From the NCBI GenBank assembly GCA_945861685.1, contig CAMAVO010000001.1, positions 1 through 53,738 on the forward strand: a stretch of 53,738 bases of DNA. The letters are read 5' to 3'. Shown piece after piece: positions 1-53,738 of the stretch. This stretch comes from Chitinophaga pinensis. Lineage in GTDB: Bacteria > Bacteroidota > Bacteroidia > SXHM01. Below the pieces are notes generated by a model, which searched no databases, had not been told where the DNA came from, and was given only the letters and a program-made list of their open reading frames with translations. How positions within the stretch are numbered: position 1 is the first letter of the stretch; every line of letters begins with the position of its first letter. Position numbers and translations under genes: made by a program.

Positions 1-511
1 CTTTTCCTTTTTTACTGTCTGATAATGGCTCTTGCTGAGCCTTTAAATCCTTAGGAAACCGATAATATGTATCCGTTACGTTGAAAGTTTTTTTTGTATA
101 TTTTGATTTTGGAGGTATAAAGGTTATTTTTTCAAGTTTAACAGTTACAGATTCTGCTGATGTTGCTGAAGCTCCAGCACCCCATCCGTATCTTCCTCTG
201 TAGGAATATCCAGCCGTCAACGCTTCTGTTTTAGTGTTTTCAACATCTATCCAATAATCATATTTCGTTCCATTCAGGATAAATGATGAGTTTTTCCAAT
301 TAATGTAAATAGGGCTATTGCTATTGTTAAGGATAGCAAATCTCATTACTCCATAATTAGACCAAAAGTCGTATGTTATTTTAACACTGTCCTTTTCATA
401 TGAATAAACATTGTCAACTATCTCGCAGCTTGTGCTTTTTGTGCTCATAATCTGAATAGTGGCACACCCTGTAAGAAGTAGAATTATTAAAATAAAGAGT
501 AGATTTTTCAA
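1..511 (-). CDS. Putative lipoprotein of unknown function, partial (C-terminus lies beyond window start)
   Basis: The minus-strand frame is open from TTG at 509-511 to position 1. The N-terminus MKNLLFILIILLLTGCATIQ is a signal peptide plus lipobox. A TACATTTG -7-type box lies at 536-543 (minus). Not in the ORF track because it is open-ended. Confidence 0.5.
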   Translation of the reverse strand, partial: MKNLLFILIILLLTGCATIQIMSTKSTSCEIVDNVYSYEKDSVKITYDFWSNYGVMRFAILNNSNSPIYINWKNSSFILNGTKYDYWIDVENTKTEALTAGYSYRGRYGWGAGASATSAESVTVKLEKITFIPPKSKYTKKTFNVTDTYYRFPKDLKAQQEPLSDSKKGK

Positions 512-578
512 ATTGTATTTTTTTAAGAGCAATCACAAATGTAAAAAAAAGTTATTTAAAATTTTTGGAAAAGTTGCG

Positions 579-1313
579 CTAAATAACTGCTGCTTTTTTA
601 TCAATAAACTCAAACCCAAAAACCTCCGCCAGATATTTTTTCATCCTTTCTTTGGCTTCTTCCATATCTATTTTTCTTCCCAATTCTTTTTGTAAAGAGG
701 TAACGCTTTTATCTGGTATAGCGCAGGGAACTATATTGCTGAAATAACTTAAATCAGTATTTACATTCAGTGCAAAACCGTGCATGGTAACCCAGCGGCT
801 TGTATGCACACCAATAGCAAGAATTTTTCGTGCCTTGCCTTTTTTGTAATAATCAAGCCATACACCGGTTTGTCCTTCATCACCGGGAGCGGCATTGTCA
901 ATACCGTATTCGTGCAAAGTTTTTATGGCAGCTTTTTCAATAAGGCGCAGAAAAAGATGGATATCGGAAGTAAAATTGTCTAAATCAAAAATAGGATAGC
1001 CAACTAATTGTCCGGGCCCGTGGTAAGTAATATCACCTCCGCGATTTACGTGATAAAATTCTGCGTGTTTTTCTTCCAACTCCTCATCGTTTAAAAGCAG
1101 GTTGGTTTCGTCACCGCTTTTGCCGAGTGTGTAAACATGCGGATGTTCACAGAAGATTAAATGATTTACCGTAGGAACTTGTTCTTCGGGTGGTAAGTCA
1201 CGGTTCTTAAGTTTGCGCGCAATAGTATCGTTAAAAAGAGCTTTCTGAATATCCCAGCACTCCTGGTAATCAATCAAGCCAAGATCGTGGAAGAAAACTT
1301 TTTTGTTTTGCAT
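579..1313 (-). CDS. lipB: Octanoyltransferase LipB
   Basis: Motifs HVYTLGK, RGGDITYHGPGQLVGYP and KILAIGV are typical of LipB. Start trimmed to MQNKKVFF (ATG 1311-1313); the 10 upstream codons read through a repeat element. Confidence 0.9.
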   Translation of the reverse strand: MQNKKVFFHDLGLIDYQECWDIQKALFNDTIARKLKNRDLPPEEQVPTVNHLIFCEHPHVYTLGKSGDETNLLLNDEELEEKHAEFYHVNRGGDITYHGPGQLVGYPIFDLDNFTSDIHLFLRLIEKAAIKTLHEYGIDNAAPGDEGQTGVWLDYYKKGKARKILAIGVHTSRWVTMHGFALNVNTDLSYFSNIVPCAIPDKSVTSLQKELGRKIDMEEAKERMKKYLAEVFGFEFIDKKAAVI

Positions 1314-1352
1314 TTTTTTACCACTAAGGGCACTAAGAAGCACTAAGAAAAA
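1314..1352. repeat. Word-type intergenic repeat (TTTTTTACC + 3 x CACTAAG 9-mers)
   Basis: ttttttaccactaagggcactaagaagcactaagaaaaa. The same head and words recur at 9891, 20044 and 20850 (reverse). Confidence 0.8.
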
Positions 1353-1372
1353 TTAAAAGAAATATTTATTTA

Positions 1373-2356
1373 TTAAATCTTAGACAACGCCCCCTTTAGT
1401 CTGTCAATCACATTTACTTCGGTTGCATCTACTTTGCGTAATTGCGCCATGTAAAGTGAAATCCAATCGCCAAGATGAATGAGATAAATGGAATTCTCCA
1501 ATTTTGATTTGCCTTTTGAAAATAATTCAATGATGGTTGAAGTACAGCCGGCAATTACCTCTTTGTTGTTTTCGATGCGGCTTTGTGTGCGTGAATAATC
1601 GCTTTCATTGCGGAAAATAACTACCCCAAGTCTTTTGTTTTTATCAACCCATCCCACCAATTCATTGTGATTCATTTCCGGAATAACATGATGCCAGCAA
1701 AGCATTTTTGCATTTTCATTTACCTGCTGACGGAAACGAATAGAAACACCTTCAAACCCTGTTGCACTGTAAATAACCGGAGTTTTTTTGTAAAGTTTTT
1801 TAGCAACCCGCAGTGCAAGTTTTTGAATTCTAGTGTCTTCTTTTTTTAGTAAAGCAACAGATTTTTCCAATTCTTTCTCAAAGCGATTAGAGATAATTCC
1901 TGCATAATTCAATACAAATAAAAGCTGTGTAAGCGAGTAGCCAAGACAAGAGCGCGGAGGCATTCCTCCCGGAACAATAATATGTTGTAAGTTTTTTTCT
2001 TTAGCAATTTCAATCACTTTTCCACCGGAAGAGATACAAGCAACAGTTGCTTTTTTCTCTAATGCTTGGCGCATTGCATTCAATGTTTCTTCGGTGTTTC
2101 CTGAGTAAGAAGAAATAACTACCAGTGTGTTTTCATTTACAAATGCCGGAAGAAAATAATCTTTATTTATAATGATTGGAGTCGTTGCTTCTTCACTTAC
2201 AACTTCCGCTGCAATAGTTCCGCCAATGCCAGAACCACCCAAACCAGAAACAACAACGTTGTGGAAAACCTTGCCGTTAAAATTAAGTTTAGTTGCTCTG
2301 CCAATTTCAATGGCTTCTTCAAGTTGTTTAGGGAAATTCGCAATCAGTTGTTCCAT
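1373..2356 (-). CDS. SIS-domain bifunctional phosphoglucose/phosphomannose isomerase family protein
   Basis: 327 aa. Has a VVVSGLGGSGIGG SIS nucleotide-sugar loop, SYSGNTEET, and a C-terminal IPEMNHNELVGW motif of the PGI/PMI family. Confidence 0.75.
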   Translation of the reverse strand: MEQLIANFPKQLEEAIEIGRATKLNFNGKVFHNVVVSGLGGSGIGGTIAAEVVSEEATTPIIINKDYFLPAFVNENTLVVISSYSGNTEETLNAMRQALEKKATVACISSGGKVIEIAKEKNLQHIIVPGGMPPRSCLGYSLTQLLFVLNYAGIISNRFEKELEKSVALLKKEDTRIQKLALRVAKKLYKKTPVIYSATGFEGVSIRFRQQVNENAKMLCWHHVIPEMNHNELVGWVDKNKRLGVVIFRNESDYSRTQSRIENNKEVIAGCTSTIIELFSKGKSKLENSIYLIHLGDWISLYMAQLRKVDATEVNVIDRLKGALSKI

Positions 2357-2378
2357 GTAATTTTTTTAAAAAGGGAAA

Positions 2379-2386
2379 CAAAAATA
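2379..2386 (-). promoter_or_regulatory. Bacteroidota -7 box (TATTTTTG)
   Basis: Reverse complement of caaaaata matches TAnnTTTG, about 20 nt upstream of the SIS gene start. Confidence 0.35.
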
Positions 2387-2402
2387 GAAATTAATGAGGG
2401 AT

Positions 2403-3116
2403 TTAACCCATTACCTCTTCCAGCACTTTGTGCGAGCGCACTTCGCTCATGCCTTGCAGGTGCATACGGTAATAGTTCATCAGCGTGGAAAGCAATTCTT
2501 TACGCTGTGTTTTATTGATGTTAAGCGTTGCCTGTTCGTGAATGTCATTGTTCATCAACAGCGAGAAAAATCGGGCCGTTTCCCCTGCAATAAAATTAGC
2601 ATGAATAGGTTTTCCGCTGAAAAAAATTCCTTCTTCCAGATCAAAAATGTTTTCGTTTTCTGAATAATAGTTTCCCGGAAAAATACCGAGATACCGGGAT
2701 AGTTGCACCAAAAAAACGAGATGAAAATTGGAACAATTATTTTGTTCTTCGTCTAACACTAAAATGCTTGAGTGTAGAAATTCAAACAGTGGAGGATTGC
2801 TTTCTTCTTCTTTTACTGAGCGGTAAAGCACCTCTGCCATAAACATTGCGAGCGAACATTTTGATGTGTTATAAGGAATGTCAGAAAAAGGTGGAGAGCA
2901 CTGCGCTTCTTTTATGCGCTGCAGGCTTTTGTTGGCTTTGTGTTCAATTGTTATTGCCAGACAGGTAAGCGGTTGCAACAGCGCGCTCTTTTTGTTTTTA
3001 CCGGTGTGTATGAGATAGCCTTGTAACCCAAACAGCTCGGTGTAAATGTTGGCAATTACCGCTTTGTCGTTGTAGCGGATGGTGCGTAACACGATGCCCC
3101 GTGTTGTGTGCAACAT
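2403..3116 (-). CDS. recO: DNA repair protein RecO
   Basis: 237 aa. The N-terminal OB-fold pattern MLHTTRGIVLRTIRYNDKAVIANIYT and overall length are typical of RecO. Confidence 0.8.
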   Translation of the reverse strand: MLHTTRGIVLRTIRYNDKAVIANIYTELFGLQGYLIHTGKNKKSALLQPLTCLAITIEHKANKSLQRIKEAQCSPPFSDIPYNTSKCSLAMFMAEVLYRSVKEEESNPPLFEFLHSSILVLDEEQNNCSNFHLVFLVQLSRYLGIFPGNYYSENENIFDLEEGIFFSGKPIHANFIAGETARFFSLLMNNDIHEQATLNINKTQRKELLSTLMNYYRMHLQGMSEVRSHKVLEEVMG

Positions 3117-5455
3117 CAGTTTACGATAAGGATTTTGGTTACGTGTGTTTGCGAACCATCTTCGTTGGATGCAAACACCAGATAAACACCGGCTGCCGCT
3201 TTTTCACCGTCAAAACCTTTTCCGTTCCATACGGCTTGTCCGCCTTGGGCTTTGGTTGCATACATGAGCTTTCCGCTGATGTCGGTGATTTTTACATCTG
3301 CATCTTTTACCAGGCCTTTTATTGCAATGGGTCCATCGTAATCGTGGTGCACAGGATTTGGATACGCATATACATCGTTAAAAATTTCACCGCCTTCAGT
3401 GGCTGTTCCTTTGTAAGAAACAATTCCTTTTTGTGTACCGATAAATACTTCGCCTGTTACATCATCAATAGCAAGACTAATGATGTTATTTGAAAAAAGC
3501 GGACTATTTTCTTCCGTGAAGTGAAGTAGTTCCTGGGTGCCGTCAGGCGACATGAGAAACACTCCGGCATTTTGAGTTCCAATCCATTTGCGGTTGCCGC
3601 CATCTACTGCTATGGCACTAACAATTTCGGTTTCAAAAAGGTATTGTGCGTAGCCGTCTTGTTCTATTAAAATCTGTTGTGCATCAAAGTTGCCGTTGCC
3701 GGAAAAAATTTCACCGGGTGAATAAAAAACCGCAATTCCTTTATCAGTTCCTACCCATACTTCTCCATCTAAATCTTCGGCAATGCTGTAGATGTAATTG
3801 CTGGGCAGTCCGCCATTGTTGGCTGCGGTGTTCATGCGTTTGTAGTTATCGTCTGAGGTGGTGCCGATAGTGTAGTTATCGTTAAATACTAACAGCCCGT
3901 TTCCATACGGCAGCATGAGCCATTTCTGGTTGTATGAGTCGATGATGAGGTCGCCCACAAGGTTTTGATTAAAAGCATTTCCGGGATTATAGTTTTGCCA
4001 GTTTCCGTCTGTTTTAAAAACTGAAATTGGTTTGGTAACATTTGAATTTCCTACCCAAAGATTTCCGTCTAAATCAAAATCAAGTCCGCCAATTCTTATC
4101 CAGTTAATACCGGAAAGAGGCAGCAGCGAAGAATTTCCGGTGGTGTCGTGTATGGCGGTTTGTGTGTTGTTGTTTATTTCAACCACGCCATTGAGCCAGG
4201 AACCTGCAAATACACGTGAAGAATTATTAGGGTCAACTGCAACGCGGATAATGTCAACCACATTGTTTCCGTTATCGTCTTTCGGGTAAATAGTGTTCCA
4301 GTTGTTATTGATGTAAGAAGCAACACCTTCTGATTTAAATAGCGGACCCCAGGATATATTTACTCCACCCGAAGCTACCCAGAGATTACTGTTTTCAACC
4401 GACATATCAAAGGCTGTTGCAAAGCGCGGACCGTTGGGGTGTGTGTTTGAAAAATTCCAGATATCGGTGTTGTGAACCAGGCCTTGATTACCATCTGCAA
4501 TCCATACATCGTTTATGCTTCTGGCAAATGCTTCGGAAGGTCTTGGTCCGGAATTACCAAAACCAAAATATTCATAAATTACCAACACGTTGGTGCCGCT
4601 GGCATCATACACGGTGAGGTTATAATTGCGGCAAACGGTCATGTTGTTATAACGCGAGGTTATGCTTTTTATATCGGGATGGCCAACGGTATCAAAGTAG
4701 TTCCAGTTGCTGCCATCGTAAACATACAGGGTGTCGTTGTCGTTTCCGGTTACCTGAATATTGGTGTAAATTTTACCGGCATGAAATTCTATTGCACTGT
4801 AAAGAGATACATCCTGAACTGTTGGTGGAAGGTTGTTATATTTTGACCAGAAATTATAATTTGCAAGGTTGGATGCATTTACATCGGCATGATAAATTCC
4901 ACCCGTTGTTGATGCATAAAATTCGTTTCCATCGCTGGTAAAATCGGTTACATTTATGTTGTCGCCATTAGGACCGATGTAGTAGGTGTCTTTGATTTCT
5001 TTCTTGATTAAATCCACCACTACAATTCCAAAACCGCAGGCTAAATAGGCGTAACTGTCTTTGAAAAATATTTTGTTGATGATTTTATTTCCCGGAATAA
5101 TTTTACGCTTGATGTCGGGAATGTTGATAATGCGGTTGTCCTGAATTAAATCAATGTTGGCATTGGTATAAGCAATCACCAACGTGTTGGTAAGACTGTC
5201 GTAATTAATGGTGCTGAAACCGATGTCGCTGAGGCCGGTGATTTTGCTGAGCTTATCAACAGTTGTTTCTGATTTGCTGTAGTAAAACAAACCTTCTTCT
5301 GAGGCGCAGTAAATGCGGTCGCCTGCTTCGGTTAAGGTTTTTGTGTTGGTGTAGGGTAAGTGGTCGCGCCATTGTCCAACGCCAACGCCTTGTGCAAACA
5401 CAAGTGAATTGATAAGCGAAAAAAACAATGTGATAAGGAGTTTGTTGTAGTGCAT
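3116..5455 (-). CDS. porZ: Two-component-regulator-propeller protein with T9SS C-terminal sorting domain, probable PorZ
   Basis: Has a signal peptide MHYNKLLITLFFSLINSLVFAQG. Repeated propeller blades (WVGT/WIGT/FIGT motifs) follow. The C-terminal ~80 aa (YAYPNPV...GVYLVFASN...KILIVN) look like a T9SS CTD. Size and recO adjacency fit PorZ. Start trimmed to ATG 5453-5455. Confidence 0.6.
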   Translation of the reverse strand: MHYNKLLITLFFSLINSLVFAQGVGVGQWRDHLPYTNTKTLTEAGDRIYCASEEGLFYYSKSETTVDKLSKITGLSDIGFSTINYDSLTNTLVIAYTNANIDLIQDNRIINIPDIKRKIIPGNKIINKIFFKDSYAYLACGFGIVVVDLIKKEIKDTYYIGPNGDNINVTDFTSDGNEFYASTTGGIYHADVNASNLANYNFWSKYNNLPPTVQDVSLYSAIEFHAGKIYTNIQVTGNDNDTLYVYDGSNWNYFDTVGHPDIKSITSRYNNMTVCRNYNLTVYDASGTNVLVIYEYFGFGNSGPRPSEAFARSINDVWIADGNQGLVHNTDIWNFSNTHPNGPRFATAFDMSVENSNLWVASGGVNISWGPLFKSEGVASYINNNWNTIYPKDDNGNNVVDIIRVAVDPNNSSRVFAGSWLNGVVEINNNTQTAIHDTTGNSSLLPLSGINWIRIGGLDFDLDGNLWVGNSNVTKPISVFKTDGNWQNYNPGNAFNQNLVGDLIIDSYNQKWLMLPYGNGLLVFNDNYTIGTTSDDNYKRMNTAANNGGLPSNYIYSIAEDLDGEVWVGTDKGIAVFYSPGEIFSGNGNFDAQQILIEQDGYAQYLFETEIVSAIAVDGGNRKWIGTQNAGVFLMSPDGTQELLHFTEENSPLFSNNIISLAIDDVTGEVFIGTQKGIVSYKGTATEGGEIFNDVYAYPNPVHHDYDGPIAIKGLVKDADVKITDISGKLMYATKAQGGQAVWNGKGFDGEKAAAGVYLVFASNEDGSQTHVTKILIVN

Positions 5456-5461
5456 GAGCGG

Positions 5462-5469
5462 CAAATTTA
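5462..5469 (-). promoter_or_regulatory. -7 box TAAATTTG, 6 nt upstream of the porZ-like ATG
   Basis: The reverse complement of caaattta matches TAnnTTTG exactly. Confidence 0.45.
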
Positions 5470-5525
5470 GGATTTTAGTTTAAGTATATTCGCTGCCCTC
5501 TAAACGGTGTTTTTAAATTATTATT

Positions 5526-6074
5526 GTGAAGGCTAAAAATTTTTCTCGTAAAGACGCAAAGGCGCAAAGTTTTGTTGTTGTCTGCTGCTTACTGTTTTTT
5601 GCTTCGTGCGGCAACCCAAAAGGTTTGTTGGAAGAAGGAACGATGCTTCCTGATTACACCGGATTTTCACCATTGGGTGATACGCTTACGCTTTCAACTT
5701 TTACCAGGGAGGAAAAAATTCTGCTCGTAAATTTTTGGGCGGCATGGTGTGGCGATTGTTTGAAACATAATCCCGAATTGGTTCACACGAATCTAAAGTA
5801 CAGCGGCAAAAAATTTGGTGGACATGATTTTGAAATGGTGAGCATTTCGCTTGATCAGGATACCGGACTTTGGAAGCGAAGAATTGTACAACAAAATCTG
5901 ATTTGGAAAAATCATATCACTGATTCGAAGGGCTGGGAATCGGCACAGCTAAAGCCTTTCAGCGTGCATGCAATACCATCAAACTATCTGGTTGACCACA
6001 CCGGGAAAATTATTGCGGTGGATGTGGAGGGTGATGATGTGGGGAAAATACTGGAGAAATATTACGGTGAATAA
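5526..6074 (+). CDS. TlpA/thioredoxin-like thiol:disulfide oxidoreductase lipoprotein
   Basis: FWAAWCGDC is a CxxC thioredoxin motif and FFASC is a lipobox. GTG is the only in-frame start. Codons 2-15 are built from GCAAAG-type repeat words. Confidence 0.75.
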   Translation: MKAKNFSRKDAKAQSFVVVCCLLFFASCGNPKGLLEEGTMLPDYTGFSPLGDTLTLSTFTREEKILLVNFWAAWCGDCLKHNPELVHTNLKYSGKKFGGHDFEMVSISLDQDTGLWKRRIVQQNLIWKNHITDSKGWESAQLKPFSVHAIPSNYLVDHTGKIIAVDVEGDDVGKILEKYYGE

Positions 6075-6085
6075 TTCAGGCAGTA

Positions 6086-6148
6086 CGTCACCCTGAATTT
6101 ATTTCAGGGTCTTGATACAGAGATGCTGAAACAGGTTCAGCATGACGG
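6086..6148. repeat. Double-hairpin intergenic element (CGTCACCCTGAA..TTCAGGGTC / ATGCTGAA..TTCAGCATGACG)
   Basis: Two adjacent stem-loops are bounded by CGTCA...TGACG. Near-identical copies lie at 51013-51073 and 52176-52252. It sits between convergent genes, so it probably also acts as a terminator. Confidence 0.85.
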
Positions 6149-6153
6149 AAAAA

Positions 6154-6735
6154 TTACTGTGTGCGGTAAACAATTCTAAAGCCTAAATCTTTCGACATCT
6201 GTCGATAGAGTTTATTCATCTCGCTTTCTATTTTGCGGATGTCTTGCCAAAACTGGCAGGTGTGGAAATAGAGAATATCTAGTGTAGTGCTTCGCAAAAA
6301 ATCGATGTCTTTGGTGTAGCCCGAAATAGCGAGTGCTCCTGTTTTATTTAAAAAATTGTTGAGCCTGCGTTTGTTAATTCCCAATGTTTGGCAGCATCCG
6401 AAGTGAATTATTTTTCCTGCTAATTTTCCCTCTAATCTTTCTGCAAGTTCTTCCAGGTTGATGTGTTTATTTCCTACCTGAATGCTGTTGGGTAATCCGT
6501 GAAAAGCGTAGTAGTAAATAATGTATTTGTTGTATTTTTTTTTGCTGTATTCTAAACTAACGTGTGCAATTTCTTCCAACGTTGCGCTGCGCTGGTAATA
6601 AAATTTTACGTCCATGTTCAGGTTCAGCAATTTAAGTGCGGGCTGAATGCTGTCGGTTTTGCGCATGTCTTTTTCCCAATGCCCTTCAATGCAAAAAATA
6701 TCCTTCTTGTAGCTTTTGGTAATTACGTTTGCCAT
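6154..6735 (-). CDS. Hypothetical protein with CHAT/caspase-like His...Cys signature
   Basis: 193 aa. A hydrophobic strand plus HG (YIIYYYAFHG) is followed about 35 aa later by a hydrophobic strand plus C-x-T (KIIHFGCCQTLG), as in clan CD/CHAT domains. Function is inferred only. Confidence 0.6.
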   Translation of the reverse strand: MANVITKSYKKDIFCIEGHWEKDMRKTDSIQPALKLLNLNMDVKFYYQRSATLEEIAHVSLEYSKKKYNKYIIYYYAFHGLPNSIQVGNKHINLEELAERLEGKLAGKIIHFGCCQTLGINKRRLNNFLNKTGALAISGYTKDIDFLRSTTLDILYFHTCQFWQDIRKIESEMNKLYRQMSKDLGFRIVYRTQ

Positions 6736-6818
6736 GGGTTGCTAAAAACAGTCTGCGAAAGTAGTAAAAACAGCGCTATAACCTAATAGTATTGCATATT
6801 CTTAACAAAAAGAATATT

Positions 6819-6865
6819 GCCACAGATTCACAGATTTTATGCTTCTTAATCTGTGAATCTGTGGC
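6819..6865. terminator. Word-type palindromic repeat (CACAGAT words) forming a long hairpin
   Basis: gccacagattcacagat-tttatgcttctta-atctgtgaatctgtggc has a perfect 17-bp stem. It lies just downstream of ORF 6882..7538. Confidence 0.7.
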
Positions 6866-6881
6866 AAAAACGCCCTAAAAC

Positions 6882-7538
6882 TCAAATCTCGAACATTTGC
6901 CAGCGGGCATAATCATTCCTGAATACGCTTTGGGCGGCATCGTTCACTTCCTTACATATAGCATAGAGGCGGTTAAATTTTTCCATGCGCTCACGGGTGT
7001 AGCGCAGGCGTTTGCGCTTAAAATATTCCTGATCTATTTCTTTGGTGGCTACGTTTTGGGCAGCGGCTTCAAGGTTGGTTAATACGGCAGCGGGCATGCT
7101 TACTGCCGCAAGGTCTGCGGCATAATCATCGGCCACTTTTTTCATCACCATTAGCCACGATATAAGGTTAAGTGTGCGCGCCCTCAATCCGCTGCGCTTG
7201 TTAAACGCAAATTCCTTTGCTATGCGCTTATTGCCCGGAAATGCCTTTTTTACATAGTATTCAAGGTCCTCGGCAGCCAGTAGGCCTGCTGTTTTTGCTT
7301 TTTCAAGGTCTTCGGTATATCCCGTTTGTTCGTCAACAATAAGCTCGTCAGTCTTTTCACTCGAGCAAATTTCTTTTTGCGCATGCCAGTTATTGGCATA
7401 GGTTAGGTTCAAATCGGGGTCAAATGCAGTAAAAGCTGCCATGTTTTCTACAAAAAGACTGTGCATGGTGCTGCTTTTTTCCATTAAAACAGCGTCTTCC
7501 ATCGCGTAATCACGGTAAACTTGTTGTTGTTCTGTCAT
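6882..7538 (-). CDS. Hypothetical helical protein (orphan family member 1)
   Basis: 218-aa ORF with no recognisable catalytic motif. Shares a by-eye motif (EKAK...KEFAFNKR) with ORFs 40329..41012 and 46763..47695. Preceded by a ~390-bp non-coding leader. Confidence 0.6.
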   Translation of the reverse strand: MTEQQQVYRDYAMEDAVLMEKSSTMHSLFVENMAAFTAFDPDLNLTYANNWHAQKEICSSEKTDELIVDEQTGYTEDLEKAKTAGLLAAEDLEYYVKKAFPGNKRIAKEFAFNKRSGLRARTLNLISWLMVMKKVADDYAADLAAVSMPAAVLTNLEAAAQNVATKEIDQEYFKRKRLRYTRERMEKFNRLYAICKEVNDAAQSVFRNDYARWQMFEI

Positions 7539-7825
7539 TTTTTAAAAAGATAATAATTTATTTACAAGTAGCTAAATTTTATTTGCAAATGTAAACAGTT
7601 TATAATTATATTATAATATTATTTTAGTTAGTTAATAAATTATTAATTTACTTTAAAATATTATTTTGTAAAATATTGTAAAGTAAAGTAGATTTAAAAT
7701 AACAATTAGATAAATTATTATAAAGTATACTTGAAATTTAAATACTTGTAAAAATAATAATATTACTTTGAATTAAAATATGTGCTTTTAATACAAAAAC
7801 AGTGTTTTTTGATTGAAAAGTGCTG
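7539..7825. other. Extremely AT-rich non-coding leader
   Basis: Almost no G/C for about 260 bp. Dense in TAAAATAT / GTAAA words. No ORF. Confidence 0.8.
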
Positions 7826-7910
7826 TTTTTTACCACATAGAAAACATAGTTTAGCACATAGTTTTAAAATCTATGTGGCTTCCTTATGTGAACTATGTGT
7901 CTATGTGGTG
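7826..7910. repeat. Word-type palindromic repeat (CACATAG words)
   Basis: tttttaccacatagaaaacatagtttagcacatag...ctatgtggcttccttatgtgaactatgtgtctatgtggtg: forward words followed by their reverse complements. Confidence 0.8.
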
Positions 7911-7947
7911 AGGGAAATGCCTTTTTAATACATTTGGAGTGAAAAAT

Positions 7948-8472
7948 ATGAGAATTCTACTCTTTATCTTTTTGATTTCTTTTTGTTCTTGTTCAAACAA
8001 GCCTAATGATGAGGAGAATCTAGTAATTCGCAAGAAAGAAAAAATTATTTGCGTTCAAAGAAAACTCAATGCGCTTATAAACAACACTTATCATGATACA
8101 ATTCTAGAGTTCAGAAGTAACATTTATCGTAGTGATCTTTTGATAACCTGTGATACAAACCAAATTGATTTTGAATTAGAAAAAATCCTTCTTGAAAGTA
8201 AATACATGCATCCCTACTATAGAGTTCCAGAATATAAAGGACTTAAGGGATATTTTGAATTTATGATTTGTATGAAAAACATGAATAACAGGAAAGAAAT
8301 TGGGCTTTTTACCTGTTCAGAAACAAAATCTACGGCTGTGGAAACAAAAAGATTCTTGATTGAACATAATAAAATAAAAGGGATTAATGTCTTTCCATTC
8401 GGAGGTAAAGATTTTATAACACCTGAAGAATATGACAAAATGGAGGATGTCTTTGGATGTGGAGTCGAATAA
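7948..8472 (+). CDS. Hypothetical lipoprotein, visibly low-GC gene
   Basis: MRILLFIFLISFCSCSNK is a signal peptide plus lipobox. Composition is much more AT-rich than the flanking genes. Confidence 0.55.
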   Translation: MRILLFIFLISFCSCSNKPNDEENLVIRKKEKIICVQRKLNALINNTYHDTILEFRSNIYRSDLLITCDTNQIDFELEKILLESKYMHPYYRVPEYKGLKGYFEFMICMKNMNNRKEIGLFTCSETKSTAVETKRFLIEHNKIKGINVFPFGGKDFITPEEYDKMEDVFGCGVE

Positions 8473-8520
8473 TTATAAGACATAGAATTCCTACTTTCGC
8501 CCCCTCAACAACTATAACCT

Positions 8521-9888
8521 ATGACCATCCAAAACTACATCACCCAAAACAAAACCCGTTTTATCAACGAACTGATAGACCTGTTAAGAATTCCTTCTAT
8601 CAGTGCCGACCCCAACTATAAAGAAAGCGTTTTCAAAACTGCCGATGAGGTAAAAAAGCGCCTTGTAGAAGCAGGTGCCGATAACGTAGAAATCTGCCAG
8701 ACCAAGGGCTACCCGGTGGTGTATGGCGAAAAAATAATCTCTCCCTCCTCCCCTACTGTGTTAGTTTATGGCCACTACGATGTGCAGCCTCCCGATCCAT
8801 TGGATTTGTGGACTTCACCACCGTTTGAACCTGTTATTAAAGACGAAAAAATTTATGCCCGTGGCGCCTGCGATGATAAAGGACAAATGTATATGCATGT
8901 GAAAGCATTTGAGCTGATGATGAAAACCAACACCCTGCCTTGTAACATTAAGTTTATGATTGAAGGCGAGGAAGAAGTAGGCAGCGATAACCTGGGCACA
9001 TTTGTAAAAGCCAACAAAGAGCGTCTGAAAGCTGATGTGGTCTTGATTTCCGACACCGGAATGATTGCAAACGATATTCCTTCCATCACCGTTGGTCTGC
9101 GCGGATTAAGCTATATGGAAGTAGAAGTTACCGGTCCTAACCGCGATTTGCACAGCGGGATTTATGGCGGTGCAGTTGCAAACCCTATCAATATTTTGTG
9201 CGAAATGATTGCTTCTCTGCACGATAAAGACAATAAAGTAAACATCCCCGGATTTTACGATAACGTAGAAATACTAAGCACCGAAGAGCGTGGAGAAATG
9301 GCGAAAGCGCCCTTCAACCTTGACGAATACAAAAAACACCTCGACCTTTCAGACATACATGGCGAAACCGGATATAGCACCAACGAACGCGTTTCCATCC
9401 GTCCAACGTTGGATGTAAACGGCATCTGGGGCGGCTATCAGGGCGAAGGAGCAAAAACAGTTATTGCCTCCAAAGCATCTGCAAAAATCTCCATGCGTTT
9501 GGTGCCCAACCAAACACCAGATGAAATAACAGCGTTGTTTACCAAGCATTTTATTTCCATTGCACCTAAGTCGGTGAAGGTTAAAGTTACCGCGCACCAT
9601 GGCGGTGAAGCAGCCGTTACACCAACCGATTCCATTGCTTATAAAGCAGCAGACAAAGCTATGCAAACCACCTTCGGGAAAAAACCAATTCCGCAGCGCT
9701 CAGGCGGCAGTATTCCCATTGTTGCTCTGTTCGAAAAAGAGTTGGGTTTGAAAACAGTATTGTTCGGTTTTGGCCTGGATTCAGATGCCATCCACTCGCC
9801 CAACGAACACTACGGCATTTTCAACTACCTCAAAGGCATTGAAACCATTCCGCATTTTTTCAAAAACTTTGCAGAGATGAGTAAATAG
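8521..9888 (+). CDS. M20-family dipeptidase
   Basis: 455 aa. YGHYDVQP...PF.P...D.KIYARGACDDKGQ and EGEEEVGS are metal-binding motifs of peptidase M20. Confidence 0.85.
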   Translation: MTIQNYITQNKTRFINELIDLLRIPSISADPNYKESVFKTADEVKKRLVEAGADNVEICQTKGYPVVYGEKIISPSSPTVLVYGHYDVQPPDPLDLWTSPPFEPVIKDEKIYARGACDDKGQMYMHVKAFELMMKTNTLPCNIKFMIEGEEEVGSDNLGTFVKANKERLKADVVLISDTGMIANDIPSITVGLRGLSYMEVEVTGPNRDLHSGIYGGAVANPINILCEMIASLHDKDNKVNIPGFYDNVEILSTEERGEMAKAPFNLDEYKKHLDLSDIHGETGYSTNERVSIRPTLDVNGIWGGYQGEGAKTVIASKASAKISMRLVPNQTPDEITALFTKHFISIAPKSVKVKVTAHHGGEAAVTPTDSIAYKAADKAMQTTFGKKPIPQRSGGSIPIVALFEKELGLKTVLFGFGLDSDAIHSPNEHYGIFNYLKGIETIPHFFKNFAEMSK

Positions 9889-9890
9889 AT

Positions 9891-9965
9891 TTTTACCACT
9901 AAGGAAACAAGAACACAAGGTTTTTGCTAAGCATTTTCATTGTGCCCTGGTGTCTTTAGTGGCAA
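9891..9965. repeat. Word-type palindromic repeat (CACTAAG/CACAAGG words)
   Basis: ttttaccactaaggaaacaagaacacaagg...ccctggtgtctttagtggcaa forms an imperfect long hairpin. Confidence 0.75.
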
Positions 9966-10055
9966 ATCTCCTGTATTAAACCTTCTTTAAATCCGCAGGT
10001 CGAACATTTTATTTATAGAAAATTATTTTATTTTTACCCGATAAAATAATTGAAC

Positions 10056-10931
10056 ATGCTCAATAAAACACTTTGGTTGCCGCTTGTTTTAATGCTGGCA
10101 ATTTTTTCTTCCTGCACCAAACACGAGGAAGTGTTAATTCCCAACAACGTTCCCCCGCCCGACAGTACGCTGTCAAGCATAGTCATTGAAACCTATGTAA
10201 ACAAAGCCTATATCAGCGTGCTCGGCCGTAAACCCAGCGACACCGAAAAAGCAGAAGGCATTACCTTGCTTGAATCTGCAGCACTATCACAAACCAGCCG
10301 CGAAGCATTCATACAATCTGTTTTAGACAAGCCCGAGTACTACGAAAACCTTTACAAAAATTATTACACCTACCTTTTGGTAAACTTTGACACAGCTCAA
10401 ATTACACTTAACATTGAAACATTACGGTTTTTGGTAACCCAACCTCAATACGCATCAATTGTAGATCTTTTGAATTATGAAATTGCACGATTTGAAGAAT
10501 TGCGGGATGTGTATTACAATCTTGCAGACGGCAATATTTCCGTTGTTGAAATGCAACGTATTTTGGTTTATAATGCATTCTACGACCAGTTAAATATGGG
10601 AACAGAAAATTTTATTCTCAGTTCATTTGAACATTTTCTTTCGCGGTATCCTACTGATGCAGAATTGGCTGAAGCCACAAAAATTGTTGACGGTTTAAGC
10701 GGAGTATTGTTTTATGAGATAGGTACCAGCAAAGAAGATTTTCTGGATATCTTTTTTACTTCTGAAGATTATTATGGCGGACAAGTAAAACTAATTTTCG
10801 AAGGGTATATTTTTCGTTCTCCCACATCAGAAGAATCGGCTTATTATACTACGTATTACAAAAATACAGGCGACTACAAGGGCTTGCTGAAAAAGGTGCT
10901 GACTACTGATGAATACGTAGGTATCAACTAA
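10056..10931 (+). CDS. Lipoprotein with DUF4214-like repeats
   Basis: Lipobox AIFSSC. YVNKAYISVLGRKPSDTEKAEG...SREAFIQSVLDKPEY resembles the DUF4214 pattern. First gene of a tightly packed 5-gene operon. Confidence 0.6.
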   Translation: MLNKTLWLPLVLMLAIFSSCTKHEEVLIPNNVPPPDSTLSSIVIETYVNKAYISVLGRKPSDTEKAEGITLLESAALSQTSREAFIQSVLDKPEYYENLYKNYYTYLLVNFDTAQITLNIETLRFLVTQPQYASIVDLLNYEIARFEELRDVYYNLADGNISVVEMQRILVYNAFYDQLNMGTENFILSSFEHFLSRYPTDAELAEATKIVDGLSGVLFYEIGTSKEDFLDIFFTSEDYYGGQVKLIFEGYIFRSPTSEESAYYTTYYKNTGDYKGLLKKVLTTDEYVGIN

Positions 10932-10951
10932 CAAAAAATTAATAATTATCA

Positions 10952-11449
10952 ATGAAGTTAAATTATAAAAACTGCGGGATACTGCCGCTGCTGTTGGTTC
11001 TGGTATTGTCATCCTGCAAAAAAGAAACCGATTTTATATATGGTGTTACAGATATTGACATTCAAAAACCGGATGCCAACAAGCCTAACGTAAAATCTAC
11101 ATTTACCTTTATTTCTATTGCCTACAGCGATTTATTCGGAACAACTATTTCTCAGGCACAATTAGTGGATTTGCAAACCGCTTATGCCTCTTTTGGCGAT
11201 CAGAGGTTTATTGAGCAAATGATTATTAAAAATTTTCTGAACGATGGCGGAGTAGATATTCCATTACAATCAGAAATGAATGCTGATGTGGAGCAATTCA
11301 TCAAAGACAGTTATGTGAAATTTTTTAACCGATTGCCTAATGAATTTGAGTTATGGCATATTGAAAACGAAATTGCTGCAGACCCAACACTTACGCCCGA
11401 ACTGATTTATTTTGCGATGATGACCTCAAACGAATACAGATATTACTAA
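10952..11449 (+). CDS. Small lipoprotein with DUF4214-like segments
   Basis: Lipobox VLSSC. Contains FISIAYSDLFGTTISQAQL and FIKDSYVKFFNRLPNEFEL...SNEY. Confidence 0.55.
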   Translation: MKLNYKNCGILPLLLVLVLSSCKKETDFIYGVTDIDIQKPDANKPNVKSTFTFISIAYSDLFGTTISQAQLVDLQTAYASFGDQRFIEQMIIKNFLNDGGVDIPLQSEMNADVEQFIKDSYVKFFNRLPNEFELWHIENEIAADPTLTPELIYFAMMTSNEYRYY

Positions 11450-11450
11450 T

Positions 11451-12755
11451 ATGATGCAACGCAGAGGATTTATTAAAAAAGCAGCACTGGCAACAGCAGG
11501 GGCGTTTGCTGCACCCTATATTCTTCCATCGGGAAGATTGTTTGCAGCTACTGGTTCGCGAATTGCCAATCACGTTGTGCTGTGTTTATTTGCAGGCGGT
11601 GTGCGCAACTTTGAATCAATGCAAAAGGCAGAAGGCAACCTGATGCCGTTTACACTAACAGGCAACGAAAGCATCAACCCGCAAATTATTGGCGGCATGG
11701 ATGCGCTCCCTTCGCCAAGCGGACAAAGACTTCAGCAACAAGGCACATTGTTTAAAGAATTCCGCTTTGCACAAGGACCAACTGGTCACTTCAGTGGCCA
11801 CTCTACAGCCCTTACCGGACAATATGTTTTGGGAGATTTGAATATAAAACAACGCCCTACCTACCCTACTGTTTTTGAATATTACCGCAAACACAATTCG
11901 CCATCCATGAGTGCGCTTAATGCCTGGTGGGTTGCAAATACACTTGGCCCTTATCCGGCATTAAATTTCAGTCAGTATCCAGGTTATGGAGCCGAATTTG
12001 GAGCCAATTTTATTCAGCCGGGTTCTATAATTTCTATTCCGGGATATAACTCATTGGGCGACCCAAAAAACTTTGAAGCAGCTCAGCTTGATAAAGTAAA
12101 AAGCCTTCGCCAGTTTATGGACAATAATTTTTCAAGCAACTATACTCCGGGCGATGCAGGAATTACCAATATTGAAGAAGAAGCAATACTTATTGAAAAC
12201 TATATCAACAATTCGTTTGATGAAGCTGTGGCTGGCCAATATGATAATCCCTGGGGAGTTGGAAACAGTATGAATGGCGATATGTATAACGTGTTTTTTG
12301 CCGAACAAATCATAAAACAATTTAAGCCCGAACTGACAGTTGTGAACATGCAGGACATTGATGTGTGTCATACAAACTTCACAGGTTATTGCAACAACAT
12401 ACGCAAATCAGATTATGCGCTGGCTCATTTGTGGCAAACCATTCAAGCCACACCCGGAATGGCTAACGACACCATTCTGATTTCTGTTCCCGAGCACGGA
12501 AGGAATGAAGAGCCAAACACCATTCTTGATGCTTACGGCAAATATGCACTTGACCATAATAGCGATGAAGTTTCAAGACAGATTTTCTGCCTTGTTGTTG
12601 GCCCGCCCGATAAAGTGGTACAAAATCAGGTTATATCAACCGTAACAGGTGAAAGTGTTGATGTTGTTCCAACCATTGCAAAAGTACTTGGTTTCCATAA
12701 TGATATTCCGGGCGGAATGCTTTCCGGAACATCGCTTGACCAGGCGTTTATTTAA
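11451..12755 (+). CDS. Tat-exported DUF1501-like (sulfatase/alkaline-phosphatase-fold) protein
   Basis: Twin-arginine signal MMQRRGFIKKAALATAGAFA. Has HVVLCLFAGGVRN near the N-terminus and EHGRN...LDHN near the C-terminus, as in DUF1501. Its start overlaps the previous stop (TAATATG). Confidence 0.65.
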   Translation: MMQRRGFIKKAALATAGAFAAPYILPSGRLFAATGSRIANHVVLCLFAGGVRNFESMQKAEGNLMPFTLTGNESINPQIIGGMDALPSPSGQRLQQQGTLFKEFRFAQGPTGHFSGHSTALTGQYVLGDLNIKQRPTYPTVFEYYRKHNSPSMSALNAWWVANTLGPYPALNFSQYPGYGAEFGANFIQPGSIISIPGYNSLGDPKNFEAAQLDKVKSLRQFMDNNFSSNYTPGDAGITNIEEEAILIENYINNSFDEAVAGQYDNPWGVGNSMNGDMYNVFFAEQIIKQFKPELTVVNMQDIDVCHTNFTGYCNNIRKSDYALAHLWQTIQATPGMANDTILISVPEHGRNEEPNTILDAYGKYALDHNSDEVSRQIFCLVVGPPDKVVQNQVISTVTGESVDVVPTIAKVLGFHNDIPGGMLSGTSLDQAFI

Positions 12756-12776
12756 AATATGAATAAATAAATCAGC

Positions 12777-13727
12777 ATGAAATTGATAAAAAATAATTTG
12801 CCGGTTGTTGTTTCCGTATTTATGATTGCCATTGCATTAATTGGTTGTTATAAAGATACTCCTGAGCCGCCTAATCCATATGATGACATTGATTATCCAA
12901 CAATACCGGCACCGGTAGATACGGTTGACCCGGCTTCTTTTGTAGCGCTGCATCGCAATATATTTTCAACCCGCTGCGCAGTCCCTGGCTGTCATGACGG
13001 GCATTTTGAGCCGGACTTTCGCACGCTTCAAAGTTCCTATTCTACGCTTGTTTATCATCCGATAATTAAAAACAATGCCGACAGCACATTTCAGTTTCGT
13101 GTTGTCCCGTTTAACAAAAATCAGTCGGTTTTGTATGAAAGACTCACCAATTGCTGTTTTGTAAACCAAGATGATCGTATGCCACAGGATAACATCGGTG
13201 TTCCGCTGGAAAGCAATCACATCAGCAATATTGCCGCATGGATTGAAAACGGAGCAAGAGATATTTTCGGAGCACTTCCCACCTACCCTAATCAGGAACC
13301 GTTGATTGGTTTTTACATTGCATTCAACTTAACCTATGATTCTATTTACTCAAACAATAGAATAGATGGAGTGTATTATAACCCGTTTATTATTGGTAAC
13401 AATACTACATTTTATTTAGCAATAGAAGTTTCGGACGACAGCACTGCTGGGCCAAATATGCAATATAACAGATTTAAAATGAGCTACGAGCCCGATAATT
13501 TTTCTCCTTCTGCTCCAGGTTATCATGAATATACCTGCACGTATTTACTTAACGACAATAAAGATTTTTACCTGACGCAGATTAATTCCGCAGATTTTCT
13601 AATGGATACCACCGTGTATTTCCGTTTCTTCACTAACGATGGAGATCATCAGCAAAACACGCAATTCCCACGGGATGAAAATATTATTCAATACAAAACA
13701 TTTTATTCGTTTTACGTAACTCCTTAA
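12777..13727 (+). CDS. Lipoprotein with PSCyt-like (Planctomycete cytochrome c-like) C-x4-CH domain
   Basis: Lipobox LIGC. IFSTRCAVPGCHDG...SVLYERL...DRMPQDN...ISNIAAWIENGARD parallels the PSCyt1 layout (Cys..CysHis, S.L, MP, WI..GA). Confidence 0.55.
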   Translation: MKLIKNNLPVVVSVFMIAIALIGCYKDTPEPPNPYDDIDYPTIPAPVDTVDPASFVALHRNIFSTRCAVPGCHDGHFEPDFRTLQSSYSTLVYHPIIKNNADSTFQFRVVPFNKNQSVLYERLTNCCFVNQDDRMPQDNIGVPLESNHISNIAAWIENGARDIFGALPTYPNQEPLIGFYIAFNLTYDSIYSNNRIDGVYYNPFIIGNNTTFYLAIEVSDDSTAGPNMQYNRFKMSYEPDNFSPSAPGYHEYTCTYLLNDNKDFYLTQINSADFLMDTTVYFRFFTNDGDHQQNTQFPRDENIIQYKTFYSFYVTP

Positions 13728-13742
13728 TTTAGTCAGACTGTT

Positions 13743-14180
13743 ATGACAAGAAATTTAGTCCTTGTATTTTTAGTTTCTGTTGCTCTTGCAGCATGCAAAA
13801 AAGCAGATGAAATAGGACCAATTCCTGAGATTGAGTTCATAAGCGTAACACCACAAAATGTGCAGGAATACACCGACTCTTTAGTGTTTACAATTAAATA
13901 CCGCGATGGAGATGGAGATTTAGGAGAGAACGATCCCGATGCAGAAAATTTCTTTCTCGCAGATAGTCGCAACAACGTGATTTATAAATTCCGTATTCCG
14001 CAATTAGCGCCTGATAATTCAAGCATAATCATTGAAGGAAATCTGAATGTCACACTTGCAAATACTGCAATAGTTGACGGCTCAAGTTCACAGACTTTTA
14101 CCTATAGTATTTACGTAAAAGACCGCGCAGGGAATCAGAGTAATACTGTTGTTACTTCTCCTGTTACGGTTACTCAGTAA
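13743..14180 (+). CDS. Small lipoprotein, unknown function (Ig-like beta-rich)
   Basis: Lipobox ALAACKK. Last gene of the operon. Contains a DGDGDLGEND acidic loop. Confidence 0.5.
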   Translation: MTRNLVLVFLVSVALAACKKADEIGPIPEIEFISVTPQNVQEYTDSLVFTIKYRDGDGDLGENDPDAENFFLADSRNNVIYKFRIPQLAPDNSSIIIEGNLNVTLANTAIVDGSSSQTFTYSIYVKDRAGNQSNTVVTSPVTVTQ

Positions 14181-14183
14181 CGT

Positions 14184-16313
14184 TTAGCTTTTTATTACAA
14201 GTTCGTCAATCAGGCGTTTGCAGCCACCGAACTTATCAATCATAAAAAGCACATAGCGTATATCAACGCTAATGGTGCGTGCATAAGCGGGGTCGTAATA
14301 CAAATCTGAAATCATAGACTCCCAATTACCGTCAAAAGCAATTCCCACAAGGTTTCCTTCTCCATCAATTAACGGACTTCCGCTATTCCCCCCTGTTATG
14401 TCGTTTCCACTAATTAGGCAGATGTTTAATGTATCGTTTTTCGAGTATTGTCCGAAGTCTTTTGCAACAAGCAAATCGTGCAATTTTTTAGGCACATCAA
14501 ACTCAGGATCTCCGGGTTTTTCTTTTTCCAGGATTTGGTAATGGTGTGTGTAAAAAGTTTTGAATTCTTTATCGCGGGTTGTATATGGTTTCACTTGTCC
14601 GTAACTCAAACGCATAGATGAATTAGCATCAGGGTAAAAGAATTTTTCAGGATGCATTTCACGTTGTGCCTTGATGTAATTTTTTTGCAGCGACTCATTT
14701 TGCATTTCAAAAAGGTAAAGCTCCATATTGCTCATTTGGTAAAGCTCAACAACGCTTAGAATGTATTTCATTCCTTCGTCAGCATCTAATTTTTTCAATG
14801 ATGGTTTACTTAAAAACGCCCTTGCCTTTTTCTCGCTTAAAAAAATTGATTTTGTCGCGATAAGCTCAGCATATTGATCGTAAACATTTTTGCCGGGTTT
14901 ATCTTTCAGCTTCAAAAATGTTTTAGAATTGAAGATTTTTAATTGTTGAGTTGCAGGTAAATCATCGTGCATTAATTTTAATGCCATCGCCAGCATTTTT
15001 TTATCGGTTGCAGCAAGATATTCTTTGAATTGCTCTCCTGTTGCAGCTTGAATTTGCTCAACCAAAGGGGCTCTGTCTTCTTTTTTTGAAAGCAATTCTC
15101 TCAGGCTGTAAAACTGAAATCCATAGCCCGTAAATGCGGGGGCAAAGGCTGCAACGTTTACATAATTCTCTAATTTTTTTATTTCTGTTGTGCTTTCATA
15201 AAGCGCATCAAATTCTGTCAGAATATTGCCGTATTCTTTTTTGCGTGTTTCATCCTGTTCAACCCATGCTGAAAATGCTTTTTCCTGCTCTTGTTTTGTG
15301 TTTATAAAGCCGGTTGAGCCAGCACCTTCAACAACACCTTTAAAGTATTTCCAGGAGTTTGCTAATGATGCATAGTCTGCAGCCATGGCAAGACTTGCTT
15401 TCGGGTCTGCATCCATTTCTGTTTTCATAACAGCAAGCCTCGCTTCCAGAATTTTCACATACGATGGATAATTGCTGTTGATGTTTTGTTCAATTGCGTG
15501 TGATGAAAGATAGCGTTCTGTTTGCCCGGGATAACCAAAGGTCATAGTGAAATCACCTTCTTTCATTCCTTTCAAAGAAACAGGTAAAAAGTGCGCTGGT
15601 TTGTAAGGAACATTATCTGCCGAATAATCTGCAGGTTCGTTGTCTTTTCCGGCATAAATTCTGAATACAGAGAAGTCGCAAGTGTGCCTTGGCCACATCC
15701 AGTTGTCGGTATCACCACCAAATTTTCCTACTACTTCAGGTGGGGTTCCAACCAAACGGATATCACGAAAAACGCGATAAACCATGAGGTAATGTTCTGC
15801 GCCTTCAAACATAGAAAACACACCCGCTGTGAACTTTCCGTCTTCTTCAGCTTCTCCAGCAATCACTGCTTTTTCCAGTTCCTGATCCTCCGATTCATTT
15901 ACACGTTTGGTTACATCCTGCATGTGAACGAGAATAGAAACGGTTAAGCCTTGTGCCGGCAATTCATCGTTCAATGTAGTTGCCCAAAAACCATCCTGTA
16001 AATGATTTTTTTCGGGAGTGCTTAACCCTGCAATAGCATCAAAGCCGCAATGATGATTAGTAAATAATAATCCTTTATCAGAAACAATTTCGCCCGAGCA
16101 AAAATCGCCTACCTGAACAATGGCATCTTTCAGGCTCGAGTGATTGATGTTATAGATATCTTCCGGTTTTAGTTTGCATCCCAGTTTTTGCATATTTCCG
16201 CTGATGACATCGGCATAAATGGGAAGCCACATTCCTTCATCAGCAAAACCGAAAATGGAACGAAAAGAGAGAAGAGAAACTAAAGCGATTTTAAGAATTT
16301 GATTTTTTAACAT
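14184..16313 (-). CDS. S46-family dipeptidyl-peptidase (DPP7/DPP11-like)
   Basis: GMWLP after the signal peptide, TNHHCG (catalytic His) and TGGNSGSPL (catalytic Ser), at ~700 aa. Start trimmed to MLKNQILK. Confidence 0.85.
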   Translation of the reverse strand: MLKNQILKIALVSLLSFRSIFGFADEGMWLPIYADVISGNMQKLGCKLKPEDIYNINHSSLKDAIVQVGDFCSGEIVSDKGLLFTNHHCGFDAIAGLSTPEKNHLQDGFWATTLNDELPAQGLTVSILVHMQDVTKRVNESEDQELEKAVIAGEAEEDGKFTAGVFSMFEGAEHYLMVYRVFRDIRLVGTPPEVVGKFGGDTDNWMWPRHTCDFSVFRIYAGKDNEPADYSADNVPYKPAHFLPVSLKGMKEGDFTMTFGYPGQTERYLSSHAIEQNINSNYPSYVKILEARLAVMKTEMDADPKASLAMAADYASLANSWKYFKGVVEGAGSTGFINTKQEQEKAFSAWVEQDETRKKEYGNILTEFDALYESTTEIKKLENYVNVAAFAPAFTGYGFQFYSLRELLSKKEDRAPLVEQIQAATGEQFKEYLAATDKKMLAMALKLMHDDLPATQQLKIFNSKTFLKLKDKPGKNVYDQYAELIATKSIFLSEKKARAFLSKPSLKKLDADEGMKYILSVVELYQMSNMELYLFEMQNESLQKNYIKAQREMHPEKFFYPDANSSMRLSYGQVKPYTTRDKEFKTFYTHHYQILEKEKPGDPEFDVPKKLHDLLVAKDFGQYSKNDTLNICLISGNDITGGNSGSPLIDGEGNLVGIAFDGNWESMISDLYYDPAYARTISVDIRYVLFMIDKFGGCKRLIDELVIKS

Positions 16314-16565
16314 TTTTGAGTTTTTGATTTTATGTGGGCTTAAAATTTTCAGGTGGCGAAGGTATACCTTTTTCAAAGTCTGATTTTTGGAAGCCCGACT
16401 TTTCTGTCAAATCTTAACATATTTTAACGCAAACAAGCAAAACAAGGCTCTGAAAGCCTTACAGAATAAGGGTTGCAGAGGCAGTTGGTTTTAAGAGTAG
16501 CAGACGAGTTTTTGCTGAAAAAGAAGGCTGGAATACTGTAGAAGAGAGAAATGCGCTAAAAACGC

Positions 16566-17474
16566 TTAGAAAGCACCTTTTTTGAAGATGTAGACCTGAC
16601 TTGAAGATGTTCCTTGCTTTGAAATAGCTTTAATGTTTGAAACAAATCCTCTCCATGCTGCTCGGATCATTCCTAAACCGCCAGATTTTCCAGATTCCCG
16701 GGCAATATATTTTTCACTTAACATGCTGACATAGAATGAGTCAAGAGGCATTGGAAGTGTTTTTTCATGGCTTAAACCATTGTTTTTGAAGTATTTTTCG
16801 GTGGTTTTGGGTACAAAATGGTATAAATGGCGGGGAACATCATAAGCTGCCCAGTATTTTCCGTAAACCTGAGCATCGTAGCTGTTGCAGTTTGGTACAG
16901 CAATCAATAAAACTCCACCGGGTTTTAGAAAGGTTAAAAGTGTTTCAACGGTTGTATCCAATTCTGATATGTGTTCCAAAACATGCCAAAGAGTTATAAT
17001 GCTAAAACTGTTTTTCTCAAAACTGTTTTCAGACAATTCGGAATTGATTTCTGATTTTAATAATTCTTTTGCGATGTTTCTGGCAAGGTCGTTTGGTTCA
17101 ATTCCTGATACCTCCCAGCCCGCTACTTTGCAATTGTTTAAGAAGTCACCGGTTCCACAACCATAGTCTAAAATTTTTCCTTTTTTACTTAAGGAGTTGA
17201 TGAGTTGTATCTTCTTTAAAAGGCTATAATGTTTGGCAATATGGTATAGACTATTTATAAAACCCTTAGTGCTTTTTGAGTGGGAAACATAGTCAGCGCT
17301 TTCGTAATATTTGCCTAAATCTTTAGGCTCGGGTCTTGGGTTGGTGAACTTGAATTCACACGAATTGCATTGTACAATGGTAAATGTTTCACGTGAAACA
17401 GTGTAGTCTTTGCATCCTAAATAGGGTTTAAAATTTGTCTCTTTACAGACAGGGCAGTTATTCAAAGTCTCCAT
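16566..17474 (-). CDS. Class I SAM-dependent methyltransferase with N-terminal Zn-ribbon
   Basis: CPVC...C..C at the N-terminus, and ILDYGCGTGDFL is SAM motif I. Confidence 0.75.
   Translation of the reverse strand: METLNNCPVCKETNFKPYLGCKDYTVSRETFTIVQCNSCEFKFTNPRPEPKDLGKYYESADYVSHSKSTKGFINSLYHIAKHYSLLKKIQLINSLSKKGKILDYGCGTGDFLNNCKVAGWEVSGIEPNDLARNIAKELLKSEINSELSENSFEKNSFSIITLWHVLEHISELDTTVETLLTFLKPGGVLLIAVPNCNSYDAQVYGKYWAAYDVPRHLYHFVPKTTEKYFKNNGLSHEKTLPMPLDSFYVSMLSEKYIARESGKSGGLGMIRAAWRGFVSNIKAISKQGTSSSQVYIFKKGAF
17383..17400. promoter_or_regulatory. 18-nt palindromic site AATGTTTCACGTGAAACA (copy 1, inside the methyltransferase 5' coding region)
   Basis: An exact second copy lies at 17576-17593. 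The core GTTTCACGTGAAAC is a perfect 14-bp palindrome. Confidence 0.4.
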
Positions 17475-17575
17475 AAAATTTAATAATTAGCTTATGAGGT
17501 TTTAGATGCTTCGACTACGCTCAGCATGACAGCCAAATGTGTGTAATTGCCTTGATGTGTGTGATGGATTTACAG

Positions 17576-17593
17576 AATGTTTCACGTGAAACA
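17576..17593. promoter_or_regulatory. 18-nt palindromic site AATGTTTCACGTGAAACA (copy 2, intergenic)
   Basis: Identical to 17383-17400. The two copies bracket the methyltransferase start and promoter. Confidence 0.4.
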
Positions 17594-17601
17594 AATGGGA
17601 T

Positions 17602-19500
17602 TTATCTGCCAAGGTGGATCATCAGAACAGAGATATCGGAGGGCGATACTCCGCTTATGCGAGACGCCTGACCGAGTGTTCTTGGTTTAATTTTGGTTAG
17701 CTTTTGGCGGGCTTCAATAGATAGAGATTTAAGCACACCGAAGTTAAAATCATCATGAAGGATTGTATCCTCAAGGCGGTTTAGCTTGTTGGCCATTTCC
17801 TGTTCCTTTTCTATATAACCTTCATACTTCATTAGTATTTCTGCCTGCTCTGAAATCTCCTGATTGTTGTTAAAAGTAGCATCCATGTATTCTTTCAAAT
17901 CAGGAATTCCTTTATACAAATCCGGGAAATTAATTCCGGGACGAGCCATGATGCCAAATAGTTTTACTTTCTGGTCGATGGGGTTTGATCCAATGTTTTC
18001 CAGAACAGGATTTATTACTTCAGGGCTTACACTTTCTTTTTTGAAGTAGTTAATTACCTGTTGAGCTTTTTCGTATTTATCGCTTACTTTATCTAAGCGC
18101 TCTTTATCAACCAGACCTAATTCATAGGCAAGGGGTGTGAGGCGCATATCGGAATTGTCCTGGCGGAGGAGAATACGATACTCGGCACGGGAGGTAAACA
18201 TGCGGTAAGGTTCATCGGTTCCCTTGGTTACAAGGTCATCAATCAGTACACCGATATAGGCTTCGGAACGTTTTAAAATAAACGCAGTTTGCGCATTGAT
18301 TTTTCGATGTGCGTTTATACCTGCCATCATACCTTGACAAGCTGCTTCTTCGTAGCCGGTTGTGCCGTTTATTTGTCCTGCGAAGTAGAGGTTTTCTACC
18401 AGCTTTGTTTCTAAAGTAAGGTGTAATTGCTGAGGCGGGAAGTAATCGTACTCTATTGCATAGCCCGGACGGAACATCTTCACGTTTTCGAAGCCTGTTA
18501 CCTTCTTAAGTGCCTTATACTGAATATCTTCAGGCAATGAAGTGGAGAATCCATTGATATAAACCTCCACCGTATTCCATCCTTCGGGTTCTACGAAAAG
18601 CTGATGGCGTTCTTTGTCGGCAAAGCGGTCAATTTTATCCTCAATAGAAGGGCAGTAACGCGGTCCTATGCCTTGTATGCGTCCTGAGAACATGGGTGAT
18701 TTATCAAAGCCGGTTCTCAACAGGTCATGAACCTCATCGTTTGTGTACGTTAAATGACACGAAATCTGTTTCTTAGGCTCTTGTCCGTTTTGTGTAATAA
18801 AAGGGCTTGTGCCTTCTGAAAATGAAAATTTCGATGGGTTTTCGTCACCGGGTTGTTCTGTCATTTTGGAATAATCCAGAGAGCGACCATCCAAGCGGGG
18901 AGGGGTTCCGGTTTTCATTCTGCCACTTTCAAAACCAAGCTGAACCAATTGTTCGGTTATGCCGGTTGAGGCTTTTTCAGCAGATCTTCCGCCACCAAAA
19001 TTTTTCTCGCCAATATGTATTACTCCATTCAGAAAAGTTCCATTGGTGAGGACAACTGCTTTGCAACGGAATTCAATTCCCATAGAGGTGCGCACTCCGC
19101 ACAATTTTCCGTTTTCGATGATTAGCGAGCTTACCATGTCTTGCCAAAAATCAAGATTTTTGGTTTGCTCCAGCATATTGCGCCATTCTGCGGCAAATAG
19201 CATGCGGTCGTTTTGCGTGCGTGGACTCCACATGGCGGGCCCTTTTGATTTATTCAGCATTTTAAACTGAATGGCCGACTTATCACTCACTATTCCTGAG
19301 TAGCCTCCCAAGGCATCAATTTCGCGTACAATTTGGCCTTTGGCTATGCCTCCCATTGCGGGGTTGCAACTCATTTGTGCAATGGTTGCCATGTTCATGG
19401 TAATGAGCAATGTTTTACTGCCAAGATTGGCAGCAGCAGCAGCAGCCTCGCATCCTGCGTGGCCGGCACCTACTACTATTACATCGTATTTTTCGAACAT
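17602..19500 (-). CDS. mnmG: tRNA uridine 5-carboxymethylaminomethyl modification enzyme MnmG (GidA)
   Basis: YDVIVVGAGHAGCEAA FAD motif, with full-length conservation typical of MnmG. Start trimmed to MFEKYD. Confidence 0.95.
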   Translation of the reverse strand: MFEKYDVIVVGAGHAGCEAAAAAANLGSKTLLITMNMATIAQMSCNPAMGGIAKGQIVREIDALGGYSGIVSDKSAIQFKMLNKSKGPAMWSPRTQNDRMLFAAEWRNMLEQTKNLDFWQDMVSSLIIENGKLCGVRTSMGIEFRCKAVVLTNGTFLNGVIHIGEKNFGGGRSAEKASTGITEQLVQLGFESGRMKTGTPPRLDGRSLDYSKMTEQPGDENPSKFSFSEGTSPFITQNGQEPKKQISCHLTYTNDEVHDLLRTGFDKSPMFSGRIQGIGPRYCPSIEDKIDRFADKERHQLFVEPEGWNTVEVYINGFSTSLPEDIQYKALKKVTGFENVKMFRPGYAIEYDYFPPQQLHLTLETKLVENLYFAGQINGTTGYEEAACQGMMAGINAHRKINAQTAFILKRSEAYIGVLIDDLVTKGTDEPYRMFTSRAEYRILLRQDNSDMRLTPLAYELGLVDKERLDKVSDKYEKAQQVINYFKKESVSPEVINPVLENIGSNPIDQKVKLFGIMARPGINFPDLYKGIPDLKEYMDATFNNNQEISEQAEILMKYEGYIEKEQEMANKLNRLEDTILHDDFNFGVLKSLSIEARQKLTKIKPRTLGQASRISGVSPSDISVLMIHLGR

Positions 19501-19507
19501 GGGGGCG

Positions 19508-19515
19508 CAAAGATA
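19508..19515 (-). promoter_or_regulatory. -7 box TATCTTTG, 7 nt upstream of the mnmG ATG
   Basis: The reverse complement of caaagata matches TAnnTTTG. Confidence 0.45.
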
Positions 19516-19581
19516 ATGCAAAAGTTACCACCCCCCAACCCCATCCTTAAACAAGGAGGGGGAGCAGAGAGAAAAAACAGC

Positions 19582-20025
19582 CTAAAACCGCTTCAAATAA
19601 AAATCTTCTTTGCCCGTCATCTGGGCTTTGTCTGCGGGTTTTTTGTCTTTGTAGCCGAGGAGGTGAAGCAGGCCGTGTACCATTACGCGGTGGAGTTCAT
19701 GGGCACGTGAAACATTGAATTTTTCTGCGTTTTCGGTTACGCGGTCTATGCTGATAAAAATGTCGGATGTCAGGTGTCGGATGTGGGATGTCTTCGGACC
19801 TCGGGCCACGGACACCTGACTATTATCAAACGTAATTATATCGGTAAGTGTGTTATGGTTCAGGTGTTTTTTATTCAGCTCCAGCAGGTAATTATCACTG
19901 CAAAAAATGTAGTTGAGTTCTTCAATTGCTCCGCCTTCTTTTTTGGCAACAGAAGATAACCAAGAACGAACTTTTGTTTTGTTCTTCAGTGTAAACTTTA
20001 TGTCTTGGGTAAAGAAGCTGATCAT
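19582..20025 (-). CDS. ybeY: rRNA maturation endoribonuclease YbeY, carrying an in-frame repeat insertion
   Basis: HRVMVHGLLHLLGY zinc motif and TDIITFD...SDIFISIDRV. Start trimmed to MISFFTQD. About 15 extra residues (QVSVARGPKTSHIRHL) are encoded by a palindromic element. Confidence 0.85.
   Translation of the reverse strand: MISFFTQDIKFTLKNKTKVRSWLSSVAKKEGGAIEELNYIFCSDNYLLELNKKHLNHNTLTDIITFDNSQVSVARGPKTSHIRHLTSDIFISIDRVTENAEKFNVSRAHELHRVMVHGLLHLLGYKDKKPADKAQMTGKEDFYLKRF
19761..19820. repeat. Word-type palindromic element (CGGATGT words; GTCAGGTGTC...GACACCTGAC termini) inside the ybeY coding sequence
   Basis: tgtcggatgtcaggtgtcggatgtgggatgtcttcggacctcgggccacggacacctgac has 10-bp terminal inverted repeats at 19769-19778 and 19811-19820. 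The reading frame is preserved. Confidence 0.7.
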
Positions 20026-20043
20026 TGTGGTGGGCAAATATCG

Positions 20044-20105
20044 GTTTTTTTACCACAGAGAAATTTGCCACTAAGGCACTAAGAACACCAAGGCTCACTA
20101 AGAAA
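20044..20105. repeat. Word-type repeat (TTTTTTACCACAGAG..., CACTAAG words)
   Basis: tttttttaccacagagaaatttgccactaaggcactaagaacaccaaggctcactaagaaa. Confidence 0.8.
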
Positions 20106-20134
20106 TTTTTTTGTTTGGTATTCAAAATCTTTTC

Positions 20135-20142
20135 TATATTTG
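20135..20142 (+). promoter_or_regulatory. -7 box TATATTTG with TTTG -33-like element at 20114-20117
   Basis: Exact TAnnTTTG match. No annotated gene follows on this strand before the terminator at 20281. Confidence 0.4.
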
Positions 20143-20229
20143 CTCACCTGAACCCCACCTCACACCACTAATGAAACACGCTCTAATGCACTATAAAGCA
20201 CCTCTGCAAGCCTTATACAGCGCGGGTTT

Positions 20230-20247
20230 ACACACACACACACACAC
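20230..20247. repeat. Dinucleotide microsatellite (AC)9
   Basis: ttt-acacacacacacacacac-ag, read directly from the sequence. Confidence 0.95.
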
Positions 20248-20280
20248 AGTTCTTTACTAACTGATTTTTTAAATTTTAAA

Positions 20281-20322
20281 AGGAAGGCTGTTGCGCGAAG
20301 CGCAACAGCCTTCCTTTTTTTT
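20281..20322 (+). terminator. Rho-independent terminator (orphan)
   Basis: aggaaggctgttgcgc-gaa-gcgcaacagccttcct followed by T7. Confidence 0.8.
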
Positions 20323-20362
20323 ATGATTTTTCAATTAAACTAAAACCAAAAAAACCAAAAAA

Positions 20363-20791
20363 ATGAAAACAATTAAAATTTTAAGCTTGCTCACTTTTAT
20401 CGGATGTTTATCTGTTTTACATGGCTGTAAAAAAGGAGAAAAACCTTCCGTAGATTTTACTTTTCAAGGCGGTGGCTGCACAGCACCCTGCGCTGTGTTG
20501 TTTGATAACACTACAAAAGATGGCGAAACATTTCATTGGGATTTTGGTGATGGGCAAATCTCAGAAGACGAAAACCCTGCTGCGCATGATTATAATCAAG
20601 GAGGAACATACACTGTAACTCTAACTTCATCAAATGAGCATGGAACATCTGCAACCTCTCATGAGGTATTTGTTCAGAACTCAACACAATCTCAATTACC
20701 AACAGCAAGCTTTACTATAAATAATAACGGTTGTACAGCACCATGCACTGTTAGTTTTACAAATACATCTCAACTGCTATGCCATAGCTAG
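20363..20791 (+). pseudogene. Truncated PKD-domain lipoprotein gene
   Basis: Lipobox LHGC, then one complete PKD domain (FHWDFGDG...GTYTVTL). A second PKD domain starts (ASFTINNNGCTAPCTVSFTNTS) but ends abruptly after ~25 residues at the edge of a repeat cluster. Confidence 0.6.
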
Positions 20792-20807
20792 AATGACTTA
20801 AATCATA

Positions 20808-20916
20808 AAAAAATCTGTGAAATCTGTGGTGAAAGAATCTTCGCGGTAAAAAATCTCAGTGCTCTTAGTGTCCTTAGTGGTAAAAAAACCTTTGCGCCTA
20901 GTGGTAAAGAAAAAAA
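20808..20916. repeat. Cluster of four word-type repeats in reverse orientation (each ends GGT[GA]AA...)
   Basis: aatctgtgaaatctgtggtgaaa / atcttcgcggtaaaaaa / tctcagtgctcttagtgtccttagtggtaaaaaaa / cctttgcgcctagtggtaaagaaa. Confidence 0.8.
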
Positions 20917-20958
20917 CCTAATCCAGCTTCAGCACCGCCATAAACGCACTCTGCGGCA
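20917..20958. repeat. 42-bp direct repeat, copy A (duplicate of the lepA 3' end)
   Basis: cctaatccagcttcagcaccgccataaacgcactctgcggca is identical to 22212-22253. Confidence 0.95.
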
Positions 20959-20971
20959 TCAGCGTATTGTT

Positions 20972-22096
20972 TTATTGAAAAAGTTTGGTATAGTCTTTAA
21001 ACACATAGAGCTTTCCTCTTTTAGCCCCAGTTATTTCTTTAATTATTTCAAGTCTTTCTAATTCAGCTATCAATTTATAAACAGAAGGTAACGAAAGCCC
21101 CGTAATTTCTTTTGCTTGTTGCGCATGTATAACAGGCCGTTGAAACAGATAATTTATAAGCAGTTGAGCATTGTGAGAACGACTTCCCATTGTTTGAAGT
21201 TTTGCATCAACCTCTTTTTCAAGCTTTAAAATTTTGTCAAATGTGGCAATACTGCTTTTAGCCGTTTCAATAATACCTACCAGAAAAAATTTAAACCACT
21301 GAAGAACATCATTTTTTTCTCTTACACGGGTTAAATTATCGTAATACAAGGTGCGATTTTTTTCAAAAAAATCAGATAAATAAAGGATTGGCTTTTTCAG
21401 AATTCCTTTCTCAACAAGATAAAGCGTAATCATTAAACGACCCACGCGCCCATTACCATCTAAAAACGGATGTATGGTTTCAAACTGATAATGAATCAAA
21501 GCAATTTTTAATAATTCAGGAAAAAAGAACTCGGTATTATGAGCAAAATTTTCCAAATCGCCCATATAATCATTTATACTTGAATGAACCGGAGGTATAA
21601 ACGTTGCATCATTTATACTAGCGCCCCCAATCCAGTTTTGACTGCTTCTATACTCACCTGGAAGTTTATGTTTTCCCCTTACCCCGTTCAATAAAATTTG
21701 ATGAGTTTCTTTAATCAATCTTGATGAAAGTGGCAGCTTCTCTAACCTTGCTATTGCTGAATTTAATGCTGAAATATAGTTTTGAACCTCTTCCCAATCA
21801 TCGCGTTTTTCCTCGTTCACATCTTCTATGTCCAAAAGAGCTTCTTCAATATTGGTTTTTGTTCCCTCTATTTTACTTGATTGGGTTGCCTCTTTTAATA
21901 CATGCATACTGATAAACAAGTCAATGTTTGGGATATATTCAGAATACATATCTAGCCTGCCAATTTGCCTGTCGGCCTGACTCAGAAGATTTAGCAACTC
22001 CATATCTTCAATCTTCCAAACCCTGTTGATTTTTTCAGGCTGAAAGCTCTTATAGGAGCCTTGATTAATAAATTGACCAGATTTGAAATTTTTCAT
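20972..22096 (-). CDS. Fic-family protein (class II, N-terminal inhibitory helix; C-terminal wHTH-like)
   Basis: HPFLDGNGRVGR is the Fic motif HxFx(D/E)GNGRxxR. SSKIEG is the (S/T)xxxE(G/N) inhibitory motif. 374 aa. Confidence 0.9.
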   Translation of the reverse strand: MKNFKSGQFINQGSYKSFQPEKINRVWKIEDMELLNLLSQADRQIGRLDMYSEYIPNIDLFISMHVLKEATQSSKIEGTKTNIEEALLDIEDVNEEKRDDWEEVQNYISALNSAIARLEKLPLSSRLIKETHQILLNGVRGKHKLPGEYRSSQNWIGGASINDATFIPPVHSSINDYMGDLENFAHNTEFFFPELLKIALIHYQFETIHPFLDGNGRVGRLMITLYLVEKGILKKPILYLSDFFEKNRTLYYDNLTRVREKNDVLQWFKFFLVGIIETAKSSIATFDKILKLEKEVDAKLQTMGSRSHNAQLLINYLFQRPVIHAQQAKEITGLSLPSVYKLIAELERLEIIKEITGAKRGKLYVFKDYTKLFQ

Positions 22097-22150
22097 TGTG
22101 CACAGAGAATTAACTTTAACAAAGGTACACCTTATTTAAGAAAATAAATA

Positions 22151-22185
22151 AAATCTTAATTAGCGATAACTGCTAATTAAGATTT
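22151..22185. promoter_or_regulatory. Perfect 14-bp inverted repeat upstream of the Fic gene
   Basis: aaatcttaattagc-gataact-gctaattaagattt, 55-89 bp upstream of the Fic start. Candidate operator. Confidence 0.45.
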
Positions 22186-22211
22186 CGCGCAAAATAATTA
22201 ATAGACTGAAC

Positions 22212-22253
22212 CCTAATCCAGCTTCAGCACCGCCATAAACGCACTCTGCGGCA
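22212..22253. repeat. 42-bp direct repeat, copy B (functional lepA 3' end)
   Basis: Identical to 20917-20958. Encodes [12 protein letters not shown] plus the stop. Confidence 0.95.
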
Positions 22254-24021
22254 CCTCAACCGAGCCCACCTGCTTCATACGTTTTTTACCTTCTTTCTGC
22301 TTTTCCAACAGTTTACGTTTACGCGAAATATCACCACCGTAACACTTGGCAGTAACGTCTTTACGCAAAGCCGAAATGGTTTCGCGGGCAACAATCTTGG
22401 CACCTATGCCCGCCTGTATCGCAATCTGGAATTGCTGTTTCGGAATAAGCTCTTTCAGTTTCTCGCAAATTCTGCGACCGAATTCATGCGCTTTACTGCG
22501 GTGGATAAGGGCAGACAAAGCATCCACCTGTTCGCCATTCAGCAGAATATCCAGTTTTACCAGATCCGATTCGCGGTAGTCTAATGGGTTGTAGTCAAAC
22601 GAGGCATAGCCGCGCGAAATGCTTTTCAGTTTATCGTAGAAATCAAAAACTATTTCCGCCAGCGGAAGTTCAAAAATCAACTCAACACGGTCGGTAGTTA
22701 AATACGTCTGGTTCTTCATAATACCGCGCTTTTCCATGCACAGGCCCATGATAGCGCCAATGTATTCGCTCTTGGTAATAATGGTTGCAAGAATGTAAGG
22801 CTCCTCCACGTGATCCAGTTTGCTCGGGTCAGGAAACTCAGAAGGATTACGCAAAATTGTCTTCACCAGTTTGGTGTTAAACGAGTGGTACGATACGTTG
22901 GGAACGGTAGTAATCACCGTCATATTAAACTCGCGCTCCAAACGCTCCTGAATAATTTCCATGTGCAGCATACCCAAAAAACCGCAACGGAAACCAAAGC
23001 CCAGCGCGGCACTGCTCTCGGGCTCCCACGTAAGCGAAGCATCGTTAAGTTGCAGTTTTTCCATACTGTCGCGCAGCTCTTCGTAGTCATCGGTATCAAC
23101 GGGATAAATACCCGCAAACACCATCGGTTTCACATCTTCAAAACCCTGAATAGTTTTTAAGCAAGGATTATCAACATGGGTAACCGTGTCGCCTACTTTT
23201 ACCTCACTCGCCTTTTTTATGCCTGAAATAATATAGCCTACTTCGCCCGGACCCAGTGTGTTTTTGGGTTCGGGAGTTAATTTTAAAACGCCTGTTTCGT
23301 CAGCATTGTATTGGTGATCGGTAGCGGCAAATTTTACAAGGTCACCTTTTTTCAGCGTGCCGTTAAACACACGTATGTAAGCAATAATTCCGCGAAAAGA
23401 ATTGAACACCGAATCAAAAATCAGCGCCTGCAAAGGAGCTTTCGGGTCGCCCTTGGGACAAGGGATGCGTTCAATAACCGCGTCCAGAATTTCAAAAACT
23501 CCGTCACCCGTTTTACCCGATGCCGCCATAATTTCTTCGCGTTTGCAGCCGAGTAATTCCACCACCTGATATTTTACTTCTTCAGGATTAGCACTTGGTA
23601 AATCAATTTTATTCAGCACGGGAATAATCTCCAGATCGTTGTTCAGCGCCAGATACATATTACTGATGGTCTGCGCCTGAATACCTTGTGAGGCATCAAC
23701 CAGCAACAGCGCACCTTCGCAGGCAGCCAGTGAGCGCGATACTTCGTAAGAAAAGTCAACGTGTCCGGGAGTATCAATCAGGTTAAGCGTGAATGATTGC
23801 CCTTTATATTCAGGTCTTTCGCCACGATACGTGTATTGCATTTGTATTGCGTGGCTCTTAATAGTGATGCCGCGCTCGCGCTCCAGGTCCATATCATCCA
23901 GCACCTGCGCCTGCATATCGCGCTTGTTAATGGTGTTGGTAAATTCAAGCAGACGGTCGGCCAGCGTGCTCTTGCCGTGGTCAATATGGGCTATTATGCA
24001 GAAATTGCGGATGTTTTTCAT
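22213..24021 (-). CDS. lepA: Elongation factor 4 (LepA)
   Basis: [21 protein letters not shown]1 motif, [12 protein letters not shown]. Start trimmed to MKNIRNF. Confidence 0.95.
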
Positions 24022-24031
24022 TTTCGGGGCG

Positions 24032-24039
24032 CAAAGATA
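24032..24039 (-). promoter_or_regulatory. -7 box TATCTTTG, 10 nt upstream of the lepA ATG
   Basis: The reverse complement of caaagata matches TAnnTTTG. Confidence 0.45.
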
Positions 24040-24050
24040 GAAATAAGAGG

Positions 24051-24090
24051 CAATAGCCAATTAGCCAAATAGTGCCTTAGCGGTAAAGAA
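24051..24090. repeat. Word-type repeat (CCAA[TA]TAG / CTTAG words)
   Basis: caatagccaattagccaaatagtgccttagcggtaaagaa. Confidence 0.7.
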
Positions 24091-24091
24091 T

Positions 24092-25576
24092 CTAAAATTT
24101 CAAATACCCCATCAACCCATGCAACCCGCCCTCGCGACCAAAACCGCTTTCTTTATATCCCCCGAAAGGTGATGTAGGGTCAAATTTATTATAGGTATTT
24201 GCCCAAATAACCCCTGCGCGAAGTTTACTGGTCATGTTAAAAATCTTCGAACCTTTATCTGTCCACACGCCCGCAGATAAACCATAAGGAATGTTGTTGG
24301 CTTTTTCAATCACTTCTTCCACTGTGCGGAAAGTCTGAATAGTCAACACAGGACCAAAAATTTCTTCCTGCACCACACGGTGACTTTGCGAGGCATTTAG
24401 AAATAATGTCGGCTTACAGAAATATCCTTTTTTAGGAATGTTGCACGAGCTCTGGTAAAAATCAGCTCCTTCTTTTTTACCAATCTCAATGTATTTGTTG
24501 ATAGTCGCTAATTGCGCTTTTGAATTGATAGCACCTATGTCGGTGTTCTTGTCCAGCGGGTCGCCAACAATCAATGTCTCCAATCGGTCTTTCAGTTTGC
24601 GGATAACTATGTCAGCAACTCCTTCCTGCACAAACAGGCGTGAGCCCGCACAGCAAACGTGTCCCTGGTTAAAAAATATTCCGTTGATAATTCCTTCCAC
24701 CGCCTGGTCAATTGGAGCATCTTCAAAAATAATATTGGCGGCTTTGCCGCCTAATTCGAGCGTTGCTTTTTTCTTTGTTCCGGCAATTGCTTTCTGAATT
24801 AGTTTGCCCACATCTGTGGATCCCGTAAAAGCAATTTTATCAATATCGTGATGATTAACAATTGCCGCTCCGGTGCGCCCTGCACCAGTAACAATGTTAA
24901 CCACTCCATCAGGTAAACCGCTGTCGGCAATCAGTTCAGCAAGTTTCAGCGCGGTTAGCGAAGTGGTTTCGGCAGGTTTTAAAACAACAGTATTTCCAGT
25001 TGCAAGAGCAGGAGCAATTTTCCATGCCGCCATTAGCAACGGAAAATTCCATGGAATAATTTGTCCGGCAACACCCAGTGATTGCGGCTTGCGGTTCGGA
25101 AAAGCATACTCTAATTTATCCGCCCAACCTGCGTAATAAAAGAAATGATTTGCCGCCAACGGAATATCAATATCACGTGATTCGCGGATTGGTTTTCCTC
25201 CGTCCAGCGTTTCTATAACACTGAACTCGCGGGCACGCTCCTGTAACAAACGAGCAATGCGGTAAATGTATTTTCCGCGCTCTTTTGCAGGCATCTTGCT
25301 CCACACATTAGTGTAGGTTTTACGAGCGGCTTTCACTGCTTTATCCACATCTTTTTCATCGGCATCAGCAATGGAAGAAAGCTTTTCTTCAGTAGCAGGA
25401 TTGATAGTGTCAAAGTATTTTCCGGAACTTGGTTTTACAAATTTACCGTCAATAAAAAGTTCGTATTGCGGTTTAATATTTATGTGCGAAGTGCTTTCAG
25501 GCGAAGCTGCATAAGCCCATTTAGAATCACCCAAGCCGAGCGAATTTTGTTTTTTCTTTTCTGCTGTTGTTGCCAT
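24092..25576 (-). CDS. NAD(P)-dependent aldehyde dehydrogenase
   Basis: LELGGK and FFNQGHVCCAGSR (catalytic Cys) motifs; 494 aa. Confidence 0.9.
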   Translation of the reverse strand: MATTAEKKKQNSLGLGDSKWAYAASPESTSHINIKPQYELFIDGKFVKPSSGKYFDTINPATEEKLSSIADADEKDVDKAVKAARKTYTNVWSKMPAKERGKYIYRIARLLQERAREFSVIETLDGGKPIRESRDIDIPLAANHFFYYAGWADKLEYAFPNRKPQSLGVAGQIIPWNFPLLMAAWKIAPALATGNTVVLKPAETTSLTALKLAELIADSGLPDGVVNIVTGAGRTGAAIVNHHDIDKIAFTGSTDVGKLIQKAIAGTKKKATLELGGKAANIIFEDAPIDQAVEGIINGIFFNQGHVCCAGSRLFVQEGVADIVIRKLKDRLETLIVGDPLDKNTDIGAINSKAQLATINKYIEIGKKEGADFYQSSCNIPKKGYFCKPTLFLNASQSHRVVQEEIFGPVLTIQTFRTVEEVIEKANNIPYGLSAGVWTDKGSKIFNMTSKLRAGVIWANTYNKFDPTSPFGGYKESGFGREGGLHGLMGYLKF

Positions 25577-25579
25577 CGT

Positions 25580-26503
25580 TTAGTCTTTTGAAAAATAATC
25601 TCCGCTTTGGTAAACACCGTCTTGCTCTTTTTGCAATTGCATTAAAATATCGTTTGCTAAACTACTCGCTCCAAAGCGATACCATTCGTTGCTAAGCCAT
25701 TTGTCACCTAATGTTTCACGTAGCATTACCAGATATTGCAACGCAATTTTTGCAGTTGAAATGCCTCCTGCAGGTTTCATCCCCACCATTTTTCCGGTTT
25801 TATAATAGTAGTCGCGAATGGTTTCCAACATCACCAACGTTACAGGCTGTGTGGCGGCAGGAGAAATTTTTCCTGTTGAGGTTTTTATAAAATCGGCTCC
25901 TGCATAAATCGCTATTTCACTTGCTCTCCGCACGTTATCAAGCGTTGATAGTTCTCCGGTTTCTAAAATTACTTTCAGTCGCGCAGTACCGCAGGCTTGT
26001 TTCACCGCAGCAATTTCGTCAAATACATAACTGTAGTTTCCTTCCAGAAATTCACCACGTGAAATCACCATATCCACTTCATCTGCTCCATTGTCAACCG
26101 CAAAATGGGTGTCTGATATTTTTACTTTTCGTGTTGATTGTCCGCTTGGGAAAGCAGTTGCAACCGAAGCTACTTTTATGTTTGTTCCTTCCAGGCATCT
26201 TTTTGCAAGTTTCACAAAAGTAGGGTAAACACAAACTGCGGCAACGGTAGGAATACCCTGCATAACATCGTGCAGATGTGCCGCTTTATAACACAGTTGT
26301 TTTACTTTTCCTTCGGTATCTTTTCCTTCCAGTGTAGTCAGGTCAATCATGTTCAGTGCAAGTTTTAATCCCTGCACTTTGCTTTCTTTTTTTATGCTGC
26401 GCGTTTGAAATCTTGCAACACGTTCTTCCACGCCAACCTGATCAATACTTGGTGTTTTGCTGAAATCAGGAAGCGTTAAAATAGTTGTTGATTGTTTTCG
26501 CAT
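25580..26503 (-). CDS. deoC: Deoxyribose-phosphate aldolase, long (eukaryote-like) form
   Basis: IDLTTLEG, AAVCVYP, DFIKTSTGK (Schiff-base Lys), KPAGGI and WYRFGASSL align along the length with long-type DERA. Start trimmed to MRKQSTT, supported by a -7 box. Confidence 0.85.
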   Translation of the reverse strand: MRKQSTTILTLPDFSKTPSIDQVGVEERVARFQTRSIKKESKVQGLKLALNMIDLTTLEGKDTEGKVKQLCYKAAHLHDVMQGIPTVAAVCVYPTFVKLAKRCLEGTNIKVASVATAFPSGQSTRKVKISDTHFAVDNGADEVDMVISRGEFLEGNYSYVFDEIAAVKQACGTARLKVILETGELSTLDNVRRASEIAIYAGADFIKTSTGKISPAATQPVTLVMLETIRDYYYKTGKMVGMKPAGGISTAKIALQYLVMLRETLGDKWLSNEWYRFGASSLANDILMQLQKEQDGVYQSGDYFSKD

Positions 26504-26510
26504 TTGCAGC

Positions 26511-26518
26511 CAAAGATA
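26511..26518 (-). promoter_or_regulatory. -7 box TATCTTTG, 7 nt upstream of the deoC ATG
   Basis: The reverse complement of caaagata matches TAnnTTTG. Confidence 0.45.
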
Positions 26519-26557
26519 TAAAGAGCGAAAGAATTGACGCATTTCACCTGCAAAACC

Positions 26558-26565
26558 TAAATTTG
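26558..26565 (+). promoter_or_regulatory. -7 box TAAATTTG, 6 nt upstream of the MBL-hydrolase ATG
   Basis: Exact TAnnTTTG match on the plus strand. Confidence 0.45.
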
Positions 26566-26571
26566 CGCCCC

Positions 26572-27207
26572 ATGATTCAAATTTCTTCTTTTGCTTTTAA
26601 TCCTTTTCAGGAAAACACCTATGTTTTGTATGACGAAACAAAAGAGTGTATCATCATTGACCCGGGATGCTATACCCCGCTTGAGCAGGCAGAACTTTCA
26701 ACGTTTATAGAAAATGAAGGACTAAAACCTGTCCGGTTAATCCTTACACATTGTCATATCGACCATATTCTTGGTTGTAAATACATATCTGAACGCTACG
26801 AGTTAGTTTCAGAAGCCAACAAAATTGAAATGCCCGTTTTTGAAAATGCAGAAAGGGCTGCTGCCATTTTTGGTATTCGCCTTGAAAAACCGCCTGTCGC
26901 CGGAAAATTTATTGATGAAAAAGACGTGATAAAATTTGGTAACAGTTCGCTTGAAATTCTTTTTACACCCGGCCATTCGCCCGGCAGTTTGTGTTTTTAT
27001 AACAACGATCAAAAATTTGTAATCGGAGGAGATGTTTTGTTTCACGGAAGCATCGGCAGAACCGACCTTCCCGGTGGAGATTTTGATACGCTTATCAGCA
27101 GTATAAAAGAAAAATTATTTCCACTTGGCGATGATGTTACCGTTTACCCCGGTCACGGCCAAGAAACAACCATTGGCTTTGAAAAAGCAAATAATCCGTT
27201 TTTGTAG
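26572..27207 (+). CDS. MBL-fold metallo-hydrolase (glyoxalase II-like)
   Basis: LTHCHIDH metal motif, TPGHSPGS, GRTD. Start trimmed to MIQISSF. Confidence 0.85.
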   Translation: MIQISSFAFNPFQENTYVLYDETKECIIIDPGCYTPLEQAELSTFIENEGLKPVRLILTHCHIDHILGCKYISERYELVSEANKIEMPVFENAERAAAIFGIRLEKPPVAGKFIDEKDVIKFGNSSLEILFTPGHSPGSLCFYNNDQKFVIGGDVLFHGSIGRTDLPGGDFDTLISSIKEKLFPLGDDVTVYPGHGQETTIGFEKANNPFL

Positions 27208-27283
27208 TGTTAAAAACTTGCTTGTTTGTTCATAATATGTTTATATTTGTCTTATTAAAAATTAAAACAGCCTGAAAACCACC

Positions 27284-28213
27284 ATGATAAAAAGATACAT
27301 TTTTCTGCTTATCATTCTTTTACCAATGTTTTCCCAAGCGCAGCGTTGGAAACGGATGCGTTACGAAATTGTAGCTGCTGCAGGAACTACTAACTTTCTG
27401 GGAGAATTAGGTGGAGCCAACCAGATTGGAACCAATTACTACAAAGATTTGGAGATGGCGGCAACACGTTATGTGCTGAATCTGGGAATGCGTTATAAGC
27501 TTTCCCAATCTACGGCTGTTAAAGTTGGCTTTTCTTACGGAAGACTGAGAGGGGATGATAAGTGGACACAAGAACCATACAGGAACAATCGCAACCTGAA
27601 TTTCAAATCTCCTATAGTTGAACTTTCGGCACAGTATGAATTTTCGTGGATGAAAGAAACCATTGGAAGCCGTTACAAAGTAAGACGTGTTCGTGGTCGC
27701 GGTAAAAAAGGAAGCGATCTTTATGTGTATGGCTTTTTTGGAATCGCAGGATATTATTTCAACCCAAAAGCCCAATACAATGGCACATGGACAGCGCTTG
27801 CCCCTTTAAATACAGAAGGACAAACTTTGGTTTCTACACGCCAAGATTATTCACGCTTTCAGTTTGCTATACCTTTAGGAGTTGGTTTAAAATACAGTTT
27901 GAATAAAACTTCAAGCATTGGCATTGAGTATGGAATTCGTAAAGTTTTCACTGATTATATTGATGACGTAAGTACAACCTATTATGACAAGAATGAACTA
28001 TCTCAGAATTTTGGTGATGCATCAGCTCAATTATCTGATCCGGCATTAACGGGTAATGGCGGAACAGGTGGTGCGCCAGGACCGTTTGGTGGTTGTCAGA
28101 CCTGCGCAGGTCAGCAACGTGGCGACCCACGTGATTTGGATCATTACATGTTTTTCCTGATCACCTACAACTACAAGTTGAAAACCACCAGAAAAGGATT
28201 GCCTAAATTCTAA
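27284..28213 (+). CDS. Outer-membrane beta-barrel protein (DUF6089-like), paralog 1
   Basis: Signal peptide ending SQAQ, alternating beta-strand pattern, C-terminal aromatic residue. Conserved position upstream of uppS-bamA in Bacteroidota. Confidence 0.6.
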   Translation: MIKRYIFLLIILLPMFSQAQRWKRMRYEIVAAAGTTNFLGELGGANQIGTNYYKDLEMAATRYVLNLGMRYKLSQSTAVKVGFSYGRLRGDDKWTQEPYRNNRNLNFKSPIVELSAQYEFSWMKETIGSRYKVRRVRGRGKKGSDLYVYGFFGIAGYYFNPKAQYNGTWTALAPLNTEGQTLVSTRQDYSRFQFAIPLGVGLKYSLNKTSSIGIEYGIRKVFTDYIDDVSTTYYDKNELSQNFGDASAQLSDPALTGNGGTGGAPGPFGGCQTCAGQQRGDPRDLDHYMFFLITYNYKLKTTRKGLPKF

Positions 28214-28249
28214 ATGGTCTGGCTTCATTTTTGCCAAAAAACTCAACCG

Positions 28250-29167
28250 ATGAAAAATTATTTTTTAGCATCTTTTTTTGCGTTGATATTGGCTGCTCCT
28301 GTTTTTGCCCAGAAATCAGAGTTTGGAGTAATGGTGGGAACTTCGTTTTATAACGGAGAGTTGAACCGAAAGAAATTATTTTTCCTTCCCAAACTTGCTT
28401 TTGGAGGTTTTTACCGCCATAATTTCAACGACCATTTTTCGGCTAAATTATGTTTCCTGTATGGTAATGTTGAAGGCAATGATGCCCTGTCTGCAAATGC
28501 AGAACAGATACAACGAAACCTCAGTTTTAAATCTGTAGTTGCAGAATTTTCGGGTCAAATAGAAATTAATTTTCTGCCTTTTGTGGCGGGTGATACAAAA
28601 ACGCGTTTCACCCCCTACATTTTTGGTGGATTCGGAATTTTCAAATTCAACCCTAAGGCTTATGTAGATGCAGGTGACTATGTAATTGATAATACAACAT
28701 ATACAGTTGATAATGGAGGCTGGTATGCCCTAATGCCACTTGGAACAGAAGGACAAGGCACTACAGCTTATCCCGACAGAAAAAAATATTCACTCACAAG
28801 TTTTTCTATTCCGTTTGGTATTGGTTTTAAATTCAACATTGCTAACGGTGTTGGTTTTGGACTAGAATGGGGGATGAGGCCAACTTTTACTGACTATCTG
28901 GATGATGTAAGCGCAACTTATGCAAATCCACTAAATTTGCGTTCAGAATATACCGATGTTGCGGCAGTCCTCTCTGACCGCTCGACTAGCGGAAGCACAG
29001 AACCTAATGTTGGCAGACAGCGCGGAAATTCTACTAATAAAGACTGGTATTCATTTGCGGTTGCAACACTTTCGTACACAATAAAAACCAAACTGCCTAA
29101 GTGTGCTGCTTACAGCAATAAATCGAACAATTATAAGAAATCATCAGAGGGGATACAATCTTACTGA
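28250..29167 (+). CDS. Outer-membrane beta-barrel protein (DUF6089-like), paralog 2
   Basis: Shares FTDY[IL]DDVS, LSD and QRG motifs with the preceding gene. Start trimmed to MKNYFLASFF. Confidence 0.6.
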   Translation: MKNYFLASFFALILAAPVFAQKSEFGVMVGTSFYNGELNRKKLFFLPKLAFGGFYRHNFNDHFSAKLCFLYGNVEGNDALSANAEQIQRNLSFKSVVAEFSGQIEINFLPFVAGDTKTRFTPYIFGGFGIFKFNPKAYVDAGDYVIDNTTYTVDNGGWYALMPLGTEGQGTTAYPDRKKYSLTSFSIPFGIGFKFNIANGVGFGLEWGMRPTFTDYLDDVSATYANPLNLRSEYTDVAAVLSDRSTSGSTEPNVGRQRGNSTNKDWYSFAVATLSYTIKTKLPKCAAYSNKSNNYKKSSEGIQSY

Positions 29168-29291
29168 TTTACTTAACAGCATTCGTTCTTCCCACCATAA
29201 AACATCTACTATCAAACGATAGAAATGTGTTTGCTCAATTTTTTATTCTTTTTGATGTTGTTGATACCCTTTCTGCATAAGCACATTTTGC

Positions 29292-29299
29292 TAACTTTG
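29292..29299 (+). promoter_or_regulatory. -7 box TAACTTTG upstream of uppS
   Basis: Exact TAnnTTTG match, 38 nt before the TTG start. Confidence 0.35.
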
Positions 29300-29336
29300 C
29301 CGTCCTTTAAAAAATCAGAGGATAATAAAGCAAACA

Positions 29337-30083
29337 TTGACCTTCAAAGAGCAGATAGATAAGACCAGGCTACCTAAACACATTGCCATCATTATGGATG
29401 GCAACGGAAGATGGGCAAAAAAGCAGGGAAAGCTTCGCACATTCGGGCATCATAACGGAGTGGATTCTGTTCGCGAAACCACTGAAGCAGCGGCAGAATT
29501 GGGAGTAGAATATCTGACGCTTTATGCATTTTCAACTGAAAACTGGAATCGCCCTAAGTATGAAGTGGATGCGTTGATGACACTTTTGGTAAAAACCATT
29601 AACAAAGAAACCAAAACACTAAATAAGAATAATATCCGTTTGCAGGCTATAGGTGATTTGCAAAGTTTACCAAAAGATTGCTATAAAGAGTTGCACGAAG
29701 CCATAAAAAACACCGAAAAAAACACCCGCATGACTTTGGTGCTCGCTCTAAGTTACAGCTCAAAATGGGAGATAACACAAGCGGTAAAAGATTTGGTAAA
29801 AAATGTTAAATCGGGCAAACTGAAAGAAGAAGACATTAACGAGGAAACGATTAAATCACATCTTTGCACCGCAAAAATGCCAGACCCCGAATTACTTATC
29901 CGCACTAGCGGTGAATACAGAATCAGTAATTTTTTGTTGTGGCAGATAGCGTATTCCGAGTTGTATTTTACCGACAAACTGTGGCCCGAATTCCGAAAAG
30001 AAGATTTTTATGAAGCCATTGTCAATTACCAGCAACGCGAACGCAGGTTTGGAAAAACAAGTGAACAGGTAAGCAAAAAGTAG
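29337..30083 (+). CDS. uppS: Isoprenyl transferase (undecaprenyl diphosphate synthase)
   Basis: [42 protein letters not shown]. Confidence 0.95.
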
Positions 30084-30097
30084 AAGACAGAAAAAAA

Positions 30098-32695
30098 ATG
30101 AAAATGATTGTGCGGTACTTATTTCTTGTTTCCTGTTTCTTATTTCTTGCTTCAAACTTGCGTGCGCAAGTAGAAATGAATTACGCCAGTCCTAAAGAAT
30201 ATGAAATAGGGGGTATTGAGGTTACCGGAACAAAATATTTAGATAAAAGCGTTCTGAAATTACTTTCCGGTTTAACCGTTGGTGATCGCATTATGGTTCC
30301 GGGCGATCAGGTTTCGAAAGCCATTGAAAACCTTTGGAAACAAGGCCTTTTTTCCGATATCGGTATTAACGCTCAGAAAGTTGTTGGCGACAAAATCTTC
30401 CTTGAATTTGTTTTGCAGGAGCGTCCTCGCCTTTCTGCTTTTCGTTTCACCGGAACACGTAAATCAGAAGAAGATGATATTCGTGAAAAGATAAAACTCA
30501 TCAAAGGAAAAGTTGTGACCGAAGATCTTTTGCTAACCACCAAAAACATTGTAGGCGATTACTATATTGAAAAAGGCTTCCTCAATACCGAAGTAAATAT
30601 TAATGAAGCTCCCGATGCCACACTTCCTAACAATGTGGTGTTAACCATTGGTGTTAATCGTAAAAAGAAGGTAAAAATCAATCAGGTTATTGTTCATGGA
30701 AATGAAAAAATTCAGAGCGGGAAACTGAAACGCACCATGAAGGAAACCAAAGAGAAAAACATCTTTGCGCCTTTCCGAAATCCAGATGTAGCAGCAAAAA
30801 ATATTATTTCTGCCATTGTAAAAAGCGACATGAATGGAGCTATTGATGCTCTTGAATCTCATTTGAACGAAAATGTAAAACTTAACATTTTTAAAACGTC
30901 AAAATTTCTTGATTCAAAATATCGGGATGACAAAACAGCTCTGATCGCAAAATACAATGAACAAGGTTTTCGCGATGCAACAATCGTTCGCGATTCGGTT
31001 TACAAAGTGAATAACAAAGAAATTAACGTTGAGCTTTGGGTAGAAGAAGGACCGAAATATTATTTCCGCAATATTACCTGGACAGGTAATACCAAATATA
31101 CTTCAGAATATTTAGGTAAGGTTTTAGGCATTAAAAAAGGTGATGTTTATAATCAGGCAGCATTGGAGGCTAATCTGCTTATGAACCAGGCCAGCACCGA
31201 TGTGAGCTCACTTTACTTAGATGACGGGTATCTGTTTTTTGATGTGAAGCCTGTTGAAATTCTTGCAGAAAACGACTCGATTGACATTGAAATGCGCATG
31301 CGCGAAGGCAAGCAAGCAAGGATTAACAAAGTAACTGTAATTGGAAATACCAAAACCAACGATCACGTTATTCTTCGCGAAATACGAACTAAACCCGGAA
31401 TGCTATTCAGCCGCAGCGATATTATCCGTTCGCAACGCGAGTTGGCAAATCTTGGGTATTTCAACTCCGAAACATTGGGTGTAAATCCAAAACCAAATCC
31501 TGTTGACGGAACGGTAGACATAGAATACAAAGTAGAAGAAAAGCCTTCTGACCAGATTGAACTTTCAGGCGGTTGGGGAGCAGGTAGAATTGTTGGTACG
31601 CTGGGAGTTACGTTTAACAATTTCTCGATGCGCAACATCTTCAAAAAAGGAGCTTGGCAGCCTCTTCCTGCTGGTGACGGACAAAAGCTGAGTTTGCGCG
31701 TGCAGAGTAATGGATTGTTTTTTCAGTCATACAACGCTTCATTTACTGAGCCTTGGCTAGGAGGTAAAAAACCAAATTCATTAAGTTTCTCAGTATTCCA
31801 CTCGGTACAGAGCAACGGAAAACCAAAAAGTGACATTACCCGTCAGGCAATTTTAATTACCGGTGGAAGTGTTGGTTTTGGAACTCGTTTAAAATGGCCG
31901 GATGACTTTTTTACTGCCTACATTGAGGGAATTTATCAATCCTATCAGCTAAAAAATTATCCGCTTGGAGCCCTTATTAATGGTCAGTATAATAATCTGA
32001 GTTTTAAAGCAACCATTTCGCGTAATTCCATCAGCGACCCTATTTATCCGCAACGCGGCTCAAAAATTACAGCAAGCTTGCAAATGACTCCTCCATGGTC
32101 ATCATTTGGAAGAAACATTGATTATGCCGACCCAGCTTCAAAATACAAGTGGTTAGAGTTTAATAAAATCAAATTCAATTATTCATGGTTCCAGAACTTG
32201 GCAGGAAAGTTGGTAATGAACGTGCGCACCCAGTTTGGTTTTCTAGGTTTGTATAACAGGCAACTTGGTATCACACCGTTTGAACGATTTTATTTAGGAG
32301 GAAGCGGATTGTCCGGCTTCTCGCTTGACGGAAGAGAAATTGTTGCATTGCGCGGTTACGGAGATAATACCTTAACACCAACCAACAACCAAGGTAACTA
32401 TACAGGTGGAACTATTTATAATAAATACTCATTAGAATTGCGTTATCCCGTTTCATTAAACCCTTCGGCAACTATTTTTGGACTTGCCTTTTTAGAAGCA
32501 GGAGATGCATACGACAAGTTTGATAATTTTAATCCTTTTGGCGTGAAAAAATCAGCAGGATTTGGTGTTCGTATATTCCTTCCGATGTTCGGGTTGTTAG
32601 GTCTTGACTGGGGTTACGGCTTTGATGATATTCCGGGAAGACCTGGCTCAAGCGGAAGCAATTTCCACTTCTCAATCGGGCAAACAATCGAATAG
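30098..32695 (+). CDS. bamA: Outer membrane protein assembly factor BamA
   Basis: 865 aa. Signal peptide, POTRA repeats, C-terminal Omp85 barrel (GGSGLSGFSLDGRE, ...FHFSIGQTIE). Confidence 0.9.
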   Translation: MKMIVRYLFLVSCFLFLASNLRAQVEMNYASPKEYEIGGIEVTGTKYLDKSVLKLLSGLTVGDRIMVPGDQVSKAIENLWKQGLFSDIGINAQKVVGDKIFLEFVLQERPRLSAFRFTGTRKSEEDDIREKIKLIKGKVVTEDLLLTTKNIVGDYYIEKGFLNTEVNINEAPDATLPNNVVLTIGVNRKKKVKINQVIVHGNEKIQSGKLKRTMKETKEKNIFAPFRNPDVAAKNIISAIVKSDMNGAIDALESHLNENVKLNIFKTSKFLDSKYRDDKTALIAKYNEQGFRDATIVRDSVYKVNNKEINVELWVEEGPKYYFRNITWTGNTKYTSEYLGKVLGIKKGDVYNQAALEANLLMNQASTDVSSLYLDDGYLFFDVKPVEILAENDSIDIEMRMREGKQARINKVTVIGNTKTNDHVILREIRTKPGMLFSRSDIIRSQRELANLGYFNSETLGVNPKPNPVDGTVDIEYKVEEKPSDQIELSGGWGAGRIVGTLGVTFNNFSMRNIFKKGAWQPLPAGDGQKLSLRVQSNGLFFQSYNASFTEPWLGGKKPNSLSFSVFHSVQSNGKPKSDITRQAILITGGSVGFGTRLKWPDDFFTAYIEGIYQSYQLKNYPLGALINGQYNNLSFKATISRNSISDPIYPQRGSKITASLQMTPPWSSFGRNIDYADPASKYKWLEFNKIKFNYSWFQNLAGKLVMNVRTQFGFLGLYNRQLGITPFERFYLGGSGLSGFSLDGREIVALRGYGDNTLTPTNNQGNYTGGTIYNKYSLELRYPVSLNPSATIFGLAFLEAGDAYDKFDNFNPFGVKKSAGFGVRIFLPMFGLLGLDWGYGFDDIPGRPGSSGSNFHFSIGQTIE

Positions 32696-32721
32696 TTATT
32701 TTTGCAAATAAATTTACAGCT

Positions 32722-33264
32722 ATGAAAAACAATTCAAAAATCCTTGGAACACTGGTAGTTCTTTTATTCAGCGAATTTGCTGCCTCGGCTCAAAAATTCG
32801 CATTTGTTGATACAGAATACATACTGAGCAATTTACCAGACTACACATCAAAACAAAAGCAACTGGATGATATGTCGGTTCAATGGCAAAGTGAAATTGA
32901 GACGATGTATAAAGACATAGATAAAATGTATTCAGATTATCAGGCGGAGGAAATACTTTTACCAGAAGCGGCCCGCAAAAAACGCGAAGCGGAGATAATT
33001 GAGAAAGAAAAAAAGGCAAAAGACCTTCAGAAACAGCGCTTTGGCTTTGAAGGAGACCTGTTTAAAAAGCGTCAGGAAATGATAAAACCTATACAGGATA
33101 AAATATACACGGAAATTAAAAAAATTGCAGACGCAAGAACCTATATGATTATCTTCGATAAATCATCTGGAGCCTCGATGCTGTATACAAATGAGAAGTA
33201 TGACCTGAGCGATGATGTGTTGGAAGCAATGGGCATAACTACTGCAAAGGAAGCTAAAGAATAA
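32722..33264 (+). CDS. ompH: OmpH/Skp-family periplasmic chaperone
   Basis: Signal peptide, KFAFVDTEYIL start and a long charged coiled coil. Canonical position after bamA. Confidence 0.85.
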   Translation: MKNNSKILGTLVVLLFSEFAASAQKFAFVDTEYILSNLPDYTSKQKQLDDMSVQWQSEIETMYKDIDKMYSDYQAEEILLPEAARKKREAEIIEKEKKAKDLQKQRFGFEGDLFKKRQEMIKPIQDKIYTEIKKIADARTYMIIFDKSSGASMLYTNEKYDLSDDVLEAMGITTAKEAKE

Positions 33265-33338
33265 TCGAATCTTTGTAAATCTGCATAGAAAATTATTTTT
33301 ACTTTCGCAGCCCTAACATTAAAACTTAAAAAGAAGCT

Positions 33339-33845
33339 ATGAAAAAGATACTGTTTATTACAATGATTGGAATTTTTGCGGCATGCAGCGCAAATGCACA
33401 ATCAAAGAAATTAGGACACATTAATTCTCAGGAATTGGTAAACCTGATGCCAGAAGCAAAAGCAGCTCAGGACAGCCTTCAGAAATTTGCCGGAGCAGTT
33501 CAGGGCGAATACGAAAGAATGGCAGGAGAATTGAAAAAACTTGCAGAAGATTTTGAAGCTAACAAAGGAGGAATGAGCGAAATCATCCGTCAAAGCAAAA
33601 TCAATGAATTGAATGACAAACAAGGACGTTTAAATGAATTTGAAAAACTTGGCAATCAGGAAGTATCTAAAAAAGAACAAGAACTTTTTAAACCTATTTC
33701 TGACAGAGCTTTAAAGGCTATTGAAGATGTTGCAAAAGAAAAAGGATACCAGTATGTTTTTGATAAAGCGCGCGGAGGCTTACTTTATGCAGGTGAAACG
33801 GATGATGTATTACCATTCGTTAAAACTAAACTAGGACTTAAATAA
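33339..33845 (+). CDS. ompH: OmpH/Skp-family periplasmic chaperone (second copy)
   Basis: Signal peptide, KLGHINSQELV and coiled-coil composition. Confidence 0.85.
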   Translation: MKKILFITMIGIFAACSANAQSKKLGHINSQELVNLMPEAKAAQDSLQKFAGAVQGEYERMAGELKKLAEDFEANKGGMSEIIRQSKINELNDKQGRLNEFEKLGNQEVSKKEQELFKPISDRALKAIEDVAKEKGYQYVFDKARGGLLYAGETDDVLPFVKTKLGLK

Positions 33846-33865
33846 GACTAGTCCTCTAAAACGAC

Positions 33866-33901
33866 AAAAAATCCACCTTGTAAAAACAGGGTGGATTTTT
33901 T
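33866..33901 (+). terminator. Rho-independent terminator
   Basis: aaaaaatccaccttg-taaaaa-cagggtggat followed by a T-run. Confidence 0.7.
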
Positions 33902-33921
33902 ATTTGTAATATAGCCACGCA

Positions 33922-34746
33922 ATGTTGCAGAAACAACCCATAGGAGTTTTTGATTCCGGTTACGGAGGACTTACTGTTTTGAAAGAAATTGTAAAAAAAA
34001 TGCCGGAATACGATTACCTGTATTTAGGGGATAACGCCCGTGCGCCTTATGGAAACCGCTCTTTTGAAACAGTTTACCAATACACACTACAATGCGTTGA
34101 AAAACTATTTGCTATGAATTGCAGTCTGGTGATTATCGCATGCAATACAGCTTCAGCAAAAGCATTGAGGAATATTCAACAGGTTGATTTACCAAAAAAA
34201 CATCCTGATAAAAGAGTATTGGGAGTAATAAGACCCACAACTGAAATTGTAGGAAAATACAGCAAAACAGGTCATGTTGGGGTATTGGGAACAAAAGGAA
34301 CAATAGCGTCAAATTCATATCCGATAGAGATTGAAAAATTCTTTCCAGAACTGAACGTTTACCAGGAGGCTTGTCCCATGTGGGTTCCGTTGGTGGAGAA
34401 TAATGAGATCAACAGCATTGCCGCTGATTATTTTGTGAAACAAAATTTAGATAATCTTTTCGCGAAGAGCGATAAGATTGACACAATAATTCTCGGGTGC
34501 ACACATTATCCTTTGCTTGCAGAAAAGATAAAGAAACATATTCCTGAAAACCTCACACTGCTTTCGCAGGGAGAAATTGTAGCCAAAAGCCTTGCTGATT
34601 ATCTGAAACGCCACCCTGAAATGGAAGCCTGCTGCAGTAAAGGCAGCAGCATTGATTTTTATACATCAGACTCAGAAGAAAATTTTAATGAAGCGGCTTC
34701 AGTCTTTTTCGGTAAGGAAGTAAAATCAAAACATCTGAGTTTTTAA
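33922..34746 (+). CDS. murI: Glutamate racemase
   Basis: GVFDSGYGGLTV, IIACNTAS and LGCTHYP (the two catalytic Cys motifs). Confidence 0.95.
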   Translation: MLQKQPIGVFDSGYGGLTVLKEIVKKMPEYDYLYLGDNARAPYGNRSFETVYQYTLQCVEKLFAMNCSLVIIACNTASAKALRNIQQVDLPKKHPDKRVLGVIRPTTEIVGKYSKTGHVGVLGTKGTIASNSYPIEIEKFFPELNVYQEACPMWVPLVENNEINSIAADYFVKQNLDNLFAKSDKIDTIILGCTHYPLLAEKIKKHIPENLTLLSQGEIVAKSLADYLKRHPEMEACCSKGSSIDFYTSDSEENFNEAASVFFGKEVKSKHLSF

Positions 34747-34838
34747 TCTGGTCGAACAGGGTAAAAAAATCTGTGATTAGTAATATTTAGAGGAGAATTA
34801 CTATTATTGCAGTCCATTCGAGCTATAAAACCAAACCC

Positions 34839-35615
34839 ATGCTAAGAAAAATACTCTTTTTTGCTGTTATTACAGTTGCAATTCCCACACTTGTTAATGC
34901 TCAATCCAACAATGTTGGTATAGGAACAACAACGCCAGAGCCTTCTGCAATGCTAGATATTTCATCTACTTCAAAAGGATTGCTGGTTCCAAGAATGACT
35001 ATTCTTCAGAGAGATTTAATTATTCCTACCACATCATCTTCAGAAGGATTACTGATTTACCAGACGGATGGAACAACTGGTGAACCTAAAGGATTCTATT
35101 ACTGGAGCGCAAGTCTTGCTGATTGGTTGCCATTAAACCAAAACACAGGAAACACCCCTTCCGGATTGATCAGCATGTGGTCAGGACCAATTAACACCAT
35201 CCCAGGTGGTTGGGCTTTGTGCGATGGAGCAAACGGAACTCCTGATTTGAGAAACCGTTTCATTCTTTCTGTTCAAAGTTCTGTAGAAAATCCAGGCGCA
35301 ACAGGAGGAACACACGACCAATCATTGACGATTGCAAACCTTCCTCCACATGATCACAGCATTAACCACACACATACTTTGGCAGATGCGGGACATGTGC
35401 ATGATTTTCCTGTAGTAAATGCAGGATCGGGTACTCCGGGGATACTGAGCACTGCAGTAGGCACCGGTACTTTGCTTACAACAGCACCTTCTTCAACTGA
35501 AACTACGGGAGTAACAGTAAATCAGGCTACCGGAAACAGCGGATTAACAGGCTCAGGAACCACTTTCGATAACAGACCTGCTTTCTATAAATTAGCATTC
35601 ATCATGAAGTTGTAA
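34839..35615 (+). CDS. Secreted phage-tail-collar-domain protein
   Basis: Signal peptide. NNVGIGTTTPEPSAMLDISS...GLLVPRMT head. ISMWSG...IPGGWALCDGANGTPDLRNRF and GGTHDQSLTIANLPPHDH are tail-collar (PF07484-like) motifs. Confidence 0.75.
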   Translation: MLRKILFFAVITVAIPTLVNAQSNNVGIGTTTPEPSAMLDISSTSKGLLVPRMTILQRDLIIPTTSSSEGLLIYQTDGTTGEPKGFYYWSASLADWLPLNQNTGNTPSGLISMWSGPINTIPGGWALCDGANGTPDLRNRFILSVQSSVENPGATGGTHDQSLTIANLPPHDHSINHTHTLADAGHVHDFPVVNAGSGTPGILSTAVGTGTLLTTAPSSTETTGVTVNQATGNSGLTGSGTTFDNRPAFYKLAFIMKL

Positions 35616-35651
35616 TTTCCGCAAAGCAGGAAGCAACTTCTTACAATACAC

Positions 35652-36680
35652 ATGGAATCATTCAAGAGAAGCTACATTTCGCTTGGCGAGTTTATTATTG
35701 AGCGCCAATCAGATTTTAAATATGCGAAAGGCGAACTATCTCGCCTTTTCAGTGCAATAAGTCTTGCAGCCAGAATAATCAACCGCGAAGTAAAACGAGC
35801 AGGATTAAATAACATCCTTGGCGATTTTGGTTCAACCAATGTTCAAGGGGAAGAGGTAAAAAAGTTAGATGTTTTTTCCAATGAGCAATTTATTCATGCG
35901 CTGAAAGAGCGTGGTGAAGTTTGTGCCATTGCATCTGAAGAAAATGAAGGGATGATAGAATTCAACGGTGAGTTTTCTAAAACAGGGAAATACATTGTTG
36001 CTTTTGATCCATTGGATGGTTCATCAAACATCGATGTAAATGTTTCGGTTGGCTCCATCTTTTCAATTTACAGAAAAACAACAGAAGGTGATTGTGCAAC
36101 ACTGGATGATTTTATGCAGGCAGGTGTTGAGCAAGTTGCTGCCGGATATGTAATTTATGGTTCGTCAACTATGCTCGTTTACTCAACAGGAAATGGTGTA
36201 AATGGTTTTACACTTGACCCTTCTATAGGTGCATTTTTCCTTTCGCATCCCAACATGCAAATTCCTAAAACAGGAAAAATCTATTCTATCAACGAAGGTA
36301 ATTACGTTCATTTTCCGCAAGGAGTGAAAGACTATATCAAGTATTGTCAGGTAGAAGATAAGGCTACATCACGCCCTTATTCTTCACGATATATTGGTTC
36401 AGCGGTCGCTGATTTTCACCGCAACATGCTGAAGGGTGGAATTTTTATTTATCCTTCTACATCTAATGCGCCCAAAGGAAAGTTGCGTTTGCTTTATGAG
36501 TGCAATCCACTTGCATTTTTGGTAGAGCAGGCGGGAGGAAAAGCTTCTGATGGTTTCAATCGCATACTGGATATTAAGCCAACATCCTTGCATCAGCGCA
36601 CTCCATTATTCATCGGCTCACCTGATATGGTAGAACAGGCCGAAGCATTTATGCAGAAATACGCAGAAGCTGCGGTTTAA
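35652..36680 (+). CDS. fbp: Fructose-1,6-bisphosphatase class 1
   Basis: [20 protein letters not shown] and [11 protein letters not shown] motifs. Confidence 0.95.
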
Positions 36681-36686
36681 CGCGCT

Positions 36687-38891
36687 TTAATTCACAATAC
36701 CAATAATCCGCCACAAATTCATGATATTCATGAAAAAAGGGCTGAATTTGTTTTTGCGGAATTGTTCTTCTTCGCGTTTCCAGAAATGGAGGTTGTGAAC
36801 GGGATACAGATATCCGAAATGATAGCAACTGTGTTCGTAATGCTTGGTGCTGAGCAATGCTAAATTGTAACGGTAATTGGGTTCGCGCATATCCACAATT
36901 TTTTGTGCGGCTTTGCGCGTGATAACGGCATTTTCAAGCAGCAGGCTTGCATCTGATTTTTCTTTTTTGATGTTGTATTCACGTTTGGTGATGAGGTATT
37001 CCAGCGTGTGTTTGCGGTGTTCTGCACGCAGACCGGTAATGTCAATTCCCTGTTTCAGTTCATCCAGAATTTGCTGTTGTTGTATTGTGAGTGTTGTGTT
37101 TTTAAGATTGCTCTCCAGAATTTGCGAGTAGCCTTTGGTGGTGGACGAAAAATTATCAAGTAGTGGGAGTTTTTCGGTGCGAATTTTTTGCAAGGTTTCC
37201 AAATCTGATTTTTTTGCAAGCCATTTGTAATGCCACTCGGGACGTGGGTGAAACTCAATATTTAGGGCTCCCGGCAATTCATCGGTGGCGGTTGATGCAG
37301 TCATGTAACGCATCATTTCTTTCTCTTTCAGAAAATTATTTTGGAGATTTAGATTCTCTTCAAAGTAATTCGCGATGTCATGGTTATTAAAAATCTCGGT
37401 GATGTATTGTGTTGCTGTCGGTTGCTCCGCAATTTTATTTGTTTCATATTTCCAACTCCAGCGCGCAATGCTCCAGTCGAACAGCCAGTAGCCCCATTCC
37501 CAGCCCGAAGAAAAGGTAACGTGTCCCGGAATTTGTAATGAATCCATCAACAGAATATCGTCTAATCTTCCGCTGAGGTAAGGGAGCAGCAGCATGGGGA
37601 TAGAATTATCAAACGTAATCCAATAGGCTGATTCAGGATAATACCAGGTTTCACGTGTTTCTTTTTCTTTCAGCAATAAGTCAAGCATGTGGCGCAGGTT
37701 TTTGTTGCGGTATACGGGTGCTTTTTCTTCTGAAATGGTGTAGAACATAACCGTGTGTATCAATATACCGCGGTTTTTATCCAATGCAGTTTCTTCTGCA
37801 TTCATGATGTAATCTTTCTTCTTTTTCTTGCCGCCTATTTCTGCTGTTTCTTGCACCACGTGCTTGCGGCCCATCAGTTTGGAGTTGTATTTTTCTTTCA
37901 ATTCTTTACCAAGATGCAGTTGCAGCTTTTTCTTTTTCTTAACGTTGCCGCTGCTGAATTCGGTGGCCGAAAATTCTACATTCAATACATCCCAGTCAGC
38001 TGCAAATAGTTTAGCAAGACGAATATCCATCTGCTTTTCTTTGCTGCGCCATGATGCCGGAAAATTACGGTACAACTGAAAAGCCTTTTGCTGCAGCATG
38101 TGCAGCGATACATCAACGCCTGCAATTATTCCACGCTGATGACAATAGTCTGTTATTTGCTTGGAGAAGGCGGGCCACTCGTTCAGGTCAATACTTTCGA
38201 GCAGATTGAACTCAAAGTAATTCTGTCCGTTGCGGGCCAGCCAGTTGATGTATTCTTTCACCTGTTCTATTCCTCCGGGATAGTTGTGATCCAGCAAAGG
38301 CTCTGTCAACTCCAGCGGATGTTGCGTGTGGAGATGAAATCCTTTTTTGTCAAAGCGCGGTGTGGCTTTCCACTCAAAGGTTTCGGGCAATGGCCAATTG
38401 GTCCATTGCGGAATAATCTGTTCGCGGGAATGGTAAAATTTGAAGCCCAATTTTTCCTGCAACAAACCATACAGGGCACAACTTATTCCAAAGTAAGTAG
38501 GTGTTTCAAGTGTGAGAATTATTTTTCCGTTTTGCTTTTTTGATGTCCAGTTGTAATGGTGAAGTGGAACGTGGAGGTAGGGATAATTTGCAGTTTCTTC
38601 AAACGTGCTTTTATCGGCAGCTTTTGCAGTATCAATTTGCGGAAGTAGGATTTGAATTTCGCTTGCAGTGTTATTCAGTTCCACTTTGCAATTGCAGGCT
38701 TGCTGCAACAATTGCTGCACATCTTCAATTGCTAATTTGCTGACAGAGTTTTCTAAATTCTGTGGCGGGGTAATGATGGAAATGTTTTGCTGCGCGGATG
38801 CAGAAAGAGAAAATAAAAAAAACAAAAAAGGCTTCGACAGGCTCAGCCTGACATAGGTTAGGGTCACAGTGAGCTTGTCGAAGTGTTTCAT
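36687..38891 (-). CDS. Large secreted hypothetical protein (possible TIM-barrel glycosidase-like core)
   Basis: 734-aa ORF with hydrophobic leader PFLFFLFSLSASAQQ. Function not recognisable. The start is uncertain because the first ~20 codons are a repeat element. Confidence 0.5.
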   Translation of the reverse strand: MKHFDKLTVTLTYVRLSLSKPFLFFLFSLSASAQQNISIITPPQNLENSVSKLAIEDVQQLLQQACNCKVELNNTASEIQILLPQIDTAKAADKSTFEETANYPYLHVPLHHYNWTSKKQNGKIILTLETPTYFGISCALYGLLQEKLGFKFYHSREQIIPQWTNWPLPETFEWKATPRFDKKGFHLHTQHPLELTEPLLDHNYPGGIEQVKEYINWLARNGQNYFEFNLLESIDLNEWPAFSKQITDYCHQRGIIAGVDVSLHMLQQKAFQLYRNFPASWRSKEKQMDIRLAKLFAADWDVLNVEFSATEFSSGNVKKKKKLQLHLGKELKEKYNSKLMGRKHVVQETAEIGGKKKKKDYIMNAEETALDKNRGILIHTVMFYTISEEKAPVYRNKNLRHMLDLLLKEKETRETWYYPESAYWITFDNSIPMLLLPYLSGRLDDILLMDSLQIPGHVTFSSGWEWGYWLFDWSIARWSWKYETNKIAEQPTATQYITEIFNNHDIANYFEENLNLQNNFLKEKEMMRYMTASTATDELPGALNIEFHPRPEWHYKWLAKKSDLETLQKIRTEKLPLLDNFSSTTKGYSQILESNLKNTTLTIQQQQILDELKQGIDITGLRAEHRKHTLEYLITKREYNIKKEKSDASLLLENAVITRKAAQKIVDMREPNYRYNLALLSTKHYEHSCYHFGYLYPVHNLHFWKREEEQFRKNKFSPFFMNIMNLWRIIGIVN
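38832..38883. repeat. Palindromic intergenic element (CTTCGACA...TGTCGAAG) overlapping the ORF start
   Basis: cttcgacaggctcagcctgacataggttagggtcacagtgagcttgtcgaag. Confidence 0.75.
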
Positions 38892-38906
38892 TAAACGAAA
38901 CCGAGA

Positions 38907-40256
38907 TTATTTCCCCGTATAATTATAAGGCGTAATTGCCAGCATTTCCTTTTTCACTTTATCAGAAACGTTGAGTGATTTGATAAAAGCTGCAATGCTT
39001 TCCTTGCTTATTTTTTCGTTTTTGCGGGTAAGGTCTTTCAGTGTTTCGTATGGATTTTTGTAGCCTTCTCTGCGCAGAATAGTTTGCAAAGCCTCGGCAA
39101 CAACAGCCCAGTTATTTTCTAAGTCGCGGTCAATAGCTTCTTTGTTCAGCACTAATTTGTCCAGCCCTTTTTGAATGGATTTGAAAGCAATGAGTGTATG
39201 TGCCAGTGGCATGCCAATGTTACGTAACACTGTGCTGTCTGTTAAGTCGCGTTGCAAACGGGAGATGGGAAGCTTAGCCGAAAAATGCTCAAACATCGCA
39301 TTTGCAAAACCAAGATTTCCTTCTGCGTTTTCAAAGTCAATAGGATTTACTTTGTGCGGCATGGCTGATGAACCCACTTCACCGGCTTTGATGGTTTGCT
39401 TGAAATAATCCATGGAGATATAGGCCCACATATCGCGGCAGAAATCAATCAGGATAGTGTTAATGCGTTTTTGTGCATCGCACCAGGCAGCAAGATTATC
39501 GTAATGTTCAATTTGCGTTGTGGTTTGCTGACGTTGTAAGGTGAGGTAATGATGCAGAAAATCATCAGCAAATTTTTTCCAATCAACATCAGGATAGGCA
39601 ACATAATGTGCGTTGAAATTTCCGGTGGCACCACCAAATTTTGCAGTGTAAGGAATGGCTTCAAAGTGTTTGAGCTGTACTTCAAGCCTCTCAGAAAAAA
39701 CTTTTATTTCTTTTCCGAGGCGGGTAGGGGAGGCGGGCTGTCCATGGGTATGAGCAAGCATTGGAATGTTTTTCCAATCTTTTGAAAGCAAGTTCAGTTT
39801 TGCAATTATTTTTTTCAGATCAGGAATAAAAACTGCAACAGCAGCCATTTTCATCATCAGCGGAAACGCAGTGTTATTAATATCCTGCGAGGTAAGCCCG
39901 AAGTGCACAAATTCCTTCTCGTTTTTAAGTCCCAGCTTTTCCAGTTTCTCTTTCACAAAATACTCAACCGCTTTTACATCGTGGTTGGTGGTTTTTTCAA
40001 TTTCCTTGATGCGTGTTGCGTCTTTTTCTGTAAAATCCATACTTAGTCCGTCCAGCTCAAAGCGCATTTTCTTGGTCACCTTTTTCAGGGCGGGCAAGGG
40101 AATTTCGCTCAGGGCGCAGAAATAATAGAGCTCAACCGTTACGCGGTATTTAAGAAGCGCGTATTCAGAAAAGTAGTGAGCCAGTTCGGCAGTCTGTTTG
40201 TGGTAACGCCCGTCAACAGGTGAAATGGCGGTAAGCGGAGAAAGGTTTTTTATCAT
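38907..40256 (-). CDS. purB: Adenylosuccinate lyase
   Basis: GSSAMPHKVNP signature; 449 aa. Confidence 0.95.
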   Translation of the reverse strand: MIKNLSPLTAISPVDGRYHKQTAELAHYFSEYALLKYRVTVELYYFCALSEIPLPALKKVTKKMRFELDGLSMDFTEKDATRIKEIEKTTNHDVKAVEYFVKEKLEKLGLKNEKEFVHFGLTSQDINNTAFPLMMKMAAVAVFIPDLKKIIAKLNLLSKDWKNIPMLAHTHGQPASPTRLGKEIKVFSERLEVQLKHFEAIPYTAKFGGATGNFNAHYVAYPDVDWKKFADDFLHHYLTLQRQQTTTQIEHYDNLAAWCDAQKRINTILIDFCRDMWAYISMDYFKQTIKAGEVGSSAMPHKVNPIDFENAEGNLGFANAMFEHFSAKLPISRLQRDLTDSTVLRNIGMPLAHTLIAFKSIQKGLDKLVLNKEAIDRDLENNWAVVAEALQTILRREGYKNPYETLKDLTRKNEKISKESIAAFIKSLNVSDKVKKEMLAITPYNYTGK

Positions 40257-40301
40257 AGAGAAAAAGAAAACGCGAAGGTAGAAAAAATACCCCCTCTTGC
40301 T

Positions 40302-40324
40302 CTCCCCCTTAAAACAAGGGGGAG
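40302..40324. repeat. Short hairpin repeat CTCCCCCTT-AAAAC-AAGGGGGAG
   Basis: A related copy lies at about 19540-19565 (ccccatccttaaacaaggaggggg). Confidence 0.7.
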
Positions 40325-40328
40325 TTAG

Positions 40329-41012
40329 CTACCCCACCACCGCTATCTGCATAGCACTGTAAGGTCCGCTGTTTTCTGCATTTCCTGCAATTGCCCATCT
40401 AAAATAAAAATAAGCCCACTTTCCAATGGCATCTTCCGGCATTTTCATAATAAAATAAGTTTTGCCGGTGGTAAAGGCATTTACACATTGTTCAATTGGC
40501 ATAGTAAGCACACGGTGCCCATACCAGTAGCGCACCTCTACTACATCTGCAAGCGGGTGTTTACCGCGTCTGCCATCCTGATTAGCTCTGCGCACACGTA
40601 TTTTCAGTTGACCACCGCCAATTGATTGCACATGGGCATCGGGCGATTCTTCAATTTTTCCGCGTTTGCTGTAGGGGCGTTCTTTTTTGCGCAGGTTAAA
40701 GGTAAGACGGTCGCTTTCGGTGGCATAGCTTCCGCTCATTTGATTAAGGACAGGTTGTGCAAACCGGGTAAACTCTTTTTTTATTCTGTTTTTTTCGGCA
40801 GTTACTGCCATTGTTCGCTTACTCAGGTCAGTATATTTTGGATACATATCGTCCCATAGGTTCATGAATTCAATCCACTTGTTTTTGTCAGATTCAAGAA
40901 GGCGAAGTCGCTGCCAGGTTGGCGGTGTGCCGTTAAGCAATGCAGCAGTAGTGCGGTAGATGTAATTACTGAATTCGGTGTCTTTTTCAGGGATGCGGTT
41001 ACGTCTGAGCAT
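40329..41012 (-). CDS. Hypothetical protein (orphan family member 2): helical N-domain + beta-rich C-domain
   Basis: 227-aa ORF. The C-terminal motif YFYFRWAIAGNAENSGPYS suggests a beta-sandwich. No catalytic motif. Confidence 0.6.
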   Translation of the reverse strand: MLRRNRIPEKDTEFSNYIYRTTAALLNGTPPTWQRLRLLESDKNKWIEFMNLWDDMYPKYTDLSKRTMAVTAEKNRIKKEFTRFAQPVLNQMSGSYATESDRLTFNLRKKERPYSKRGKIEESPDAHVQSIGGGQLKIRVRRANQDGRRGKHPLADVVEVRYWYGHRVLTMPIEQCVNAFTTGKTYFIMKMPEDAIGKWAYFYFRWAIAGNAENSGPYSAMQIAVVG

Positions 41013-41044
41013 GGGATTTATATATAAAATGCAGTTGCGAAGGT

Positions 41045-41359
41045 ATAAAAAATATGTACGGAACTACACAATCGTTGCGTTACAGCGTAAAATATATGTA
41101 CGGAAGCGCTTCGCGGTTAGGTAGCAATACTTTAAATGGATGTTCCAATACTATAAATATGTACGCAATAGTATACTGGAGGCATCAGGGACTGTAAAAT
41201 ATGTACGGAATGGTATAACATGTCCGTCATACATTATAAAATATGTACGGAGAACTCTGATGTTAAGACTACAATGCTTGACAGTAAGCTGACAGGGATA
41301 AAAATATGTACGGAACGTTGTGAGGTTAGGGTTACACGCTGCAATACATGTACGGAGCT
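41045..41359. repeat. Phased array of 7 x AAAATATGTACGGA-type motifs
   Basis: The core ATGTACGGA (once ATGTACGCA) starts at 41054, 41096, 41159, 41201, 41243, 41306 and 41348. Confidence 0.9.
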
Positions 41360-42254
41360 ATGTGTTATTAAGCTGATAATGCTTCTTCAAGGTCTTCGTC
41401 CTTCTGTCCTCCCCATCATGGCTCCAGCCCGGAGGATAAAACAGATACTTCAGCTTAGAGCTAAACGAAGGTGAGCGTTTTAAATCATACCAAAGGTCGC
41501 GGAACGACCCGAATTGGCTCTCGCTGAAATTGCGCGGGTCTGTGCCTTTTAAAACGCCATATGTGGGCAAATCTTCTTCGGGTGTGTAGGTGCCAAACAG
41601 ATGATCCCAGAAAAGAAATATCTCTGAGTAATTGGTGTCTAAATATTTTATTTCCTTGCCGTGGTGCACACGGTGTACGGAAGGAGTAATCAGAATTTTG
41701 TCAAGCACCGGCAGGCGGTTTACAAAACGGATATTCACATGCTCAAATAATCCCCACAGTTTTGAAATTGTTTCGGTAATCAAAAACAACATTGGATGAA
41801 AACCCAGTAACGGCATCCACACAAAAAACACAGGCGAAAGAATAAAGTCAAACATAGAGCCACGGATACCCGAGGTCAATCGCATCTCCTCACTGGTATG
41901 ATGCACGCTGTGTATGCACCACAGCAGCCTCACCTCGTGCGACCAGCGGTGCAGCCAGTAAAAAGAAAAATCATACAACAGGAAACAGGCCACCCATACA
42001 TACCACTCAAAACCCAGCGTAAAAAAACGGTATTGCCAACACAGGCTGATAATAGCAAAGTTGTAAAGCACCTGTGCCAAGGCAATGCTGCCGAATGCAA
42101 ACAAACCCGAAACCATGCTCACTATCCCGTGCTTTACATCGGCCTTTTCTTTCATCCAGCGCAGCAGAATACCTTCCGCTATCATGCTCGTGATGGCTAT
42201 CACATACAATCCGGGGCCAACAAAATCATAAATGTGCTGGAGTTTTTCTTCCAT
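41358..42254 (-). CDS. Fatty acid hydroxylase / sterol desaturase-family membrane protein
   Basis: His boxes HRWSHE, HSVHH and HRVHH, plus several TM helices. Confidence 0.85.
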   Translation of the reverse strand: MEEKLQHIYDFVGPGLYVIAITSMIAEGILLRWMKEKADVKHGIVSMVSGLFAFGSIALAQVLYNFAIISLCWQYRFFTLGFEWYVWVACFLLYDFSFYWLHRWSHEVRLLWCIHSVHHTSEEMRLTSGIRGSMFDFILSPVFFVWMPLLGFHPMLFLITETISKLWGLFEHVNIRFVNRLPVLDKILITPSVHRVHHGKEIKYLDTNYSEIFLFWDHLFGTYTPEEDLPTYGVLKGTDPRNFSESQFGSFRDLWYDLKRSPSFSSKLKYLFYPPGWSHDGEDRRTKTLKKHYQLNNT

Positions 42255-42595
42255 GAAAGAATGAAATGAAAAACAAACTTAGGAAAAATTGCAGGCATAG
42301 GCTTAGGAAAGACATTCAACTATATTATAAGTTTCGGGTTGTCTGATTTCTTTCACCTACATGATTATTACTCCAGAAATGGGAACAGAAATCTTGGCTA
42401 TTATAATTCAAGAAACGGACATTTTAATTTGTGAAGCAAAACTGAATTTCGTTATCAAAACTGAAATAGTTGCATTATAAAAAAATGGCAAAAGGCTAAT
42501 TTTATTTAACTAGGTTTCAAACAATAATCTTTATCTCTTATTAGGTTTGATTCCTCGAGACTTGCCTTCTAAAAGAATGTCTATCTTGCCTTACG

Positions 42596-42978
42596 ATGAC
42601 CAAAGATAGTAAATACCTGCATAAGAGTCATAATGTTACAATATTGTTGTATTATATTGTAAGCAGGGCAAAGTATAGAAGAGTAGCTTTTACAGATGAA
42701 GTAAATAAGATATTATTAAATATATAGAATTGAGATATGAAATTAGATTTTTAGAAATAGGAACATCAATAAAGAGTCTGATAGGGAGAAAAGTATTTAT
42801 TCAGGTTCCAAGTGTGAAGAAACAGTTGTGGGGAGGAGAATTTTGGGGCAAGGAATATTTTGTGAGTAAAGTTGGTTAACATGGAACGGAAAAGAAAATT
42901 TCGGAATATGAAAAGAATCAAGGGGTTGAAAATGAATACAAGCAATTTAAAGAAAACTAGCAACTCAAATTATTATAA
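42596..42978 (+). pseudogene. Decayed IS200/IS605-family (Y1/HUH) tnpA
   Basis: MTKDSKYLHKSHNVTILLYYIVSRAKYRRVAFTDEV... then a frameshift. It continues IELRYEIRFLEIGT/SIKSL...VKKQLWGGEFWGKEYFVSKVG*HGTEKKISEYEKNQG. The segment that should hold the HxH motif is missing, and there are in-frame stops. Confidence 0.7.
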
Positions 42979-43020
42979 TGCCTCGTGGGCTTGCCCTGAG
43001 GATTCTTCTCAGGGGGATAA

Positions 43021-43055
43021 CTAAGAGAGGCGGTTCATTGAACCGCCTCTCTTAG
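43021..43055. terminator. Perfect 15-bp-stem hairpin
   Basis: ctaagagaggcggtt-cattg-aaccgcctctcttag. It overlaps the stop codon of ORF 43052..44932. A second hairpin lies at 42994-43014. Confidence 0.65.
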
Positions 43056-44932
43056 TTTAGTGAAATCTCTTCCCACTCCACACTGAATTGCGGCTTGTAA
43101 ACAAACTCGCGGTCGGTGTAAACAAATTTGATTGCTTTTACTCTCTCGCCTTTCAGGCTATCGTTATACTGTGTTAAATAAGGTGCTGCCCATATTCCGC
43201 TTTCGGTGTTTTGAACTACAAGTCGGTGCTTTTTAATGCTGTCGTTATGTAATTGATACATCATATAATATTCAGGCTCTTTGTAAAATGAATGTTTGAG
43301 TTTGCCCACGAATGTTCTGTCAATGGTAAACTTCATGCGCAGTGCAATTCCATTTGATAATTCGGGAAGTGGCGTCCACTCGTTCCAATTGATGGTGTTG
43401 ATGTGATTAAATTTTTCAACTGTTAATTTTTCTTTTTCAGTGCGTTTGAGAATGCGCACTTTTTCATCTTCATAAATCTGTGCGTAATTATTCAGGATGG
43501 AAAAATTCACCTGTCCGTCATCACTTAAAATGTAGCGGTGGTCAACACTGCTCATTTCTTGTCCCCACCAATTTTGTTTGGTCCAGATATAATAGAGTGG
43601 CGCTTTTTCGGATTGCAGAAAATCTGCATTTACTTTATCGAGCACAGCATTATTTACACAGCCTAACTGAAACAGCGGACGGTTTCTGTAGTTCAGATTA
43701 TTAGCCGCAACGTAGCTTGTTTCCCAAGGAAAAATGTCAACGGTATTGTTGGCAATAATTTTCCGGGCGCTGTCGGCTAACATAACGTTGGCAAGGTTTT
43801 GTTCTGATTGTTTGTTGAACTCTTCTCCCCCATCGCGGAAGATAGATACGGCTCTTTTGAAATTGGCAATGCCTCCGTATTTCATTTTTACTTCAAGGTG
43901 AAAATGTCCTGTTTGCAGAATGTTTTGGTAATAGAGATAGGGAATGGCAATAAGAATAGCAATGCGAAGTCCTCCTATTTTTTCATCGGCAAGAAACAGA
44001 ACGCCACCAAACAAAATCAGAAAATCAAAGAATGCTTTAGCGTGATAATTTTCTTCGCGGGCAATTGAGTAGCGGAATACTGCCCACAGTGCAAATGCAA
44101 AAATCACATACACTGTGTTTACATTTTCGTTGCTGAACAGGTACCAATATCCTGCAAGAAAAATCAACATCAGTGAGAGTAAAATTTTATCATTAGGAGC
44201 ATTTGTAGAAGTTGCACCGAGATTTCCGATGCTGATGAAAAACCAATTACGCAGGTGTAACAAGCTGCCGTCTAAATTGTGATTGATAACGAGCCACAAC
44301 AAAAAATAAATGCTGAAACCAATTCCAACGGTGAGGAAAAGATTGTTGATTTTTTTAGTTCGGATAAAATCAAGAACCAGATAAGATGCCGCCATCATTA
44401 CCGATGCGGCTGCAATATTCAGCTTTACAAAAAACGAAAGCGCGGTAACAATAATTGCAATTAAGAGAAACTGATTTTTGCGCGTGACAGCTTGCAGCAC
44501 TAATGCAAACGCAACGGAGCCAATCATTTTTTCGTCAATGCGCAGGTTGGCACTTAGTAATAAAGCAGCAATTACAGCAAGCCAAATTCCTTTTTGTTTT
44601 ATGTGTTTTGTTGCCTGAAAAACAAGCCACACAAAAAGCAATTGAAAACAAAATGTAAAACAAAAGGTGAGTAAATAATTATTTCCTATCAGCAGCGGAA
44701 AACGGATAAAGCCTAACGGACCGTAACTGAAAATTGCATCAGTGCCGTGCGAAATTCCCTGATTGAAAAAATAGTTGAAACAAAAAACGTATCCCTGATC
44801 TAAGCCGGTGCCGATAACAGGATCGAATTCCGGGAAGGTGAAAATTGCCAGAAATAAAATGAAGGTTACTGATAGAAGATTGCTTCTGTCGCTGAAAAAG
44901 CTCCATCGCAATGACGTTGCTTGATTACTCAT
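43052..44932 (-). CDS. Polytopic membrane protein, unknown function (possibly GT-C-like)
   Basis: About 10 TM helices in the first 330 aa, with an acidic first loop (PEFDPVIGTGLD), then a ~290-aa soluble domain. Confidence 0.55.
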   Translation of the reverse strand: MSNQATSLRWSFFSDRSNLLSVTFILFLAIFTFPEFDPVIGTGLDQGYVFCFNYFFNQGISHGTDAIFSYGPLGFIRFPLLIGNNYLLTFCFTFCFQLLFVWLVFQATKHIKQKGIWLAVIAALLLSANLRIDEKMIGSVAFALVLQAVTRKNQFLLIAIIVTALSFFVKLNIAAASVMMAASYLVLDFIRTKKINNLFLTVGIGFSIYFLLWLVINHNLDGSLLHLRNWFFISIGNLGATSTNAPNDKILLSLMLIFLAGYWYLFSNENVNTVYVIFAFALWAVFRYSIAREENYHAKAFFDFLILFGGVLFLADEKIGGLRIAILIAIPYLYYQNILQTGHFHLEVKMKYGGIANFKRAVSIFRDGGEEFNKQSEQNLANVMLADSARKIIANNTVDIFPWETSYVAANNLNYRNRPLFQLGCVNNAVLDKVNADFLQSEKAPLYYIWTKQNWWGQEMSSVDHRYILSDDGQVNFSILNNYAQIYEDEKVRILKRTEKEKLTVEKFNHINTINWNEWTPLPELSNGIALRMKFTIDRTFVGKLKHSFYKEPEYYMMYQLHNDSIKKHRLVVQNTESGIWAAPYLTQYNDSLKGERVKAIKFVYTDREFVYKPQFSVEWEEISLN

Positions 44933-45300
44933 TGCTTAAACCCCGCATCCCATTTCACCACCATGATAAACTCATTTTCAATGGGCAAATATCCATAATC
45001 GTAGCAGAGTTTGTAGGTGCTGCCTTTTAAAGTAGTGTGTGTATGGGTGTGGTATTTAAAATTAAATCCTTTGTCGGTTAGTTTTGCTTTGTTGATTTTT
45101 CCCTTGCCTTCGGGCAAAACGATGGTGCTTAATATTCTGCGGTTTTTGCGCAGGATGTTATTTACGTTGCGCATTTCGGCAGTGGTGTCGCTGTTGGCTT
45201 TGTTGTTGTAATTGCTGCGACACTGGTCGTCACAGAATTTTTTGTCGGCACGACCTTTCAAAGGTTCGCCACATTCAAGACATTGTTTTTCTTCTTGCAT
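44929..45300 (-). CDS. Zn-ribbon protein, unknown function
   Basis: CLECG...KKFCDDQC is a four-Cys ribbon. Its stop overlaps the start of the membrane protein (ATGA). Confidence 0.6.
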   Translation of the reverse strand: MQEEKQCLECGEPLKGRADKKFCDDQCRSNYNNKANSDTTAEMRNVNNILRKNRRILSTIVLPEGKGKINKAKLTDKGFNFKYHTHTHTTLKGSTYKLCYDYGYLPIENEFIMVVKWDAGFKQ

Positions 45301-45477
45301 TTGCAGGGCTTTATGCCTGTAAATGTATAATTATTTACCCGATTACAAACGTTTACACCCGTCTATTTTCAGAAGTAAACGGATACTATCCGCCTTGGGC
45401 TTGGTGGTGGACGTTCCTTTGTGCCGTCAACAATGACAAAACAAAATTCACGTTAAACAATTAATAACAAAAACATC

Positions 45478-45822
45478 ATGAACACATTAAAAAACAGCGT
45501 ACGATTAATCGGAAATCTGGGAGCAACTCCTGAAGTGAAAGAATTTGACAAAGGCAAAAAAGTTGCACGTATTGCACTTGCCACCAATGAAACATTCACC
45601 AACGCAAAAGGCGAAAAAGTAACCGAAACCTGCTGGCACAACCTGGTTGCCTGGGGTAAAACTGCAGAGCTTGCGCAGAAGTATTTAACAAAAGGCAGCG
45701 AGGTGGCTATTGAAGGCAAACTGACTTCACGCAACTACACATCAAAAGAGGGTGAGAAAAAATACATCACCGAGATTGTGGTGAATGAGTTGCTGTTTTT
45801 GAGTAAAGCTGCGGGGAAATAG
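45478..45822 (+). CDS. ssb: Single-stranded DNA-binding protein, short form without acidic tail
   Basis: NSVRLIGNLGATPEVKEF...ARIALATNE...WHNLVAWGK is an OB-fold SSB pattern; 114 aa. Confidence 0.85.
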   Translation: MNTLKNSVRLIGNLGATPEVKEFDKGKKVARIALATNETFTNAKGEKVTETCWHNLVAWGKTAELAQKYLTKGSEVAIEGKLTSRNYTSKEGEKKYITEIVVNELLFLSKAAGK

Positions 45823-45841
45823 TAATCGGTATTCAGCAAAT

Positions 45842-45880
45842 AAAAAAAGCCGTCACGCAACTTAGCGTGACGGCTTTTTT
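45842..45880. terminator. Bidirectional rho-independent terminator
   Basis: A7-gccgtcacgc-aactta-gcgtgacggc-T6, between convergent genes. Confidence 0.8.
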
Positions 45881-45897
45881 ATTTTACAAGTTTGTTT

Positions 45898-46569
45898 CTA
45901 GAGCATAAACCAAGGAACAATATCTATGCTAGCTGTTCCTCCTCCGTTTTTCAACAGAAGTTCAATATATACCAACCCAAATTTGTGATTGGCGCGGAAG
46001 GTAATTTTTTCAGCTGTCTTGTCTGATGGTGGCAACAACTGTTCAACCTTTGTGGTTTTGATGTACATAAAACCCATTGGCCAATCGTCCTGCCCGGTTT
46101 TTTCGGTTATGGTACGCACCAATTCGGTTCCGTTATCGGTAGTGAATGGATAGGTTGCGCCTACTTCATCTGCGTATTTTACAATGGTCCAGGGACGGTC
46201 GCGTTTAAAAATATCCTGTACACCTTCTGAGGTAATTTTAAATGTAAATTCTGTTGACACATTTCCGTCAGCATCTTTATACGAATCGGGAATAACGCCT
46301 GCCAACATTGCCGAATCGGGCGAGCCAGTGAGGTCAACAAACATATGGTAAGTAACTATTCCGTTGTCGTTACTGGTAACGGTCATTTCACCTGATGGCA
46401 AACTCATAGTACCAAAACTCATATAGGCTGATGAAATATTGCCTACCTGTGTAAGCTCAATATTGGTTTCGCCTCCCAAATCGTTGGGCCCTTCAGGGTC
46501 GTCTTTTTTACAGGAATTTAACGAGGTGAGCAGCGCTGCAACAAGTGCAATTGAAAAGATTTTTTTCAT
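45898..46569 (-). CDS. Hypothetical lipoprotein
   Basis: Lipobox LNSCKKD; beta-rich; no motif recognised. Confidence 0.55.
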   Translation of the reverse strand: MKKIFSIALVAALLTSLNSCKKDDPEGPNDLGGETNIELTQVGNISSAYMSFGTMSLPSGEMTVTSNDNGIVTYHMFVDLTGSPDSAMLAGVIPDSYKDADGNVSTEFTFKITSEGVQDIFKRDRPWTIVKYADEVGATYPFTTDNGTELVRTITEKTGQDDWPMGFMYIKTTKVEQLLPPSDKTAEKITFRANHKFGLVYIELLLKNGGGTASIDIVPWFML

Positions 46570-46664
46570 GATAATTATATTTTATGGTTTGGCACAAAAA
46601 TGCATGGAGCGCAGCTTGTGGACAATGACGGTGGTCAGAAAATAATGTGATTTTAGTCAATATT

Positions 46665-46720
46665 CTGGCACAATCTGGTTGCCTGGGAAAAACCGCAGAG
46701 TCGGCACAAAAATGGCTGAC
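46665..46720 (+). pseudogene. Frameshifted fragment of an ssb-like gene
   Basis: ctggcacaatctggttgcctggg.aaaaaccgcagag... matches ssb 45633-45689. The first ~37 nt are nearly identical with a 1-nt deletion. It encodes WHNLVAW / KTAESAQKWLT versus WHNLVAWGKTAELAQKYLT. Confidence 0.6.
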
Positions 46721-46760
46721 CCTCAAAAAATACTCAACCCATTGCGGGTTTTTTGAGGGT
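46719..46760 (-). terminator. Hairpin downstream of ORF 46763..47695
   Basis: accctcaaaaaa...ttttttgagggt with an inner aaccc/gggtt stem. Confidence 0.5.
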
Positions 46761-46762
46761 TT

Positions 46763-47695
46763 TTATTCCTTCACCATCCTGATATTACAAACCGTATCCC
46801 TGTTTTCGTGCAGGGTAATTTCGGGTTCAACCGATGTATAGCCTTGCAAGGTGGCGGTTAGTTTTTGTTCGTCCATCAGCGAGGTGGTGAGTACAAATTT
46901 TCCGTCAATGGCGGTGATGACTTTTTTGCGCCCATCCGCTAATTTGAGTTGCACGTGCTCAAGCGGCATACCCGTTTCGCTGTCGGTAACAGTGCCCATC
47001 ACTTTCTTTTTGTAGCCTTTGCGGGCATAATGTACGCCCCATCTGCGGGCATGTTCGCGCATGGATTCGCGCTTTTGTTCGCTGTAAAAAACCTCTGCCT
47101 CGCGCCATACTTTTTTTATTACACCGTTTGCCTCTTTGTTCAGGCGCTGAATATCTTCCTGTGCATTGTCAAGTGCATCTTTGGCATTGCTGCCGGTAGA
47201 TATCAGGTTTTTGTAAATGACAAAAATATCCTCAATCTCATCTGCCGAAGGACGGCTCATGGGTGAGCCACCCTGTGCAATACGAGCCTGCTCGCCCGTA
47301 ATTATATTTCGGGCAACGGTAGTTACCTGACGCTCTAACTGTAGAGCGGGCACTTTATCGTTTTCAACATCCAGCTGATAAAAGGCGCGATGACCTGCGG
47401 GATACTCGCCCCGTTTTACACACATATTAAATACCTGAATAAAATGCGAACAATACAGGGCTACCTTTTCGCGCATCTTTTCTTTTTCAGCCATAAGCCC
47501 AACCGACTGGGCTTTTTTTGCACCCATTTGAGCCATTTTGATGTTGTATTCGGGGTATATGGCAAGTAAACGGTCTTTAGTACGTTGGGTAAGCGGATTA
47601 TTTAAGCCTGGATTAGCGTTTTGTGTAAACGCTGTCATTAGCGCTTTCTGGCGATCGAAATTTGACTTAGGGTAGAACTTTGCCTCTGCTGACAT
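46763..47695 (-). CDS. Hypothetical protein (orphan family member 3): helical N-domain + CarboxypepD_reg-like C-domain
   Basis: 310 aa. The C-terminal VMGTVTDSETGMPLEHVQLKL...DGKFVL...LQGY pattern is typical of the carboxypeptidase-regulatory-like fold. Confidence 0.6.
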   Translation of the reverse strand: MSAEAKFYPKSNFDRQKALMTAFTQNANPGLNNPLTQRTKDRLLAIYPEYNIKMAQMGAKKAQSVGLMAEKEKMREKVALYCSHFIQVFNMCVKRGEYPAGHRAFYQLDVENDKVPALQLERQVTTVARNIITGEQARIAQGGSPMSRPSADEIEDIFVIYKNLISTGSNAKDALDNAQEDIQRLNKEANGVIKKVWREAEVFYSEQKRESMREHARRWGVHYARKGYKKKVMGTVTDSETGMPLEHVQLKLADGRKKVITAIDGKFVLTTSLMDEQKLTATLQGYTSVEPEITLHENRDTVCNIRMVKE

Positions 47696-47772
47696 TTTTT
47701 TAAGTTTTAGGTGCTAAAAATTGAATTTTGAATACAAAATATGATTTACCAAGGTGCTAATATATATATTTT

Positions 47773-47880
47773 TATACTAAAGTAAAGTTTAGTATATTCT
47801 TTTATTAATTATTTTTAAATAAACTATACTTTAGTATATACTAAAATTAAGTTTATTGTAATAATCTTAGTTTTAGTACA
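47773..47880. promoter_or_regulatory. Phased palindromes TATACTAAA/TTTAGTATA in an AT-rich leader
   Basis: TTTAGTAYA starts at 47788, 47830 and 47872 (42-bp steps). Inverted partners lie at 47773 and 47837. Confidence 0.6.
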
Positions 47881-48041
47881 AATATATATCGAAAAATGGA
47901 TGGCGGGAAGCATCTCCAAATATGCTAAAATATAGTTTTTTATAAAAAACCACCATTTAGCAGTACGGGATGGGCTGTTTTATATAGGGAATGGGAGGGA
48001 ACAGGTAAGGGAACTGCTAAAAAATAAGTGCTGATTTGTGG

Positions 48042-48512
48042 CTAAAACAAACCCTCTGCTTTACGGATAGCCTCATACCCCTCATCCACCAATAAATTTC
48101 TACTGTTAGAGGCAGCTACTGCAAGTTGGTCGCAGCGTTCATTTAAAGGATTGGCGGCATGGCCTTTTACCCACTTGAATTTTATGTGGTGTTGGGGATA
48201 AATTAAAAGAAAGCGTTTCCAGAGGTCAACATTCTTTTTGTCTTTAAATCCTTTTTTCACCCAGCCGAAAACCCAGCCTTTGTCAACCGAATCTACTACA
48301 TATTTAGAATCGGAAAAGATGGTAACGTGGCTGTTGGGCACTTTTATCATTTCCAAAGCGACAATAACGCTGAGCAGTTCCATGCGGTTATTGGTAGTCA
48401 GTCGGTAGCCCTGCGAAACTTCTTTACGGTGATGGTCTTTCAAAAGCACAATGCCGTAGCCGCCCGGTCCGGGGTTTCCAAGTGCACTGCCATCGGTGTA
48501 GATTGTAATCAT
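48042..48512 (-). CDS. rnhA: Ribonuclease HI
   Basis: ITIYTDGSALGNPGPGGYG, NNRMEL and KGHAANPLNERCDQLA. Confidence 0.95.
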   Translation of the reverse strand: MITIYTDGSALGNPGPGGYGIVLLKDHHRKEVSQGYRLTTNNRMELLSVIVALEMIKVPNSHVTIFSDSKYVVDSVDKGWVFGWVKKGFKDKKNVDLWKRFLLIYPQHHIKFKWVKGHAANPLNERCDQLAVAASNSRNLLVDEGYEAIRKAEGLF

Positions 48513-48516
48513 TTTT

Positions 48517-48650
48517 AAGCCAAGTAGGAGTTAGGCAAGTAGCCAAATAGTGGTCAGGCGCAAAGGTAAACCAAGAAGCCAAGTAGGCAAATAGGAATTA
48601 GGCAAGTAGCAATCCCTAATTGGCTAATTCCTACTTGGCTATTTGGCTTG
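48517..48650. repeat. Large word-type palindromic repeat cluster (CCAAGTAG / GCAAGTAG / CCAAATAG words)
   Basis: Forward words 48519-48610 are followed by reverse-complement words (ctaattggctaattcctacttggctatttggc). The last words supply the final plsC codons and stop. Confidence 0.85.
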
Positions 48651-49400
48651 ATTAAAAAAAGCATCCTCCCTCAAAATCACTTCTTCCTGCAATTTGTAAA
48701 CTTTTTCTTTCAGAGCGGGAATATCTTTTTCGGTCATGCCAGTGGTTTCAATTGGTTTCAGAAAACGGACACCCACCGTTCCCGGAGTAACTAATAAAGT
48801 ATCCATCGGCATCAGTGTGCGGCAGTTTAAAACCACCATGGGCAGCAAGGGCGTTTGTGTCTCTATGGCAATACGGAAAGCCCCGTCATGAAAATCTTTC
48901 AGCGGCTTGCCCGTGCGGTTGCGTGTGCCTTCAGGCATAATAAGAATGGAAGTGCCTTTACGCAACTCCTGTATCATCGTATCAATACTTGCCTTGCGAC
49001 TTTCAGGACTGCTGCGGTCAACAAACAAACAGGCAACTTTAAACAGATAACCAATTACAGGAATTTTTCCGGTCTCCACTTTTGCCAGTGTTTTATATGC
49101 CATTTTTATGGACGAGCCGCAGGCAAACAAATCCAACGTTGAGGAATGTGTGCCCGCAATTACATACGCACGGTTAGGGTCAATATTCTCGTAGCCCGTA
49201 AAATCCTGTTTCATAAAACTGAGCGCAAACCATATATCACTCCAGAAGCGATAATACTTCATCAACGGACGGATATAATTTTTACCTCCTGCTATAATTA
49301 TTAGCGGAGTAATAAAAATGCTCACTGCCACAAACAGAAAAAACACCAGATAACTCCAAACGGAATATAGTGGCTGAATAATTTTGAAGAGTGTTTTCAT
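48639..49400 (-). CDS. plsC: 1-acyl-sn-glycerol-3-phosphate acyltransferase
   Basis: AGTHSSTLD (HX4D) and MPEGTR motifs, with an N-terminal TM helix. Confidence 0.85.
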   Translation of the reverse strand: MKTLFKIIQPLYSVWSYLVFFLFVAVSIFITPLIIIAGGKNYIRPLMKYYRFWSDIWFALSFMKQDFTGYENIDPNRAYVIAGTHSSTLDLFACGSSIKMAYKTLAKVETGKIPVIGYLFKVACLFVDRSSPESRKASIDTMIQELRKGTSILIMPEGTRNRTGKPLKDFHDGAFRIAIETQTPLLPMVVLNCRTLMPMDTLLVTPGTVGVRFLKPIETTGMTEKDIPALKEKVYKLQEEVILREDAFFNQAK

Positions 49401-49412
49401 TATAAAAAGTGT

Positions 49413-49476
49413 TCACCACAGATTACACAGATTATCACAGATAAAATCTGAGCAAATCTGTGTAATCTGTGGTGAG
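49413..49476. repeat. Word-type palindromic repeat (CACAGAT words)
   Basis: tcaccacagattacacagattatcacagat-aaaatctgagca-aatctgtgtaatctgtggtga. Confidence 0.85.
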
Positions 49477-49479
49477 TAT

Positions 49480-50208
49480 TCATCGTGTTAATACTATATA
49501 ATCATTCAGCAGCGTTTCCAAAAAAGTAATTTTATCTTTTGGTATTTCTGCAATATCTAAAACATCGCGCAGTTTCTGCACCAGCATATCCAGCGCTTCT
49601 TTGTGTGCTGTGTTGTTATATTTTTTGGTGCGTTCAATCACTGATTTTATCAGCAGCATATCGCTCTCGCTCAGTCCGCGCACCTGCGGATATTTTGGCT
49701 CGTAATTTTCACGCGTGTTGATGCGCAGCACATCCGCGATTTCAATATTTAATGACGAGCGCGTTTTAATAACTGTAGTATGCGCCAGCATATCGCCCAG
49801 TCGCTGTCCGCGCACAGTAGAGTTCACAAGCACCGCAGCAATAGTGCCTGACGAAAACCAAATATCAACCAACCTGAACGCCCAGCGAATCAAATAATCA
49901 CTAATCACCGGTTGCTTGCCGTTGAGCTTAGCCACTTTTATACCAATTGCTTTTTTGCCCAGCGATTGTCCGTTCATCCAAATCTCGCTCGCAGGTGAGT
50001 AGAATAAATAAAAAGGCAACAGAACCAGGTAAAGGAAATAGTTGATGTGGTCTAATGTAAAGGCCCACATCCACAAGAGATACAGCAGCAGAATAGAAAA
50101 ATTCAGAATCCAGAAATCAAGGAAGAATGCAAAGAAGCGATCGCGAAACGAAGCGAGCTCATATTCAATGGTTACATTCTGGGTGGTGGTTATTTCTATC
50201 GTTCGCAT
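49480..50208 (-). CDS. RDD-family membrane protein
   Basis: N-terminal RDR...FLD motif, three TM helices, RWAFRLVD. The C-terminal soluble domain is unknown. Confidence 0.55.
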   Translation of the reverse strand: MRTIEITTTQNVTIEYELASFRDRFFAFFLDFWILNFSILLLYLLWMWAFTLDHINYFLYLVLLPFYLFYSPASEIWMNGQSLGKKAIGIKVAKLNGKQPVISDYLIRWAFRLVDIWFSSGTIAAVLVNSTVRGQRLGDMLAHTTVIKTRSSLNIEIADVLRINTRENYEPKYPQVRGLSESDMLLIKSVIERTKKYNNTAHKEALDMLVQKLRDVLDIAEIPKDKITFLETLLNDYIVLTR

Positions 50209-50255
50209 CGGTGCGATAAAAGTAAAAAACTATTTTTGCGCTTCACAAAAAATAA

Positions 50256-51008
50256 ATGATGAACTACTTTTTACCTCTTGCATCTTGTCTCTTACTTCTT
50301 GCATCTGACTTATCAGCGCAAGTAATCGGTGGCGAATTAGTTAAACTCGAAGAGCTTTACGACAAAGGCAAATTCGAAGACTGCGCCTACAAAGCTGAGA
50401 CCTACACCGAAAGCGAGAAGTATGCAAAAAATCCTGAGCCATATCTTTATATCAGCATGTGCTATTATGAATTCCATTTCTCGGAAGACGCCAAAATAAA
50501 AGAGTATTACAAATCTGCCCTGAAAGATGCGTTGAAACATGCCGTGAAAATGAAAACCTACGATAAGGAGCTAAATTTCTACAAAGACAACAGCGAGTAT
50601 TTAGATAAACTTCGCCAGATTTGTCTGGAAGAAGCAAAAGCTCTGGTTGACAAAAAGGATTACAGCAAGGCATCCTCTTATTACTACAAACCATTGGTAA
50701 AATTAGACCCCGATAATTTTGAATTGCTGTTTGTAAAAGGTGTTTGCGATGCCCTGATGCGCAATGGCAGCGAAGCCTACAAAAGCCTGAACGATGCCAT
50801 GCCGCAACTTGAAAAAAATGCAAATGAAGGAACTTACAAAGCGCCAAAACTTATTGAAGCATCGCTTTCTGATGCATTTGTAAATTACTCAACTTTACTA
50901 AAAGACCAAAGTTATGCCGACTCGGCAAAAGCAATAATCATGTTCGGGAAAATTCTGCTGCCGGTGGATAAGGCGGTAGATGAACAGTATAAAAAGTTCA
51001 CCAATTAG
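50256..51008 (+). CDS. Secreted helical (TPR-like) hypothetical protein
   Basis: Signal peptide ending LSAQ, with helical repeat composition. Confidence 0.5.
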   Translation: MMNYFLPLASCLLLLASDLSAQVIGGELVKLEELYDKGKFEDCAYKAETYTESEKYAKNPEPYLYISMCYYEFHFSEDAKIKEYYKSALKDALKHAVKMKTYDKELNFYKDNSEYLDKLRQICLEEAKALVDKKDYSKASSYYYKPLVKLDPDNFELLFVKGVCDALMRNGSEAYKSLNDAMPQLEKNANEGTYKAPKLIEASLSDAFVNYSTLLKDQSYADSAKAIIMFGKILLPVDKAVDEQYKKFTN

Positions 51009-51012
51009 TTTT

Positions 51013-51073
51013 CGTCACCCTGAACTTGTTTAAGGGTCTTATTAGAGAGATGCTGAAACAAGTTCAGCATGAC
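51013..51073. repeat. Double-hairpin intergenic element, copy 2
   Basis: cgtcaccctgaacttgtttaagggtc...atgctgaaacaagttcagcatgac. Confidence 0.85.
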
Positions 51074-51081
51074 ATTTCTCA

Positions 51082-52170
51082 CTAAACGAACTTCTCGCCT
51101 TTAGAGATTGTAACATCATTTACAATCAACTTAATTTTCTGCTCTTCTGTTTTGCGGCAAATTAATAGTATGCCGTCTGATTCAACTACAATGCAGTCTT
51201 CAAGCCCTTCCAACACAACTAGCTTGTCTTTGGGAACATTAACGATGCAGTTTTTGGTATCGTAAACCACCACATTTTTTCCGATGATGGTATTTCCGTC
51301 TTTATTTTTGTCGGCATATTCGTAAAGCGAACCCCATGTTCCAAGGTCACTCCAGCCGATGTCGGCAGCAAGGACGTAAACATTTTTAGCTTTTTCCATC
51401 ACGGCATAATCAATGGAAATATTTTTGCAAACGGTGTATGCTTTTTTAATAAACGCTTCCTCGGCAGGCGTTCCGTAAAGAGTTTTTCCTTCACCAAAAA
51501 CCTGAAACATTTCACTAGAATGATCGCGGAAAGCACTTAAAATACTTTTTGCTGACCAGATAAAGATTCCGGAATTCCACAAAAAATCACCGCTGGCAAG
51601 AAACTGTTTTGCCATATCAAGGTCGGGTTTTTCTGTGAAGGTTTTTACCTTTTGTACTTCACCGCTGCCGTTAAGAAATTCTTTTTCGTTGAATTGAATA
51701 TAGCCGTAACCGGTATCCGGGCGTGATGGTTTTATTCCTAATGTAGTAAGCACATCATGTTTAGCTGTTATTTCCAGCGCTTTATTTATAACACTTACAA
51801 AACCTTCGGTGTTAAGAATAAGATGGTCTGATGGCGCTACTACCATATTCGCATCAGGATTTTTAGCACTGAGGCGAAAAGCAGCGTAAGCTATGCAGGG
51901 GGCTGTATTCTTGCGGCTCGGTTCGCAAATTATTTGTTCGTTAGTAAGTACAGGTAATTGCTCCTTTACCAATTCGCGGTAACTTTCATTAGTTACCACA
52001 TAAATATTTTCGGGCGGACAAACTTTTTGAAAGCGATCGTAGGTTTGTTGTATCAGCGTTTTGCCTGTTCCTAAAACGTCTAAGAATTGCTTTGGATGCG
52101 GAGTGCGGCTCATGGGCCAGAACCTTGTTCCTACCCCGCCTGCCATTATTACTACGTAATTGTTTTTCAT
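51082..52170 (-). CDS. manC: Mannose-1-phosphate guanylyltransferase
   Basis: VIMAGGVGTRFWPMSR nucleotidyl-transferase motif; 362 aa. Confidence 0.85.
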   Translation of the reverse strand: MKNNYVVIMAGGVGTRFWPMSRTPHPKQFLDVLGTGKTLIQQTYDRFQKVCPPENIYVVTNESYRELVKEQLPVLTNEQIICEPSRKNTAPCIAYAAFRLSAKNPDANMVVAPSDHLILNTEGFVSVINKALEITAKHDVLTTLGIKPSRPDTGYGYIQFNEKEFLNGSGEVQKVKTFTEKPDLDMAKQFLASGDFLWNSGIFIWSAKSILSAFRDHSSEMFQVFGEGKTLYGTPAEEAFIKKAYTVCKNISIDYAVMEKAKNVYVLAADIGWSDLGTWGSLYEYADKNKDGNTIIGKNVVVYDTKNCIVNVPKDKLVVLEGLEDCIVVESDGILLICRKTEEQKIKLIVNDVTISKGEKFV

Positions 52171-52175
52171 TCTCT

Positions 52176-52252
52176 CGTCACCCTAAACTTGTTTCAGGGT
52201 CTTATTAATATTATATCAGATTTACAGATGCTGAAACAAGTTCAGCATGACG
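52176..52252. repeat. Double-hairpin intergenic element, copy 3 (longer central spacer)
   Basis: cgtcaccctaaacttgtttcagggtc...atgctgaaacaagttcagcatgacg. It fills the whole gap between the aminotransferase stop and the manC start. Confidence 0.85.
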
Positions 52253-52258
52253 ATTTCT

Positions 52259-53554
52259 TTAACCTTTCTTCAATTTTGAAAGCGCAGTGCGCAGTTGTGC
52301 AATTACTTTTTCAATGTCTTCGGTTTTTACAGTGCCTATGGAAAGGCGATACCAGTTTGATTCGCTTGAAGTGCCAAAAGCAAAGAAAGGAACTAATGCT
52401 GTTTTTGCTTCATCCAATAAATAGCTGGTAATATCCTGTGTAGTGGAAAGTGTTTTTCCTGTTTCGGTTTTGTAACCGTGCAGCGCGAACTGAACAGTAA
52501 GGTACATAGCACCTTGCGGAGCAATTGAATCCACTGCAAATCCTTCGTTTTTTAATGACTGAAAGCCATTGTAAAAACCGGCTAAACGTTCAGAAACACT
52601 TTTATTTATCCATGTTAAATATTCGTCCACTTCACTTTCTTTTTCCAGAAAAACAGAGGTTGCAACCTGCTCTGCTTTTGGCGACCATGCTCCCACGTGT
52701 GAAAGCAATGCGCGCATTTTGTCAATTATTTTTTGCGGACCAAATGCCCAACCAACACGAACACCTGTTGAAGCAAATGCTTTTGAAATTCCATCAATGT
52801 AAATGGTGTAGTTACGCATTTCGGGGCGCAGACTAACGGGATCATAATGCTTGTTTCCCGTCATGGTTAACGCCCAGTAAATCTGGTCATACATGAGATA
52901 AAGCGGTTTTCTGCCTTCTTCACGCTTTGCATTTTCTTCCAGAATTAAATCACAGATTTGTTCAAGCCCTTCTTTGCTGAACATGGTTCCTGTAGGGTTA
53001 AGCGGTGAACAAAGAGCAACAACAGTTGCATCGGCTAAATGAGGTTTTAAATCCAGTGCCGATGGCATAAATTTGTTTTCGGCAGTGGTTTCTATCTCTA
53101 CTTTTTTGCACGAAGAAAGATGTGTGTAGTGATTATTATTCCAGCTTGGAACGGGGTAGATTACAGTGTCGCCCGGATCTAAAAGAGCTGTGAAGGTTGC
53201 ATAAATCAACGGACGCGCACCTGCCGAAATCAGAATTTGGTTTTCGGTATAATCCAGATGTCCTTTACGTTTCAAGTATTTTGAAACAGCTTTGCGCAGT
53301 TCAGGAATTCCATTTGCTGCAGGATAATTGGTTTGGTTGTTTTCGTAAGCTTTTATTATTTCGGCTTTCAACCCGTCTGGAATGGGAAATATAGTGGAGT
53401 TAAAATCTCCGATGGTGAGGTTGTATATTTTTTCACCGTTCTTAATCTTCTCGTTCACCTCGTTAGCGATTTTTATGATCTCGCTGGCAATAAGGTTCTC
53501 GGCTACTTCGGATACGATTAATTCGCGGGTGGTGGTGGCTGCCATTATATTCAT
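52259..53554 (-). CDS. Class I/II PLP-dependent aminotransferase
   Basis: SPLNPTG and ISKAFASTGVRVGW (PLP Lys) motifs; 431 aa. Confidence 0.85.
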   Translation of the reverse strand: MNIMAATTTRELIVSEVAENLIASEIIKIANEVNEKIKNGEKIYNLTIGDFNSTIFPIPDGLKAEIIKAYENNQTNYPAANGIPELRKAVSKYLKRKGHLDYTENQILISAGARPLIYATFTALLDPGDTVIYPVPSWNNNHYTHLSSCKKVEIETTAENKFMPSALDLKPHLADATVVALCSPLNPTGTMFSKEGLEQICDLILEENAKREEGRKPLYLMYDQIYWALTMTGNKHYDPVSLRPEMRNYTIYIDGISKAFASTGVRVGWAFGPQKIIDKMRALLSHVGAWSPKAEQVATSVFLEKESEVDEYLTWINKSVSERLAGFYNGFQSLKNEGFAVDSIAPQGAMYLTVQFALHGYKTETGKTLSTTQDITSYLLDEAKTALVPFFAFGTSSESNWYRLSIGTVKTEDIEKVIAQLRTALSKLKKG

Positions 53555-53648
53555 CTGGTTAGAATTCCGTTGGTTGGTGGCAAAGATAAAAAAATGGTGT
53601 TTGGGCGGAAATTATTTTTGAACTCCCACCCAATGCTCCTTAATTCTT

Positions 53649-53738
53649 CTATTCTGCTGCTTTTGCAGGGTTCAGCAAGTCGTAAAACTGGTCGAGTTTA
53701 GGCAGAATGATGATGCGTGTTCTGCGGTTAGTGGCGCG
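53649..53738 (-). CDS. OmpA/MotB-domain protein, C-terminal fragment (gene continues beyond window end)
   Basis: The minus strand reads ...RATNRRTRIIILPKLDQFYDLLNPAKAAE-stop, and NRRT.I.I.PKL is the typical OmpA-like C-terminal end. Stop at 53649-53651. Confidence 0.6.
   Translation of the reverse strand, partial: RATNRRTRIIILPKLDQFYDLLNPAKAAE

Follow-up and report, generated by a model that had tools for sequence, protein, structure and literature searches.

Integrative elements that enter the 3' ends of tRNA and protein-coding genes carry a replacement end in attP, and they leave gene-end direct repeats, an intact target gene and sequence identity that stops at the gene end; cis-mobilisable elements are integrase-less derivatives of integrative elements. 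Restriction-modification genes, as small selfish units, are known to undergo insertion with long target duplication (Nobusato et al. 2000, Gene 259:99; Furuta, Abe and Kobayashi 2010, PMC2853133). The repeats around these units are longer than 30 bp, unique in the genome, present as a single copy in a relative with the empty site and often overlap the 3' end of a gene, as does a 46-bp repeat overlapping 15 bp of HI0105 (PMC2853133). The criteria of Furuta et al. 2010 were repeats of >30 bp that are not multicopy and are single-copy in a relative, an insert of <20 kb and no mobility gene. Replacement of one unit by another at a locus (allelic substitution) was reported as well, with the mechanism left unexplained there (PMC2853133). 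Homology-facilitated illegitimate recombination is an experimentally documented route in which one homologous anchor and one illegitimate joint integrate foreign DNA beside a conserved gene without an enzyme of the element (Meier and Wackernagel 2003, cited in PMC6382021).

The locus described here lies in a window of 53,738 nucleotides (the whole stretch of DNA that was analysed), where a Fic gene stands between two copies of the lepA 3' end. This genome (G000) was compared with its congeners, among them a second species with the same cassette (G001) and two others, G005 and G007; every genome compared was a MAG. The features, in order of position, are as follows.

20808 to 20916, no strand assigned: ancestral sequence downstream of lepA, a T-run and then CACCACTAAGG-type word repeats, common to G001, G007 and G005.
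20917 to 20958, minus strand: distal repeat, an orphan, displaced copy of the lepA tail; the flank after it directly follows the single tail in empty-site G005.
20959 to 20971, minus strand: 13-bp spacer from the Fic stop to the displaced lepA tail, the 3' edge of the cassette, identical in G001.
20972 to 22096, minus strand: predicted SoFic-type class II Fic gene, 374 aa, comprising Fic_N with SSKIEG, the Fic core HPFLDGNGRVGR and a C-terminal part aligning to the SoFic C-terminal domain.
22097 to 22211, minus strand: cassette upstream region, 115 bp, 110/115 identical in G001.
22120 to 22127, minus strand: candidate Bacteroidota-type -7 box TACCTTTG, 23 nt before the Fic ATG, read from the sequence.
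22151 to 22185, no strand assigned: 14-bp inverted repeat, operator-like, beside the Fic promoter, from a repeat search.
22212 to 22253, minus strand: proximal repeat, the working lepA tail (2 nt, 12 codons, stop and 1 nt).
22213 to 24060, minus strand: lepA (elongation factor 4), intact, from the ORF list and Pfam GTP_EFTU, EFG_C and LepA_C.

The original prediction of perfect 42-bp repeats at 20917-20958 and 22212-22253 was borne out, as the 42-mer occurs exactly twice in the window and 0 of 100 shuffles matched. Its minus-strand reading, TG + CCG CAG AGT GCG TTT ATG GCG GTG CTG AAG CTG GAT TAG + G, agrees with the claim that it encodes the final 12 lepA codons and the stop, and the pair lengthens to 45 nt if one mismatch is allowed. 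A search for the 42-mer elsewhere, which had been proposed, found just these two copies in the entire 3.04-Mb assembly, so it is not a multicopy element; a third lepA-tail copy that could represent an attP-like site is absent from the whole assembly of G000. The longest lepA ORF has 615 aa, the likely start being the ATG giving MKNIRNF (601 aa), and its nucleotide identity to congeners is 86-94%. Each 42-bp repeat is a lepA tail: the proximal one is in service, and the distal one lies displaced downstream, without function.

The structure is not an assembly artefact, one of the outcomes that would have undone the prediction: an independent ENA assembly (L093) reproduces it, both repeats included, at 99.9% identity, and the MAG of the second species (G001) has it as well. 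A contig in run X4 spans the lepA-proximal repeat, and in the Logan contig sets cassette depth equals flank depth, 1:1. The 21 runs found were all Logan k=31 contig sets, whose contigs break at the 42-bp repeat, so that junctions of circles or empty sites are not visible in them. To one side of the slot the G001 contig matches G007 at 99.92% identity, to the other side at 91-92%, and it may therefore be a chimeric assembly.

As the ORF list and Pfam confirmed, the 1253 bp that the repeats enclose (20959-22211) contain a single Fic ORF and its upstream region. The Fic protein matches Fic_N (E 9.3e-27) and Fic (E 5.8e-18) in Pfam, with the catalytic motif HxFx(D/E)GNGRxxR present as HPFLDGNGRVGR and the inhibitory helix motif (S/T)xxxE(G/N) present as SSKIEG inside the Fic_N domain. 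It aligned to SoFic in PDB entries 3EQX/3ZCN over residues 31-370 (phmmer, E 4e-31) and to the PADLOC SoFic model over residues 14-373 (E 8.6e-121), and these alignments matched the full-length SoFic architecture, including the C-terminal DNA-binding-like domain. SoFic is the class II Fic protein of Shewanella oneidensis and a PADLOC single-gene defence model, and the protein encoded here resembles it over its full length with the same inhibitory and catalytic motifs. On the NCBIfam SoFic equivalog it scored 165 bits, below the 550-bit cut-off, and is therefore a SoFic relative, not an orthologue. The GC content of the cassette is 0.32-0.37 against 0.45-0.49 for lepA. Judged from its sequence, 20959-22211 is a self-contained single-gene SoFic-type cassette, flush with the lepA stop codon, that has its own predicted promoter/operator and encodes a putative class II Fic AMP-transferase whose inhibitory helix is built in; it is a toxin-like, probably anti-phage module. 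That it lacks a mobility gene also held, as no recombinase ORF lies between ybeY and lepA; no recombinase was found near the cassette, and the genome's four PF00589 matches are on other contigs (C14, C114, C173 and C31).

The Bacteroidota -7 promoter consensus is TAnnTTTG, and the candidate box lies beside the inverted repeat, whose perfect 14-bp arms (22151-22164 and 22172-22185) are as first reported and are split by a 7-nt spacer. On the lepA strand, 22151-22185 reads as a terminator-like hairpin of 15 pairs with a T-run, 27 nt past the lepA stop, and the 7-nt spacer is flipped in G001. The suggested search for similar inverted repeats showed that most homologous Fic genes are preceded, at a distance of 30-130 bp, by related CTTAAnTAAG-type palindromes. 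Since this holds whatever the context, the inverted repeat is operator-like or terminator-like and not a recombination site. It would most likely be bound by the predicted C-terminal winged-helix domain of Fic itself, giving autoregulation, and may also shield the cassette from lepA read-through.

Comparison with related genomes, advised in the original prediction, revealed an empty site. In congener G005, lepA has one tail and runs through GCTGGATTAG directly into TTTTTTTCACCACTAAGG; the repeat aligns to this single copy, as in insertion with long target duplication. The flank found after the G005 tail stands after the distal repeat in both G000 and G001 and after vapC in G007, a congener that holds a VapBC-like pair in the same lepA slot. 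Because G005 has the empty site, the Fic cassette is an insertion. The last 18 nt of the G007 vapC resemble the lepA tail (13/18), a likeness that may have another source, as VapC proteins commonly end in a similar peptide.

The Fic gene is carried by just 2/8 congeners. Between G000 and G001, which are two species, the Fic ORF is identical at 1124/1125 positions and the cassette at 1247/1253; the flanks are 93.3% (lepA), 90.6% (aldh) and 91.2% (deoC) identical. Identity falls 1-2 nt from the left edge of the cassette (mismatch at 20957). On the right side the first differences come within the cassette, 26-47 nt short of its edge (22165-22186), and 22165-22211 (the upstream 47 bp) contains five differences, four of which are one flip of the 7-nt spacer. 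An exact-protein look-up matched only G001, the ENA contig L093, which has the window's layout, and a 1310-bp Logan contig. The best Fic homologue outside the genus is 82% identical in amino acids, and the genome-contig and JGI metagenome scans gave none above 83% outside the genus. The cassette has moved between species recently. The two G001 repeats differ at 2/42 positions; their alleles were tried as a marker of the crossover point, which is not readable from them, all four haplotypes occurring among congeners.

Exact flanking repeats of >=19 bp surrounded 11/60 and 4/44 Fic-homologue loci, compared with 2/212 and 0/53 shifted controls (pooled, 15/104 against 2/265; Fisher p = 2e-7). The flanking repeats at L022 and L032 proved to be paralogous neighbour genes and those at L047 a tandem copy, and the enrichment is still significant without these. 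At L067, a Fic cassette occupies the folB tail, and four relatives have just one copy of its 90-bp target. Of the 156 class members whose lepA tail was recognisable, only G000, G001 and G252 had a second one; G252 belongs to another family and has a DUF433+DUF5615 pair between 64-bp lepA-tail repeats. The two tails in G237 were dismissed as a contig-end overlap and not a duplication. Elsewhere in this genome, a mutase-gene tail brackets UPF0175+DUF3368 on contig C210, and three BNR/T9SS gene-tail copies separate PIN and YoeB pairs on contig C156. Repeat lengths range from about 35 to 134 bp across loci and the copies are often imperfect. They stop within 2 nt of the stop codon at four loci, namely lepA (G000 and G252), folB (L067) and the mutase gene (C210), and the cassette and target gene are co-oriented at 5/5 (these four and C156). 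No recombinase adjoins any cassette inspected, and no common end motif was seen among cassettes with different tails. The same arrangement is found repeatedly, for Fic as well as for toxin-antitoxin cassettes, at the tail of lepA and at those of other conserved genes, and in no case with a recombinase gene.

Because the two repeats in the window are identical, the origin of the working tail was examined at the sibling loci G001, L067, C210 and G252. Among differences between repeat copies, 11/11 sense-codon changes are synonymous and 2/2 stop-codon changes still give a stop. The distal copy has the relatives' allele at L067 and C210, the two loci with relatives to compare. That the copies differ synonymously only and that the displaced copy carries the native allele indicates that the working tail probably came in with the cassette and that the displaced copy is the native one. 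The cassette would thus bring a replacement tail and not arise by simple target duplication. The original prediction read the restored 3' end as the signature of site-specific integration; what survives is the element-borne replacement end, from the synonymous-only differences at sibling loci, and a dedicated site-specific integrase is doubtful.

We hold with high confidence that the unit is a mobile, inserted cassette with a spare tail. As a whole, the locus is best and probably explained by a tail-bearing Fic cassette spread by host homologous recombination; that host recombination anchored on the conserved gene acts alone, without a dedicated recombinase, is favoured only slightly. The conserved gene, here lepA, would serve as one homology arm. 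First capture may have occurred by homology-facilitated illegitimate recombination, the non-homologous end joining inside the tail of the recipient gene, and such a joint would leave the native tail as a downstream orphan. The orphan would then be a second, portable homology arm, with which the cassette could enter any lepA-bearing genome by double crossover or, as a circle, by single crossover, and exit could proceed by repeat-by-repeat recombination. Toxin-like cargo would favour keeping the cassette. Host homologous recombination fits better than a fixed att core because this genome uses at least three tails and the repeats are varied and imperfect.

Two further observations concern the edges of the cassette. 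A long lepA arm should often leave shared donor lepA beside the cassette, a pattern that runs counter to what G000 and G001 have: mismatches between them on the lepA side at 22212, 22227 and 22255 confine the crossovers to about 42 bp, as a site-specific enzyme would also do. In addition, the base after the stop is shared by both copies within each genome (G/G in G000 and T/T in G001, sense strand), which fits true target duplication or gene conversion better than the host-recombination model.

One alternative is a non-autonomous integrative element, similar to cis-mobilisable ones, whose 42-bp tail is the att site; its integration and excision would be catalysed in trans by a tyrosine or serine recombinase with its gene on some other integrative element or on a plasmid. 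As in classical replacement-end elements, the stop codon marks the end of the repeat and the working tail seems imported; the repeat boundaries are the same in two species, the shared tract is limited to the cassette, and the four PF00589 matches on other contigs are possible sources of such an enzyme. At L026, moreover, a Fic homologue lies between a tRNA-Pro gene, a classical integrase target, and a copy of its 3' part. Yet no recombinase stands beside any cassette inspected, cassettes sit at no fewer than three different gene tails in this genome alone, the lepA repeats measure 42 bp in one family and 64 bp in another, repeats of up to 90-134 bp are imperfect over their whole length, and neither a common end motif nor, in G000, an attP-like third lepA tail was seen. 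We consider this alternative unlikely. A literature search on integrases targeting the lepA end gave no match. The proposal of a minimal cassette mobilised in trans accordingly survived in part: the minimal single-gene mobile cassette stands on the empty site, near-identity in two species with diverged flanks and recurrence, and the integrase in trans is put in doubt by the number of gene tails here, the two lepA repeat lengths and the span of about 35-134 bp, often imperfect.

It is also conceivable, if quite improbable, that the insertion is old and vertical and pre-dates the split of G000 and G001, the 99.9% identity being a recent tract of gene conversion or homologous exchange, with G005 having lost the cassette by repeat-by-repeat deletion and G007 having swapped it. 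Recombination is evidently frequent at the lepA slot, the G001 repeats have diverged at two positions, and the five differences in 22165-22211 would let the identical tract end inside the cassette. But four of those five are a single spacer flip, distribution among the congeners is patchy (2/8), and loss, replacement and a conversion tract nearly matching the cassette would all be required. A recent exchange of the cassette between species is needed in any case, so this history would date the element differently without making it another kind of element.

True target duplication, in which both copies derive from the recipient's target by a stagger, is very unlikely. The G000 copies are identical, both copies share the species-specific post-stop base in G000 and in G001, and the published class has the same outward anatomy, including 46-bp repeats overlapping gene 3' ends (PMC2853133). 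Neutral decay of an orphan, however, would not be expected to yield 11/11 synonymous and stop-for-stop changes (roughly 0.25^11), and at L067 and C210 it is the working copy, not the orphan, that looks more foreign. Nor would a stagger set the repeat boundary at the stop codon every time or give identical 42-bp boundaries in two species.

The remnant of a larger genomic island, with the integrase and most cargo deleted, was the other origin first suggested and is extremely improbable: gene-end direct repeats without a recombinase and the low cassette GC are what a decayed island would leave, but non-coding DNA amounts to just 115 + 13 bp without pseudogene fragments, the minimal unit is identical in two species, equally minimal units occur independently at folB, the mutase gene, the BNR gene and lepA of another family, no larger lepA-tail island was found among the 156 genomes with a recognisable tail, and no relative was seen with a larger element carrying Fic and an integrase.

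Few bacterial genes are as mobile as those for defence and toxin-antitoxin systems, yet many of them sit in chromosomes without a recognisable vehicle. The lepA slot occurs in four states: it is empty in G005, holds the same cassette in two species and an alternative one in a third, and in another family a different cassette stands at this gene end. An apparently imported working tail and a displaced native tail with only silent differences point to a vehicle-free route in which the gene end acts as an address label. Tentatively, and with confidence a little short of even, we propose a widespread class of recombinase-free mobile elements made up of toxin, toxin-antitoxin and single-gene defence cassettes, in which a short, carried copy of a housekeeping-gene tail is a portable homology arm and host recombination installs the cassette behind the recipient's orthologous gene whatever lies downstream; cassettes would stack into arrays and be lost by repeat-by-repeat recombination, and the lepA tail would be a landing pad across Bacteroidota families. 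If general, this would explain how small defence genes cross species barriers and pile up behind particular core genes, and would widen the phenomenon of long target duplication known for restriction-modification units.

Among known systems, integrons offer one comparison. C156 likewise stacks small toxin-antitoxin cassettes promoter-proximally, split by repeated sequence, but it has neither IntI nor attC, and its separators are copies of a host gene tail; unlike an integron cassette, the lepA Fic unit has 13 bp past the Fic stop, its sole inverted repeat upstream of the gene and no integrase nearby. With integrative and cis-mobilisable elements the locus shares gene-end repeats and an intact target gene, whereas there is no integrase in or beside the unit, the cargo is one gene, a genome uses many tails, and the repeats are variable, long and imperfect. 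The lepA-Fic anatomy is just what homology-facilitated illegitimate recombination would produce if the joint fell inside the tail of the anchor gene; this process is known from laboratory crosses and is not known to have been described as a source of toxin or defence cassettes bracketed by repeats. On such toxin-antitoxin cassettes our literature search returned nothing beyond citations of the restriction-modification work. The closest known system is insertion with long target duplication, of which the lepA Fic cassette is a variant. It agrees in its repeats of >30 bp (42 perfect, or 45 with one mismatch), an insert of <20 kb (1253 bp) and the lack of a mobility gene, and differs in cargo, a predicted Fic AMP-transferase here and PIN, YoeB and DUF5615 toxin pairs at sibling loci. 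None of these cargoes cuts DNA, so the published rationale of DNA breakage by the cargo cannot apply here. In further contrast to the restriction-modification units, the repeats end at the stop codon, and the synonymous-only differences and native-like orphan at sibling loci point to an imported tail.

The 42-mer CCTAATCCAGCTTCAGCACCGCCATAAACGCACTCTGCGGCA occurs twice in the window, at 20917-20958 and 22212-22253, with no third copy in the 3.04-Mb assembly and no match in any of 100 shuffled sequences. Read on the minus strand it comprises 2 nt, the last 12 lepA codons, the stop and 1 nt, and the repeat extends to 45 nt if one mismatch is allowed. The 1253 bp between the working, lepA-proximal copy and the displaced, distal one (20959-22211, hereafter the cassette) contain a single ORF, preceded by 115 bp and followed by 13 bp of the cassette:

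22213..24060, minus strand, lepA, the 3′ end of which is the proximal repeat
20972..22096, minus strand, Fic ORF, 374 aa, Pfam Fic_N and Fic

The encoded protein contains SSKIEG and HPFLDGNGRVGR motifs and can be aligned along its entire length with class II SoFic (PDB 3EQX/3ZCN, E 4e-31). The 'SoFic' defence model of PADLOC also recognises it (E 8.6e-121), and it misses the NCBIfam SoFic equivalog cut-off (165 vs 550 bits). The GC content of the cassette is 0.32-0.37, against 0.45-0.49 for lepA. The original prediction, a class II Fic gene alone between two exact copies of the lepA end and with no mobility gene, is confirmed as an observation, recombinases being absent in and beside the cassette; its interpretation is supported in part only.

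The repeat-bracketed structure is not an assembly artefact, a possibility that the original prediction had itself raised, since both repeats are present in an independent ENA contig (L093, 99.9% identity to the window), the same structure occurs in the MAG of a second species (G001), and the lepA-proximal repeat is spanned by one contig in run X4. Sequencing depth over the cassette equals that of its flanks.

Comparison of the region 3′ of lepA with that in seven other species of the genus revealed that the cassette is an insertion in a variable slot. The empty site expected among relatives was found in G005, in which a single lepA tail (…GCTGGATTAG) runs directly into TTTTTTTCACCACTAAGGGCAC and then a 307-aa lipoprotein gene; the flank TTTTTTTCACCACTAAGGGCAC also lies 3′ of the distal repeat in the window's genome (G000) and G001, and 3′ of the PIN-gene stop in G007. 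G001 has the Fic cassette as in G000, with the same 1295-bp repeat spacing, G002, G003 and G004 have other content 3′ of lepA, and exactly the Fic slot is filled in G007 by a pair of about 700 bp with no long repeat:

L011 (G007 locus) 6622-7232, strand not given, small ORF and PIN-domain gene occupying the Fic slot

Of the final 18 nt of this PIN gene, 13 agree with the lepA tail, perhaps by chance or perhaps as the trace of a worn repeat. The whole ybeY-lepA interval is a variable region: in G001, G005 and G007 it is occupied by a different region, with the 307-aa lipoprotein gene first (about 3.6 kb in G001 and G007). In the window, inverted arrays of short words (CACTAAGG, CACAGA, GGTAAAAAAACC) at 20043-20105 and 20820-20912 bracket one further feature:

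20363-20791, strand not given, truncated PKD-domain ORF

Movement of the cassette has been recent. G000 and G001 have the same base at 1124 of 1125 positions of the Fic ORF and at 1247 of 1253 over the entire cassette, against identities of 93.3% for lepA, 90.6% for the aldehyde dehydrogenase gene and 91.2% for deoC, and identity falls at the cassette edges, with mismatched bases at 20957 and 20917 at one edge and at 22186, 22212 and 22227 at the other. Of the six differences within the cassette, four lie in the 7-nt spacer of an inverted repeat (window 22165-22171, G001 locus L008 5535-5541), GATAACT in G000 and AATTATC in G001; the latter is the reverse complement of the former with one change, between identical 14-bp arms, as if inverted through a hairpin or by template switching. 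The Fic gene is present in two of the eight congeners, G000 and G001, the others having paralogues only (33-46% identity), and its nearest homologue elsewhere, with 82% protein identity, belongs to another family. The insertion may instead be old and overlaid by a recent conversion tract, as the two G001 repeats are mismatched at 2 of their 42 positions, yet on this reading too species would have exchanged the cassette recently. On the far (ybeY) side of the slot a stretch of 5.2 kb (L008 6799-12001, L011 7235-12438) shows 99.92% identity between G001 and G007, and in lepA and further out their identity is only 91-92%; therefore either the slot is a breakpoint at which a very recent recombination ended, or the G001 MAG contig is chimeric.

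Similar layouts recur at Fic genes elsewhere. An exact direct repeat of at least 19 bp spans the Fic gene at 11 of 60 reference-genome loci, counting only loci with enough flank, against 2 of 212 shifted control windows, and at 4 of 44 loci against 0 of 53 controls in an independent metagenome set (Fisher p = 2e-7 for both sets combined; 8e-6 once three artefacts, paralogous or tandem neighbours, were dropped). In the clearest case, L067, a Fic cassette lies 3′ of folB and the folB tail is repeated over 90 bp, 51 bp of it exact; four relatives have a single-copy empty site. A fifth relative, G415, retains about 200 bp and no ORF between two folB-tail copies (L222 ~1855-2059); several palindromes in this segment (CTTAAATAAG/CTTATTTAAG) are of the kind found upstream of Fic genes, and it is probably the stump of a decayed or deleted Fic cassette. 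In Solitalea agri (L026) a Fic homologue, with no integrase-sized ORF adjoining its segment, is placed between two features about 1.9 kb apart:

L026 5258-5332, strand not given, tRNA-Pro(GGG) gene
L026 7236 onward, strand not given, second copy of the 3′ ~57 nt of that gene

Nor are the cargo and the target fixed. Of 401 genomes of the class, 156 gave a match to a degenerate lepA-tail pattern, and among these a second lepA tail occurs only in G000, G001 and G252, the last from another family; a double tail in G237 proved to be a contig-end overlap. Gene tails bracket toxin-antitoxin-type pairs at three loci:

L214 (G252) 1409-1472 and 2153-2216, strand not given, 64-bp lepA tails
L227 (G000, contig C210) 3063-3097 and 3847-3881, strand not given, methylmalonyl-CoA mutase tails
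L228 (G000, contig C156) ~3164-3316, 3850-4024 and 4731-4823, strand not given, BNR/T9SS-sorted gene tails

The G252 tails, spaced at 743 bp, enclose a DUF433+DUF5615 pair. Those on C210 (exact over 35 bp, and 91% identical over about 70 bp) enclose a UPF0175+DUF3368 pair, PIN-like and a PADLOC candidate (PDC-S70); one downstream flank is common to G001, G003, G005 and G006, and the mutase tail is single in the stretches fetched from all six congeners with a match. On C156 a PIN pair and a YoeB/DUF2683 pair are set apart by the three tails, and a ParE pair lies further on; this stack of toxin-antitoxin pairs is integron-like, yet without an integrase. The repeat ends within 2 nt of the target stop at lepA in G000 and G252, folB in L067 and the mutase on C210, and cassette and target gene are co-oriented at these four loci and C156 (5/5).

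The inverted repeat of the window is not a recombination site. It belongs to the control region of the Fic gene itself, because most homologous Fic genes, in every genomic context, have related palindromes (CTTAATTAAG, or CTTAAATAAG…CTTATTTAAG) at a distance of 30-130 bp upstream, often straddling the presumed -33 element, and because it adjoins a promoter with a -7 box TACCTTTG at 22120-22127. Most likely it serves as operator for the DNA-binding-like C-terminal domain of Fic. Being the region's sole terminator-like hairpin on the lepA strand, it may also end the lepA transcript.

Differences between the two tail copies bear on which is original. All 11 sense-codon differences (3 in L067, 6 in C210, 2 in G001) are synonymous, and the two stop differences leave a stop in place (TAG/TAA in C210; in G252, TAG in the working copy and TGA in the orphan). 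This is unlike a decaying orphan and suggests that each tail evolved in a lineage of its own while serving as a functional gene end. In L067 and C210, moreover, the displaced copy has the alleles of the nearest relatives and the working copy looks foreign. Taken together, these patterns suggest that the cassette brings a replacement tail and pushes the native one downstream, so that 'target duplication' is a misleading term for such loci. At the lepA of the window the copies are identical, and an imported tail there would follow by analogy with the sibling loci.

No recombinase was found in or beside any cassette inspected; the genome has four PF00589 matches, all on other contigs. We lean slightly towards host recombination alone, as homologous recombination suits the repeats better than one site-specific enzyme does: several different gene tails serve within one genome, repeat length varies (42 and 64 bp at lepA), long, imperfect repeats extend up to 90-134 bp, and cassettes are stacked in arrays. 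First capture would occur by homology-facilitated illegitimate recombination, documented in transformable bacteria (PMC6382021): the conserved gene would anchor a donor gene end with its cassette, the free end of the donor fragment would join inside the recipient tail, and the product would be recipient gene, donor tail, cassette, native tail and native flank. Such a step would account for the imported tail, the variable repeat length and the boundary at the stop codon, where between-species homology ends. Double crossover, or entry of an excised circle through a single crossover, would then have the orphan tail as a second arm. Against host recombination, no donor lepA tract beside the cassette is common to G000 and G001, so crossovers must have been confined to about 42 bp, for which a site-specific enzyme would be the simpler explanation; further, the species-specific base after the stop is the same in both copies in each genome. 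A recombinase acting in trans would explain that confinement, but the different tails in one genome and the variable, imperfect repeats make it unlikely. Literal duplication at a staggered break is improbable, and the remnant of a larger island, offered as an alternative in the original prediction, is hardly credible.

We found no description of this layout for Fic or toxin-antitoxin cassettes in the open-access literature. In its outward anatomy, and in all but its cargo, the cassette agrees with the published criteria of 'insertion with long target duplication', drawn up for restriction-modification units (PMC2853133). DNA breakage by the cargo was proposed as a common cause of those insertions (PMC2853133), a cause inapplicable to a Fic AMP-transferase and to RNase toxins alike.

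Follow-up and report, generated by a model that had tools for sequence, protein, structure and literature searches.

A row of 21-bp-phased direct repeats upstream of an unannotated Bacteroidota gene family as a probable regulatory protein-binding element

Within the 53.7-kb stretch of DNA that we analysed (hereafter the window), the space upstream of a gene for a basic protein of 227 amino acids (40329..41012, − strand) is taken up by seven copies of a 17-nt core that are set on a 21-bp lattice (41046..41356, − strand), and each of the 24 related loci that were examined has a lattice of the same period. Array and gene together look like a two-part unit that has so far escaped description, and a search of the full-text literature returned no description of a 21-bp array tied to this protein family; an earlier note on this DNA likewise named no described Bacteroidota element with such a layout. 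The array is probably a protein-binding regulatory element. More specifically, and with clearly less assurance, we propose that it may be a cis-regulatory row of sites which are bound cooperatively on one face of the helix, and that the binder may be the product of the adjacent gene, which would then regulate itself. Phased arrays of sites are known from plasmid iterons, from centromeres, and from a small number of virulence promoters; in the present case such a geometry constantly accompanies an unannotated, chromosomal, single-gene unit across hundreds of protein clusters. What is unusual is the family-wide conservation of a period without conservation of sequence, and its attachment to a new protein family.

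An exact-match search returned all seven of the motif positions, and all of the steps between them, that had been claimed for the array. The word ATGTACGGA starts on the + strand at 41054, 41096, 41201, 41243, 41306, and 41348, and a variant copy, ATGTACGCA, starts at 41159, so that the core-to-core steps are 42, 63, 42, 42, 63, and 42 bp. Under random phases, the probability that six gaps would all be multiples of 21 is ~1e-8. No further exact copy of either word lies outside the array in the 53.7-kb window, which was the only part of the genome searched. The core word originally proposed is real and occurs in seven copies, but it turned out to be longer than was claimed, since a logo built from 56 copies of nine species shows a highly informative, conserved word of 17 nt, which on the gene (−) strand reads TCCGTACATATWTTnTA. 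Defined in this way, and always on the − strand, copy 1 (promoter-proximal) occupies 41046..41062, copy 2 occupies 41088..41104, copy 3 (the variant TGCGTACAT, which reads ATGTACGCA on the + strand) occupies 41151..41167, copies 4, 5, and 6 occupy 41193..41209, 41235..41251, and 41298..41314, respectively, and copy 7 (distal) occupies 41340..41356. The G variant of copy 3 is also found at some copies in two related loci, L042 and L008. The T-rich half of copy 7 is degenerate (CCGTACATGTATTG), and the counterpart of this copy has decayed in L001 (CCGTAAAGCC). The A-tract that was said to accompany each core is present, but it is weaker at the copies starting at 41159 and 41348.

Three peaks stood out in the autocorrelation of the region 41045-41365, namely lag 42 (0.43, z 6.1), lag 105 (0.49, z 7.3), and lag 147 (0.55, z 8.9). 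When the cores were masked, identity at lags 42, 105, and 147 was only 0.33-0.43, and the super-period is therefore mainly a matter of core positions, as had been judged by eye.

The array fills the whole gap between the upstream stop codon and the gene, just as was first described. Its distal copy (41348-41356) stops 1 nt short of the stop codon (41358-41360) of the upstream neighbour, an FA_hydroxylase gene (41358..42254, − strand), and at the other end the CGTACAT of the copy at 41054 begins 48 nt, on the gene strand, before the ATG at 41012. The GC content of the array is 37.7%, compared to 45.5% in the flanking genes, and there is no distinct AT-rich block. Copy 1 abuts a putative Bacteroidota sigma-A −7 box, TACCTTCG (41038..41045, − strand), which was read from the sequence and follows directly after the last array unit. 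The box has one mismatch to the Bacteroidota consensus TAnnTTTG, and 25 nt lie between it and the ATG. A perfect TACCTTTG is found at the corresponding place in L007, L078, and L049, and TAnnTTTG occurs ~18-49 nt before the ATG of other genes in the window. We found no conserved TTTG −33 element at the window and the related loci that were compared, and it is the proximal core that occupies that region.

Just past the stop codon of the 227-aa gene are weak terminator-like hairpins (40274..40335, − strand), the best stem of which has no immediately adjacent T-run, and a second putative TACCTTCG box (40273..40280, − strand) lies 16 nt before the ATG of purB (40256). Because of these hairpins and the second box, the 227-aa gene appears to be a unit of its own, with a promoter-like box beside the array, which suggests that purB may have its own promoter and that the array would serve the 227-aa gene only.

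We compared the window with nine close, non-redundant loci from other samples or species (L001, L004, L007, L008, L042, L058, L063, L070, and L072), whose proteins are 57-96% identical to the 227-aa protein of the window. Synteny in this close clade places the locus between the atp operon/hydroxylase and purB/FBPase. In all nine loci, 5-7 CGTACAT cores precede the gene (the exact-match count is five for L070 and for L072), the steps between cores are 42, 63, or 84 bp, and the last core starts 48 nt before the ATG in every case. The sole off-lattice step in the clade is one of 64 bp, rather than 63 bp, in L042 (1266-1330), whose protein is 95.6% identical to that of the window. Relative to the window, the cores are 76-99% identical and the spacers 45-59%. 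The view that motif and phase are what is conserved therefore stands, as both are kept in all nine orthologous loci, and the test for a loss of phase among them gave the reverse result, with the 21-bp lattice retained in every locus examined. In L070, DNA identity is 92% over the gene and 82% at its third-codon positions, but only 45% in the spacers; arrays have thus been rebuilt with core and lattice kept. Arrays are identical between independent samples of one species (L001-3 and L004-6), and so they are not hypervariable. Furthermore, L007 has a different upstream gene (DUF2490) and the array is still present, from which it follows that the array goes with the 227-aa gene.

The units in L004, L063, L070, and L072 alternate in an A-B1-A-B2 order with an 84-bp super-period, and the B rows are common between species. 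We rejected a CRISPR, given the 17-nt unit, the fixed multiples of 21 bp, and the intervening sequence that is common between species in these same four loci; a scan of the nine nearest ORFs also showed nothing cas-like. Tandem promoters of the ECF-sigma type (AAC-N17-CGTA) were likewise rejected, as that pattern fits some spacer rows and fails in the B2 rows and in L008.

The ORF at 40329..41012 had been called an orphan. That description does not hold, since it belongs to a sizeable, unannotated family. A first homologue search with the 227-aa protein gave 11 clusters (57-100% identity), and a profile search of 1.84 billion representatives gave at least 489 clusters at E<=1e-3 and 263 at E<=1e-10. 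Nearly all members are 220-250 aa long. Source names, where given, do not go beyond “hypothetical protein”, and such organism labels as were seen refer to Bacteroidia or Bacteroidetes MAGs. The family had no match in Pfam, NCBIfam, PADLOC, PHROGs, or the PDB sequences, and the empty PADLOC and PHROGs searches led us to rule out a defence system or a phage protein. The proteins are basic, with a pI of 9.85 for that of the window and of 9.6-10 in 9/10 tested. An AlphaFold2 model of the 227-aa protein (pLDDT 94.3, from a 141-sequence alignment) has an N-terminal helical domain (helices 11-26, 40-61, 68-93, and 99-105) and a C-terminal, FN3-like beta-sandwich of seven strands. Foldseek searches of the PDB and BFVD matched the model to FN3 domains only, and on its C-terminal half; no recognised DNA-binding fold was found in this confident model by the same searches. 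Loops with the conserved residues R148, H152, R205, and W206, and a basic linker at 109-121, are candidate sites of contact with the cores.

Fourteen more distant loci (L073, L075, L077-L080, and L082-L089) encode proteins that are 24-55% identical to their respective retrieval query, and members outside the close clade were also seen to be sited among housekeeping genes. Each of the fourteen has a large upstream gap with a 21-bp-period array, and each array is built from its own unit. The unit is AACCCAAAGGATTTCAAACAG in L073 (13-14 copies), AAAC-N4-GTTT plus a free spacer in L075 and L079 (about 10), AATCTAAAGACCGAGACACTT in L080 (six), TTATCAGATGTAACAAAT in L082 (about 6-7), ACAAYCTGTTGCCGCMCGGCT in L084 (11), AGTCGTCTTCTCAAGAAGATA in L085 (eight), AATAT(GG/CC)ATAT in L086 (12), CTTAAGGATA in L087 (12), and CGTAG-ACAC-CTACG in L089 (11 or more), while L083 has ten copies of two alternating units around ACATGT. 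L078 has about nine 21-bp repeat units, and the arrays of L077 and L088 are weaker, although their top lags still deviate from multiples of 21 by no more than 1 bp. In L075, L079, L086, and L087, conservation is confined to 7-8 of the 21 positions. Five arrays contain conserved short dyads, for example CGTAG-N4-CTACG and TCTTCT-CA-AGAAGA, as would be expected for the operators of a dimer.

A further member came from a genome-wide scan for CGTACATAT-N33-CGTACATAT pairs, which led to a contig from Tannerella (L049). Its array has ten 21-bp units centred on (T)GTAC(G/A)TACATAT; TACCTTTG comes next, and after it a truncated ORF with a match to the family profile (E 2e-6). The L049 protein is only distantly related to that of the window, yet the CGTACATAT core is common to both. 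Conversely, the proteins of L080 and L083 are 51% identical and their array units are unrelated. Protein similarity and site similarity thus appear to be only loosely coupled. These loci have no other gene in common, and the conserved unit is therefore the array plus the gene.

Based on these observations, we infer that a sequence-specific DNA-binding protein occupies the row of sites from the upstream stop codon to the −7 box. As 21 bp corresponds to two helical turns, the bound molecules would face one side of the DNA and could bind cooperatively; indeed, an exact two-turn lattice, a core of 10-17 bp that is selectively conserved between free spacers, dyads in several lineages, and an array that ends at the core promoter form, when combined, the hallmark of such binding. 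The suggestion in the earlier note of proteins bound along one face of the helix is thus strongly supported by the comparative data as regards the placement of the sites, and binding itself is deduced from that placement. The note had named a regulator array as one of several options, and this is the option that appears to fit best, with the array ending at the putative −7 box of what looks like a single-gene unit with its own terminator-like hairpins. The proximal site would occupy the position of the −33 element, and the bound complex would therefore switch the promoter on or off, steeply and cooperatively, in a control that may be positive or negative. The most likely binder would be the product of the 227-aa gene. 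We rank self-binding first because the sequence of the site changes between lineages and the adjacent gene is the only constant partner. Counted against it are the core of the window clade, which has no dyad and recurs every 42 or 63 bp rather than every 21 bp, and the reading is further weakened by the lack of a recognised DNA-binding fold and by the loose coupling of protein and site.

These weaknesses bear on whether the sites are instead those of a trans-acting regulator encoded elsewhere (a LytTR-type or other response regulator), with the 227-aa protein as its regulated cargo, which we consider unlikely. Such regulators can generate a period of this kind. The sites of LytTR proteins (AgrA/AlgR/ComE), which have an all-beta DNA-binding domain, are 9-10-bp direct repeats with 11-12-bp spacers, and so have a 21-bp period (PMC2766830). 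Similarly, BvgA binds the Bordetella promoters Pptx and Pfha as six dimers that follow each other at intervals of 22 bp along a single face, with the proximal dimer abutting the core promoter/−35 and the sites reaching about 150-300 bp upstream, and its cooperative binding leads to switch-like control (PMC7250471). With its two-turn spacing, single face, and proximal site abutting the core promoter, BvgA is the closest worked example of the geometry. However, it is a helix-turn-helix response regulator of the NarL/FixJ type that is encoded elsewhere, has many targets, and recognises weak inverted heptads at 22 bp, whereas the array of the window has strongly conserved direct repeats on a 21-bp lattice, is tied to one gene family, and has a candidate binder only. 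The likeness to LytTR sites lies in the 21-bp period, which is family-wide here; in contrast to the one pair of repeats per promoter that is normal for LytTR, the window has seven 17-nt cores at 42 or 63 bp. The family protein gave no match to LytTR, and AgrA was not in the top 50 Foldseek hits. An assignment of the array to LytTR promoters would therefore not be warranted.

Besides the absence of a recognised DNA-binding fold in the family protein, a trans-acting regulator is favoured by further arrays, stepped at 42 bp and built on this core, that lie beside unrelated genes in other Bacteroidota (L012, L048, L051, L028, and L068; see below), and by a stand-alone gene for a 111-aa LytTR-domain protein that lies divergently upstream of the array in L077 (3904-4239), although in that one locus only. 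Nevertheless, no regulator gene is common to the loci, and the unit differs in nearly every lineage, so that a separate regulator would need to co-vary with one target everywhere. The 6-14 sites per array are also far above the usual pair. Finally, neither the remainder of the window nor the flanking DNA at the orthologous loci contains the core word, and even its CGTACAT 7-mer occurs outside the arrays only four times in the 117 kb that these comprise, which is below chance.

The number of sites exceeds the needs of simple autoregulation, and this raises the idea of a non-transcriptional nucleoprotein landmark (iteron-, centromere-, or titration-like), in which the protein would polymerise so that DNA is marked, paired, or organised, with any effect on its own promoter being incidental. 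We think this improbable. Its appeal is in the layout, as phased direct repeats upstream of the gene for the binder, a conserved core, free spacers, and lineage-specific sites are all features of iterons and centromeres. Iteron-Rep modules (F RepE/oriS, P1 RepA/incC, pPS10, and R6K) have 4-9 phased direct repeats of ~19-22 bp directly upstream of a gene for a protein of ~230-300 aa, which binds them and autoregulates, and the sites are lineage-specific. In plasmid centromeres such as ParR/parC (R1 and pSK41) and StbA/stbS (R388), the repeats recur every 10-20 bp and are bound by small proteins of the ribbon-helix-helix or helix-turn-helix type.

The module described here resembles the iteron-Rep arrangement (for a review, PMC4980987) in its phased repeats directly upstream of a gene of similar size and in its lineage-specific site sequence, but it lacks a winged-helix Rep fold, DnaA boxes, and a clear unwinding element, and it is chromosomal, syntenic, and vertically inherited. 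Although the geometry is that of an iteron replicon, we therefore rejected this class, as we found no winged-helix Rep (e.g. Pfam Rep_3), no DnaA boxes, and no mobile replicon. A replication origin was rejected too, since there was no DnaA box (TTATCCACA, allowing <=1 mismatch) in 39000-43500, that is, within ~2 kb of the array, and no GC-skew switch. Likewise, tblastn searches with P0001 against phages and with P0161 against plasmids gave no match, which, along with the chromosomal, syntenic setting among housekeeping genes, speaks against a plasmid, a phage, or another mobile element. The likeness to plasmid centromeres is in the tandem phased repeats upstream of a gene, which in the plasmids encodes the coating protein; in contrast, the protein of the window is a helical bundle plus an FN3-like domain, and its locus is chromosomal. 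As is reported for StbA, such a centromere system can work without an NTPase of its own (10.1101/2022.04.29.490116). A plasmid-type centromere was nonetheless rejected, given that there is neither a ribbon-helix-helix or helix-turn-helix binder fold, nor a small centromere-binding protein, nor a ParA/ParM/TubZ neighbour. The iteron and centromere-like options of the earlier note have accordingly been set aside.

We also considered whether the repeats act as RNA or single-stranded hairpins. Their transcription would come, for example, from hydroxylase read-through or from a promoter further upstream, and the hairpins would be bound by the protein or affect translation. Every unit in L085, L089, L084, and L086 has arms of 3-6 bp around a centre of 2-4 nt, the L089 array reaches to within 12 nt of the ATG, before a Shine-Dalgarno-like AAGGAG, and a search for terminators between the hydroxylase gene and the array was negative. 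However, the core of the window has no hairpin potential, the fold z-scores of the array (−0.87 and −0.84 for the two strands, versus shuffles) are no better than those of shuffled sequence, and Rfam 15 gave no match over the array at E<=1; the last two results also exclude a known structured RNA. In addition, the −7 box lies at a normal distance downstream of the array in the Bacteroidota members, and the arms are conserved without co-variation around a free centre, which is the pattern of an operator. A role for the repeats as hairpins is therefore very unlikely. A coding repeat, a heptad repeat, or a multi-core peptide precursor was excluded by stops in all six frames (window, L073, L075, and L079); as read from the sequence, the + strand ATG inside the motif heads only tiny ORFs, and its context changes.

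The explanation to which we give the least credence is that there is no sequence-specific partner at all, and that the array is either a curved or structural upstream element or a neutral minisatellite maintained by unequal crossing-over. Near-identical units, as from recent homogenisation, are seen in L073, L084, L085, and L089, and the arrays of the window and of L073 are predicted to be curved by a wedge model (end-to-end/contour ratio 0.65, z about −3). The other 12 of the 14 arrays are not predicted to be curved by this model, and the phased A-tract curvature that had been offered as another possibility is consequently not a conserved property. Moreover, the window clade keeps only the 17-nt core and has replaced its spacers, which is expected from selection on sites and not from homogenisation, nor would a neutral minisatellite hold its period at exactly 21 bp, stay 48 nt from the ATG, and remain linked to one family over 24-100% protein identity.

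A row of protein-binding sites, with the product of the adjacent gene as the leading candidate binder, therefore remains our preferred reading. Carried further, into more doubtful territory, the helical plus FN3-like protein could represent a new class of sequence-specific DNA-binding protein that polymerises on its own array, one dimer for every two turns, and the self-contained, vertically inherited module could be a bistable or ultrasensitive switch, or a nucleoprotein landmark, that is widespread in uncultured Bacteroidota and undescribed. If the protein does bind its own array, the architecture would be new, and the family would offer a natural series of protein-site pairs with diverged specificity, of use both for tracing the evolution of recognition and as orthogonal parts in Bacteroidota engineering. 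If some other factor binds, the arrays would be the best lead so far to an uncharacterised regulator of these uncultured lineages from freshwater and soil. The rule that a 21-bp array stands next to this family can be tested directly with one purified protein and one DNA fragment.

Similar repeats were also encountered away from the family. Long arrays in Arcicella lustrica and A. rosea (L012 7721-8000, L048 153-490, and L051 6511-6930) have a 42-bp unit composed of TGAAATCGTACATATATGAAA and TTCAATTTTTAGGTCTATGTC, and contain CGTACATAT. Those of L012 and L051 are upstream of an unrelated gene for an all-helical hypothetical protein of 234 aa, which is followed by an amidase-like gene; hmmsearch and hhalign led us to reject the possibility that the 234-aa protein is a hidden member of the family. 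Other intergenic arrays, stepped at 42 bp and with CCGTACATAT or TCGTACATRTAC cores, were seen in a Flavobacterium sp. (L028 4027-4258, where there is a 21-bp sub-period) and in a Dysgonomonadaceae locus (L068 4544-4775), in neither case beside a family member. Possibly, 21/42-bp upstream arrays are a more general habit of Bacteroidota, of which our scan could find those with 42-bp spacing only.

The CGTACATAT-N33-CGTACATAT pair was also present in 12 loci of a Lachnospiraceae MAG from horse faeces, JAKSRM01 (L013, L018, L022, L024, L040, L044, L046, L053, L055, L060, L064, and L071), which suggests a dispersed repeat family unrelated to the module of the window. Perfect 21-bp tandem arrays of 4-9 copies that contain CGTACAT, and that may be coding repeats, were found in unrelated phyla (L017, L036, L052, and L057, from Magnetococcales; L031, from Treponema; L020 and L025).

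Several other features of the window were recorded along the way. Two large ORFs near the array have no Pfam match (36687..38891, − strand, 734 aa, and 43052..44932, − strand, 626 aa), and the 734-aa ORF is conserved beside purB in L004 (91% identity). The region 7511-7840 gave a high lag-21 autocorrelation, which was attributed to its extreme AT-richness only. A second repeat with a 42-bp period (47767-47878; TRF score 105, 2.7 copies) is AT-rich, contains the perfect palindrome TTTAGTATATACTAAA, and lies upstream of a gene with a CarboxypepD_reg domain (46763..47695, − strand). The short repeats CACAGATT and AATCTGTG occur in three intergenic places (6821-6863, as an inverted pair, 20811-20828, and 49417-49442) and may be operator sites of some regulator. 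Lastly, a cluster of CACATAG and CTATGTG in both orientations (7836-7907) follows a very AT-rich intergenic stretch of 300 bp and lies just upstream of the ORF at 7939..8472.
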